Positions 1-45,105 of a stretch of 45,105 bases of DNA are shown here, piece by piece. Each line of letters begins with the position of its first letter. Positions within the stretch are counted from its first letter, which is position 1. Position numbers and translations under genes: made by a program. Source of the DNA: a virus; IMG/VR virus record IMGVR_UViG_3300045988_173304. One strand, 5' to 3'. Below the pieces are notes generated by a model that made no database searches, was not told the origin of the DNA, and saw only the letters and a list, made by a program, of their open reading frames with translations.

Positions 1-77
1 CCAATTCAACAATTCAACTTAAAATGCTCATTTTATATAAGCTTATACGTTAAGTTTTTTTAACGGTGAAAAATTAT
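1..77 (+). repeat. 77-bp structured repeat, copy A (identical to 45029-45105; inverted copy at 27674-27750)
   Basis: Exact string identity read directly. Contains tandem CAATTCAA x2 (2-17) and three abutting palindromes (20-35, 36-47, 48-65). Confidence 0.95.
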
Positions 78-148
78 AATAAATATATATAAGGAATAAT
101 TATAGCTATCCTATCTTGAATTGGTGACTTGGAATTGAGGTGATAAAA

Positions 149-535
149 ATGGACGTAAGTGAAATCATTCAGGAAACTGTCAATTGTACAATCGCCAAAC
201 TGAAAATGTCAGGACTAATGAAAGACAATCGACAGACTGCATTCCAAAAAACAGAGCAGATTCTGAAAAACTACAATGAGCTGAAGAAAGCATATAGCGA
301 AGACGGTACGGCAAAGAAGTTTGTTGACATCGTAGACAATGCTCTTAATGAAATTTTGGATGACGCTTATTATGATATCATTCCAATGATATATTTCGAG
401 AATCAAACTCGTGAAATGGTAGCAGAGTATTTTGACACAACCGTAACAACGATCAGTCGTAATAAACGCAGATTGATAAATCGGCTAAAGTATCTCATAT
501 TTGCTGATGACGTTATTTACGAGCTCTTCTTGTAA
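149..535 (+). CDS. Late-gene transcriptional activator, ArpU/RinA/sigma-70 region-4-like
   Basis: The C-terminal ...TREMVAEYFDTTVTTISRNKRRLINRLK resembles a region-4-type HTH of Gram-positive phage late activators. It heads the long + strand lysis/structural operon. ATG 149 with a GAGGTGAT SD is preferred over track start 140. Family call is from memory. Confidence 0.5.
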   Translation: MDVSEIIQETVNCTIAKLKMSGLMKDNRQTAFQKTEQILKNYNELKKAYSEDGTAKKFVDIVDNALNEILDDAYYDIIPMIYFENQTREMVAEYFDTTVTTISRNKRRLINRLKYLIFADDVIYELFL

Positions 536-561
536 CGCATAAATATCATTTGTGCGTTATG

Positions 562-595
562 AAGCCCTCAGAATTTTGGTTCTGAGGGCTTTTTA
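562..595 (+). terminator. Rho-independent terminator
   Basis: 12-bp perfect stem AAGCCCTCAGAA / TTCTGAGGGCTT (562-573 / 580-591) followed by a T-run. Confidence 0.8.
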
Positions 596-637
596 TATTT
601 TGTTCACAATCAATTTACTAAAACCATGTATTTCTAG

Positions 638-657
638 TGCAACAAATGTTGTATAAT
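638..657 (+). promoter_or_regulatory. Promoter/operator cassette, degenerate copy (TGCAAC-AAAT-GTTGTA overlapping TATAAT 652-657)
   Basis: Shares the palindrome-plus-TATAAT core with eight other sites. Its 5' leader (GCTCAGAAAGA..GAGGTAATTAAAATG) is also shared with the 24982 cassette. Confidence 0.55.
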
Positions 658-714
658 ATAATCACAGAACAAAACAAGAGCACAGACGCTCAGAAAGATT
701 AAGAGGTAATTAAA

Positions 715-870
715 ATGAAAGAATTTGCAGTATATTACATCAGCAATGAGGATAAAAATGCAACATTTGTTGGAAGCGCATATGGTGAAACAACTGAAGA
801 AGCAATCGATGATTTTACTCGTTGGCATGATGATTGCATCGAAATCGTTGATATTGAAATCGTAAAGTAA
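715..870 (+). CDS. Hypothetical small protein (51 aa, below the ORF-track cutoff)
   Basis: Hand translation gives MKEFAVYYISNEDKNATFVGSAYGETTEEAIDDFTRWHDDCIEIVDIEIVK. Strong SD AAGAGGTAATTAAA before the ATG. The antisense track ORF 634-876 looks spurious. Confidence 0.6.
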   Translation: MKEFAVYYISNEDKNATFVGSAYGETTEEAIDDFTRWHDDCIEIVDIEIVK

Positions 871-906
871 ACCCAACTTGATAGACCAAAACGGAGGTAA
901 TTAAAA

Positions 907-1185
907 ATGAAACTATATGTCGCATGTGTAACACTCGACGGTGAAGTTCAGATAATTAAATCTGAGTATAACCGTAAGCAAGATTTCTACAGCGATCTCA
1001 GAGCTAATGGTTACAGAGTAAGATTCATCTCTACTGAAGAGAACTTTGATTCTGACTGCGAAAAATACAATGAAAGATGTGATAATAACAAGCGCATTAA
1101 AAAAGTACAGTACGCATCCTATAAGGAGTCGGCAAAAAGAATGCACATGACAGTCAAGGAATTCAGAGCTTGGTTGAAAGCATAG
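907..1185 (+). CDS. Hypothetical protein
   Basis: ORF with SD GGAGGTAATTAAAA upstream. No motif recognised. Confidence 0.6.
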   Translation: MKLYVACVTLDGEVQIIKSEYNRKQDFYSDLRANGYRVRFISTEENFDSDCEKYNERCDNNKRIKKVQYASYKESAKRMHMTVKEFRAWLKA

Positions 1186-1230
1186 AAAGATGTGCTAACA
1201 GACTATACGGGCGAGTAGGAGGAAATTATT

Positions 1231-1683
1231 ATGGTAGACACAATCGAACGAATCTCGTATAACATGGCGGAAAGAGAGCGGCTCTATGCTGAATATGAAG
1301 ATATTCGGCATAAGATTGAATCGATGAATAAATATTTCGACTCTGTTTTAGACACCGTTACGGATGAAGAATTCGATGAACTAACTAATAAGATATATGA
1401 AATGAATGAATTATCTAAGCATGCATATTTAAAATGCTTTGCTGCACAGTTTCCAAAGTGCAGAAACAAGTGGTTTTGCAATATTATTTTAGAGATGCAA
1501 GCTGATGGGATAACACACAAACGCATAAGTAGGCGGCAAAACGAATGTTTTTCTCGCTATACAAAGAGCGATAAAGATAATTGGAAAACCAATGAGACCT
1601 ATTGTCGTGTTGGTAATATGTTTATAACCTTGTATTCTAATGATGGTGCTTCATATTTTAGCATAGACATTCAAGAGCTTTGA
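1231..1683 (+). CDS. Hypothetical protein
   Basis: ORF with SD AGGAGGAAATTATT upstream. No motif recognised. Confidence 0.6.
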   Translation: MVDTIERISYNMAERERLYAEYEDIRHKIESMNKYFDSVLDTVTDEEFDELTNKIYEMNELSKHAYLKCFAAQFPKCRNKWFCNIILEMQADGITHKRISRRQNECFSRYTKSDKDNWKTNETYCRVGNMFITLYSNDGASYFSIDIQEL

Positions 1684-1728
1684 GATTTTGCTGACCTAAC
1701 GGCTATACGGGGAGAAAGTGAGTTAGTT

Positions 1729-2073
1729 ATGTTGTACATTAAGAAAGTTGGTTGCATGTGGGTCAATATTTTAGATGAAAGAGAAAAATTCGTCGAATTA
1801 GATGATGGTACGCTAAAAAGCAAAGCTACTGGTGAAGTGTTCGAAGTAGTTGAACAATTTTCCGAAGATTTCATGATAGTACAAAATGAACAGCGTTCGT
1901 TGAATGATAGTTATACTATACTTCGAAAGCAAATTTTGAATCTATCGAGATCGACTTGTCACATGGCAATTGGAAGCGAAAAGAGAAAAGAACGAGAAGC
2001 AACAATTGATGAACTCAAAGCAGCGTGTGAAGAACTCAAAGCTAAAGGTGCACGTCTTACATTGATTCGGTAA
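1729..2073 (+). CDS. Hypothetical protein (start uncertain)
   Basis: ORF in the same orientation, followed by a terminator. Coiled-coil-like C-terminus. Confidence 0.5.
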   Translation: MLYIKKVGCMWVNILDEREKFVELDDGTLKSKATGEVFEVVEQFSEDFMIVQNEQRSLNDSYTILRKQILNLSRSTCHMAIGSEKRKEREATIDELKAACEELKAKGARLTLIR

Positions 2074-2090
2074 ATATATAATACTCAGAG

Positions 2091-2118
2091 CGCTCCAGAA
2101 CTGATCTGGAGCGTTTTT
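2091..2118 (+). terminator. Rho-independent terminator
   Basis: Stem CGCTCCAGA / TCTGGAGCG (2091-2099 / 2105-2113) followed by TTTTT. Confidence 0.8.
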
Positions 2119-2191
2119 AGTTTACGCATGATAAATTATACTATAAAAATGAAAGTCGTTCAGAGATGATTCTGAGCGGCTTATTTTTATG

Positions 2192-2247
2192 TGTAACATT
2201 GATGTTACATACAGTATATGTAAAACATTTCATTTTCTTGGTATAAT
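2192..2247 (+). promoter_or_regulatory. Palindrome plus extended -10 promoter upstream of the lysis cassette
   Basis: TGTAACAT-TG-ATGTTACA palindrome (2192-2209). TGTAAA (2219-2224) lies 17 nt upstream of TGgTATAAT (2239-2247). Confidence 0.5.
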
Positions 2248-2271
2248 ATTATTAGAGATGAGGTGATAACA

Positions 2272-2541
2272 ATGACTGATTATATTAGAGCTGAGCTGTT
2301 GATTTTGATTCCAGTATTGGTGATAGTAGGTAAAATTTTCAGCGATACGAAAGTAATTAAAAACAAATATATTCCTATGCTCTTGGGCATATCTGGTATC
2401 GTCCTGGGAGCGCTTTATACGATCAGCCTTTATGGTTTATCGCTTGACGGAATATTCTCTGGAATCGTACAGGGCATCCTCTGTGCGGGTACAGCAGTTT
2501 ATGGAAATCAAATTTATAAGCAGTTAGGAAAAGATGAATGA
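2272..2541 (+). CDS. Holin (Hol44/phi-LC3-like, about 3 TM segments)
   Basis: Three hydrophobic segments and a charged C-terminus (..YGNQIYKQLGKDE). Lies immediately upstream of the endolysin. ATG 2272 follows a GAGGTGATAAC SD. Confidence 0.75.
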   Translation: MTDYIRAELLILIPVLVIVGKIFSDTKVIKNKYIPMLLGISGIVLGALYTISLYGLSLDGIFSGIVQGILCAGTAVYGNQIYKQLGKDE

Positions 2542-2765
2542 GTACAGAAATTATTATTGCATTGTGTTCACTTGCGGGTACAGCATTAGGAACATTTAGC
2601 GGCATCAATCTAATCAATTATCGACTGAAACAATTGGAGAAAAAGGTTGAAAAGCACAATAGTTTGGTAGAACGCCAATATAATATCGAAAAAATCACCA
2701 CTGTGTTGCATGAACAACTGAAAGTTGCAAACCATCGCATTGATGATTTGGAGCATAAGGGGTGA
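2538..2765 (+). CDS. BhlA/XhlA-like lysis-associated membrane protein
   Basis: N-terminal TM (IIIALCSLAGTALGTFSGINLI) followed by a coiled coil. ATGA overlap with the holin stop. Confidence 0.5.
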   Translation: MSTEIIIALCSLAGTALGTFSGINLINYRLKQLEKKVEKHNSLVERQYNIEKITTVLHEQLKVANHRIDDLEHKG

Positions 2766-2769
2766 TTGC

Positions 2770-3903
2770 ATGAATTATTCATATGATGATCGTACACAAT
2801 TATCAACGCATTTTAATGTCCAAGAATTTAAATGCAAATGTGGAGAAAATCATGACATTTTAATTGAAAATGATTTGATTGATAAATTGGAAATGCTATT
2901 CGATAAATTGGATTGTTCAAAGATTATTGTGAATAGTGGATATCGTTGCAGTACACATGACAAAAATGTTGGTGGCAACGGTATTGGCCAACATACAAAA
3001 GGACGTGCTGCAGATATCGTATGCTATGACCAAAATGGTGATATTATCACTAGCAAAAAAGTCTGTTGTATTGCTCAAGATATTGGATTCAAAGGAATTG
3101 CAAATATCACAGACAATTATAGTTCTACACATGTCGATGTTCGAACAAATGGATATTGGTTTGGTGATGAAGTATATGGCACCGGAAATATCACAGATGA
3201 TTTTTATGATTATTTTAATGTGGGTGATGTGATGAAAGGTATTGACGTTTCAAAGCACCAAGGAAACATTGATTGGTCTAAGGTTCATGTAGATTTTGCA
3301 ATTATTCGTGCAGGATATGGCAAAGAATTATCTCAAAAAGACGAACAATTTGAGAATAATTACGCAGGTTGTAAAAAGAATAATATTCCATGTGGAGTAT
3401 ATTGGTATTCATATGCAACATCAGTGGAAGAAGCTAAAAAAGAAGCAAAAGTATGTTTGGAAGTTATCAAAGGTAAAACGTTTGAATTTCCTATCTTTTT
3501 TGATTTGGAAGAAAAGAGACAGTTTGACCTTGGTAAGAAAGCATGCAGTGAAATGGTCCAAGCATTTTGTGACACGCTTGAAAATGCAGGATATTACGCA
3601 GGATTGTATTGTTCGACGTATTATCTTACAAATTTTGTCACTGAGGCAGTCAGAAATCGTTATGCTATTTGGGTAGCACAATATAACGATAAATGTACCT
3701 ATTCAGGACAATATGGAATTTGGCAAAAGTCAAGTGAAGGCAAAATCAACGGTATCAATGGAAATGTCGATATTGATGAATGCTATATCGATTATAAATC
3801 CGTTATCAAGAAAAAAGGATTGAATGGATTTAGTAGTGATACTGATGACAAAGTGAACAAGATTTTGGACGACATAAAAAACGTTTACGAAAAGTATAGG
3901 TGA
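2770..3903 (+). CDS. Endolysin with two catalytic domains: N-terminal M15-type peptidase and GH25 muramidase
   Basis: SGYRCSTHDKNVGG..GQHTKGRAADI..STHVDVR is an M15 zinc-peptidase pattern. KGIDVSKHQGNIDWSKV..DFAIIRAGYG..GVYWYSYA..FFDLEE is a GH25 pattern. ATG 2770 follows an AAGGGGTGA SD. Confidence 0.85.
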   Translation: MNYSYDDRTQLSTHFNVQEFKCKCGENHDILIENDLIDKLEMLFDKLDCSKIIVNSGYRCSTHDKNVGGNGIGQHTKGRAADIVCYDQNGDIITSKKVCCIAQDIGFKGIANITDNYSSTHVDVRTNGYWFGDEVYGTGNITDDFYDYFNVGDVMKGIDVSKHQGNIDWSKVHVDFAIIRAGYGKELSQKDEQFENNYAGCKKNNIPCGVYWYSYATSVEEAKKEAKVCLEVIKGKTFEFPIFFDLEEKRQFDLGKKACSEMVQAFCDTLENAGYYAGLYCSTYYLTNFVTEAVRNRYAIWVAQYNDKCTYSGQYGIWQKSSEGKINGINGNVDIDECYIDYKSVIKKKGLNGFSSDTDDKVNKILDDIKNVYEKYR

Positions 3904-3910
3904 GACAAAA

Positions 3911-4264
3911 ATGAATCAAAAGCAAATTTTATTTTGTCAATACCTAATTGGGGAGTGTAAAGGTGACAAAGCACAAGCTGCAATCAAAGCAGGATATACA
4001 CCTGCTTCAGCAAGAACAAGTGCTGCAAAATTACTCAAAAGACGTGATATTCAGCAGTATATTACACAACTTAATGATGAAGTTGCACAGAATTACACCC
4101 AAGAGGTTGCTAAGTGTGTAAAATATAACATTGCTTCAATTGCTGAAATACAAGCTTTTTGGACAAAAATTATGAACGATGAAGATGAACCGATGAGAAA
4201 TCGACTCAGAGCATCCGAGCTTTTGGGTAAATCGAAAGGAATTTTTACTAACGATGGCTGGTAA
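3911..4264 (+). CDS. Terminase small subunit-like protein (Terminase_2-type)
   Basis: KQILFCQYLI...AAIKAGYTPASARTSAAKLLKRRDIQ...ELLGKSKGIF matches the recalled pattern of the Terminase_2 small-subunit family. Confidence 0.6.
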   Translation: MNQKQILFCQYLIGECKGDKAQAAIKAGYTPASARTSAAKLLKRRDIQQYITQLNDEVAQNYTQEVAKCVKYNIASIAEIQAFWTKIMNDEDEPMRNRLRASELLGKSKGIFTNDGW

Positions 4265-4955
4265 CTTGCGCAATTTTTACACTTCGAGAGATTGGGTTGA
4301 GCTTACAAAAATTATCCGTCTGGAGAGGATGAATGCTGAAGGACAACTGATCTGTGAATATTGTGGCAAACCTATTGTGGCCAAATATGATTGTATTTGT
4401 CACCATAAGATAGAGCTGACAGAGGCCAATTATTTGAATGCTACTATAGCAATGAATCCAGATAACATTATGCTGGTACATCATCGCTGTCATAATAAGA
4501 TACACAATAAACTATGCTATTCCAATAGACAGGTATATATTGTATATGGTAGTCCATTATCTGGTAAGAGTACCTTCGTTAAGGATAATATGGATGTTGG
4601 AGATTATATAGTAGATATCGATAATATATGGCAGAGTATTAGTGGATGCGATAGATATATTAAGCCTAATAGACTACGATCATGTGTGTTTAATATCCGC
4701 AACTATATGATAGATATGGTGCGTATGAGACAAGGTAAATGGCTTAATGCATGGGTCATTGGTGGTTATCCTCTTATATCTGAAAGAGAACGATTGAGCA
4801 AGACTCTTAATGCAAGAGAGATATATATTGACACATCAAAAGATGAATGTATTCGACGATTATATGAATGTGATGATGGTAGAAACATTGATGATTGGTT
4901 GAAGTACATCGATGATTGGTGGGAAAAATTTTCAATGGCCCCCCCATCTGCGTGA
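4254..4955 (+). CDS. HNH endonuclease fused to a P-loop NTPase/kinase-like domain
   Basis: CEYCGKPIV..CHHKIEL..MLVHHRCHNKIH is an HNH pattern. It is followed by YIVYGSPLSGKSTFV (Walker A). Its position just upstream of terS/terL is typical of cos-type HNH packaging helpers. Confidence 0.75.
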   Translation: MAGNLRNFYTSRDWVELTKIIRLERMNAEGQLICEYCGKPIVAKYDCICHHKIELTEANYLNATIAMNPDNIMLVHHRCHNKIHNKLCYSNRQVYIVYGSPLSGKSTFVKDNMDVGDYIVDIDNIWQSISGCDRYIKPNRLRSCVFNIRNYMIDMVRMRQGKWLNAWVIGGYPLISERERLSKTLNAREIYIDTSKDECIRRLYECDDGRNIDDWLKYIDDWWEKFSMAPPSA

Positions 4956-5057
4956 TTCTAGCGTGACCTGAGAACTGTTGAAGTGTGCCCTTTCCTCATG
5001 CAAAGTGAAAAAACGAGATTTTCCAATTTGAGTTTTTTAGAAAGAAGGTGAACAAAA

Positions 5058-5402
5058 TTGAATCGAAGAGAAGAATTGCTAAAATTAGTTGATAAATCTA
5101 ATGCGAGTACGATGATACCTCTCATCGACAAAATGTTGTTTATAGAAAACCAATTGGAAAACCTCGAAAAATTGCCCATGATAAAGGTGCACCCAGACAA
5201 TCCAGAAATCCAAAAAGCAACGCCTGCTGCAAAGCTCTATAAAGAATTTTTGCAGCAGTATACGAACATCATTAAGGTAATTTCTCACAATGTAGAAGAT
5301 GAATCTGATGGAAAGGATAGTCCACTGAGCCGTTGGGTGAAATCTAGAAATGAAATTTTAGACGACATAAAAAGTGGCAAAGGATTGAAACCGTTATGTT
5401 GA
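5058..5402 (+). CDS. terS: Terminase small subunit, P27-family-like
   Basis: Small helical protein directly upstream of, and overlapping, terL, after an HNH gene (the canonical HNH-terS-terL order). TTG start with a GAAGGTGA SD. Confidence 0.55.
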   Translation: MNRREELLKLVDKSNASTMIPLIDKMLFIENQLENLEKLPMIKVHPDNPEIQKATPAAKLYKEFLQQYTNIIKVISHNVEDESDGKDSPLSRWVKSRNEILDDIKSGKGLKPLC

Positions 5403-7099
5403 TTAAGGAAAAGAAAATTTGGACACCCGACAACAGCTACTTGTTGGAATACCATGCGCGAATCGAATGGGGTGAAATATTAGTAGGCCAAGAACTTTGG
5501 CAGGAGTTACAAAACCTTAAAGAAGATTTCCTAAATGATGCCTACTATTACGATACGCATGACGCTCTTCTCAGAATGGATTTCATGGAAAATTGTGTAC
5601 GGTTGACAAAATCGCCGTACTACAATAAGCCAATGGTTCTCATGTTGTGGCAGAAAGCATTCATTGAAGCGGTGTACAGCTTTAAGATGAGTGAAACAAC
5701 ATTTGACAGATTCAAGAAAGTTATTTTGTTGATCGCACGTAAGAATACGAAGTCTGAAACATGCTCGGCTTTAGGTCTTAGTGAATTGATTGTTGGAAAT
5801 GAAGGCGCAGATATTGTTTGCAGTTCAAACGATGATAATCAGGCAAGCATTACTTACGATGCAATTGACACGATGAGATTATTGATTGACCCAGACCAAA
5901 TCGACACAAAGCGAAATCAGCGTTTCATTTTGAATAAAGCTAATGGCTCCAAAATCTTCAAATTATCGGACAGAACGAAAAACAAGGAAGGTCGAAACAT
6001 TGATTTTGCAATCATTGATGAAACTCATGAAATGAAAGAAAACATCATTGGTAAATCAATTGAACAATCACAATCATTGAAAGACAATCCTAAATTCATC
6101 AATATTACGACAGAAGGTTTTGTCGTTGATGGATATTTGGATGACGAGTTGAGAAAAGCAAGAGCAGTCATTTGGAAAGAGGATGACGGTCCTTCAGCAG
6201 AGAGATTGCTTCCGTGGTTTTATACTCAAGATTCTGAGCAAGAAATCTGGCAAGACAGAAGAACTTGGGTGAAATCAAATCCAACATTGGGAATTGTAAA
6301 AAAATGGGACTATTTGGACGAGCAAATTGACTTGGCAAAAAAGTCTAAAGCAGATCGTATTTTCGTATTGTCCAAAGACTTCAACATTAAGCAAAATTCA
6401 GCGGAATCATGGTTGAATTTGGAAGATTACGATTACGGTGCAGTTCATAATTTGGAAGATTTCAGAGGATGCGTTTGTTTGGGAGCGGTTGACCTTTCAG
6501 AGACGACTGACCTAACTTGTGCGAAGATTCTGATGATGAAACCAAATGACCCAATAAAATATATACATACGATGTATTTTATCCCAGAATCAAAATTGGA
6601 AGATTCTGACGATAGGAATGCAGGAGCTAAATATGTTGAATGGGCAAAAAAAGGATTGGTGACAATCACTGAAGGCAACGACATTGATTTGGCAGTAGTT
6701 GCAGATTGGTTTTATAAGTTGTATATCGAATATGATATCAAACTTTGGAAATGTGGTTACGACCAACGATTTTCAAAAGATTGGATAACTCGAATGGGTG
6801 AATATGGTTGGATGAAAGAAAATGAAGATTTGATTTTGATTCTTCAAAATGCTCAAACGTTATCGAATGCCATGAAACTCTGTGAAGCAGATTTCAAACA
6901 TCAATTTATAAACTATGGTGACAACGAGGTTGATAAATGGTGCTTGAAAAATGCAGCAATCAAAGTGAATGACCTTGGACAATGCATGTGCATTAAAACT
7001 GAGGGTGCAAAACGAATCGATGGGGCAGTCACATTCGTCATCTTATATGAAACATATAGACGATATCGAACAGAGTACAAACAAATTGTTGGAGGTTGA
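5396..7099 (+). CDS. terL: Terminase large subunit
   Basis: 567 aa. ATPase motifs (LLIARKNTKSE, DFAIIDETHE) and a C-terminal nuclease region. Positioned before the head genes. Confidence 0.9.
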   Translation: MLIKEKKIWTPDNSYLLEYHARIEWGEILVGQELWQELQNLKEDFLNDAYYYDTHDALLRMDFMENCVRLTKSPYYNKPMVLMLWQKAFIEAVYSFKMSETTFDRFKKVILLIARKNTKSETCSALGLSELIVGNEGADIVCSSNDDNQASITYDAIDTMRLLIDPDQIDTKRNQRFILNKANGSKIFKLSDRTKNKEGRNIDFAIIDETHEMKENIIGKSIEQSQSLKDNPKFINITTEGFVVDGYLDDELRKARAVIWKEDDGPSAERLLPWFYTQDSEQEIWQDRRTWVKSNPTLGIVKKWDYLDEQIDLAKKSKADRIFVLSKDFNIKQNSAESWLNLEDYDYGAVHNLEDFRGCVCLGAVDLSETTDLTCAKILMMKPNDPIKYIHTMYFIPESKLEDSDDRNAGAKYVEWAKKGLVTITEGNDIDLAVVADWFYKLYIEYDIKLWKCGYDQRFSKDWITRMGEYGWMKENEDLILILQNAQTLSNAMKLCEADFKHQFINYGDNEVDKWCLKNAAIKVNDLGQCMCIKTEGAKRIDGAVTFVILYETYRRYRTEYKQIVGG

Positions 7100-7101
7100 G
7101 T

Positions 7102-7353
7102 ATGGCAAGTGTATATCCAAAATCGTTCACAACAAATAGTTTTTTACCGCAATCAGACGGACGATATATGGCGACAATTGCCGCTTCATCTCATGGCTTA
7201 GGGGTAAATTACCACGTTGAAAAAGCAATTAGACGAGATACAGATTTGACTTGGAAAAATATGATTGCGTCTTACAGAATACTTACAAATGGTGATTTTG
7301 AATTTTACGTGGATGAACCATGTATTTGTAAAATTTATTTGGAAGGTGAGTAA
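7102..7353 (+). CDS. Hypothetical protein
   Basis: ORF. ATG 7102 lies 6 nt after a GGAGG. Confidence 0.55.
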   Translation: MASVYPKSFTTNSFLPQSDGRYMATIAASSHGLGVNYHVEKAIRRDTDLTWKNMIASYRILTNGDFEFYVDEPCICKIYLEGE

Positions 7354-7354
7354 G

Positions 7355-7825
7355 ATGACAGTCTTCAAAATGGGAACGACACTAAAAAGTTTTATTTCTG
7401 GTATCAATGCAAATTTCACAGAACTCGCAAACAAATTGACATACAAACCTATCAGCTACAAAGTCCTATTTCAAGGTTCAAAACCTATTCCTTCAAAAGA
7501 TTCTGGAAGCACTGCTTCTGTAACATTGACAGATGACATTACAAAATTCGATGGAATCATGATTCAGCGAGAAGGTGCATCATGTTGGCAGCGAATCGAT
7601 TCAATGGCAGTTGGAACGGTGTTTAAGGTTTTGAATTGTGAATCTGATTTTGCAACTATGGAAGGATGCAATTTGTACATGTGTAACGCTCAGGTCAGCT
7701 CTAAGACGCAATTGAAGTTCAGTAATAATGTTTACGCAGGCATTAAGACGAACGCATCTGGACGCTATCTGACATCATTCAGCGATCGACCAATAACAAA
7801 AGTTATTGGCATCAAGTTAAACTAA
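7355..7825 (+). CDS. Hypothetical protein
   Basis: ATG 7355 follows a GGAAGGTGA SD and directly follows the upstream stop. Confidence 0.55.
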   Translation: MTVFKMGTTLKSFISGINANFTELANKLTYKPISYKVLFQGSKPIPSKDSGSTASVTLTDDITKFDGIMIQREGASCWQRIDSMAVGTVFKVLNCESDFATMEGCNLYMCNAQVSSKTQLKFSNNVYAGIKTNASGRYLTSFSDRPITKVIGIKLN

Positions 7826-7840
7826 CAGGAGGAAATTATT

Positions 7841-8440
7841 ATGGCTATGCAGACAATCAAAAATGGTGGTTTTATCGCAGAGGAAATCGGCAAAATCAAT
7901 GACAATTTTGCAGAAGTCGAAAGCGATTATGCGAAAAAGACAGCTATTCCGTCCGTGCCGACAAAAACTAGTCAATTACAAAATGACAGTGGATTCATCA
8001 CGAGTTCTGCAATTCCTGATGTACCTACGAAGACAAGCGATCTGACAAATGATTCTGGCTTCATCACTTCAGCTGCAATTCCTACAGTACCAACAAAGAC
8101 GAGTCAACTGCAAAACGATAGTAATTTCGTAAAAACTACCGATGCAGCATTTACAAATAAGGTCGATAAGGAAGCAGGTAAGGGACTGTCTACTGAAGAC
8201 TTTACAAGTGCATTCAAGACAAAGCTCAACGGTTTGAAGGCACCTACAAAAGTAACTTTCACTACTAACAATTGGACCAGCGGCACATTCACTACTGCTG
8301 CAAATGGTCAGATTCCTACCGTTGTAATGAGAAAGAACGGCTCAAATTATGGTATCGCTCTTGTTGATGTTCAGCTAGTTGGTACCAATGTCGTGGTTAC
8401 GTCTGATGAAGCATTTGAAGGTTATTTAATGCTTGTATAA
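7841..8440 (+). CDS. Fibre-like protein with three 22-aa tandem repeats
   Basis: AIPxVPTKTSxLxNDSGFITSx occurs three times. A similar TKxSQLxND motif is recalled from phage tail-fibre proteins. SD AGGAGGAAATTATT. Confidence 0.6.
   Translation: MAMQTIKNGGFIAEEIGKINDNFAEVESDYAKKTAIPSVPTKTSQLQNDSGFITSSAIPDVPTKTSDLTNDSGFITSAAIPTVPTKTSQLQNDSNFVKTTDAAFTNKVDKEAGKGLSTEDFTSAFKTKLNGLKAPTKVTFTTNNWTSGTFTTAANGQIPTVVMRKNGSNYGIALVDVQLVGTNVVVTSDEAFEGYLMLV
7943..8140 (+). repeat. 3 x 66-nt coding tandem repeat
   Basis: The amino-acid repeat is conserved while third-codon positions differ between units (read directly). Confidence 0.85.
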
Positions 8441-8473
8441 ACAACGTATTTGGAATGAAAGGCGGTGAATTGA

Positions 8474-9745
8474 TTGGGATGGTTAGATAAATTGAGGCGA
8501 AAGCCTAAAGTTAAAACCGAGTATGCGGATATGCTAAATGGGTTTACTCCAATATTTTCTCAATTTGGCGATGATATTTATGCAAGTGACGTTGTTCAAC
8601 AGGCGATAAATTGCATCGTAAGTGAAATGAAAAAGTTGACACCTCAACATGTCAGAGCTTCTGGATGTGATGTCACTCCCGTAAATAGTGACATTCAGAC
8701 AGTTTTAAGTGCACCAAATGAAATTATGACAACGTCTGAATTTATCGAAAAAATCATTTGGCAACTCTTCTTCAATTACAACTCCTTCATCATTCCAACA
8801 TACTACGTTTGGACAGACAAGGATGGCACTGAGAAGAGACGATATACAGGGCTATATCCAATACAGCCTACGCAGGTAGATTTCATCCAGGATGCCTCTG
8901 ATACGCTCTATGTGAAATTTACTTTTGCAAATAATTTTGAGACAACTTTGGCATATTCAGATGTTATTCATATCCGCTATAAATTTTCTGTCAATGAATA
9001 TATGGGTGGCAACGAACAAGGTCAACCAGATAATGAAGCACTTTTGAAAACATTGAATTTGAACTATTTGCTTTTGCATAATTTATCAAAAGCAATGGTG
9101 TCAAGTTGCGCGATCAATGGCGTTGTCAAATTCAAGTCAATGATTGATGGAGGCAAAACTGAAGCGGCTCTGAAAGAATTGGAACAGAAATTGCAAAATT
9201 CTGAAAGTGGATTCTTGCCTCTTGATATTACAAGTGAATTTACACCTATCACGAGAAATGTTCAGTTAGTGGATGAAGCTACATTGAAATTTATCGATGA
9301 GAAAATTCTTCGCCATTTTGGTGTTCCACTTTGTATTCTTACTGGTGATTACACTAAGGAACAATACGAAGCGTTTTATCAAAAAACATTGGAACCACTC
9401 ATCATTGCAATGTCGCAAGGTTTTACACGATCTCTGTTTACTCCGAGAGAGCGGTCATTTGGAAATAAGATTCAGTTTTACCCTAAGGACCTTATTTTTA
9501 TGAGTGTAGACCAAACGCTTGAGATGGTGAGATTACTTGGTGACAGTGGATCTATTTATGAAAATGAAAAACGTGTTGCTTTTGGTTTGAGACCGTTGCC
9601 TGAATTAGAAGGTGTACGAATGCAGTCTCTGAACTACGTAAATGTAGAATATGCAAAACAATACCAAGTCAATGGAGACGATGACGAAGAAGAACCTATC
9701 GATGATGAAGAACAGGATGAAGGTGATAATGATGATGGAACGTAA
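8474..9745 (+). CDS. Portal protein (HK97-type)
   Basis: 423 aa with an acidic C-terminal tail. Lies between terL and the prohead protease. TTG start after an AAAGGCGGTGA SD. Confidence 0.8.
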   Translation: MGWLDKLRRKPKVKTEYADMLNGFTPIFSQFGDDIYASDVVQQAINCIVSEMKKLTPQHVRASGCDVTPVNSDIQTVLSAPNEIMTTSEFIEKIIWQLFFNYNSFIIPTYYVWTDKDGTEKRRYTGLYPIQPTQVDFIQDASDTLYVKFTFANNFETTLAYSDVIHIRYKFSVNEYMGGNEQGQPDNEALLKTLNLNYLLLHNLSKAMVSSCAINGVVKFKSMIDGGKTEAALKELEQKLQNSESGFLPLDITSEFTPITRNVQLVDEATLKFIDEKILRHFGVPLCILTGDYTKEQYEAFYQKTLEPLIIAMSQGFTRSLFTPRERSFGNKIQFYPKDLIFMSVDQTLEMVRLLGDSGSIYENEKRVAFGLRPLPELEGVRMQSLNYVNVEYAKQYQVNGDDDEEEPIDDEEQDEGDNDDGT

Positions 9746-9887
9746 TTATGCTTCTTGTTGGGACATGATTGGACTATCTAATGAAGTTGCAACGTTAAAA
9801 ACTGATTACGACGAAGGTTCAACGTTTTTGGCAGTTGACACTGGAGATATTTATATTTTGTACCAAAAGAAATGGTACAAGCTCTAA
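9729..9887 (+). CDS. Hypothetical small protein (52 aa)
   Basis: In-frame ATGs at 9729/9732/9735 follow a GAAGGTGA and overlap the portal 3' end. Confidence 0.45.
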   Translation: MMMERNYASCWDMIGLSNEVATLKTDYDEGSTFLAVDTGDIYILYQKKWYKL

Positions 9888-9899
9888 GAGGTGATAAAA

Positions 9900-10805
9900 A
9901 TGGACATGTTGCTATATGCGATTTTGAACAAGAAAATCAAAAATAGTGGTGGCTCTGGTGGCACTGCTGTTTATGTTCAGAACTGCACAATCAACGATGA
10001 TGGAAACCTCATTGTTACGCTGTCAGATGGTTCCACGATAAATGCAGGAAAAGCAAAAGGTGATACTGGTGCAGCTGGTCCTAAAGGCGACAAAGGTGAT
10101 ACTGGAGACACTGGGCCTGCTGGTGAGAATGGAACTGATGGCACAAATGGTACAAACGGAAAAGACGGTGTTTCACCGACAATTGAGGTGTATTCCAATA
10201 CTACAACGAGCTATCGACTGAAAATCAATAATGCTGATGGAACGTCAATCATTACTCCAAACCTAATTGGTACAGGCGCAACTACTACTCGGTATTATAT
10301 TTTCGATAATGCAATGTATGCGAATTATACTGACACAATTTACGCTGCGCCAAGCACGGGATTGAAGTCTCTAGGCGATTATGTTACAGAAGAAAATGCA
10401 TTTTGCAATGCTGACTCGAATCACTCAATGTATTATAATACAACATCATTTGGATGGAATCAGCAAGTACCTACATTTTGTACTACACCAATATCAATCA
10501 GCCCAACACAACTGCTGCTGTTTGGATATATCTCAAAGTCGATGAAAGATGGGGAATATTTCAAATTCATTCCTTCTGGGCTCGTTGATGGTACAACTAA
10601 TTTGGAAAAAGCACAGTCAATCCAAAGTTTATTGGCTGCTGGGAATGAAAGCATTGTGACAGTAGATTTTGAATATGTGTATGCGACTGCAGGTGTGACT
10701 GAAGCGGTTGACATTTCTTCCGTTCCTGCTGGTGAGTATTATTTAGTTTGGTCTGGTACCTCTGATAATAGCTCACCAAAAATCAACGATATTACGATTA
10801 TGTGA
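9900..10805 (+). CDS. Collagen-like (Gly-X-Y) repeat protein
   Basis: GDTGAAGPKGDKGDTGDTGPAGENGTDGTNGTNGKDG (nt 10059-10169). ATG 9900 follows a GAGGTGATAAAA SD. Confidence 0.75.
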   Translation: MDMLLYAILNKKIKNSGGSGGTAVYVQNCTINDDGNLIVTLSDGSTINAGKAKGDTGAAGPKGDKGDTGDTGPAGENGTDGTNGTNGKDGVSPTIEVYSNTTTSYRLKINNADGTSIITPNLIGTGATTTRYYIFDNAMYANYTDTIYAAPSTGLKSLGDYVTEENAFCNADSNHSMYYNTTSFGWNQQVPTFCTTPISISPTQLLLFGYISKSMKDGEYFKFIPSGLVDGTTNLEKAQSIQSLLAAGNESIVTVDFEYVYATAGVTEAVDISSVPAGEYYLVWSGTSDNSSPKINDITIM

Positions 10806-10815
10806 GGTGATATAG

Positions 10816-11430
10816 ATGGATGAGTTATTTCGAAGAAATTATACGTTTGAAATCAGAGCAGACAAGGACGATGAAAATGGCACATTTATCACAGGTCGTC
10901 CAATTGTCTATGAATCTAAAACTAATCTCGGTTATTTTGATGAAATCATTGAACGAGGTGCATTAGATAAAACTGATTTGCGAGATGTGAGATTTCTTGT
11001 GAACCATGACACAAACAAAATTCCTCTTGCTCGTTCAAGAAATAACAACAAAAACTCAACCATGCAAATGTCAGTCGATGATAATGGCATGGCAATCAGA
11101 GTAAATTTGGATGTTGAAAACAACGCCGAAGCAAGAGCATTATACTCAGCTGTTAAACGTGGCGACATTTCCGGAATGTCATTCATGTTTGGCATAGATG
11201 GTGAAGAATGGGAAGCGCTGGACAGCGATCATCCTACTCGTCACATTACGTCGATTTCATCTGTTGTTGAAGTGTCTGCAGTAACATTTCCAGCATATGA
11301 AGCAACAGAAATTTCGGCACGAGATCGGACTGCATTGGACAATGCACGAAGCGTACTGGATAGTGCGAGAAAACCAAATGAAATGTTGGAATTATTCAAA
11401 CTCAAAAATCAAATTCTTGGAGGTAAGTAA
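10816..11430 (+). CDS. Prohead serine protease (HK97 family)
   Basis: Size and position immediately upstream of the capsid gene. The recalled family pattern is present (..FLVNHD.., ..ISGMSFMF..). Confidence 0.8.
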   Translation: MDELFRRNYTFEIRADKDDENGTFITGRPIVYESKTNLGYFDEIIERGALDKTDLRDVRFLVNHDTNKIPLARSRNNNKNSTMQMSVDDNGMAIRVNLDVENNAEARALYSAVKRGDISGMSFMFGIDGEEWEALDSDHPTRHITSISSVVEVSAVTFPAYEATEISARDRTALDNARSVLDSARKPNEMLELFKLKNQILGGK

Positions 11431-11432
11431 AC

Positions 11433-12698
11433 ATGGGCAGAAAGAAAGTACTCGAAAAGAGAATGAAGAGACTGCTTGCAAAGAAAGCAAAGCTTGTAGA
11501 ACGCTCTCAGGCATCTACAGATGTAAACGAGGTGCGTTCTATCAATGAACAGCTGGAAGATATCAATGAAGATATTGCTGACGTTCAGGATGAACTGGAT
11601 GCGCTTGATGACGATGAGTCTGGTGACGATGACAAAGACGACGATGAAGGTCGTTCCGCTGAACCGCCTGCAAATGCACAGTTGCGTGGTGGTAATCCGA
11701 TGGCAAGCTATTCGCAGACTCCTCCGCAGACTCGTCAGAACGAAAGTCCGCTCGATTCTTTGGAATATCGACAGGCATTCATGCGGTATGTTCAGACAGG
11801 TGAATGGAACTATCGTGCAGATGAAACTTTGCTGACAACTGATGTCGGTAAGATTATTCCGAACACTATCATGAATGAATTCCTGAAGGAAATCAAGGTA
11901 TATGGTCAGTTGTTCAGTCGTGTTCGTAAGTTAAACATTAAGGGCGGTGTTGAATTCCCAATTGAGGAACTTGTACCGACCGTAACATGGATTACAGAAA
12001 CCACCGTTTCTGAAACTCAGGCAGTGCCGGAAATTAAGACTTCTATTTCCTTCGGTTACCACATCGTCGAAGCACGTTTGGCGCAGTCTCTGTTATCTCA
12101 GGTTGTTTCGCTGAGTTATCTCGAAACTGAGATGGCAAGACTGTTGGCTGAAGCATTTACTAAGGAATTCGATCGTGTCATTCTGAAGGGTACAGGTTCT
12201 GGCCAGCCGCTTGGTATCTTGAATGATACTAGAATTGCAGCAGACCATAAGGTATCTTTCGCTGCTGCTGAGATGGCAGATTGGACCAAATTCAGAAAGA
12301 ATCTGTTTGCAAAGATTCCGTTGGCATATCGTGGTCAGGGCATTTTCGTCATGACAGCTGGCACTTGGGAATCCAATATCATGACTTTGAAGGATGCAAA
12401 TGATCGTCCGCTCTATCAGGAAACTTACAATCCGACAACTGGAAATCTTGAATGCCGTTTCGCAGGTCGTGAAGTTATTCTTGTTGAACCTGACATGTTG
12501 GCAGATTATGATACAGCTCAGACAGGTGATGTTTGGGGCTTGTACTTCAGACCGATGGACTATGCTGTAAATACTCAGTTGCAAATTGGTTTCAAGCGTT
12601 GGTTTGACGATGACAAAAACAAGTATTTCAATAAGGGTTTGTGCATCATGGACGGTAAAATGCTTGATGTAAACGGCGCATTTATTCTGAAGAAATAA
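11433..12698 (+). CDS. Major capsid protein (HK97 family) with N-terminal delta/scaffold-like coiled coil
   Basis: 421 aa. Charged helical N-terminus, then a capsid-fold-like region. Immediately follows the protease. Confidence 0.85.
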   Translation: MGRKKVLEKRMKRLLAKKAKLVERSQASTDVNEVRSINEQLEDINEDIADVQDELDALDDDESGDDDKDDDEGRSAEPPANAQLRGGNPMASYSQTPPQTRQNESPLDSLEYRQAFMRYVQTGEWNYRADETLLTTDVGKIIPNTIMNEFLKEIKVYGQLFSRVRKLNIKGGVEFPIEELVPTVTWITETTVSETQAVPEIKTSISFGYHIVEARLAQSLLSQVVSLSYLETEMARLLAEAFTKEFDRVILKGTGSGQPLGILNDTRIAADHKVSFAAAEMADWTKFRKNLFAKIPLAYRGQGIFVMTAGTWESNIMTLKDANDRPLYQETYNPTTGNLECRFAGREVILVEPDMLADYDTAQTGDVWGLYFRPMDYAVNTQLQIGFKRWFDDDKNKYFNKGLCIMDGKMLDVNGAFILKK

Positions 12699-12711
12699 GG
12701 AGTAAACAATT

Positions 12712-13125
12712 ATGAATAAAGTTGATGCATTGAAAAATCTTGCAGTTGCAATTGGTTGTGCTACAAGTGTTGACAATGTAACTGGAACATCGATTGTTGA
12801 AGTCTTGAATTTTATAGCAGCGCATTATAACGGTGGAAAAGATTGTGACAGTTTAACTGTCACGTCTGCTGCCGGAACGCAAACGGGGTACACGAAAATT
12901 ACGGTGAAACCGTCGTTGACTTCTGGAAATTCCTACGTGTATAAAACGTCACCGTCTAATATCGATCCACCTGTTGTAGGTGACGATATGAGTGCGTTGA
13001 CTGCTTGGGACGGCACATCTGAAATTCAAGGTGAGGACAGTCATAAGATTGGTATTTACGAAGTAGATGTCAATAAAAAAGCTGTAAAATTTGGACAAAC
13101 AGTTATGACAGTTAACATTGGATAA
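12712..13125 (+). CDS. Hypothetical head-associated protein with a C-terminal domain shared with the next gene
   Basis: C-terminal ..WDGTSEIQGEDSHKIGIYEVD..VMTVNIG parallels ..WDGICEIVAEDGHKICVAEVT..TIVTNLG of the 13138-13674 product. Confidence 0.55.
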   Translation: MNKVDALKNLAVAIGCATSVDNVTGTSIVEVLNFIAAHYNGGKDCDSLTVTSAAGTQTGYTKITVKPSLTSGNSYVYKTSPSNIDPPVVGDDMSALTAWDGTSEIQGEDSHKIGIYEVDVNKKAVKFGQTVMTVNIG

Positions 13126-13137
13126 GGAGTGATAACG

Positions 13138-13674
13138 ATGACAGACACTGAACTTTTGACAAAAGTAAAAATCGGCCTCGGTATAACAGGTGCGTACCAA
13201 GACGATACCTTGATGACTTACATTGATGAAGTCAAAAATTTCCTGATTGATGCTGGAGTTTCGATTGACGTTTTGAATTCTTCGGTGTCTGTCGGAGTTA
13301 TTATTAGAGGCGTTTCAGATTTATGGAATTATGGAATGGGAACTGCTGAATTGTCAACGTATTTCATCCAACGTGCATTCCAATTGAAGTACGTTCTTCC
13401 GATGCTTAGTGAATTAAAATTGGAATCAAGTCCAGGCATTGATGTTGGGACAACCCAAATCAATATTACTGGTGGTGATTCAGAAGCATTGTATCGATAT
13501 CAATTCGATGTGAAATTACCAGAGTATGGTGAAAATTTGTCGGAATGGATTGAATGGGACGGTATATGTGAAATCGTTGCAGAAGACGGTCATAAGATTT
13601 GTGTTGCAGAAGTTACTGCTGAGAATCTTGCACGTAAAGCTGGAATTACTACTATCGTTACAAATTTGGGGTGA
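13138..13674 (+). CDS. Head-tail connector (gp6-like) with an extra C-terminal domain
   Basis: N-terminal MTDTELLTKVKIGLGITGAYQDDTLMTYIDEVKNFLIDAGV is typical of gp6-like connector/DNA-packaging proteins. ATG 13138 follows an AAGGAGTGA SD. Confidence 0.6.
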   Translation: MTDTELLTKVKIGLGITGAYQDDTLMTYIDEVKNFLIDAGVSIDVLNSSVSVGVIIRGVSDLWNYGMGTAELSTYFIQRAFQLKYVLPMLSELKLESSPGIDVGTTQINITGGDSEALYRYQFDVKLPEYGENLSEWIEWDGICEIVAEDGHKICVAEVTAENLARKAGITTIVTNLG

Positions 13675-13679
13675 TACGA

Positions 13680-14024
13680 ATGTCAAATTACAGAGCAATT
13701 GGGCCATTCAATGTTCCTATGTTTCTATTCATTCCTGAAACGAAAATTATAAAAGGCGTTGTCAAAAAAGTTTATCCAACTGAAGGTGAATTGATTCATT
13801 GCTCTTTCAAAACATTTGGAGGAACCGAGATAAAAAGCAATGACGTTCTCGCTATTGAAGACACCGCTGTAATTGAAACTTGGTATAGGCCTGATGTCAA
13901 AGCTGATTGCATTATGAAAGACGTTGCAGGAATATCTTATGAAATTCTTGGAACGCCTGAAGATATCAACCAACGACATCAGTGCTTAAAATTCAAAATA
14001 CGTAAAGTTGCAGGTGGTGCATAA
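13680..14024 (+). CDS. Head closure / head-tail adaptor protein
   Basis: Size, position and recalled pattern (..TFGGTE..VIETWYRPDV..). Confidence 0.6.
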   Translation: MSNYRAIGPFNVPMFLFIPETKIIKGVVKKVYPTEGELIHCSFKTFGGTEIKSNDVLAIEDTAVIETWYRPDVKADCIMKDVAGISYEILGTPEDINQRHQCLKFKIRKVAGGA

Positions 14025-14467
14025 TGGCTAAAAAGAATCGAATCGGTTTACAGTTTTCTGGCTGGCAGGAACTTATGAGAGGAATTGACAAAGTTGCGGG
14101 TGAAGAAGGATTGAAAAAAGCAACTGAAAGTGCTTTGAAATCGTCCAAGAATTATGTCAATCAGCAAGTAAATGCTCTTATGGTAAAAAGCAACATGCCT
14201 GCTCGTGGTAAGTATTGGCGAGATGGTGAAACGAAAGCAGCATTGAGAAAAGATATGACAGTAACTTGGAGTGGTTTTACTGGTGAAATCAAAATAGGTT
14301 TTGATTTGGAAAAATCAGGCCTAAAGTCAATTTTCCTAATATATGGTACACCACGAATGAATCCTGTTCCTGGCCTAAAAGATGCATTTTATGGTAGGAA
14401 AACCAAAATAGCAATTACACACTTGCAACGAGAAGCTATCGAAAAATGGATTGAGAGGAACCTATAA
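14024..14467 (+). CDS. Tail-component protein, HK97 gp10-like
   Basis: Position in the connector block. ATAATG overlap with the upstream gene. Confidence 0.55.
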   Translation: MAKKNRIGLQFSGWQELMRGIDKVAGEEGLKKATESALKSSKNYVNQQVNALMVKSNMPARGKYWRDGETKAALRKDMTVTWSGFTGEIKIGFDLEKSGLKSIFLIYGTPRMNPVPGLKDAFYGRKTKIAITHLQREAIEKWIERNL

Positions 14468-14820
14468 TGGAAGATTTATTGATTCAAATTTTGTCAAGCT
14501 TCGGGTTTCCAGTAAGACGTCAAGGTAGTTTCTTGGAAGATGAACCTTATCCAAATGATTTCTTTACATTTTGGAATTCTGCTGCAGACGGTGAAGCATT
14601 TTATGACAACGAAGATCGTTCGACCGAATATGAGTACGACGTTAACTTCTATTCTGTTGACCCAGATAAGCCCTATGAGATTTTGCGACAAGCAAAAAAG
14701 ATATTACGTAAAAACAATTTTGAAGTCTGGGGTGATGCCCATGATGTAATGAGCGATGAATCTACACATGTTGGCAGAGGCTTTACAATTTCGATTTTGA
14801 AAATGAATGAGGAGGACTAA
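14467..14820 (+). CDS. Tail completion-like protein
   Basis: Position immediately before the major tail gene. TAATG coupling. Confidence 0.45.
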   Translation: MEDLLIQILSSFGFPVRRQGSFLEDEPYPNDFFTFWNSAADGEAFYDNEDRSTEYEYDVNFYSVDPDKPYEILRQAKKILRKNNFEVWGDAHDVMSDESTHVGRGFTISILKMNEED

Positions 14821-14822
14821 CT

Positions 14823-15485
14823 ATGGCAAGTAACGCAGGAAACGCATTTGAATTTCGTGGGGTCGAAGATTTATTTTTTGCCCACGTGACAGAAGATAGT
14901 GAAGCGAACTTCACAACTACAGAACCAAAACGGCTGGCGTATGTAGCAACTATCGCAAAAGAGGTGGAATCGTCCAGCGAAACACATTACTACGACGACA
15001 AAGGAATGATCGCAATTACTGCAAAGGGTGCAGAAACCTACACTTTGACGGTTGCACCGCCTGCACTTGGTATTTTGGCGGAAATTACTGGACAGGCATT
15101 TGACGCAACAAAGGGAATGTTGATTGAGGGTGCAATTACACCTCGACAGTTTGCAATCGGTTACAAGACAAAAGGTACTGACGGCTTCTGGCGGTTTGTC
15201 TGGAAATACAAAGGCGTGTTCACAATTCCGTCTGAGGAAGTCAATACAGAATCCGACGAAATCAACACTACCAACACCGAACTGACGTTCACAGCAGTTA
15301 ACACTATTCATAAATTTCCATATCGTGATGATGCAGAAGCAGCTGTAAGCGGCAGCGGCACAACGTACAATCAGTCTATTTCTGGTATTGTGGTCGACGA
15401 ACGATATGGACGGGCTGACAATCTGGAAAGTTGGTTTACAAAGGTTATGACACCGAACGATGTTACTGCAAAAACAGGCGAATAA
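14823..15485 (+). CDS. Major tail protein
   Basis: 220 aa. Position before the chaperone and tape-measure genes. Followed by a strong hairpin. Confidence 0.75.
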   Translation: MASNAGNAFEFRGVEDLFFAHVTEDSEANFTTTEPKRLAYVATIAKEVESSSETHYYDDKGMIAITAKGAETYTLTVAPPALGILAEITGQAFDATKGMLIEGAITPRQFAIGYKTKGTDGFWRFVWKYKGVFTIPSEEVNTESDEINTTNTELTFTAVNTIHKFPYRDDAEAAVSGSGTTYNQSISGIVVDERYGRADNLESWFTKVMTPNDVTAKTGE

Positions 15486-15497
15486 AAAATAATAGGT

Positions 15498-15527
15498 ATA
15501 CAGTGTAAGAAATTTCTTACACTGTAT
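15498..15527 (+). terminator. 30-nt perfect palindrome (hairpin/attenuator) after the major tail gene
   Basis: ATACAGTGTAAGAAA/TTTCTTACACTGTAT. There is no clear T-run, so it may be a stabiliser or partial terminator. Confidence 0.5.
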
Positions 15528-15555
15528 TGCCAAAATAAGAAAGGGGTTTAACCTT

Positions 15556-15876
15556 ATGGAAATGAAATTGAACATTTATAAAAATGGCAAAATTGCCAAA
15601 ACATATACTGCCTCAGAATTTGATTTGATGTGGGGAACTGTTGAAGATTTACTGAGCATTGTTGATGTCGATAAACTCGATGATGCTGTAGCAATTGGTA
15701 AAGCAGTCATTGCGGTATTGCCTCAGGTTAAACCGCTTTTAAAACAGATTTTCCCAGGCATTACTGATTCTGAAATTCGTAATACGAAAACGAAAGAATT
15801 GGTAAGTGTTTTCATCAAAGCATTTACATATGCAATTTCTGAGATTGCTACTCTTGGAAATAACTCGGGAAACTGA
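15556..15876 (+). CDS. Tail assembly chaperone (gpG-like, 0-frame product)
   Basis: Lies between the major tail and tape-measure genes. Ends just after the slippery heptamer. Confidence 0.75.
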   Translation: MEMKLNIYKNGKIAKTYTASEFDLMWGTVEDLLSIVDVDKLDDAVAIGKAVIAVLPQVKPLLKQIFPGITDSEIRNTKTKELVSVFIKAFTYAISEIATLGNNSGN

Positions 15877-16085
15877 TTGAGGACGGAGAGCAGACGTCCT
15901 TATATGATATGTTGTTCGACATATCCATTTCATTATGTGAAAGATTTCACAGTCTAAATCCAATTATGATTCGCAGTTATCAAGCGCATGAAGTTGTAGT
16001 ACTCATGCGCCGTACTGTTGATTATGGAAAACGACAACGTAAGCCGAAAAGAATTATGAAGCCTGCTCCCGACACGTGGTTCTAA
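15556..16085 (+). CDS. Tail assembly chaperone, -1 frameshift product (gpGT-like)
   Basis: The -1 frame is open from 15864 to TAA 16083-16085. It encodes ..LIEDGEQTSLYDMLFDISISLCERFHSLNPIMIRSYQAHEVVVLMRR.. . Confidence 0.7.
15867..15873 (+). promoter_or_regulatory. -1 programmed ribosomal frameshift slippery heptamer G GGA AAC
   Basis: X_XXY_YYZ in the correct register with the 0 frame (tcG GGA AAC tga). Same class as lambda G/GT GGGAAAG. Confidence 0.75.
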
Positions 16086-16097
16086 GGAAGTGAGAAC

Positions 16098-19000
16098 ATG
16101 GCAAAAAATACTGAAACCACAACCAAATTTAAGGTTGACATCAGTGAACTAAAAAGTAGTTTACAAGATGCAAATAGACAAATTGCATTGACCAATTCTG
16201 AGTTCAAAGCTGCTACTGCAGGAATGGACAATTGGAGTAGTTCAGCAGACGGTTTAAATGCAAAAATCACACAACTTAAAAATGTCAATCAGAATTATTC
16301 AAAAATTTTGGACGAAATTCAAAATAAATATAATGACGTAGTTCGAACTGAAGGTGAAAATTCAGAATCTGCTCAAAACCTTCAGATTAAAATGAACTCA
16401 TTAAAAGCTGCTATCAAAGGAAATGAGGCAGCAATCTCAAAATACGAGAAAAGTTTGGATGAGCTTGAGAGAGGGTCAAATGGCTCTGCAAACGGTACAG
16501 ACGAACTAGGAGATGCATTAGAAGATGCCGGAGATTCCGCCAAAAAAGCAGAGAAAGAACTTGACGGAGCAAACAAAAAAATCAAGGAAACCGGCGATAA
16601 TTCAGATGAATCAAGTGGAAAGCTAAAAGGTTTTCTGGGTGCATTAGGCAAAGGAGCTATTGCAGGTCTTGGTGCAGCGATTACTGGTTTGGCAGGTGGT
16701 TTAGTTGCTGCCACAGAAAGCTCGAAAGAATTCAACGACAACATGGCAAAATTGTCAAGTGCTGCAAAAGATGGTGGCTATTCCGCAGATTTCGCAGAAA
16801 AAAGTTTCCAAAATATGTACGGTGTTTTGGGTGATGAAACCGCTGCGAACACGACTGTTTCTAATTTCATGGCGATGGGTACTAGTACTGAAAATTTGAA
16901 CAGTTTGCTGAATTCTTCTGCAGGTATTTGGGCGAAGTATGGTGATTCGATTCCACTTGATGGTTTGGCTGAGTCTGTCAATGAAACTGCTAAAGTTGGA
17001 CAAATTACTGGTAACTTGGCGGATGCCTTAAACTGGGCAGGAGAAAATGAAGACGATTTTAATGCAAAATTGGCAGCGTGTAGTGATGAACAACAGCGAC
17101 AGCAATTGATTGTTGACACGTTGAATGGTTTGTATGGTGACCTCGGCAAAGAATACAAGAAAAACAACAAGGCAATGATTGACTTGAACACTGCACAATT
17201 GAGCATGAAGCAAAGTATTGCAGATATTGGCACAGCGTTCACACCTGTTCTTGCAATGTTTACCCAATTTGGGGCTGGAATTCTTGCTGACATCGTTCCA
17301 GACGTTGAGAACCTTGCGAGTGCTTTCACAGATTTGGTAAACGGTGTTGATGGAGCAGGAGAAAAAATTGGCTCATCTGTCGGAAATATTATCACATCAC
17401 TTGTGACAACTATCACAAACATTCTTCCAACAGTAGCAACAGTTGGCGTTGAAATTATCCAAAGTATCATTGGTGGTATCACAGAAAGTTCTGGTGAAAT
17501 TTTATCCGCTGCAAGTGAAATTATCATGACACTTGCAAATGGTATCGTAATGATTGCACCACAACTTTTGACGAGCATTATTACGATCGTAGCACAGATA
17601 ATTCAGGAAATAATCACACTTGCTCCACAACTTTTGAGTGCTGCTATGCAGTTGTTCCAAGGACTTATTACTGCATTGACAGAAATAGACCTCGGAACAA
17701 CATTGTCCAATCTTATTACATCACTTGTAACGATGTTGACACAATCAACACCAGAACTTTTTGCAGGTGCGACAACTCTATTTAATGCGATTGTACAAGC
17801 TGTGCCAGAACTATTAAATCAATTACTCCCTGTACTGCCTACAATCATTGACAGTATTACAAATTTTTTGGTTACTGCGTTGCCCGATATTTTGGCTGCT
17901 GCACAAACAATGCTAAATGGATTGATCGATGCATTGCCGCTTGTTATTCAGGCGTTAACGACATCGCTGCCTGATATTATCCATTCAATCGCAAATTTTT
18001 TGGTTCAGAGTGTACCGCAAATTTTGGATGCTGCGATTCAACTATTCAACGCTTTAGTGGAGGCATTACCACAGATTATTCAAAGCCTTGTTGCAGCATT
18101 ACCAACTATCATTTCTGCAATTGTGCAGTTTTTGATGGATGCAGTTCCACAACTTTTGAGTGCTGCACTTAATTTTCTTGGTGCAATTGTTAGGGCTATT
18201 CCTACGATAGCACAAGACTTGATTGTTGCAGTACCACAAATCTTAAATGCGATCATTGAGGGTCTTGCACCACTCGCAGAAAAAATTGGTGAAAAACTAA
18301 CTGAAGCGTGGAATAAATTCACTGAATGGTGCGGGGAAATGATTATTCATGCAGGAATTGCGATGCTAGAATTTATCAATACAATTGATTCGTGGCTGTC
18401 TGATTTACCTGGAAAAGTTTGGGAGTGGCTGTCAAATGTAATTAGTAATGTAGCTTCATGGGCAGCAGATATGGGAGCAAAAGCAAGTCAAGCTGCAAGT
18501 GATTTTTTCAACAATATCGCAAACAGGATTCAGGAACTTCCGGGCGAATTCTGGAACTGGTTGACGGACATCATTGGGAAAGTCACAACATTTGCAAGTG
18601 ATCTCGGAAGCAAGGCGAGCGAAGCAGCACAGAATTTATGGGATAACATTGTAGATGGCATTAGCGGCTTGCCAGATAAAATCTATAGCATTGGTTCTGA
18701 TATTGTGGAAGGCTTATGGAATGGGATCAATGACATGGCAGGCTGGATTTGGGATAAAATTCAGGGGTTTGGTCAGGGCGTTTTAGATGGGCTGAAAAGT
18801 TTCTTTGACATCAATTCCCCGTCTAAAGTCATGGCGGATCAGATTGGTAAATTCCTGCCGATGGGCATGGCAGAGGGGATTGAGAACGAAACAAAGACCG
18901 CTGTTAATGCGATGCAGAAATCTGCACAGAAAACGCTACAGGCTGCGAAATCTGCGATTGCAAACGTCTCCAGCGATTTGAATATCGGAGCAGGCACATC

Positions 19001-19127
19001 TAAGGCGGCTGGAACAACGCAAGTTGTCAACAATTACAACTTTAATCAGACAAACAACAGCCCAAAGGCACTATCTCGGTATGATATTTACAGGCAGTCC
19101 AAAAATCTGCTGAATGCAAAGGGGTGA
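16098..19127 (+). CDS. Tape measure protein
   Basis: 1009 aa, long helical and repetitive (LPxIIxSI-type repeats). Positioned after the chaperones. Confidence 0.9.
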   Translation: MAKNTETTTKFKVDISELKSSLQDANRQIALTNSEFKAATAGMDNWSSSADGLNAKITQLKNVNQNYSKILDEIQNKYNDVVRTEGENSESAQNLQIKMNSLKAAIKGNEAAISKYEKSLDELERGSNGSANGTDELGDALEDAGDSAKKAEKELDGANKKIKETGDNSDESSGKLKGFLGALGKGAIAGLGAAITGLAGGLVAATESSKEFNDNMAKLSSAAKDGGYSADFAEKSFQNMYGVLGDETAANTTVSNFMAMGTSTENLNSLLNSSAGIWAKYGDSIPLDGLAESVNETAKVGQITGNLADALNWAGENEDDFNAKLAACSDEQQRQQLIVDTLNGLYGDLGKEYKKNNKAMIDLNTAQLSMKQSIADIGTAFTPVLAMFTQFGAGILADIVPDVENLASAFTDLVNGVDGAGEKIGSSVGNIITSLVTTITNILPTVATVGVEIIQSIIGGITESSGEILSAASEIIMTLANGIVMIAPQLLTSIITIVAQIIQEIITLAPQLLSAAMQLFQGLITALTEIDLGTTLSNLITSLVTMLTQSTPELFAGATTLFNAIVQAVPELLNQLLPVLPTIIDSITNFLVTALPDILAAAQTMLNGLIDALPLVIQALTTSLPDIIHSIANFLVQSVPQILDAAIQLFNALVEALPQIIQSLVAALPTIISAIVQFLMDAVPQLLSAALNFLGAIVRAIPTIAQDLIVAVPQILNAIIEGLAPLAEKIGEKLTEAWNKFTEWCGEMIIHAGIAMLEFINTIDSWLSDLPGKVWEWLSNVISNVASWAADMGAKASQAASDFFNNIANRIQELPGEFWNWLTDIIGKVTTFASDLGSKASEAAQNLWDNIVDGISGLPDKIYSIGSDIVEGLWNGINDMAGWIWDKIQGFGQGVLDGLKSFFDINSPSKVMADQIGKFLPMGMAEGIENETKTAVNAMQKSAQKTLQAAKSAIANVSSDLNIGAGTSKAAGTTQVVNNYNFNQTNNSPKALSRYDIYRQSKNLLNAKG

Positions 19128-19133
19128 TTATTT

Positions 19134-19982
19134 TTGTATTTCGTCAAAACAAAAACGATTGATTTTACAAATAACGCTAATTTTTGCATTTATAAAATAG
19201 ATGGATTATCCCCACCCGGAGCAACGCTGAATTTTAGCACAATTGCCAACGTAGACGGAGAAGTTTATAACTCCGGCAGAATCAACAAGCGAAATATTGT
19301 GCTATATATCAAGATGTTTCCAGACGTGGAGCAAAACCGGAATATTTTGTACGAACATTTTCCGCTGGGAAAAGTCGTCCGGATCTATTTCCGGAATGGG
19401 CTGCATGATGTCTACATTGATGGATATGTGGAAACATTTGAATGCGACTTGTTCAGCAACAATGAAACTGCACAAGTATCCATTATTTGCAATGACCCGT
19501 ATTTTAGAAGTGCAAAGAAAGAAACATTGGTTTTGTCAGTATCAGAAGCCCGTTTTGAATTTCCATTTTCCATCAATATTGGCGAGCCGATTCCTGTTTC
19601 TGAACGCAATTACAGCACCTCTGGCATTATCAATGCCGGACTGGTGTCAACGGGAATGGTGGTCGAATTTAAGGCGATTGGAAAAATCACATCCAGACCA
19701 TGGCTAACCAATTTGACATCCAATCAAACCATGAAGCTGACAGGCACAGAAACAACGCTGAATCAAGGCGAAAAAATCACGGTAAACACCAATAAACATC
19801 ATTTGTCTATTGTAAAGACATTTACGGATGGAACAACCAAAAATATTTTGAACACGATGGATGAAAGTTTTGAGTGGGTGCAGCTGCTGCCCGGAAAGAA
19901 TCGTCTAACCTATGGGGCAGACGAAAAACCGGAAAATCTGCTTGTTACTATCACAGTTGACAAGCTGCTGCTGGGGGTGTAA
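19134..19982 (+). CDS. Distal tail protein (Dit)
   Basis: Positioned after the TMP. The N-terminal pattern is typical of siphovirus tail-family proteins. Confidence 0.7.
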   Translation: MYFVKTKTIDFTNNANFCIYKIDGLSPPGATLNFSTIANVDGEVYNSGRINKRNIVLYIKMFPDVEQNRNILYEHFPLGKVVRIYFRNGLHDVYIDGYVETFECDLFSNNETAQVSIICNDPYFRSAKKETLVLSVSEARFEFPFSINIGEPIPVSERNYSTSGIINAGLVSTGMVVEFKAIGKITSRPWLTNLTSNQTMKLTGTETTLNQGEKITVNTNKHHLSIVKTFTDGTTKNILNTMDESFEWVQLLPGKNRLTYGADEKPENLLVTITVDKLLLGV

Positions 19983-19985
19983 TTC

Positions 19986-21101
19986 ATGGAATTGTACATA
20001 TTGAATCAAACTTTTCAAAGAGTTGCTGTAATTGATAAGTACAGTTCACTAATTTGGACACGGCGTTACTGGGATGTTGGGGATTTTGAACTATACATTC
20101 CAGCTGATCCAGATTTACTACAGTACTTGCAGATTGGATTTTACGTTTTTCGGGAAGATTGTGAAAGCACGATGATGATCGAACACATTGAAATCAAGAC
20201 CGATGCAGAAAACGGGAACTATTTTATCATTTCCGGACGTGGCGTTGAAAATATCTTATCTTACAGGGTCGTTGCAAATGCTGGCTCTTTCTCTGCAAGT
20301 TCTCCATCAGCATTGTGCTGCTGGCTGATCAGCTTGGAAGCAAAAGGCGTGAATGCAAAATATGCCGATCGTGAAATCGACATTATAAAAGATTTGTACG
20401 GCGTGAAACTTGATGCAGAAGAAGGATATTTTTATTGGAATGTATACCAATATGAAAATCTTCTTGATGCAATTTTCAGCATCTGCAAGCAGTATGGATT
20501 TAGTTTTAGATTTGTTTTTACAGATAAAAAGGATGGGTTCAATTTTACATGTTACAAAGGCATTGATCGGACATTCGACCAAAAAGAAAATACCCCTGTT
20601 ATTTTTTCACCGAAATACTACAACTTAATCAATAGCCAATATGTTTTAGACGATGAGAATAATAAAACGATGGCTTTTATTGCTGGAGAAGGGGAAGGTG
20701 CTGACCGTTCCGTCATTTGGACGCACAAGACGTGGAACTCTGCTGATGAACATAAAGTGCCAAAGCAGTTAGATCGCCGGGAAATTTTTGTGGATGCTCG
20801 TGACCTAAGAATGAAAAAAGACGATGGTACATATTACACTGCTGCGGAATATGGGATACTTTTAAGACAGCGTGGAAAAGAAAAGCTGTTTGAAACTGGT
20901 ATCATTGAGGGACTATCCGGAGAAGTGGACACAACCCTGCAATTTATATACCGCCGAGATTGGGACTTAGGCGACCTTGTAAGCATTGAAAATGAATACG
21001 GCATGAAAGCAAATGCACGAGTTTTGGAAGTAATTGAAGCGGATGACGAAAACGGTTACAGAGTAACACCGACATTTTCAGACTGGGAGATGAAAGCATG
21101 A
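19986..21101 (+). CDS. Tail-associated protein, siphovirus Gp37-like
   Basis: MELYILNQTFQRVAVIDKYSSLIWTRRYWDVGDFELYIPA matches the recalled Gp37-like N-terminus. Confidence 0.65.
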   Translation: MELYILNQTFQRVAVIDKYSSLIWTRRYWDVGDFELYIPADPDLLQYLQIGFYVFREDCESTMMIEHIEIKTDAENGNYFIISGRGVENILSYRVVANAGSFSASSPSALCCWLISLEAKGVNAKYADREIDIIKDLYGVKLDAEEGYFYWNVYQYENLLDAIFSICKQYGFSFRFVFTDKKDGFNFTCYKGIDRTFDQKENTPVIFSPKYYNLINSQYVLDDENNKTMAFIAGEGEGADRSVIWTHKTWNSADEHKVPKQLDRREIFVDARDLRMKKDDGTYYTAAEYGILLRQRGKEKLFETGIIEGLSGEVDTTLQFIYRRDWDLGDLVSIENEYGMKANARVLEVIEADDENGYRVTPTFSDWEMKA

Positions 21102-22096
21102 TAAAAAGTGGATTTTATGACAGTATCAATCATGACCGCCTGTATGGGGCAGATGATTTTTCAGATTATTTTGAAGGATTGATTTCTGACGGGATTTATG
21201 CAGGCATCGGAAAAGAATTTAGGGTTTTTGCTGATGGGTCTACGATGGGCGTTCAGGTTGACACTGGCAGAGCAAAAATCTTAAATAAGTATGTGAGAAA
21301 TACGGATGTTCTGGACATTGAAATTGATACAGCAGACAGCGAGAATCCCCGATGGGATGCGGTTTGTGTATCGGTCAATCTGGATGAAGCATACAGAAAC
21401 GGCTATATTGATGTGCATAAAGGAACTCCAGCAGCTGATCCGCAAAAACCGGATGTTCCGGACACCAACGCAGCAAAGTTGTTTGTGCTTGCTTATGTGT
21501 ATGTTCCTGCACAAGCCACAGAGATTGTGCCAGAAAACATTAGCGACAATAGAGGAGCAGCAAACTGTCCATATGTTGTTGGTATCACTGGAACTGAAAA
21601 CATCGTAAACGTCGTGCAAGAAGCTGCAACAAATGCACAAACACAAATTGCTGCATCTGCAACGAATGCACAATCACAAGTTTCCAGTTTTGTGACAGAT
21701 GCACAATCAGAAGTAAATGCTTTTGTTACAAACGCACAAACGCAGGTCGACACGTTTTTGACTGATTCTGAAACAGACCTACAAAACTTGGAAACTAATT
21801 TCAACATTTGGTGGGACAACCAAAAGCAAAACAAAATCAAATTGTTAGAGGATACAAGACAATATATTGACAAAAACGCCGCTGGTAGTATTCAGATATC
21901 AAGCGACCGATATTCGTTAGATGATGAAATTGCAGGAACAGCGGTTATGAATGTATACCGAAACGGATTGCGAATGATGCGAAATATAGATTATACTTTG
22001 CGATATTCGGAAGACCGTTCAATTACATGGGTCGATTTTAATGTCGCACACGAAAACGATGTGATTGTGATTCAGATTCTGAAAATTTCATCATAA
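21098..22096 (+). CDS. Tail fibre / receptor-binding candidate with five 11-aa repeats
   Basis: Last gene of the tail block. ATNAQTQIAAS-type hendecad repeats at nt 21626-21790. Confidence 0.55.
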   Translation: MIKSGFYDSINHDRLYGADDFSDYFEGLISDGIYAGIGKEFRVFADGSTMGVQVDTGRAKILNKYVRNTDVLDIEIDTADSENPRWDAVCVSVNLDEAYRNGYIDVHKGTPAADPQKPDVPDTNAAKLFVLAYVYVPAQATEIVPENISDNRGAANCPYVVGITGTENIVNVVQEAATNAQTQIAASATNAQSQVSSFVTDAQSEVNAFVTNAQTQVDTFLTDSETDLQNLETNFNIWWDNQKQNKIKLLEDTRQYIDKNAAGSIQISSDRYSLDDEIAGTAVMNVYRNGLRMMRNIDYTLRYSEDRSITWVDFNVAHENDVIVIQILKISS

Positions 22097-22098
22097 AT

Positions 22099-22134
22099 TA
22101 AAAAGAGCTCCTCAATCGAGGGGCTCTTCTTTTT
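22099..22134. terminator. Bidirectional terminator between convergent operons
   Basis: 10-bp stem AGAGCTCCTC / GAGGGGCTCT with an A-run before and a T-run after. Confidence 0.75.
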
Positions 22135-22288
22135 GCCATTCTTCAAGTGTTCTGAAATCGTCTTCTTCTTTGATTGCTTTCACTTCAGCTTCTTCATCAA
22201 GTCCAATTAGTAGCTGTTGATGGATTTCTTCAATTTCTTTTTGGATATTATCCAAGCGTTCTAACAATCGTTTGTAGTCAATTGCCAT
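22112..22288 (-). CDS. Small acidic helical protein, candidate antitoxin (58 aa)
   Basis: ATG 22288 follows a GAGGTGATATTT SD and overlaps the toxin stop by 11 nt. Sequence: MAIDYKRLLERLDNIQKEIEEIHQQLL..EEWQKEEPLD. Confidence 0.5.
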   Translation of the reverse strand: MAIDYKRLLERLDNIQKEIEEIHQQLLIGLDEEAEVKAIKEEDDFRTLEEWQKEEPLD

Positions 22289-22514
22289 AAATATCACCTC
22301 GTGGTCCAATTTTAATTACTTTGATTATATCATCCTCAATGTAGAATCGCACTCTATAATCGTCAACACGTAGTCGATAGTCACCACTATTTCCTTTCAG
22401 CTTTTTGATATCACCTTTTGGAATATTATTGATTGCACGCTCGATTTGTTCTCGTTTTGGACGATGCAACTTCTTCCAATATTTATATGCTTGCTTCGAA
22501 TATTTGACCTCCAT
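22278..22514 (-). CDS. RelE/ParE-family type II toxin
   Basis: ..KKLKGNSGDYRLRVDDYRVRFYIEDDIIKVIKIGPRGDIY matches the RelE/StbE signature (L.G....yRlRvGdyRv.y.i......v..i..R...Y). Confidence 0.75.
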   Translation of the reverse strand: MEVKYSKQAYKYWKKLHRPKREQIERAINNIPKGDIKKLKGNSGDYRLRVDDYRVRFYIEDDIIKVIKIGPRGDIYGN

Positions 22515-22539
22515 GTTCTCACCTCTCTTTCATATTCTT

Positions 22540-22568
22540 ATTATACAACGATTGTTGTAGGAGGTACA
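22540..22568 (-). promoter_or_regulatory. Promoter/operator cassette (minus strand)
   Basis: On the minus strand: TGTACC-N17-TATAAT, with the perfect palindrome TACAAC-AATC-GTTGTA in the spacer. Confidence 0.65.
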
Positions 22569-22603
22569 CAAAAAGTCATCAAGAACTTTGTGTATTTTGA
22601 CTA

Positions 22604-22632
22604 TGTACATTATACAACAATTGTGGTATAAT
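22604..22632 (+). promoter_or_regulatory. Promoter/operator cassette
   Basis: TGTACA (22604-09)-N17-TATAAT (22627-32). TACAAC-AATT-GTGGTA lies in the spacer. Confidence 0.65.
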
Positions 22633-22680
22633 AATAACTGTAATCAAGCTGAAGAGCTTAAACTAAAGGAGAAATTAAAA

Positions 22681-23001
22681 ATGAACACTTACATGCTGAG
22701 AGCACAATTGAACACGATCAACTGCAACACGGAAATCACCCGCGAGGATTTCGAGAGCCTTTTTTACAAGACCAGTGAGCGAATCACTTTCACATTCAAT
22801 GGTTGGGATGGAAAGAGTTATAACGGTGAAAGCCGCAACGGTTATGTATACCGCACGACCCTCAAAGGCTATGAGGATGTGAGATTTATCAAGGTCGGTA
22901 AAGGACTGCACTACATTGATGAGGACAGCAGCATTATCGAGAAAGCAACGTGCATCGCTCACAAGGAAGCCGAGTGGCTTATCGATGTGAAAAGAGCCTG
23001 A
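22681..23001 (+). CDS. Hypothetical protein (106 aa)
   Basis: ATG follows an AAAGGAGAAATTAAAA SD. Confidence 0.6.
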   Translation: MNTYMLRAQLNTINCNTEITREDFESLFYKTSERITFTFNGWDGKSYNGESRNGYVYRTTLKGYEDVRFIKVGKGLHYIDEDSSIIEKATCIAHKEAEWLIDVKRA

Positions 23002-23030
23002 GTGCAAACATCGTTAACGGAGGAATTATC

Positions 23031-23240
23031 ATGACAGTCGCTGAATTGAAAAAGAATCCGAAGTATTATCGCCATCACGTGGCAAGCCGAAGAGGATATG
23101 AATTCCGTAAGGAAAATCTCGATGGCACATACGGACACGTTGAACCGTACGAAGGTAAGTTCGGTAAGGGCTTCATCCACCTCACTCCTCGTTGGGACTC
23201 AACAATGTACGTATACGTTATCTACTACATCGAAAAGTAA
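23031..23240 (+). CDS. Hypothetical protein (69 aa)
   Basis: ATG follows an ACGGAGGAATTATC SD and is followed by a terminator. Confidence 0.6.
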   Translation: MTVAELKKNPKYYRHHVASRRGYEFRKENLDGTYGHVEPYEGKFGKGFIHLTPRWDSTMYVYVIYYIEK

Positions 23241-23245
23241 AAAGC

Positions 23246-23281
23246 AGAGGCCGCTGAATGATTTCAGTGGCCTCTTTGTTT
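23246..23281. terminator. Bidirectional terminator
   Basis: 13-bp stem AGAGGCCGCTGAA / TTCAGTGGCCTCT (one G-U pair), flanked by A-run and T-run. Confidence 0.75.
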
Positions 23282-23511
23282 TATGATGTGACTTTTTTCA
23301 GAAGATCAATGTACTCCTGTTTTTCAATCACGTCTTCCAATTTACAATCAAGAGCAATGCATACTCGTAAAATTGTACCAATATTAGCGTGATCGAAATC
23401 CCTAGAACCTTGCTCATAATGCTGTAATACTCGCACATTGATTTCGGCTTTCTCAGCAAGCTGAGACTGAGACAAGCCTTTGGCCTGCCTCAATGTTTTC
23501 AGTTTTGTCAT
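23281..23511 (-). CDS. XRE-family HTH transcriptional regulator
   Basis: LRQAKGLSQSQLAEKAEINVRVLQHYEQG is a classic Cro/CI-type HTH. SD GAGGAGGTAACAT. Confidence 0.85.
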   Translation of the reverse strand: MTKLKTLRQAKGLSQSQLAEKAEINVRVLQHYEQGSRDFDHANIGTILRVCIALDCKLEDVIEKQEYIDLLKKVTS

Positions 23512-23522
23512 ATGTTACCTCC

Positions 23523-23789
23523 TCAATATTCATTGGTGAATAGTATCGTCGTGTAAGAACGATCGTACTCAGTAATTATATAGATGTCGCCATATTCACT
23601 ATTATAGCGTGCGACAATTCTATCGTCACCTCTATCATTCATGCGCTTATCTTCAGTAGGCAAATCTCCCCAATCATGATTCTTATATCTTTCCAAACTA
23701 CTAAACACAAAATGATAAAATAAATAATTTTCCACTACTGCATTTCCAACTGTTCGTGTCATTACTGTTTGACCAAGTTCCATGTTCAT
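23523..23789 (-). CDS. Conserved small protein of unknown function (alternative start 23783)
   Basis: ..HDWGDLPTEDKRMND..IYIITEYDRSYTTILFTNEY. I recall this pattern from plasmid/ICE-borne small proteins but cannot name the family. Confidence 0.55.
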   Translation of the reverse strand: MNMELGQTVMTRTVGNAVVENYLFYHFVFSSLERYKNHDWGDLPTEDKRMNDRGDDRIVARYNSEYGDIYIITEYDRSYTTILFTNEY

Positions 23790-23816
23790 CTTCTCCCTTA
23801 TTGTGTGTCTGATTAT

Positions 23817-23845
23817 ATTATACAACGATTGTGGTATGATGTACA
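23817..23845 (-). promoter_or_regulatory. Promoter/operator cassette (minus strand)
   Basis: On the minus strand: TGTACA-N17-TATAAT, with TACCAC-AATC-GTTGTA in the spacer. Confidence 0.65.
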
Positions 23846-23928
23846 CCAATTGTTATATGGTTTGAGTCTCAAAACACAACAGGTTATATTGCACAAGAAA
23901 ATAACTTGAACTTTGGTTGTTTTGGCCG

Positions 23929-23957
23929 TGTACAATCTACAACAAATGTTGTATAAT
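23929..23957 (+). promoter_or_regulatory. Promoter/operator cassette
   Basis: TGTACA (23929-34)-N17-TATAAT (23952-57). Perfect palindrome TACAAC-AAAT-GTTGTA (23938-53). Confidence 0.7.
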
Positions 23958-23999
23958 AGATAATGTAATCAACAACAACCACAACGGAGGTCAAATATT

Positions 24000-24488
24000 A
24001 TGAACATCGAAAACATGACAAGCAAAGAACTCAAGGCAATGGCAAAAGAGCTGAAGGTCAAGAACTGGTGGAACCTTAAGAAAGCAGAGCTCATCGCTGC
24101 TATCCAGAGCATCCAGAATGACAATGAGGACGCAGAAGAAACCACTAACGAAGAATCTATCGTTGAAGAAGAAAATGTGTCTGAAGACTACACAATCGTT
24201 ACTAAAAATTCAAATGGAGGCGTGACTGTTATTGCTGAATGTCATCACGAAGATATTACTCAGAACGTTCAGGATGACTCAGAAGAAACTGAAAAACCTG
24301 CTAAGAAGTCTCGCGGCAAGATGATTGAGTATAACGGTGAATCCAAGAACCTGAATCAATGGGCAAAGGAACTTGGAATGAGTGGTCAGACACTCTTCGC
24401 AAGAATCTATATTTCTGGTTGGACAGTTGAAAAAGCATTCACTACACCAACTAAACCAAGAAAAAAGAAAACGGAGGAAGAAGCATGA
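24000..24488 (+). CDS. DNA-binding protein: N-terminal Rho-N/SAP-like motif, acidic linker, C-terminal HTH-like module
   Basis: SKELKAMAKELKVKNWWNLKKAELIAAIQ is HeH/SAP-like. The C-terminal GESKNLNQWAKELGMSGQTLFARIYISGWTVEKAF is also present at the C-terminus of the GIY-YIG protein (40399-40989). Confidence 0.55.
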   Translation: MNIENMTSKELKAMAKELKVKNWWNLKKAELIAAIQSIQNDNEDAEETTNEESIVEEENVSEDYTIVTKNSNGGVTVIAECHHEDITQNVQDDSEETEKPAKKSRGKMIEYNGESKNLNQWAKELGMSGQTLFARIYISGWTVEKAFTTPTKPRKKKTEEEA

Positions 24489-24703
24489 ACAAAATTGCAG
24501 AAAATTTCAAAAAGAACCCAAAATTGAAGCCGAATGCCAAAATGATAGGTGAAGATGGAAACATCTTCAACCTTATTGGGATCGCTCGTAAAGCTATCCG
24601 ACATATGCCTGAAGCGTACAACGAGATGCGTGACAGAATCTATTGTGCACAATCATACGATGAAGCACTGGAAATTCTGAGCGAATATGTAAATATCATC
24701 TGA
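24485..24703 (+). CDS. Hypothetical protein (72 aa)
   Basis: ATGA-coupled to the upstream gene. The ..GEDGNIFNLIGIARKAIR.. pattern is recalled from a widespread small phage protein family of unknown function. Confidence 0.6.
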   Translation: MNKIAENFKKNPKLKPNAKMIGEDGNIFNLIGIARKAIRHMPEAYNEMRDRIYCAQSYDEALEILSEYVNII

Positions 24704-24739
24704 AAAAAGGCCACTCAATTTTTTTGAGTGGCCCATTTT
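24703..24739. terminator. Bidirectional terminator
   Basis: Stem GGCCACTCAA / TTGAGTGGCC (24709-18 / 24724-33), flanked by A-run and T-run. Confidence 0.8.
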
Positions 24740-24888
24740 CATATCATGTAAAGTAATTCACCGATTTCATATTCGTCTGTGATTCTAAAACGAATGAATG
24801 ATTTCCCTAAGGTCATTTGAAACCATCCATTTTGGATTTCGTATTCATGTCCTTTGAATTCAAGTTCTTCAAGTAAATCTAATAGCAT
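24739..24888 (-). CDS. Hypothetical small protein (49 aa, below the ORF-track cutoff)
   Basis: Hand translation gives MLLDLLEELEFKGHEYEIQNGWFQMTLGKSFIRFRITDEYEIGELLYMI. SD AAGGAGGAAACAAA. It has its own promoter cassette and terminator. Confidence 0.65.
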   Translation of the reverse strand: MLLDLLEELEFKGHEYEIQNGWFQMTLGKSFIRFRITDEYEIGELLYMI

Positions 24889-24917
24889 TTTGTTTCCTCC
24901 TTAATTGGTATATTCTT

Positions 24918-24946
24918 ATTATACAACTATCGTTGTACATTGTACA
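24918..24946 (-). promoter_or_regulatory. Promoter/operator cassette (minus strand)
   Basis: On the minus strand: TGTACA-N17-TATAAT, with the perfect palindrome TACAAC-GATA-GTTGTA. Confidence 0.7.
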
Positions 24947-24981
24947 CAGTTTTATGAGGAAATCTTTGTGCAAAACGGCCG

Positions 24982-25010
24982 TGTACATAGTACAACAATT
25001 GTGGTATAAT
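24982..25010 (+). promoter_or_regulatory. Promoter/operator cassette
   Basis: TGTACA (24982-87)-N17-TATAAT (25005-10). TACAAC-AATT-GTGGTA lies in the spacer. Confidence 0.7.
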
Positions 25011-25064
25011 AATACCATGATAAACAAACAGAGCGAAAGCTCAGAAAGAATGAGGTAATTAAAA

Positions 25065-25346
25065 ATGAAAACAGTTGAAATCGGAATGAATGTTGAAGCA
25101 TATAAGAGCCACTGCATTGGAATAATCATTGACAGCAGTACTTACAGTGGAAAAATCATCAAGGTAAATAAGAAATCAATTCGTGTACAGCTTGAACACA
25201 TTGTTGCAAAGCATGGCAATAAGATTGTAAGCGATACAGACTATGCAGCAACAGTTACTTATAAATTTTGGAAGACAACTTCCGACGGTAGAGACATCTA
25301 TGTCAGTGACGGTAGAATTTACGGAATCATTGAAATCACAAAATAA
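25065..25346 (+). CDS. Hypothetical protein (93 aa)
   Basis: SD GAGGTAATTAAAA. Its stop codon directly abuts the hammerhead motif. Confidence 0.6.
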   Translation: MKTVEIGMNVEAYKSHCIGIIIDSSTYSGKIIKVNKKSIRVQLEHIVAKHGNKIVSDTDYAATVTYKFWKTTSDGRDIYVSDGRIYGIIEITK

Positions 25347-32589: not shown

Positions 32590-34260
32590 ATGCAGGTGAG
32601 CTATTCAAGAGTGTCAACGCATGAGAAATGCCCATATCAATTCAAGTTGCGATATCGTGATAAATTGAAAACTATTTTCAATTGCGATCCACAGAATGCA
32701 CTGGTTTTAGGGCATGCATTGCACACAGGAATTGAGAAAGACGTTGCTGCCGCAATCGATGAATATTATGGAGCATATCCGATTATTGACGATGCACATG
32801 TAACTGAAGCGATGAAGCTTGAGTATTTGATTCCCAAAGTCAAGAAGTTGTTACCTGAAGGCCAACATGAAGTAAAGATTGAAACTGAAGATTTTGTTGG
32901 ATTCATTGATTTACTTGTGCCCGCAGATGAATGGGAATTCACTCCAATGGGAACCAAGGTTACAATATCGACTGATACTTATGACATCTACGACTTCAAA
33001 TATTCTAATAACGTGAAAGGATATTTGGACTCAGCACAGCTTCATCTTTACAAGTACTTCTTTGAGCTTACAAATCCGGGTAAACATATCCGAAATCTCT
33101 ACTTTGTTTTTGTTCCAAAATGCAATTTGAGAATGAAGCGCAAGAACAAAACAAATCCAATAGATGAAACTATTTACGAGTTTCGAAGAAGATGTATGGA
33201 AGACCTTGAACAAAAGGAAATCATAGTCAAGAAAATTGACTATGAGCCAAACAAAGTTATTGAGTATCTTATCAACACAAAGCATTGCGTTGAAGATACT
33301 GAATATATAAAAAATCCGACACGCCTTTGTGATTGGTGTGAATACCAACTCTATTGTGAGAAAGGAATTGATTACATGAACCTTCCAAAGAATGAACGTC
33401 GAGAGATTGAAATCTCCAACAAGAAGAAAATTTGGCTGTATGCTCCACCGTTCGCAGGTAAGACAACGTTGACGGACAAATTTCCTGATCCGTTGATTCT
33501 TACGACTGACGGCAACATCAAGAACGTCACCGCTCCGTATCTCTACATCAAGGACGAAGTCACCGTTACTGGTAGAGTTACCAATCGTAAGTTTGCGTGG
33601 AAAGTATTCAAGGAAATCTTGGATGAACTGGAAAAGAAGCAGAATGACTTCAAGACAATCACGCTTGACCTTGTTGAAGATACTCGTGAAATGTGCCGCT
33701 TGTACATGTACGACAAGATGGGTATTCAGCACGAATCTGACAGTGGTTTTGGTAAGGGCTGGGATGTTATCAAAACTGAGTATTTGTCCACAATGAGACG
33801 TTTCTTCAATTTGGACTATGACAACATCATTATTTGCTCTCACGAAGATGTCACTAAGACAATCACCAAGAAGAGCGGTGAACAGATTACTCGTATTGGA
33901 CCAAATATTCAGGAAGCAATTGCTACTAAGCTTGCTGGCATGGTTGACATTGTTGCAAGAATTATCGTTAAGGATGATGACACGAGAACAATCAGCTTTA
34001 AGACTGATAACGTAATTTTTGGTGGTGGTCGTCTCAACGTTGTTGGTAAGGAGATTCCTTGCACATACGACGACCTCATGGAAGTTTACGCTGAAGCTAC
34101 TGAAGAAGCGCAGCATGAATGCGTCAAGAAGACTCCCAATGAAACAACTGAAAAGGCAGATGTAACTACATCAGAACCTGAAGAAAAAGCGCCTGAGGCA
34201 GCTCCAGACGTTTCTGAGGAAAAGCCTAAACGCAGAACAAGAAAGAAGCGCATAGAATGA
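32590..34260 (+). CDS. Fusion of a Cas4/RecB-like PD-(D/E)XK nuclease (4-Cys) and an AAA_24/Sak4-like ATPase
   Basis: N-terminal half: EKCPYQF, GHALH, IDLLV, YDFKYS, QLHLYKY, CDWCEYQLYC. C-terminal half: IWLYAPPFAGKTTL (Walker A). Basic/acidic tail. Confidence 0.7.
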   Translation: MQVSYSRVSTHEKCPYQFKLRYRDKLKTIFNCDPQNALVLGHALHTGIEKDVAAAIDEYYGAYPIIDDAHVTEAMKLEYLIPKVKKLLPEGQHEVKIETEDFVGFIDLLVPADEWEFTPMGTKVTISTDTYDIYDFKYSNNVKGYLDSAQLHLYKYFFELTNPGKHIRNLYFVFVPKCNLRMKRKNKTNPIDETIYEFRRRCMEDLEQKEIIVKKIDYEPNKVIEYLINTKHCVEDTEYIKNPTRLCDWCEYQLYCEKGIDYMNLPKNERREIEISNKKKIWLYAPPFAGKTTLTDKFPDPLILTTDGNIKNVTAPYLYIKDEVTVTGRVTNRKFAWKVFKEILDELEKKQNDFKTITLDLVEDTREMCRLYMYDKMGIQHESDSGFGKGWDVIKTEYLSTMRRFFNLDYDNIIICSHEDVTKTITKKSGEQITRIGPNIQEAIATKLAGMVDIVARIIVKDDDTRTISFKTDNVIFGGGRLNVVGKEIPCTYDDLMEVYAEATEEAQHECVKKTPNETTEKADVTTSEPEEKAPEAAPDVSEEKPKRRTRKKRIE

Positions 34261-34382
34261 TGAAACTAAGTGAGTTTTTACGTAAGAAGAGCACGATGAA
34301 GTTTTTGCTCAAAGTCATAATCATTACATTGTTTTTCGTTGTCAGCTACAAAACAGGATTGTTGACAATTGAGAATAAATAA
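34257..34382 (+). CDS. Possible small membrane peptide (41 aa; weak RBS)
   Basis: ATGA overlap with the upstream stop. ..MKFLLKVIIITLFFVVSYKTGLL.. has a single TM segment. Confidence 0.3.
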   Translation: MMKLSEFLRKKSTMKFLLKVIIITLFFVVSYKTGLLTIENK

Positions 34383-34396
34383 CAGGAGGAAAAAAT

Positions 34397-34846
34397 ATGG
34401 ATTTCAGCAAATTTGACAAGCAGGTAGACCTTGAAGGTCTGAAGAACGACATTAAGGACGCAGAGGAAAATGGCGGTGGTGATTTCAAGGAAGTACCTCA
34501 CGCTAAGTACGAGGTAGCAATTACCAAGCTCGAACTGACAGAATCCAAGAAGGGTGATCCGATGGTGAGTGTTTGGTTCAAGATTACCAATGGTGAGTAT
34601 AAGGGTTCTTTGATCTTTATGAATCAGGTTATTACTCAGGGCTTCCAGATTCACATCGCAGATGAGTTCTTACGTTCTCTTGAAACTACTGTTGATGTAC
34701 AGTTCGAGTCTTACTCTCAGTATGCTGAGATGCTTGCAGACATCTTCGAAGAAATCGAGGATAAGGTTGAATTTGTTCTTGACTATGGTGAGAACAAGAA
34801 AGGCTATAATACATTCGAAATTATTGATTCGTTCGAAGTAGAATAA
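34397..34846 (+). CDS. DUF669-like putative ssDNA-binding protein
   Basis: The pattern ..FKEVPHAKYEVAITKLELTESKKGDPMVSVWFKI..GEYKGSLIF.. and its adjacency to the Sak4-like ATPase are typical of DUF669. Confidence 0.6.
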   Translation: MDFSKFDKQVDLEGLKNDIKDAEENGGGDFKEVPHAKYEVAITKLELTESKKGDPMVSVWFKITNGEYKGSLIFMNQVITQGFQIHIADEFLRSLETTVDVQFESYSQYAEMLADIFEEIEDKVEFVLDYGENKKGYNTFEIIDSFEVE

Positions 34847-34883
34847 TTCTTTTGACTGGGCGGGAAGGTGGGTTAGTCAGGAG

Positions 34884-36635
34884 GTGAGTTCAATTCTTAA
34901 TTTTTACGACTTCGAAGTGTTCAAGGAAGATTGGCTCGTTGTAATTATCAATCCATACGAGAAATCAGAAGTGGTGATTATCAACGACAAAGAGAAGCTC
35001 CAAGAATATTACGATGCTCACAAGAATCAGATTTGGGTCGGTTACAACAATAACCATTATGACCAATATATTCTGAAGGCAATTCTTTGTGGATTCAATC
35101 CTAAGGAAGTCAATGACTTCATCATCAAGGAAGACAAAAAAGGATGGCAATTCAGTTCATTGTTTAAGAAGTTCCAAATGTACAATTTTGATGTTATGCA
35201 ACGTAATGACGGAGGGCTTAAGTCGCTTGAGGGATTTATGGGAAGCAACATCAAAGAAACATCCATTCCTTTCGATATTGACAGAAAATTGACAGAAAGT
35301 GAGATAGAAGAAACTATCAAATATTGCCGACATGACGTTGAGCAAACTATCGAAGTTTTCTTGCAAAGGAAAGACGATCTTGATGTGCAATTGGAACTAA
35401 TAAAAGAATTCAATTTGCCACTCTCATTTGTTACTAAAACACAAACACAACTCACTGCTGAAATTCTTGAAGCAAAATCAGTGAGATTTGGTGATGACTT
35501 CAACATCAATTTTCCTGAGTATTTGAACAAAATCAAGAAGTACAAATATATTGTCGATTGGTTCAAAAAGTTCAAGACAGACAAAATTCTTTCAGATGAC
35601 CAAAAGAAAGAAATCTATGGACAGAATTTGGAAACTGAAGTTGCAGGTGTACCTCATGTATTTGCTTGGGGAGGTTTGCATGGAGCATTACCAAAATACT
35701 TTGGTAAAGGTTATTTTTTGCACATTGACGTATCTCAGTATTATCCAAGTTTGATGACTGGTCACAACTATTTTAGTCGTGCAGCTTCAGATGAAGGAAA
35801 ACGAAGATATGAGATGATGCGAAAAGAATCTATTAGACTGAAAGCATTTCCTGAGCTTAAGAAAAAGCGAACAGGTTACAAGACTTGTAACAATAAAGCC
35901 TATGGTGCGATGAAGGATAAATACAACAAATTATTTGATCCGCTCAATGCAAATAACATTTGTGTCACAGGTCAGCTCGCATTGCTGCTTTTGATTGAAA
36001 TGTTGGAACCTCATTGCAAGCTGATTCAGAGCAATACAGATGGTCTGATCGTAAAGCTTTACTCAATTGATGATTATGAATTGATAGATGATATTTGTTG
36101 GGAATGGGAACAGCTTACACATGTAAAATTGGCATTCGACCCAATTATCACAAGAATCTATCAAAAAGACGTCAACAATTATTTGTTTGTCAATGAAGAT
36201 GGTGAAATTGAAAGTAAGGGTGCATATGTCAAATCACTTAGCCCTTTAGATTTTGATTTGCCGATTGTCAATAAAGCAATTGTTGATTATTTGATTTATG
36301 ACATACCAATTGAGAAGACAATCAATGAATGCGATGCACTGATTATGTTCCAAAAAATCGTCAAGCTTTCAGGTAAATTCAAGCATGTTGTTCATAATGG
36401 CAAGATTTTTACAGAAAAATGCTTTAGAGTTTTTGCCAGTACATGCGATTGTGATTCCTACATTGGAAAACAAAAAGAAGGCAATAATACAATCGAAAAA
36501 TTTGCAAACACACCTGAACATTGCTTCATCGTGAATGACGATGTGAAAAAAGCAACTGTTGGTTGGAGACTTGACAAAGAATGGTATATTAGCATGGCAA
36601 AAAGTAGATTGAAGCAATTTGGAGTGATTATATGA
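34884..36635 (+). CDS. Family B DNA polymerase
   Basis: ExoI FYDFEVF. Motif A DVSQYYPSLM. Motif B KTCNNKAYGAM. Motif C SNTDGLIV. GTG is the only available start upstream of ExoI. Confidence 0.8.
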   Translation: MSSILNFYDFEVFKEDWLVVIINPYEKSEVVIINDKEKLQEYYDAHKNQIWVGYNNNHYDQYILKAILCGFNPKEVNDFIIKEDKKGWQFSSLFKKFQMYNFDVMQRNDGGLKSLEGFMGSNIKETSIPFDIDRKLTESEIEETIKYCRHDVEQTIEVFLQRKDDLDVQLELIKEFNLPLSFVTKTQTQLTAEILEAKSVRFGDDFNINFPEYLNKIKKYKYIVDWFKKFKTDKILSDDQKKEIYGQNLETEVAGVPHVFAWGGLHGALPKYFGKGYFLHIDVSQYYPSLMTGHNYFSRAASDEGKRRYEMMRKESIRLKAFPELKKKRTGYKTCNNKAYGAMKDKYNKLFDPLNANNICVTGQLALLLLIEMLEPHCKLIQSNTDGLIVKLYSIDDYELIDDICWEWEQLTHVKLAFDPIITRIYQKDVNNYLFVNEDGEIESKGAYVKSLSPLDFDLPIVNKAIVDYLIYDIPIEKTINECDALIMFQKIVKLSGKFKHVVHNGKIFTEKCFRVFASTCDCDSYIGKQKEGNNTIEKFANTPEHCFIVNDDVKKATVGWRLDKEWYISMAKSRLKQFGVII

Positions 36636-36814
36636 TAGAGATGGTCGGCAAACAATTTGGCGAATGGAAAGTATTAAAATTTTCGCATCTCTCAAGAAAA
36701 AAGCAAGCATATTGGTTATGTCGTTGCGGTCTATGCGGAAAAACCTACATTGTTCGTGGTGACAATTTGAGGTTAGAAAAATCTACGAGGTGTATTCATT
36801 GCATAAAAAAATGA
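36632..36814 (+). CDS. Small zinc-ribbon protein
   Basis: WLCRCGLCGK...STRCIHC forms two CxxC-like pairs. ATGA-coupled at both ends. Confidence 0.5.
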   Translation: MIEMVGKQFGEWKVLKFSHLSRKKQAYWLCRCGLCGKTYIVRGDNLRLEKSTRCIHCIKK

Positions 36815-38697
36815 CATTTTTTAAGGGGTTTGTTCCTACAAAAGATAAAAAATGCCTATTAAAATTCAAAGGTAAAACAGCAAGTGAATTGCAAACGTAC
36901 GATCAGGTGAAAAACTTACCTGAATATGCTGGTATTTTATCTGATGAAACCGCTCTGATTGATATTGATGACTTTGAGCAGTCAGAAATTTTGTTCAAGA
37001 TTGTTCAAAATATGAAGTTGCGATGCAGAGTTTATCAAACCAATAGAGGTAAGCATTTTTTATTTATCAATGACAAACTTGAAACGAACAAGATTCGTAC
37101 AAAGTTGGCTTGCGGTCTAACCGCAGATATTAAGATAGGTACAAAAAACTCATATTCCATATTGAAATATGACAATAAGGAACGTGAAATAATTTACGAT
37201 TGTGATGATTATGAAACCGTTCCAAAATGGTTGGTGCCAGTCAAAAGTTCAATTGATTTTTTGGAAATGGAGAGCGGTGACGGTAGAAACCAAACGTTTT
37301 TCAATTACATTTTAACTTTACAATCAAATGATTTTTCGATTGAAGAAGTTCGTGAATGTATCAACATCATAAATAAGTATCTTCTGAAAGACCCATTGGA
37401 TGAATCAGAACTGAATACAATTCTCAGAGATGAAGCATTCAAAAAACCAATGTTTTTCAAAAATGGAAAATTCCAATTTGATAAGTTTGCAATATATTTG
37501 AAGAAGATTCACCACATTGTGAGAATCAATGGACAGCTGCATATTTATCATGATGGAATCTATGTTCCTGGTCAGCTTGAAATTGAAGCAGCGATGATTG
37601 AACACATTCCAAATTTGAATCGCTCAAAGCGAACTGAGGTATTGAGTTATTTGGAAGTACTTACGCGACAAAATACTCGTCCTAGTCATGCAAAATATAT
37701 TGCTTTCAAAAATGGAATATATGACATTGAGGATGATAGATTGATTGATTTTTCTCCTGACATAATAATCACTAACAAAATCAATTTCGATTATAATCCT
37801 GACGCTTCCAGTGAGCTTTTAGATAATACCCTTAATAAATTATCGTGTAACGATAAGAATGTCAGAGCGTTGCTTGAGGAAGCTGTGGGTTATTGTTTTT
37901 ATCGACGAAATGAGTTGAGAAAATCATTTATCCTCACAGGTGACAAAAAGAATGGTAAGTCTACATATTTGTCAATGCTTAAAGAATTGCTCGGTGACGA
38001 TAATACAGCAGCATTGGACCTGAATGAATTAGGTGACAGGTTTTCATCAGCATCATTATTCGGAAAATTGGCAAATATCGGTGATGATATTGGCGATGAC
38101 TTTATTGCAAATCCTTCGATATTTAAGAAAATCGTTTCTGGTGACCCAATAAAGGGTGAAAAGAAAGGCCAAAATGAATTCTTCTTCGCACCATATTGTA
38201 AGCTCTTATTCTCAGCGAACAATATTCCAAGAATGAAAGATAAATCTGGTGCGGTATTAAGTAGATTGGTTATCATTCCGTTTGATGCCACATTTTCTAA
38301 GGATGACCCTGATTTTGATCCATATATCAAATATAAACTGATTGAGCCCGATGTTTTGGAATATCTCATTGTGTTAGGCATTCAAGGCCTTAAGCGTATT
38401 TTGAAAAACAATGCATTTACGAAATCTGACAAAGTTCAGAAATCAATTGAAGAATATGAAGAGACAAATAATCCTATTCAATTATTCTTCAAGGAAGTTG
38501 ATGCAAATGACATTGAGAATGAACCAACAAAAGAAATTTACAGACAATATAATGAATTTTGTTTGGCAAATGCATTCAATCCAATGTCAAATATTGAATT
38601 TTCAAAACAAGTCAAAAAGCAGTTTGATTTTGAAATCAAGGACAAGACAATTAAAGGTAAGAAGTATCGGATATTTGTCAAGAAAGAGAGTATGTAA
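36811..38697 (+). CDS. Primase-polymerase / SF3 helicase (P4-type primase-helicase)
   Basis: N-terminal LIDIDD prim-pol motif. C-terminal LTGDKKNGKST Walker A and D5/P4-like region. ATG 36811 overlaps the upstream stop. Confidence 0.8.
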   Translation: MTFFKGFVPTKDKKCLLKFKGKTASELQTYDQVKNLPEYAGILSDETALIDIDDFEQSEILFKIVQNMKLRCRVYQTNRGKHFLFINDKLETNKIRTKLACGLTADIKIGTKNSYSILKYDNKEREIIYDCDDYETVPKWLVPVKSSIDFLEMESGDGRNQTFFNYILTLQSNDFSIEEVRECINIINKYLLKDPLDESELNTILRDEAFKKPMFFKNGKFQFDKFAIYLKKIHHIVRINGQLHIYHDGIYVPGQLEIEAAMIEHIPNLNRSKRTEVLSYLEVLTRQNTRPSHAKYIAFKNGIYDIEDDRLIDFSPDIIITNKINFDYNPDASSELLDNTLNKLSCNDKNVRALLEEAVGYCFYRRNELRKSFILTGDKKNGKSTYLSMLKELLGDDNTAALDLNELGDRFSSASLFGKLANIGDDIGDDFIANPSIFKKIVSGDPIKGEKKGQNEFFFAPYCKLLFSANNIPRMKDKSGAVLSRLVIIPFDATFSKDDPDFDPYIKYKLIEPDVLEYLIVLGIQGLKRILKNNAFTKSDKVQKSIEEYEETNNPIQLFFKEVDANDIENEPTKEIYRQYNEFCLANAFNPMSNIEFSKQVKKQFDFEIKDKTIKGKKYRIFVKKESM

Positions 38698-38858
38698 TGA
38701 TCGAGTGCATCAGTTTTGAGGCCATGAATAGAATCAGTCTTGCAGCAAAGTTGGAGGAAATTTCTCGTAAGGTTGCAGTAATTGATTGGCATATGACGTA
38801 TGACCTCAACCGAAAAAAATTTGTTGCAATTGTGAGGTATGTCAAAAATGAACCGTAA
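38697..38858 (+). CDS. Hypothetical small protein (53 aa, below the ORF-track cutoff)
   Basis: TAATG overlap with the primase stop. Its end overlaps the next start. Hand translation gives MIECISFEAMNRISLAAKLEEISRKVAVIDWHMTYDLNRKKFVAIVRYVKNEP. Confidence 0.45.
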   Translation: MIECISFEAMNRISLAAKLEEISRKVAVIDWHMTYDLNRKKFVAIVRYVKNEP

Positions 38859-39120
38859 GTATTTTTCAGAGCGCTTGAAAGAATTACGCAGACTGAACAA
38901 AGAAACTCAAAATCATTTAGCAAATGCAATTTACGTGTCGGTAAGTACACTTCGAGGATATGAATCAATGGAACATGTTCCAAGTGTTGACATCCTCATC
39001 GCAATTGCAAAGCATTACAATGTGACAGTTGACTCGTTATTGTTTAAGAATGCCGATAGTTATTCAAAGCATTTGGAAAATAAGCTGCTACAGATTCGAG
39101 CCCTTACATGTGAATTTTAA
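38848..39120 (+). CDS. XRE-family HTH regulator
   Basis: LKELRRLNKETQNHLANAIYVSVSTLRGYESMEHVPSVDILIAIAKHYNVTVDSLL. Confidence 0.75.
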   Translation: MNRKYFSERLKELRRLNKETQNHLANAIYVSVSTLRGYESMEHVPSVDILIAIAKHYNVTVDSLLFKNADSYSKHLENKLLQIRALTCEF

Positions 39121-39130
39121 GGAGGAACAA

Positions 39131-39619
39131 ATGAGAATTTTGATTGATGGTTGTGATGGTACAGGAAAAACCACAATCAGCGAGAAACTTGCCAACAAAC
39201 TTGGCTGCAACATCATCAGATTGACATATAACGGTGATCGTTCACAACAGGCATATGTCGAACTGATGGAATGTGAAAATGTTGTACACGACAGAACTTT
39301 CCTCAGTGAAATTATCTATCCAAAGTATTTTGGAAGAGAAAGTAGATTGGACAAAAACGTTGTACCTAACCTGCTAAATTTCATTGAGCAGAACAATGTG
39401 AAGGTATTTATACTCACAGCGAAGCCAGAAACGATTCTGGAGCGCATTGACAAGCGAGGCGATGAATTTATCGCTGATTCTGAAAAGTTCATCCAGATAA
39501 ATCTGGACTATCTGAGTGTAGCAGAAGAATGTGGCTTCACCGTGGTTGATACAACAAATAAAACAATCGATGAAATTATCGATGAAATGTTAGGAGAGAT
39601 GAAAGATGATCGCAGATAA
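39131..39619 (+). CDS. dNMP (thymidylate-kinase-like) kinase
   Basis: ILIDGCDGTGKTT is a Tmk-type P-loop. About 160 aa. SD AAGGAGGAACAA. Confidence 0.65.
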   Translation: MRILIDGCDGTGKTTISEKLANKLGCNIIRLTYNGDRSQQAYVELMECENVVHDRTFLSEIIYPKYFGRESRLDKNVVPNLLNFIEQNNVKVFILTAKPETILERIDKRGDEFIADSEKFIQINLDYLSVAEECGFTVVDTTNKTIDEIIDEMLGEMKDDRR

Positions 39620-40406
39620 TATGGATGACATCTATAGAGGTATTTGCTTTGATTTGATGCAGGCACCTCAGGTAAGAGGAACGAAAGAGCTGAACGGGTA
39701 TTCCTTCACACTGACTAATTTGGATAACAACGTTATCAATGTGAGAAATATCTCAAAATCTTACATTTGCGGAGAGCTACTTTGGTACGCTCTGGGGCGC
39801 AACGATGTAGGGTTCATAAACAAGTTTGCTGGCCTTTGGGGTCGCATCTCTGATGACGGAGTAACCTCATATTCAGCATATGGTGATATTGTCTTCAGCA
39901 GACACGGTTTCAATCAGGTCGAGAAGATTATTCAGCTTTTATGCAATGACCCTACAAGCAGACGAGCCGTTATCAATTTCAATGTTCCAAATGAACATGT
40001 GATTGAGACAAAGGATGAGATTTGCACAATTGCTTTGCAGTTCTTGATTCGAGACGGCAAACTCAATTGTTACGGTATCATGCGCAGCAATGATGTTTGG
40101 TTTGGTTTACCGTATGACACTATTTTCTTTACGGAACTCACGAAGTATATTGCGAAAAGAGTTGGTGTTCCGTACGGTACATATACTCACACTGTTGTAA
40201 GTCTTCACGTTTACGAACGCAATTATGCTGACATTGAATTTGCAGCAAATGCCGTTCCAACTCTTCAAATTTCAGTAGATTTTGAAAAGTTGATGCAATA
40301 CAAATTTATTTTGGAACACATTGTGGAAACAAGTGACAGTCCAAAAATTGATTTGGTTCTGGCATGTGAAGATTATGGTATTTTGAAGGAGGAAAAGCAT
40401 GCGTAA
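39606..40406 (+). CDS. ThyA-fold pyrimidine C5-transferase with a cytosine-type Asp: candidate dCMP hydroxymethylase
   Basis: Catalytic Cys in EICTIALQF (codon 40023-25). RSND. GLPYD in place of the GLPFN of thymidylate synthase (Asp codon 40116-18). LHVYERN. Confidence 0.6.
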   Translation: MIADNMDDIYRGICFDLMQAPQVRGTKELNGYSFTLTNLDNNVINVRNISKSYICGELLWYALGRNDVGFINKFAGLWGRISDDGVTSYSAYGDIVFSRHGFNQVEKIIQLLCNDPTSRRAVINFNVPNEHVIETKDEICTIALQFLIRDGKLNCYGIMRSNDVWFGLPYDTIFFTELTKYIAKRVGVPYGTYTHTVVSLHVYERNYADIEFAANAVPTLQISVDFEKLMQYKFILEHIVETSDSPKIDLVLACEDYGILKEEKHA

Positions 40407-40989
40407 TTATGTCGTATATAAACATACTTGCCCAAACGGTAAGGTTTATATTGGCATTACTTTTTTAGATGTCAAACAACGTTGGAAAAATGGCTATAAA
40501 CATAATGCTCATTTTCAAAATGCAATCCTTAAATATGGTTGGGATAATATCAAGCATGAGATTCTTTTTGAAGGTCTTACGAAAGAAGAAGCTTGTCAGA
40601 AAGAAATTGAACTGATTACTCTGTATAAATCCAATCAAAGAGAATTTGGATATAACAAAAGTTCTGGTGGAGAATCTCATGAAGGTTGTAAAGCATCTAA
40701 AGAACTTCGTAAAAAATTAAGTGAGAGTCATATTGGAAAAAAGCAATCGCAAGAAACTATTGAAAAACGACGAAAATCTATGACCGGTAAGCGTTGGAAA
40801 TGTTCCGATGAAGCAAGACACAATATGAGTTTAGCAAAAAAAGGAAAGCCGACAAGTAAAAGGTTGATAATTGAAGGTAAATCACTTTATCAATGGAGCG
40901 AAGAGCTTGGCATAAAGCCTCATACTCTTTATGTAAGAATATTTACGTATAAGTGGCCTTTAGAAAAGGCATTATCAAAGAAAGGATGA
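40399..40989 (+). CDS. GIY-YIG homing endonuclease (free-standing)
   Basis: YVVYKHTCPNGKVYIGIT..RWKNGYKHN..KYGW..E is a GIY-YIG pattern. NUMOD3-like SESHIGKKQS / HNMSLAKKGKP. C-terminal HTH-like module. Confidence 0.85.
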   Translation: MRNYVVYKHTCPNGKVYIGITFLDVKQRWKNGYKHNAHFQNAILKYGWDNIKHEILFEGLTKEEACQKEIELITLYKSNQREFGYNKSSGGESHEGCKASKELRKKLSESHIGKKQSQETIEKRRKSMTGKRWKCSDEARHNMSLAKKGKPTSKRLIIEGKSLYQWSEELGIKPHTLYVRIFTYKWPLEKALSKKG

Positions 40990-40995
40990 TATATT

Positions 40996-41427
40996 TTGCG
41001 CATTCGTGTTATTGATTTTGGCTATGAAAGCCTTCCAAAAAGAGCTCATGCAAATGATGCAGGTGCAGATGTCCATGCTCACATTATTGGTTCTGAAGGA
41101 CAAAGCGGTGCTATCACGATCGCTCCAAATACAACGGTAAAAATTCCGTTAGGTTTGGGTTTAGTGCTTCCTGACGGTTATGCAGCTTTCGTATTTCCAC
41201 GAAGCGGTTTAAGCAGCAAAGGTATTACATGCGAGTTGCCTCCGATTGATTCAGGTTACCGTGGAGAGATTCACGCGATCGTTACCAATTGTAGTACTAA
41301 AGCAGTTGTTGTACACGATGGAGACAGAATCGGACAACTTCTCATAATGCCGATTGTTATCGCTGATTTCATCACTGATGATTTTGAACAACGTGGAACT
41401 GGAGCCTTTGGTAGTACAGGAGTGTAA
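40996..41427 (+). CDS. dut: Trimeric dUTPase-family enzyme (dUTPase, possibly dCTPase)
   Basis: AGADV, FPRSGLSSKG, IDSGYRGEI, GDRIGQL, RGTGAFGSTG: the five dUTPase motifs. Confidence 0.85.
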   Translation: MRIRVIDFGYESLPKRAHANDAGADVHAHIIGSEGQSGAITIAPNTTVKIPLGLGLVLPDGYAAFVFPRSGLSSKGITCELPPIDSGYRGEIHAIVTNCSTKAVVVHDGDRIGQLLIMPIVIADFITDDFEQRGTGAFGSTGV

Positions 41428-41429
41428 GC

Positions 41430-41672
41430 ATGGATGAAGGATATATCCAATTGGCAGGTGAAATTGTTAGAGGACAACTTAAACAATATCATGCGGCACT
41501 GAACAAATATTCACGTGAAAGCAGACGAATTGGTATATTACGGCAAATCACATCAATTGAACACGAGTTGTTAACACATTATTACGACGTGTTAACACTC
41601 GGTAAAATTGATTTTGAAGAGTATATTAAATGCAAGCACGAACAATATGGTATTAAGGAGAACGTGCAATGA
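41430..41672 (+). CDS. Hypothetical protein (80 aa)
   Basis: ORF coupled on both sides. Confidence 0.5.
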   Translation: MDEGYIQLAGEIVRGQLKQYHAALNKYSRESRRIGILRQITSIEHELLTHYYDVLTLGKIDFEEYIKCKHEQYGIKENVQ

Positions 41673-41971
41673 GTTTTTCAGAAAATTTGAAAATTTTTCG
41701 TAAGCAAAAAGGACTTTCGCAAAAGGAATTGTCACAAAAACTTGATGTGGATCAAACAAATTGCTCTGTATGGGAAAGAGGAATTTGTTATCCAAAAGTA
41801 AGCACATTGTTGAAAATATGCGATATTTTGGAAGTTACACCGAATCAGTTGTTTGACTATGACTTTGACGAGAATTATATGCAAGAGAAACTCGACCACA
41901 TTACTGAAGAACTTGACAGCTTGTGTGAAACAATCGAATATGCCAAAAAGAAAGTGGTGATAAACAAGTGA
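41669..41971 (+). CDS. XRE-family HTH regulator
   Basis: LKIFRKQKGLSQKELSQKLDVDQTNCSVWERG. Confidence 0.8.
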   Translation: MSFSENLKIFRKQKGLSQKELSQKLDVDQTNCSVWERGICYPKVSTLLKICDILEVTPNQLFDYDFDENYMQEKLDHITEELDSLCETIEYAKKKVVINK

Positions 41972-42023
41972 TGTGGTTGTGTTTGATAATCGTCATTTTG
42001 TGGGCATCATGGGAGTGTGAAAG

Positions 42024-42734
42024 ATGATAAAAATTGAAAATACTGAAGTGTATGGTTGGGAAGCAGCCATTCGAGGAATGCGGAACCCGATGAATAGTTG
42101 GGACAAGTCAGATACCGAACTCACAATAAGCACCCAATATTTTGGGAATGTGAGCACACGGCGAACCGAAATTTGTATTGGAAAAAAAGACTTCGCCTTG
42201 ATGAAAACGCTCGTCGAGGCGGGTACAGACCACAGAAAATTCCTTCGCATGGTCAATGTGACAGTTGACATCACTGCGCCATTGTATTGGTGGAAAGAGT
42301 TTGACACATACAAGGTTGGTACTGTTCGTGATTCATGCTCAACGATGCACAAAATCACAGCGAAAGAATTTGAACTGAGTGATTTTTCAAGGGAGCATTT
42401 AATAACTTTGGATTATCAACATTATACCATTTTGGATACAGAAGAATTAGAACGGATTGAATTACAAACAGCATCGTTGGAAATTTTGAGAGTAATCATT
42501 CAGGCACTGAATAATTACAGAAATTTGTATCTTAAAACTAAAGATAAGAAACATTGGTGGCAGATAATTCAGCTTTTACCGTCAAGTTATAACCAGCGTG
42601 CAACAGTACAACTCAATTATGAGGTGCTGTTGAACATGTATCATTCGAGAAAGAATCACAAGCTCGATGAGTGGAGAACATTCTGCGAATGGATTGAGTC
42701 GCTGCCTTATATGGGGGAATTTTTAAATGTTTGA
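42024..42734 (+). CDS. ThyX (Thy1)-like protein with a non-canonical signature
   Basis: The overall pattern (..AGTDHRKFLRMVNVTVDITAPLYWWKEFDTYKVGTVRDSCSTMH..) resembles flavin-dependent thymidylate synthase. The RHRxxSxxxxSxR motif is replaced by FDTYKVGTVRDSCSTM. Confidence 0.4.
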   Translation: MIKIENTEVYGWEAAIRGMRNPMNSWDKSDTELTISTQYFGNVSTRRTEICIGKKDFALMKTLVEAGTDHRKFLRMVNVTVDITAPLYWWKEFDTYKVGTVRDSCSTMHKITAKEFELSDFSREHLITLDYQHYTILDTEELERIELQTASLEILRVIIQALNNYRNLYLKTKDKKHWWQIIQLLPSSYNQRATVQLNYEVLLNMYHSRKNHKLDEWRTFCEWIESLPYMGEFLNV

Positions 42735-42840
42735 AGTCGGAATTATTACTTTTTGCTTGTTGAGTATATTGTTTTTGAGTGCAGATAATAAACGGCTCGA
42801 AGAAGAATTGAAAGAACGTAAAGAAAACCCGGACGAATGA
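42727..42840 (+). CDS. Small membrane peptide (37 aa, below the ORF-track cutoff)
   Basis: MFEVGIITFCLLSILFLSADNKRLEEELKERKENPDE. SD GGGGGAATTTTTA. Confidence 0.5.
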   Translation: MFEVGIITFCLLSILFLSADNKRLEEELKERKENPDE

Positions 42841-42862
42841 ATTTATTTGAGGAGGAACTATC

Positions 42863-44503
42863 ATGGAAAAATTTTATCTCGGAATCTCATTTGGTTTTAA
42901 CGCATCTGCGTGTGTTGTATCTAATGAACGAGGAGTGCTTGCAGCTATCTCTCAGGAACGCTTGAACGGTGAAAAGAACACCAAAGAGCTTCCTTTCGAT
43001 GCTGCTCTGAAGTGCTGTGAAATTACTGGTGTATACAATTTTGAAGCTCTCGCAGTATCTCACTATGAGAACATCAGCGTTAGTTATTTGCAGAAGTACG
43101 GTAAAAAGTACAATCTTCACGGTGACAAATGGCAAGATGTGATTCACAACTACTTCAGTGGAATTGAAATTGAGAAAATTGTACATGTACACCATCATTG
43201 GGCTCATGCGTATGCTACAACTGCATTTTATGACAATCCTGAGTTTGGTGATTACCTCATCACTTCTGACGGTTTTGGTGATGGCAGTAGTGGAATCATC
43301 TGCGAATATGGCGATATTGACGTTAGCGCAGATTTGCCACTCAGAGCGTCAATTGGTCTGGTGTACCAATTTGTGACAGGAGCATTAGGCTTCACAGAGC
43401 ACAAGCATGAAGGAAAAATTACAGGACTTGCTGCATTTGGCCACCCAAAATATCTGAGAGAATTCTATTCTTTGGAAGTTGAATCTCGCAAGGTAATTTT
43501 GACAGAGGAAGAAGAACAAATGGTGAAGGAATCTCACATCTATGATTTCAGTGATTTCCTCAAACTGAAGAAAGCAACTTACTCACTCGTTGAAAATCTG
43601 AAAGCAGCAGGAGCAACACGTGAGGACATTGCTGCTACAGTTCAGGAATATGCAGAGCAGAGTGTTTGCAAATGGATATATGAGAACGTCAACGAACGTG
43701 GTCACAATTGCTATCTGTCTGGTGGATTGTTTGCAAATGTGAAAATCAATCAGAGAATAAAAGAATTAGGCATCTTCAAGAATGTTTATGTGTGCCCTGC
43801 AATGGGAGATGAAGGTAATGCAATTGGTGCTGCTTATGCAATTATCGGTTGTATTCCTAAAGCAAAAATCAGTCCGAATCAATGCGGCACAGTTGCAAAT
43901 GAAGGTCTGATCGTAGGTGAGTCTGACAAGTATTCTTGCCGCAGAATTGCTGACGATAATGAATTGGCAAAGACAATCGCAGAGATGCTCAGCGAAAATA
44001 AGATTGTTTGCCTCGTTAAGGGTAAGATGGAATTTGGTCCTCGTGCTCTTTGTCACCGTAGCATCTTGTATAACTGCGACACAAAGGAAACCAATACTTG
44101 GCTCAATGAAAAACTTGGCCGCACAGAATTTATGCCTTTCGCTCCTGTATGCCGTGAAGAAGTAGCGGATGACCTGTTCTTGGAACTTGATGGTGGCAGA
44201 GACAGTGCAAAGCATATGACGATGACGTTCGATTGTACGCCAGAATTCGCCAGAGACTATCCTGCTGCTTGCCACGTAGATAATACTGCAAGACCTCAGA
44301 TAGTCTCTCAGGATGAAGACCCGTTCATCTGGAGCGTACTGAACAAATATCAAGAGTTAACTGGCAAGAAGGCACTCATCAATACGAGTTTCAACTTGCA
44401 CAATTACCCGATCATTGAATCGGCTGAAGTAGCAGTAAAGAGCTGGATCACTAGCGGTACAGATGTACTCGTTATCGGTAATACTGTATTGGAGAAAAAG
44501 TAA
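42863..44503 (+). CDS. NodU/CmcH/TobZ-family O-carbamoyltransferase
   Basis: N-terminal YLGISFGFNASACVV..ISQERL. HHHWAHAYATTAF. SDGFGDGSSG. GRTEFMPFAPV. NTSFNLHNYPIIES. These span both halves of the family as recalled. Confidence 0.75.
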   Translation: MEKFYLGISFGFNASACVVSNERGVLAAISQERLNGEKNTKELPFDAALKCCEITGVYNFEALAVSHYENISVSYLQKYGKKYNLHGDKWQDVIHNYFSGIEIEKIVHVHHHWAHAYATTAFYDNPEFGDYLITSDGFGDGSSGIICEYGDIDVSADLPLRASIGLVYQFVTGALGFTEHKHEGKITGLAAFGHPKYLREFYSLEVESRKVILTEEEEQMVKESHIYDFSDFLKLKKATYSLVENLKAAGATREDIAATVQEYAEQSVCKWIYENVNERGHNCYLSGGLFANVKINQRIKELGIFKNVYVCPAMGDEGNAIGAAYAIIGCIPKAKISPNQCGTVANEGLIVGESDKYSCRRIADDNELAKTIAEMLSENKIVCLVKGKMEFGPRALCHRSILYNCDTKETNTWLNEKLGRTEFMPFAPVCREEVADDLFLELDGGRDSAKHMTMTFDCTPEFARDYPAACHVDNTARPQIVSQDEDPFIWSVLNKYQELTGKKALINTSFNLHNYPIIESAEVAVKSWITSGTDVLVIGNTVLEKK

Positions 44504-44913
44504 TGAAAAGACCTACAATCGAAGAATATTATCTTAGCATTGCAGCGGCCGTCAGCAGACGGTCGACCTGCATGCGAAGACAATATGGAGCGGTGATAGT
44601 TAAAAATGATGAAATCATCGCAACAGGATATAATGGCTCGCCTAGAGGTGAAATGAATTGCTGTGACAGTACAGATGCCTGCAAAAGACTCGGTCATGAG
44701 CATAACGATGGCGATTATGGTGACTGTGAAAGCGTGCATGCTGAAATGAATGCAATGATTTCTGCAGCTCGTAAGGATATGATCAATTCAACATTATATC
44801 TTTATGGCGAAGAAAATGGCAAAATTATCAATGCAGAACCTTGCCCGATATGCTCTCGAATGATAAAAAATGCAGGGATTTTTAAGGTGATCACTGCAAA
44901 AGAAAATAATTGA
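44503..44913 (+). CDS. dCMP deaminase (zinc cytidine/deoxycytidylate deaminase fold)
   Basis: VHAEMNAM...PCPICSRMIKNAG is the HAE / PCxxC zinc site. TAATG-coupled to the carbamoyltransferase. Confidence 0.85.
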   Translation: MKRPTIEEYYLSIAAAVSRRSTCMRRQYGAVIVKNDEIIATGYNGSPRGEMNCCDSTDACKRLGHEHNDGDYGDCESVHAEMNAMISAARKDMINSTLYLYGEENGKIINAEPCPICSRMIKNAGIFKVITAKENN

Positions 44914-44941
44914 CAGTTATTTTTGTGCAAAGTGCATATAA

Positions 44942-44995
44942 GCAATTCAAGATGAAATTCATCAAATTCAACGTTAACATTTCATCTTGAATTGC
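44942..44995. repeat. 17-bp perfect-stem hairpin/cruciform carrying AATTCAA motifs
   Basis: GCAATTCAAGATGAAAT (44942-58) pairs with ATTTCATCTTGAATTGC (44979-95), with a 20-nt loop. No U-run follows, so it is not a standard terminator. Confidence 0.8.
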
Positions 44996-45028
44996 AAAAA
45001 TGCCACGTGGGACCGCTAAATACGAACA

Positions 45029-45105
45029 CCAATTCAACAATTCAACTTAAAATGCTCATTTTATATAAGCTTATACGTTAAGTTTTTTTAACGGTGAAAA
45101 ATTAT
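45029..45105 (+). repeat. 77-bp structured repeat, terminal copy (identical to nt 1-77)
   Basis: Exact identity read directly. Confidence 0.95.

Follow-up and report, generated by a model that had tools for sequence, protein, structure and literature searches.

Carbamoylation of 5-hydroxymethylcytosine (5hmC) in phage DNA has a described precedent, a phage 5hmC O-carbamoyltransferase that generates 5-carbamoyloxymethylcytosine (5cmdC) (Yang et al. eLife 2021; PMC8670742). This enzyme requires carbamoyl phosphate and ATP, accepts single-stranded DNA (oligonucleotides, ~100%), double-stranded DNA, 5hmdCTP (~60%) and RNA, and does not use 5mdCTP or 5hmdUTP; its gene is co-located with genes for a ThyA with Asp177, a dCMP deaminase and an NTP pyrophosphatase (PMC8670742). 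Cytosines are also modified in the Enterococcus phages VPE25 and VFW, as established experimentally by bisulfite and restriction resistance, and these phages encode a beta-glucosyltransferase. The complete 45-kb gut phage genome analysed here (the window, 45,105 nucleotides in all) has a candidate dC-modification gene set on its + strand. This cassette probably directs a nucleotide-level pathway in which dC in the phage DNA is replaced by 5-hydroxymethyl-dC and then by O-carbamoylated 5cmdC. Hydroxymethyl-pyrimidine synthesis, a kinase step, incorporation and O-carbamoylation had been proposed in the initial annotation, and are consistent with every computational test run (residues, linkage and core conservation). 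The accompanying remark, of not being aware of this as an established DNA modification, is overtaken by the 2021 demonstration of 5cmdC formation (PMC8670742).

All six genes originally named, for the kinase, ThyA-like enzyme, dUTPase, ThyX-like protein, carbamoyltransferase and deaminase, lie on the + strand where first reported (Table 1). The series, then described as a tightly coupled operon, is interrupted by three genes absent from that annotation: one for a GIY-YIG homing endonuclease, a short ORF (80 aa) and one for an HTH_3 regulator. The kinase gene runs 14 nt into the ThyA gene, and the reported overlap of the carbamoyltransferase stop and deaminase start codons (TAATG) is present at 44501-44505. 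There is a 128-nt gap 5′ of the carbamoyltransferase gene, and strong Shine-Dalgarno sites precede this gene and the kinase gene (AAGGAGG for the latter). The GIY-YIG gene is a mobile insertion outside the pathway; in contig L085, which is 98-99% identical, 21 bp stand in place of the block 40396-41013, and a search of the related loci gave no homologue. The 80-aa ORF is variable filler, its position being occupied by different small ORFs in loci L001 and L002, and the HTH gene is absent at the corresponding position in both. These three genes have no part in the chemistry. A DNA polymerase gene lies ~2.5 kb upstream of the cassette, with a D5-type primase-helicase in between. The polymerase, a putative family-B enzyme by the initial annotation, is 53% identical to that of Paenibacillus phage Wanderer, and searches of Pfam, NCBIfam and PDB sequences gave no match. 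The tyrosine integrase is the sole evidence for the temperate lifestyle originally assigned, and a search of 185,579 species-representative genomes returned no copy of the cassette.

Table 1. Features of the phage genome discussed in the text, with supporting profile matches
Feature	Position	Strand	Match
Tyrosine integrase	26589-27629	-	PF00589 E 2.7e-21
Phage DNA polymerase	34884-36635	+	phrog_1252 E 1.9e-158
Tmk-like P-loop dNMP kinase	39131-39619	+	Thymidylate_kin PF02223 E 4e-14; phrog_761 E 3.6e-22
ThyA-fold pyrimidine C5 one-carbon transferase	39606-40406	+	PF00303 E 2.9e-24
GIY-YIG homing endonuclease	40399-40989	+	PF01541 E 2.5e-7; phrog_314 E 1.2e-35
Trimeric dUTPase-family enzyme	40996-41427	+	PF00692 E 4.5e-20; phrog_135 E 4.3e-36
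80-aa ORF	41430-41672	+	no Pfam or PHROG match
XRE-type HTH regulator (HTH_3)	41669-41971	+	PF01381 E 4.6e-12
ThyX-fold protein, 236 aa	42024-42734	+	phrog_6721 E 1.5e-77 (unknown function); no above-threshold Pfam match
Two-domain O-carbamoyltransferase, NodU/CmcH/TobZ family	42863-44503	+	PF02543 E 3.5e-29; PF16861 E 1.7e-51
dCMP-deaminase-family zinc deaminase	44503-44913	+	PF00383 E 5e-20; phrog_174 E 3e-41

The ThyA-like enzyme misses the ThyA equivalog cut-offs by a wide margin (82.7 vs 174.55 bits, NCBIfam). Its best PDB match is the CMP 5-hydroxymethylase MilA (1.7e-29), with ThyA matches at 4e-17 or weaker and T4 gp42 at 4e-11, and its closest cultured relatives, at 43% identity, are in phages VPE25 and VFW. 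The cytosine-type Asp recognised initially is in place, as RSNDVWFGLPYD aligns an Asp with position 177 of E. coli ThyA, accompanied by Cys146, Asp143, Thr147 and Asn168. All five residues and the DxxCT/RSND signature are shared with T4 gp42 and MilA, whereas the Xp12 dCMP methylase has Asn143, Pro147 and Ser168 (NVPCP, RSSD); with these two hydroxymethylases and one methylase as references, residues and homologues point to a dCMP hydroxymethylase.

The carbamoyltransferase aligns over its full length with the MetaGPA enzyme characterised by Yang et al. (2021) (26% identity, E 2e-35), and by this homology is predicted to be a 5hmC O-carbamoyltransferase. GdmN (2.3e-51) and TobZ (1.8e-27) are matched in the PDB, the HxxxH/D/D metal motifs align with these matches, and the family metal and YrdC-like motifs are retained. 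The motif CLVKGK-MEFGPRAL-CHRS places Leu, Cys and Arg at TobZ positions W408, G421 and R423, where the characterised enzyme has Ile, Cys and Thr. Two of the three changes flagged in 2021 (Trp408 to aliphatic and Gly421 to Cys) are therefore common to both enzymes, whereas Arg423 is kept in the window enzyme. Cys397, corresponding to position 421, is invariant across 26 family members; cellular relatives have Gly421 and Arg423 in 80/80 cases and Trp408 in 58/80.

The kinase (P-loop GCDGTGKTT) scores 59.3 bits against the NCBIfam dTMP kinase model, under the equivalog cut-off of 83.25. Its gene adjoins ThyA in relatives, and the two are fused in L090-L092, L096 and L101. The dUTPase-family enzyme scores 98.8 bits against a dUTP diphosphatase cut-off of 103 (NCBIfam), and its gene is kept in the cassettes of L001, L002 and L085-L089. 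The deaminase has HAE and PCxxC zinc motifs; its gene, translationally coupled to that of the carbamoyltransferase, also adjoins it in L001 and L085-L089. The assignment of the 236-aa protein as ThyX-like stands at the level of the fold, with the RHR signature missing. For its AlphaFold (AF2) model (pLDDT 76, pTM 0.69), Foldseek returned 123 matches in the PDB with E <= 1e-3, of which the best 50 are all ThyX (best E 2.3e-6, TM 0.55-0.62), and ThyX-like proteins were also matched in BFVD. Pfam Thy1 gives 15.7 bits (cut-off 24.8), with sub-threshold matches in 15 of 25 family members (best E 0.0024). In a low-confidence hhalign register (E 0.12), T95-Y96-K97 takes the place of RHR, and an invariant Cys105 that of Ser88. 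The protein has >8000 relatives, and homologues from cultured Clostridium and Enterocloster phages have no carbamoyltransferase or ThyA annotated nearby. With its non-canonical active site, the protein may act as a flavin-dependent enzyme on pyrimidine nucleotides and, as a conserved accessory, may serve as a dTMP-forming partner analogous to T4 Td.

In the proposed pathway, the deaminase (dCMP to dUMP) and the dUTPase (dUTP to dUMP), with roles predicted from their families, would drain the dC pool, keep uracil from DNA and feed dTMP synthesis. The ThyA-fold enzyme would transfer the methylene group of CH2-THF to C5 of dCMP and then add water to give 5hm-dCMP, with Cys146 as the nucleophile, Asp177 reading cytosine, and D143 and T147 as in T4 gp42 and MilA. 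The Tmk-like kinase, by analogy with T4 gp1, would generate 5hm-dCDP, a host NDP kinase presumably the triphosphate, and 5hm-dCTP would be incorporated by the phage polymerase, which must accept the modified dNTP if it is made. By homology, carbamoyl phosphate and ATP would be converted to carbamoyl-AMP in the YrdC-like domain of the carbamoyltransferase, and at its Kae1-like metal site the 5-CH2OH would then be carbamoylated; the acceptor may be 5hm-dCTP or, at the fork, (single-stranded) DNA. If so, virion DNA is expected to be shielded from restriction and other DNA-targeting defences.

The low identity to the characterised carbamoyltransferase and the retained Arg423, together with raw scores that are higher against cellular enzymes (up to 270 bits) than against MetaGPA-type enzymes (94-160 bits), were counted against the 5cmdC reading. 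In a neighbour-joining tree of 135 carbamoyltransferases (200 bootstraps), the window family and the clade with the characterised enzyme were each recovered in 200/200 bootstraps; as probable sister clades, the two joined against all others in 115/200, and this support of 57%, in a distance tree open to long-branch attraction, also counts against the reading. The window clade is large and metagenomic, on phage contigs of 40–52 kb. Joint occurrence of carbamoyltransferase genes with ThyA-like genes, proposed initially as a check, extends across phages: a ThyA homologue is within the fetched flank at 53 of 57 viral Cys421 loci (a contig end cuts the flank in three of the other four), and at 0/80 loci of cellular relatives and 0/17 of viral Gly421 enzymes outside both phage clades. 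Of 51 such ThyA homologues, all carry Cys146, Asp177 and Asp143, and 49 carry Thr147. Relatives whose carbamoyltransferases are as little as 42-49% identical keep the kinase-ThyA-carbamoyltransferase core, across phages with differing replication modules; most but not all also have dUTPase, ThyX-fold and deaminase genes. The six-gene cassette is retained at 61% and 52% carbamoyltransferase identity. At 49%, kinase-ThyA-carbamoyltransferase-dUTPase is retained, here alongside a DnaE/RecA replication module; the MetaGPA-type locus L116 has a carbamoyltransferase, P-loop kinase, dUTPase and ThyA.

Both 5-hm-dCTP and 5-hm-dUTP had been offered as the hydroxymethylated product; Asp177 favours the cytosine and not the uracil branch. 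C5-modified cytidine nucleotides can be substrates of phage deaminases from the family of the window deaminase, and 5hm-dU is therefore a possible side product. As a T4-style set, the genes are incomplete: the scan of ORFs from the complete genome revealed neither a dCTPase nor a MazG-type enzyme, so that dC may be replaced in part or in full, and the ThyX-fold protein is without the ThyX signature. As compared with the 2021 system, the window carbamoyltransferase is most likely a divergent new member of a known chemistry rather than a new kind of DNA modification.

An exact 77-bp direct repeat occupies both ends of the window (1-77 = 45029-45105) and, as a circular assembly overlap, identifies the window as a complete genome of ~45,028 bp. 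The genes of the inferred pathway span 5.8 kb of this genome. ORF listing and profile scans recovered, all on the + strand, the six genes named in the initial annotation, together with TAATG, where the stop codon of the carbamoyltransferase gene overlaps the start of the deaminase gene, but a GIY-YIG homing endonuclease gene, an 80-aa ORF and an HTH regulator that also lie in the cassette had been missed. The cassette leads directly into the late regulator and the lysis and packaging genes at the window start. A scan of 38600-45105 for promoters and terminators gave results no better than shuffled sequence (26 vs 19.5 +/- 4.5 promoter-like sites, and 2 vs 3.3 terminator-like sites) and did not define operon boundaries.

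Genes of the cassette and of the remainder of the genome, with the evidence for each
Feature	Coordinates	Strand	Evidence or remark
Tmk-like kinase	39131-39619	+	ORF listing and profile scans
ThyA-fold enzyme	39606-40406	+	ORF listing and profile scans; PF00303
GIY-YIG homing endonuclease gene	40399-40989		absent from the initial annotation
Trimeric dUTPase	40996-41427	+	ORF listing and profile scans
236-aa protein, without Pfam family	42024-42734	+	ORF listing and profile scans
Two-domain NodU/TobZ-type carbamoyltransferase	42863-44503	+	PF02543, E 3.5e-29; PF16861, E 1.7e-51
dCMP-deaminase-family protein	44503-44913	+	ORF listing and profile scans
80-aa ORF and HTH regulator			in cassette; absent from the initial annotation
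Late regulator, holin, endolysin			elsewhere in genome
Terminase, portal, tail-gene region including a 1009-aa tape-measure-sized ORF			elsewhere in genome
SNF2 helicase; PD-(D/E)XK/AAA_24 protein			elsewhere in genome
DNA polymerase; D5-type primase-helicase			elsewhere in genome

The best matches of the large terminase are in a human faecal phage (73%) and in Butyrivibrio phages (48%), and the window apparently belongs to a large, gut-associated phage group. The genome backbone is Clostridia-type and, by its 1009-aa ORF, siphovirus-like. The block that contains the GIY-YIG gene (40396-41013), located between the ThyA-like and dUTPase genes, is represented by 21 bp in L085 (IMGVR_UViG_3300045988_164467), a contig 98-99% identical to the window, and a GIY-YIG homologue is absent from every other related locus. 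This presence/absence polymorphism, evident even against so close a relative, identifies the endonuclease block as a recent mobile insertion. An HNH endonuclease ORF (4254-4955) is positioned between a short Terminase_2 ORF (3911-4264), which covers only profile positions 1-75 of 141, and an unassigned 114-aa ORF directly preceding TerL (region 3911-5402); it may represent a further insertion of homing type, within the small terminase gene or at it. Two adjacent ORFs within the replication module (31510-32214 and 32228-32587) have no Pfam family and match PHROG 'minor tail protein' entries (E 5e-15 and 2.7e-12, respectively), and a 304-aa ORF (9891-10805) in the head-gene region, directly after the portal gene, contains collagen-like repeats of the triple-helix type (PF01391; E 3.8e-6, a score slightly under the cut-off).

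The carbamoyltransferase has the Carbam_trans_N and Carbam_trans_C domains that define its family, with intact metal-site and YrdC-like motifs, and aligns over its full length with the characterised 5hmC carbamoyltransferase identified by MetaGPA (26% identity, E 2e-35). The catalytic motifs HxxxH, D, GDEG, MEFGPRAL, FMPFAPV, HxDxTAR and NTSFN are all retained. H111, H115, D136, D316, MEFGPRAL, FMPFAPV, HxDxTARPQ and NTSFN do not vary among 26 family members, and they align to GdmN, the best PDB match of the window enzyme. Raw scores place the window enzyme closer to cellular carbamoyltransferases than to the characterised enzyme. Three positions were singled out by Yang et al. 2021 (PMC8670742), residues 408, 421 and 423 in TobZ numbering, and these were placed here by motif spacing (13 and 2 residues) in W-FQGR-MEFGPRAL-G-N-R. 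They are Leu, Cys and Arg in the window enzyme and Ile, Cys and Thr in the characterised enzyme, with two of the three in the window matching the state in modified contigs, whereas cellular enzymes have Trp (58/80), Gly (80/80) and Arg (80/80). The window-type motif can be written CL..G.MEFGPRALCHRS. Residue 423 varies between Arg and Thr within both phage clades, as exemplified by the sequences CHTS in L001 and CNRS in L138 and L139, all fetched carbamoyltransferase loci.

More than 100 metagenomic relatives or protein clusters have 48-99% identity to the window enzyme, many encoded on 40-52 kb phage contigs. The cassette had no megablast match in 50,697 phage records, and tblastn of the carbamoyltransferase against cultured phages returned only matches of <=32% identity over partial length, mostly to cyanophage Nol-like genes. 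When 185,579 species genomes were scanned, the carbamoyltransferase protein alone found nothing, and the family alignment recovered no more than cellular carbamoyltransferases, at 25-40% identity (best 33-40%); these indicate no host and were used as the control set. In a partial, line-wrapped copy of the Yang et al. modified contigs, neither strand had a match to exact 14-mers from the MEFGPRAL-coding stretch, a comparison that says little. In total, 83 viral or metagenomic and 80 cellular loci were fetched and scanned with the window proteins. A tree built by neighbour joining from 135 sequences and 508 columns, with 200 bootstraps, recovered the window family and the clade of the characterised enzyme, each with 200/200 support, and joined the two against all others in 115/200. 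The window enzyme falls outside the clade that holds the characterised enzyme, and so represents a sister lineage rather than a member of that clade; a single origin of both phage clades is likely but not secure. An intermediate group with 37-39% identity (L095-L100) branches with the window family (200/200) and has SEFGPRAL, with Met as the next residue in L097-L100 and Gly in L095 and L096; some members have a ThyA(Asp) gene several kb away.

The occurrence of a carbamoyltransferase together with a ThyA-like gene, on which the proposed pathway had been built, recurs well beyond the window. A ThyA homologue lies near the carbamoyltransferase gene for 53 of the 57 viral Cys421 enzymes, all of which have lost Trp408, and in three of the four exceptions the flank is cut by the contig end. 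There is no ThyA homologue near any of the 80 cellular genes, nor beside viral enzymes of the Gly421 type that fall outside both phage clades. In an alignment of 51 carbamoyltransferase-linked ThyA homologues, anchored on E. coli ThyA, Asp177, Cys146 and Asp143 are present in all 51 and Thr147 in 49. The ThyA(Asp177) link is kept in L001-L004, L085-L094 and L101, over 42-98% carbamoyltransferase identity and in differing phage backbones. The order kinase-ThyA-dUTPase-236-aa protein-carbamoyltransferase-deaminase is conserved where the carbamoyltransferase identity is 61% and 52%; at 49% identity, phages with a DnaE/RecA module have the version kinase-ThyA-carbamoyltransferase-dUTPase, and one locus of the characterised clade also holds a P-loop kinase, dUTPase and ThyA. 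In five loci (L090, L091, L092, L096 and L101; 37-47% identity), kinase and ThyA matches lie in one ORF directly downstream of the carbamoyltransferase gene, from about 9770-9910 onward, which suggests a kinase-ThyA fusion protein. A Cys at the Gly421 position, loss of Trp408 and an adjoining ThyA with DxxCT and Asp177 together provide a search rule for such phages.

Alignment of the ThyA-fold enzyme with E. coli ThyA and T4 gp42 identified Cys146 and Asp177, so that the enzyme has the ThyA fold, catalytic Cys and cytosine-reading Asp (T4 Asp179) of dCMP/CMP hydroxymethylases. The gp42 reference sequence is identical to PDB 1B49, and 11 known residues served to check the E. coli numbering. With NCBIfam thymidylate synthase models the window enzyme scores <=82.7 bits, vs equivalog cut-offs of 108-576, and it has Thr147 and Asp177 in place of the His147 and Asn177 of a canonical ThyA. 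An ordinary dUMP-methylating ThyA, which the initial annotation had named as the reading at odds with its own, is ruled out by these scores and by residues 143, 147 and 177. A dUMP hydroxymethylase, with 5hmU as the primary product, is rejected on the presence of Asp177 in all linked ThyA homologues; of the two products first left open, 5-hm-dCTP and 5-hm-dUTP, the cytosine branch is retained and uracil as the primary product is discarded. As Asp177 alone cannot separate methylases from hydroxymethylases, reference enzymes were compared. The corresponding motifs are DxxCT and RSND in the window enzyme and in T4 gp42, DxxCT and RAND in MilA, and NVPCP and RSSD in the Xp12 methylase; D143, T147 and N168 are thus common to the window enzyme, gp42 and MilA, whereas Xp12 has N143, P147 and S168. 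The best solved match is the MilA CMP 5-hydroxymethylase (1.7e-29), with genuine ThyAs at 4e-17 or weaker, and BLASTP scores provide no discrimination (71.6 bits to Xp12 TS, 63.5 to T4 gp42 and 66.6 to E. coli ThyA). Comparison with these three reference enzymes, two hydroxymethylases and one methylase, favours assignment of the window enzyme as a hydroxymethylase. Beta-glucosyltransferases need 5hmC, and the closest cultured-phage homologues of the window enzyme, with 43-53% identity, are in Enterococcus phages (VPE25, VFW and relatives). The cytosines of VPE25 and VFW, phages of the glucosylated-hmC type, are resistant to bisulfite and restriction, and a beta-glucosyltransferase is encoded (Duerkop et al. 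2016, PMC4999554).

For the 236-aa protein, the ThyX-like label first applied holds for the fold and fails at the level of the Pfam gathering score and the RHRxxS signature. Using a model with pLDDT 76, a Foldseek search against the PDB returned 123 matches at E <=1e-3, of which the best 50 are all ThyX (best E 2.3e-6, TM 0.55-0.62), and the BFVD matches that carry a ThyX-like annotation reach E 1.9e-5 at best. The Pfam Thy1 score is 15.7 bits vs a cut-off of 24.8, and a profile search of the family against PDB sequences gave no match. Where ThyX has RHRxxS...SxRY, the motif region reads TYKVGTVRDSCSTMH in a low-confidence hhalign register (E 0.12), in which RHRxxS corresponds to TYKVGT, Arg90 to Thr and Ser88 to an invariant Cys (C105) that lies in a predicted flexible loop (pLDDT <50 at 100-109). 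Arg174 and the LP/N163/N169 region are, by eye, apparently kept. With only this single-sequence alignment and an empty PDB profile search, the active-site mapping is tentative. There are >8000 database relatives with no Pfam family; among cultured phages, homologues are found in those of Clostridium and Enterocloster, where neither a carbamoyltransferase nor ThyA is annotated in the vicinity. Formation of dTMP is one possible role of the protein, whose widespread family deserves enzymology.

The relevant chemistry has already been published, a precedent of which the initial annotation was unaware. Yang et al. (eLife 2021, PMC8670742) selected metavirome DNA with modified cytosines and found carbamoyltransferase domains enriched in the modified contigs, always beside ThyA homologues with Asp177 and often beside dCMP deaminase and PRA-PH domains. 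Their recombinant enzyme converts 5hmdC to 5-carbamoyloxymethyl-dC (5cmdC) with carbamoyl phosphate and ATP; it is active on ssDNA, dsDNA, 5hmdCTP and RNA, and inactive on 5mdCTP and 5hmdUTP. The window system is a divergent member of this system, and not a new modification. The best-supported explanation, and a probable one, is that dCMP would be converted to 5hm-dCMP and then to the triphosphate, that this would be incorporated into DNA, and that the carbamoyltransferase would O-carbamoylate the 5hm-dC to 5cmdC. The hydroxymethylation and O-carbamoylation originally proposed thus remain the best-supported reading, in their cytosine branch, by virtue of gene linkage, residues and homology to the 2021 enzyme. 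Among the ~49 ORFs scanned across the complete genome, there is no MazG/PRA-PH-type, gp56-type or other NTP pyrophosphatase, only the trimeric dUTPase, and with no such dCTPase the replacement of dC may be complete or partial.

It is very unlikely that the ThyA-like enzyme is instead an Xp12-like dCMP methylase, with 5-methylcytosine in the DNA and a deaminase that makes dTTP from 5m-dC nucleotides. Asp177 is common to both enzyme types, BLASTP does not discriminate, and 5mdCMP was the product of five out of seven ThyA(Asp177) homologues with linked deaminases that were assayed (bioRxiv 10.1101/2024.12.05.627091). However, residues 143, 147 and 168 are those of gp42 and MilA and not of Xp12, no other solved enzyme matches nearly as well as MilA, and the phages that hold the closest cultured homologues also encode a beta-glucosyltransferase to go with the enzyme. 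A methylase would also leave the carbamoyltransferase without a hydroxyl acceptor on DNA, and strict co-inheritance of an O-carbamoyltransferase makes sense only with such an acceptor. It is likewise very unlikely that the carbamoyltransferase is a passenger, acting like the cyanophage Nol-type enzymes on a glycan, antibiotic-like metabolite or cell-surface sugar while the nucleotide genes make 5hmC or 5mC alone. NodU, CmcH, TobZ and GdmN enzymes do have sugars and polyketides as acceptors, and Nol-like carbamoyltransferases without a neighbouring ThyA are found in many phages, represented here by the viral Gly421 enzymes outside both phage clades. The best PDB match is GdmN, and in raw score the window enzyme is closer to cellular enzymes than to the characterised one. 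The gene is, however, within the nucleotide cassette and translationally coupled to the deaminase gene, its ThyA(Asp177) link persists across divergent phages, the Gly421Cys change with Trp408 loss is found in the characterised clade too and in none of the 80 cellular enzymes, and the genome showed no genes for glycans or secondary metabolites.

The deaminase raises the possibility of a uracil end product. Phage dCMP-deaminase-family enzymes encoded beside ThyA(Asp177) genes can act on 5m/5hm-dC nucleotides and gave 5hmdU from 5hmdC in vivo (bioRxiv 10.1101/2024.12.05.627091), and with this activity there may be a 5hm-dU side branch. If the window deaminase makes 5hm-dU nucleotides, the carbamoyltransferase could then generate carbamoyloxymethyl-uracil in place of part or all of T, perhaps together with modified C. 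The overlap of the two genes, their adjacency in L001 and L085-L089, the Arg rather than Thr at residue 423 in the window clade and the low identity to the characterised enzyme are consistent with this. But the characterised relative is inactive on 5hmdUTP (PMC8670742), residue 423 varies inside both clades, and a plain dCMP to dUMP role, as for T4 Cd, explains the deaminase. The deaminase is, furthermore, 2 kb from the carbamoyltransferase in L002 and absent from the flanks of L003 and L004, and so is not obligatory for it; overall, we consider a uracil end product to have very little probability. It is unlikely that the window carbamoyltransferase clade is not a simple orthologue of the 2021 enzyme and, with the coupled deaminase and the Cys-bearing ThyX-fold protein, makes an undescribed base, in an integrase-bearing phage that would need to change from canonical DNA as a prophage to hypermodified DNA in the virion and back. 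The candidate base could be 5-carbamoyloxymethyl-uracil, via 5hm-dC nucleotide deamination, or a second pyrimidine modification by the ThyX-fold enzyme.

The only sizeable minus-strand gene in the window encodes a tyrosine integrase (26589-27629). No divergent CI-type repressor gene is adjacent to it, no tRNA was found in the window, and no copy of the cassette was found in 185,579 species-representative bacterial genomes. The temperate lifestyle assigned at first is a possible one, with the integrase as its evidence. If the integrase is functional, the DNA of this phage would be unmodified in the prophage and fully modified in the virion, an alternation that, to our knowledge, has not been described for hmC-type replacements. 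The evidence for 5-carbamoyloxymethylcytosine to date comes from a single recombinant enzyme and from enrichment in metagenomes (PMC8670742), and a literature search found no paper with this base in the DNA of an identified phage. Of interest here are a second, abundant carbamoyltransferase clade, whose specificity is a candidate for testing by expression of the gene set, and a compact, complete genome with the whole inferred pathway that could be used for reconstitution.

TobZ, GdmN, NovN, NodU and CmcH act on aminoglycosides, ansamycins, coumarins, Nod factors and cephalosporins. They share their fold, domain order, catalytic motifs and presumed carbamoyl-AMP chemistry with the window enzyme but, in contrast to it, keep Trp408 and Gly421, and TobZ-type genes sit in secondary-metabolite or nodulation clusters, never beside ThyA in the cellular loci sampled. 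VPE25 and VFW, which are Firmicutes siphoviruses and have the closest ThyA-like homologues among cultured phages, use glycosyltransferases and have no close homologue of the window carbamoyltransferase. With T4, the window shares a homing endonuclease among the nucleotide-metabolism genes and, by prediction, a pre-replicative logic in which a ThyA-fold dCMP hydroxymethylase with DxxCT and Asp179, a dNMP kinase and a dCMP deaminase precede decoration of the hydroxymethyl group. The 'T4-style' gene set initially described is apt for the hydroxymethylase-type ThyA, kinase and deaminase; the gp56-type dCTPase and ThyA-type Td of T4 were not found in the window, and its kinase is Tmk-like, unlike that of T4. 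The proposed decoration would use carbamoyl phosphate and ATP to add a carbamoyl group, rather than UDP-glucose to add glucose, and T4 is a lytic myovirus whereas the window is a 45-kb integrase-bearing, siphovirus-like phage. A further parallel is with the MetaGPA system, from which the window differs in belonging to a separate, well-supported sister clade that has Arg423, in its integrase-bearing genome with a Clostridia-type backbone and in having a trimeric dUTPase and ThyX-fold protein instead of the typical PRA-PH/MazG-type pyrophosphatase. Both have a two-domain NodU/TobZ-type carbamoyltransferase on a phage contig, with Gly421Cys and loss of Trp408, grouped against all cellular enzymes in the point tree; both have a neighbouring ThyA with Asp177 and a non-His residue 147, and a dCMP deaminase, and a MetaGPA-type locus from IMG/VR shares the P-loop kinase and dUTPase with the window.

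Follow-up and report, generated by a model that had tools for sequence, protein, structure and literature searches.

What would a carbamoyltransferase gene do in a phage genome, and on which acceptor would its product act? This question is raised by the IMG/VR virus record IMGVR_UViG_3300045988_173304, whose whole stretch of 45,105 nucleotides is referred to here as the window (Table 1). A sequence-only reading had described one of its genes as a full-length NodU/CmcH/TobZ-type carbamoyltransferase, carried as phage cargo. Judged from its translation, the ORF is indeed a full-length two-domain carbamoyltransferase of the TobZ/NodU type, and we consider it likely from homology and gene context that the enzyme is an ATP- and carbamoyl-phosphate-dependent O-carbamoyltransferase that would act on the hydroxyl of 5-hydroxymethylcytosine (5hmC) to yield 5-carbamoyloxymethylcytosine (5cmdC) in phage DNA.

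Table 1. Features of the window that bear on the predicted cytosine modification.
Feature	Coordinates	Strand	Basis or remark
Phage DNA polymerase (would incorporate modified dNTP)	34884..36635	+	PHROG 1252 'DNA polymerase' 1.9e-158
dNMP kinase, T4 gp1 analogue, predicted to phosphorylate modified dNMP	39131..39619	+	Pfam Thymidylate_kin 4.2e-14, P-loop; ATG start at 39131 chosen by hand from the translation
ThyA homologue, predicted dCMP hydroxymethylase	39606..40406	+	MilA match, gp42-type residues
Trimeric dUTPase	40996..41427	+	Pfam dUTPase 4.5e-20; NCBIfam dUTP diphosphatase 98.8 bits (cut-off 103)
ThyX-fold protein, 236 aa, divergent active-site motif	42024..42734	+	Foldseek matches to ThyX only
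Carbamoyltransferase, predicted 5-hydroxymethylcytosine O-carbamoyltransferase	42863..44503	+	ATG start, 546 aa
dCMP/dCTP-type deoxycytidylate deaminase, 136 aa	44503..44913	+	PF00383 5e-20; PHROG 174 3e-41

Profile searches, the check proposed with the sequence-only reading, placed both domains above their Pfam gathering scores; Carbam_trans_C (PF16861) was matched over its full profile (1.7e-51, 174.6 bits against a cut-off of 27) and Carbam_trans_N (PF02543) over residues 106–324 only (3.5e-29, 102.8 bits with the cut-off at 24). PHROG 1601, 'Nol-like carbamoyltransferase', matched at 4.4e-79, and the PDB matches were led by GdmN (2.3e-51, residues 10–542), followed by NovN and TobZ. Each of the motifs quoted in that reading is present in the translation, with GFNASA at residues 11–16, HHHWAHAY at 110–117 and SDGFGDGSSG at 135–144, and with GRTEFMPFAPV (419–429) and NTSFNLHNYPIIES (507–520) in the C-terminal part. 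The metal/nucleotide motif residues align with those of GdmN, and H111, H115, D136, G137, G139, G315, D316 and E317 (HxxxH, D-G-x-G, G-D-E/Q-G) were invariant in 28 family members. The gene is under clear purifying selection, with dN/dS values from 0.08 to 0.17.

The view that enzymes of this kind are not typical of phages was not borne out, as homologues were found in 148 phage records and in two PHROG families, and a phage carbamoyltransferase that converts 5hmC to 5-carbamoyloxymethylcytosine was first described in 2021 (the MetaGPA enzyme; Yang et al., eLife; PMC8670742). With carbamoyl phosphate and ATP, this validated enzyme acts on 5hmdC in DNA, RNA and 5hmdCTP but is inactive on 5hmdUTP; its gene is found together with Asp177 ThyA homologues and dCMP deaminases, and this only on contigs with modified cytosine (PMC8670742). 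The window enzyme is 26% identical to it over the full length, and the window family and the validated clade formed one group in 94 of 100 neighbour-joining bootstraps (104 sequences), a grouping that could be long-branch attraction; sequence scores of the window enzyme are higher against GdmN (178 bits) than against the validated clade (94–118 bits). Both enzymes share the two-domain TobZ-type architecture, an Asp to Asn change in loop 1 (GHNASA in the validated enzyme, GFNASA in the window), a Cys in place of Gly after EFGPRAL with an aliphatic residue in place of Trp 13 residues upstream, a His at the position-180 equivalent, and linkage to an Asp177 ThyA homologue, often with a dCMP deaminase. 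At the sites inferred to correspond to TobZ W408, G421 and R423, which were placed by the W-x12-G-x-R spacing and not by direct TobZ alignment, the residues are WGR in cellular sequences, [IV][CG]T in the validated clade and [LIV]C[RT] in the window family; on this placement the window enzyme (L/C/R) would agree with the validated enzyme (I/C/T) in type at two of the three sites. In contrast to the validated enzyme, the window enzyme falls in a separate deep clade, has Phe for the loop-1 His, keeps Arg at the TobZ-423 equivalent, is accompanied by a trimeric dUTPase in place of a MazG/PRA-PH pyrophosphatase and belongs to a phage with a Firmicute-type host. The window gene would be a divergent, uncultured branch of an already known enzyme kind.

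Phage 5hmC carbamoyltransferases have been described as marked by their pairing with a gp42-like ThyA homologue (PMC8670742), and in the window the two genes lie 2.5 kb apart, with the ThyA homologue upstream. Of 23 viral loci in the G[F/H/Y]NxSA clade, 20 were linked to an Asp177 ThyA homologue; such linkage was seen at none of 57 other viral loci with a carbamoyltransferase and at none of 80 cellular loci. This distribution bears on the alternative that the enzyme serves auxiliary metabolism or tailoring, with a glycan, a cell-envelope component or a small molecule as its acceptor, in which case the nucleotide context would be coincidental. In line with such a role, PHROG files the family under 'moron/auxiliary metabolic gene' and antibiotic-tailoring enzymes are the best solved-structure matches, but the context is kept down to 32% identity on differing phage backbones and is absent from the cellular loci, the NodU equivalog NF041651 (NCBIfam) scored 114.1 bits, far below its cut-off of 1000, and no glycosyltransferase or biosynthetic cluster lies near the gene; we regard a tailoring role as very unlikely. 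The label of cargo is likewise replaced, as the gene belongs to a conserved replication and nucleotide module, and this context together with homology to the validated enzyme supports the proposal of nucleotide or DNA chemistry over lysogenic conversion.

The ThyA homologue is predicted to be a dCMP hydroxymethylase that would supply the 5-hydroxymethyl acceptor. Its best PDB match is the CMP hydroxymethylase MilA (1.7e-29), it scores under every NCBIfam thymidylate-synthase cut-off, and its closest cultured relatives are in Enterococcus phages with glucosyl-5hmC. The prediction follows from the T4 gp42 residues that it carries (L143D, H147T, N177D and C146, with D169 kept), and D143/T147/D169/D177 also occur in each of the 27 further ThyA homologues with carbamoyltransferase linkage that were examined. 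Hydroxymethylases are diagnosed by L143D/E with D169 retained, which are correlative criteria (PMC13326640); Asp177 by itself is no proof of hydroxymethylation, because five of seven assayed Asp177 enzymes yielded 5mdCMP. The homologue could in principle make 5-methyl-dCMP or 5-hydroxy-dCMP, which would leave the carbamoyltransferase without a DNA acceptor or lead from 5hoC to 5-carbamoyloxy-cytosine, as Asp177 enzymes are often methylases and a flavin-dependent 5hodCMP synthase branch, for which Asn169 is diagnostic, exists within the ThyA superfamily. Asp143 is however of the hydroxymethylase type, residue 169 is Asp and not the Asn of 5hodCMP synthases, and a hydroxymethylase is the best structural match, so that these products appear improbable.

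The module runs in the order dNMP kinase, ThyA homologue, dUTPase, ThyX-fold protein, carbamoyltransferase and deaminase, with the DNA polymerase and a primase upstream, and the kinase adjoins the ThyA homologue in relatives too. The carbamoyltransferase stop (TAA, 44501–44503) shares one base with the deaminase ATG in the junction ...AAG TAATG AAA..., as had been reported for this locus, and GGAG lies 8 nt 5' of that ATG. This overlap would favour 5-hydroxymethyl-uracil as the acceptor, where the deaminase would turn 5hm-dC nucleotides into 5hm-dU and the product would be 5-carbamoyloxymethyl-uracil, a new thymidine-type hypermodification. Nucleotides of 5hmdC and 5mdC can indeed be substrates of phage deaminases that are linked to an Asp177 ThyA homologue. 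Against a uracil acceptor, 5hmdUTP is no substrate for the validated enzyme (PMC8670742), and most of the clade no longer has the deaminase next to the carbamoyltransferase (5–8 kb off or absent in L096–L113 and L002) while ThyA adjacency persists; we give this route little chance. As the deaminase is tightly adjacent in close relatives only, function does not seem to require this arrangement. The earlier argument from neighbours was right in its nucleotide context, but the decisive neighbour is the ThyA homologue, which that reading had not cited, rather than either of the two genes that it named. No tRNA genes were found.

For modification of cytosine, the preferred reading, the proposed route would begin with conversion of dCMP to 5hm-dCMP by the ThyA homologue, continue to 5hm-dCTP through the dNMP kinase of the phage and an NDP kinase of the host, and lead to incorporation into DNA by the phage polymerase. 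Carbamoyl-AMP would be made in the YrdC-like C-domain and the carbamoyl group moved to the acceptor in the Kae1-like N-domain; the acceptor could be 5hm-dCTP as well as 5hmC already in (single-stranded) DNA. The deaminase, dUTPase and ThyX-fold protein plausibly shunt dC nucleotides toward dU and dT. With 5cmC the phage would be expected to withstand restriction and other defences that target DNA. In restriction-site counts, GATC, CCWGG and TTAA were somewhat under-represented, which says nothing for or against modification.

The scheme resembles the T4 hmC pathway (gp42, gp1, gp56, cd and the alpha/beta-glucosyltransferases), as dCMP hydroxymethylase (predicted in the window), dNMP kinase, dCMP deaminase and an own DNA polymerase are present in both and would be followed by decoration of the 5-CH2OH group. 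The decoration differs, with glucose from UDP-glucose in T4 and, as predicted, carbamoyl from carbamoyl phosphate and ATP in the window. T4 also has the gp56 dCTPase, whereas no gp56- or MazG-type dCTPase was found in the window, where the proteins scanned, which included only part of the small ORFs, gave no PF01503 match (gp56 or MazG/PRA-PH type) and the one pyrophosphatase seen was the canonical dUTPase; full replacement of C is consequently not assured.

The antibiotic O-carbamoyltransferases TobZ, GdmN and NovN share the fold, the metal-binding motifs and, as predicted, the two-step carbamoyl-AMP chemistry with the window enzyme and differ from it in acceptor, in genomic context and in the His-Asp general-base motif, which is not conserved in the window. 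The loop-1 His is essential in GdmN, where H27N is inactive, and loop 1 of the window enzyme reads F12-N13; as the loop-1 alignment is ambiguous by one residue (MAFFT and HMMER are shifted relative to BLASTP), our claim is limited to the His-Asp pair being not intact. Across the family residue 12 is F in 106 of 120 sequences (88%) and H in 14, and N13 is invariant. Residue 180 aligns with GdmN F201, located in the acceptor pocket next to the general base H27, and F12/H180 alternates with H12/L180 in 121 of 121 sequences, with at least 10 independent switches. Recombination was ruled out as the source of this co-variation, as H-type sequences were still scattered in sub-region trees. The perfect co-variation suggests that the general base has been relocated, and His180 is probably the general base in the window family in place of the canonical loop-1 His. 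An impaired or decaying enzyme, as the missing His, the inactive GdmN mutant and the prevalence of Phe at residue 12 might imply, is extremely improbable given the low dN/dS, the active-site motifs that are invariant over more than 120 sequence clusters and the compensation expected from His180. The two states would provide a testable case of a catalytic residue shifting place within an active site.

Comparable cassettes occur in Xanthomonas phage Xp15 (gp39), Acinetobacter phages HHU4, Effie and MD-2021a and the Bacteroides fragilis BF503P1 group, where no more than a few kb separate a carbamoyltransferase from a gp42-like ThyA with D143/T147/D169/D177 as in the window, and a deaminase or dUTPase is nearby. 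Their carbamoyltransferases belong to the validated clade (32–39% identity to the validated enzyme, 27–28% to the window enzyme), and these phages have Gram-negative hosts, unlike the window phage; as far as the literature shows, no DNA chemistry has been published for them. The 'Nol-like' carbamoyltransferases of cyanophages and pelagiphages (PHROG 1601) are also phage-encoded with the same Pfam domains but lack Asp177 ThyA linkage, and that of cyanophage S-SSM7 keeps the canonical HD and WGR, unlike the window enzyme; NodU/TobZ/GdmN-like tailoring is perhaps the role of the cyanophage genes.

The clade of the window enzyme comprises more than 120 sequence clusters on uncultured, phage-sized contigs of 40–50 kb, and its phages apparently infect anaerobic Firmicutes, gut-type Gram-positive bacteria. 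When 15 kb of the DNA were compared at near-identity with 50,697 phage records, the only match was one of 198 bp in a helicase, so no cultured relative was found. The window phage carries an integrase gene under selection, and an exact-sequence look-up of the integrase gave no match. The survey of phage and prophage genomes proposed earlier yielded the phage homologues and their ThyA linkage, while the scan of 185,579 species genomes for prophages gave, among the matches listed, no family member above 36% identity, which is suggestive of an absence of prophages of this family. It is a tentative and rather unlikely scenario that integrase-carrying, possibly temperate Clostridia-type siphophages replace or decorate C as 5-carbamoyloxymethylcytosine in lytic growth, with a general base that moved from loop 1 to residue 180 and flipped back at least 10 times. 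Should such phages truly be lysogenic, a temperate phage would have a pre-replicative pathway of cytosine hypermodification, and its recombinase would have to act on modified attP DNA.

With the predicted activity, the 5hmC-to-5cmC system, so far represented by one metagenomic enzyme, would also include a large clade of uncultured phages, recognizable by linkage to a D143/D169/D177 ThyA, the loop-1 Asn and the Cys after EFGPRAL. If present, 5cmC DNA would alter how gut phages fare under restriction and CRISPR and how their DNA behaves in sequencing. As 5hmC carbamoyltransferases already serve in 5hmC detection, divergent variants may be of use through differences in substrate or strand preference.

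The gene preceding the carbamoyltransferase had been read as ThyX-like, which holds at the level of fold and not of sequence. The AlphaFold model (pLDDT 80) matched ThyX structures only in Foldseek (probability 1.0, TM 0.58–0.66), whereas Pfam Thy1 remained below threshold (E 0.014, 15.7 bits against a cut-off of 24.8), the ThyX motif RHRxxSxxxxSxR was absent from 32 of 32 family members, and a family sequence profile gave nothing meaningful against the PDB, only the fold comparison being informative. The protein is a possible candidate, on the modelled fold, for a thymidylate-synthase substitute. Homologues also occur in other phages of anaerobes, within clusters of nucleotide-metabolism genes but with no carbamoyltransferase, and the longest contig with such a homologue (123 kb) turned out to be a large phage and not a host chromosome.

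The carbamoyltransferase of the window is best read as a 5-hydroxymethylcytosine (5hmC) O-carbamoyltransferase from a deep uncultured clade, acting within a T4-like hmC pathway. Both domains named in the sequence-only reading were recovered by Pfam, the C-terminal domain over its whole length (1.7e-51) and the N-terminal domain by a match limited to residues 106-324 (3.5e-29), and all motifs quoted for the product were found in the 546-aa translation. PHROG 1601 ('Nol-like carbamoyltransferase') matched end to end (4.4e-79), residues 10-542 aligned with the geldanamycin enzyme GdmN (2.3e-51), and dN/dS values of 0.08-0.17 indicated purifying selection on the gene. The earlier statement that such enzymes are not typical of phages implied a novelty that was mistaken, as a phage 5hmC carbamoyltransferase was characterised in 2021 and has homologues in cultured phages; the window's gene adds another member to a kind already known. 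Fresh interest lies in three points: histidine is recurrently exchanged between residues 12 and 180, the enzyme is possibly tied to a temperate lifestyle, and 5-carbamoyloxymethylcytosine (5cmC) chemistry would now reach phages whose hosts are anaerobic Gram-positive bacteria.

Features of the window considered in the analysis
Feature	Coordinates	Strand	Basis or remark
HNH endonuclease	4254-4955	+	Directly upstream of terminase genes
Collagen-like triple-helix repeat protein	9891-10805	+	Between portal and capsid genes; just below Pfam cut-off
RelE-like toxin gene	22278-22514	-	PHROG 1213
XRE-type HTH gene	23281-23511	-	XRE-type reading from sequence alone
Tyrosine integrase, intact	26589-27629	-	PF00589, 2.7e-21
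Small XRE/Cro-type HTH regulator genes (two)	38839-39120, 41669-41971	+	Interspersed in nucleotide module
ThyA homologue	39606-40406		PDB match MilA; alignment with E. coli ThyA and T4 gp42
GIY-YIG homing endonuclease	40399-40989	+	Between ThyA homologue and dUTPase
ORF without family match	41430-41672		Between dUTPase and second HTH gene
ThyX-fold protein	42024-42734	+	236 aa; fold match
Carbamoyltransferase	42863-44503	+	546 aa; Pfam, PHROG, GdmN alignment

The purified 554-aa phage enzyme requires both carbamoyl phosphate and ATP, converts 5hmdC in ssDNA (dsDNA less), in RNA and as 5hmdCTP to 5cmC, and shows no activity with 5mdCTP or 5hmdUTP (Yang et al. 2021, eLife, PMC8670742). In that study carbamoyltransferase domains were enriched on cytosine-modified metavirome contigs, and only on these contigs did they co-occur with thymidylate-synthase homologues carrying Asp177 (E. 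coli N177) and with dCMP deaminases and PRA-PH pyrophosphatases (PMC8670742). The validated enzyme aligned with the window's protein over its full length at 26% identity, and its N-terminus (...LGHNASA) is near the window's ...FGFNASA.

The acceptor-forming step is assigned to the ThyA homologue, a predicted dCMP hydroxymethylase, which matched the CMP hydroxymethylase MilA at 1.7e-29 and thymidylate synthases at 4e-17 or weaker, and scored under all NCBIfam thymidylate-synthase cut-offs. Asp177 enzymes are often methylases, a caveat that is addressed here by gp42-type residues and by glucosyl-5hmC relatives. Alignment with E. coli ThyA and T4 gp42, both taken from annotated records, showed that C146, R166, S167, D169, Y94, H207 and Y209 are retained and that N177D and H147T are substituted relative to E. 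coli. The set D143/T147/D169/D177 occurred in the window's protein and in 27/27 other carbamoyltransferase-linked ThyA homologues examined, and is the same in the dCMP hydroxymethylase T4 gp42. N177D is diagnostic of a dCMP substrate, L143D/E of a hydroxymethyl product (hydrophobic residues at 143 point to methyl), and D169N of a flavin-dependent 5-hydroxy-dCMP synthase (Lee et al. 2026, PMC13326640). The nearest cultured ThyA homologues (43-53% identity) belong to Enterococcus phages, among them VPE25 and VFW, whose DNA responds like glucosyl-5hmC DNA when tested with bisulfite, MspI and PvuRts1I (PMC4999554). In five distant relatives (contigs L096, L097, L098, L101 and L103) the linked ThyA homologue ORF, at 470-508 aa, has roughly double the usual length, suggesting that it is fused to a further domain, perhaps the kinase.

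A survey of the enzyme and its neighbours, proposed as a check in the sequence-only reading, covered 80 IMG/VR carbamoyltransferase loci. Of the 23 loci whose carbamoyltransferase reads G-[F/H/Y]-N-x-S-A (identities from 98% to 32%), 20 had an Asp177 ThyA homologue within 10 kb, against 0/57 of the other viral loci, three of which had a true Asn177 thymidylate synthase nearby. At 80 cellular loci, no gene for ThyA, a deaminase, a dUTPase or a kinase was found next to the carbamoyltransferase. Close relatives of the window's enzyme formed more than 120 sequence clusters (48-99% identity), many on 40-52 kb contigs, and in divergent members the kinase, ThyA homologue and carbamoyltransferase stay together across different replication backbones, one with DnaG, PolIII-alpha and RecA. 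Cultured-phage relatives of the validated enzyme, namely Xp15 (39%), Acinetobacter HHU4, Effie and MD-2021a (~35%) and Bacteroides fragilis phages (~32%), each encode a gp42-like ThyA homologue near the carbamoyltransferase.

In pairwise HMMER comparisons the top non-self partners of the validated clade were members of the window's family (94-140 bits, versus 48-62 bits for GdmN), with an asymmetry in that the window's protein scored GdmN (178 bits) above the validated clade. A neighbour-joining tree of 104 sequences placed both phage clades in one group in 94/100 bootstraps; both are long branches, and long-branch attraction may account for the grouping. Support independent of the tree is suggested by the positions flagged by MetaGPA, W408, G421 and R423 of the antibiotic O-carbamoyltransferase TobZ (PMC8670742), which were mapped by W-x12-G-x-R spacing around EFGPRALGxRS with TobZ numbering assigned putatively. 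Their equivalents read WGR in 61/80 cellular enzymes (G and R invariant), [I/V]-[C/G]-T in the validated clade and [L/I/V]-C-[R/T] in 118/119 members of the window's family.

In GdmN, His27 of loop 1 acts as general base, H27N is inactive, and Phe201, V24, F25 and F26 form the acceptor-binding surface beside it (PMC9633730). The His27 position (residue 12) is Phe in 106/120 and His in 14/120 of the window's family, and the residue after it is invariably Asn, replacing Asp. A scan of 121 sequences for co-varying columns paired F12 with H180 in 107 and H12 with L180 in 14, with no exceptions. With residue 11 included, the exchange reads G11-F12/H180 versus S11-H12/L180 (residues 11-12 and 178-181, window 42893-42898 and 43394-43405), and it took place in at least 10 independent switches. 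Y12 and S11-Y12 intermediates occur in distant members L101-L103. H-type sequences are dispersed over the tree (10-12 changes by parsimony), and this scatter persisted in trees from residues 1-100, 100-200 or 201-546, so that a single recombining allele does not account for it. His180, equivalent by alignment to GdmN Phe201, is present in all more distant clade members (F or Y at 12); the validated enzyme and those of Xp15 and HHU4 carry both histidines at the equivalent positions, and His in the 180 column is rare in cellular enzymes (2/80). We hypothesize from this co-variation that the general base may have relocated to position 180 in the window's family.

The earlier proposal of a role in nucleotide or DNA chemistry pointed in the right direction, and the label of cargo did not, as the gene order places the carbamoyltransferase inside the replication and nucleotide module and it is therefore no moron. 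Replication genes comprise a DNA polymerase (PHROG 1252) and a D5-type primase-helicase, immediately 3' of which follow a small HTH gene, dNMP kinase, ThyA homologue, GIY-YIG endonuclease, dUTPase, short ORF, second small HTH gene, ThyX-fold protein, carbamoyltransferase and deaminase. Translational coupling to the 136-aa dCMP-type deaminase holds in the window, where the last base of the TAA stop is the first base of the deaminase ATG and GGAG lies 8 nt upstream of this ATG, but it is no conserved requirement, as the deaminase lies within 24 nt only in close relatives and is 5-8 kb off or absent in the rest of the clade. The product of the upstream gene described as ThyX-like has the ThyX fold, but the ThyX signature RHR...S...R was absent from all 32 family members compared. 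This large, unannotated family has at least 8,000 homologues (including P0121-P0240 and contig L179, 10001-10735), with no Pfam domain among the matches listed. It occurs in phages of Clostridium, Enterocloster, Clostridioides and Fusobacterium, none of which were among the phage records with carbamoyltransferase matches. In a ~124-kb phage its gene adjoins dNMP kinase, anaerobic ribonucleotide reductase and dUTPase genes, and the protein is probably a nucleotide-metabolism enzyme. No gp56- or MazG-type dCTPase was found among the window proteins scanned; the deaminase and canonical dUTPase might drain dC nucleotides in its place.

The host is likely a Firmicute, judging from the closest cultured relatives of the capsid (phages of Butyrivibrio, Bacillus and Terrisporobacter), from the kind of endolysin encoded and from strong ribosome-binding sites of the GGAGG type. 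A temperate lifestyle is possible: integrase and carbamoyltransferase occur together on three IMG/VR contigs, and omega values of 0.04-0.06 show that purifying selection on the integrase is strong. However, no integrated copy was found among the matches listed in the genome scan, and VPE25 and VFW behave as obligately lytic phages despite an integrase-family gene (PMC4999554). The intact integrase is housed in a predicted base-hypermodifying phage, with the RelE-like and XRE-type genes on its strand.

The window holds a siphovirus-like genome of ~45 kb, assembled as a complete circle. Its ends carry a 77-nt exact direct repeat (1-77 and 45029-45105) that can be explained by overlap of assembler k-mers, indicating that the genome, of ~45,028 bp, is complete and either circular or permuted, and a 98%-identical IMG/VR contig is collinear across the ends. 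It encodes an M15/GH25 endolysin, TerL, portal, capsid and Sipho_Gp37 tail protein, together with an SNF2 helicase and a PD-(D/E)XK/AAA_24 protein. The placement of the HNH gene is typical of HNH-dependent cos packaging. The GIY-YIG gene is missing from the 98%-identical contig L091 (22 nt there versus ~618); such presence/absence variation is characteristic of mobile endonucleases. Across the whole window GATC (72 observed/153 expected), CCWGG (10/35) and TTAA (138/413) occur less often than expected, and GCNGC more often (122 observed versus 57 expected).
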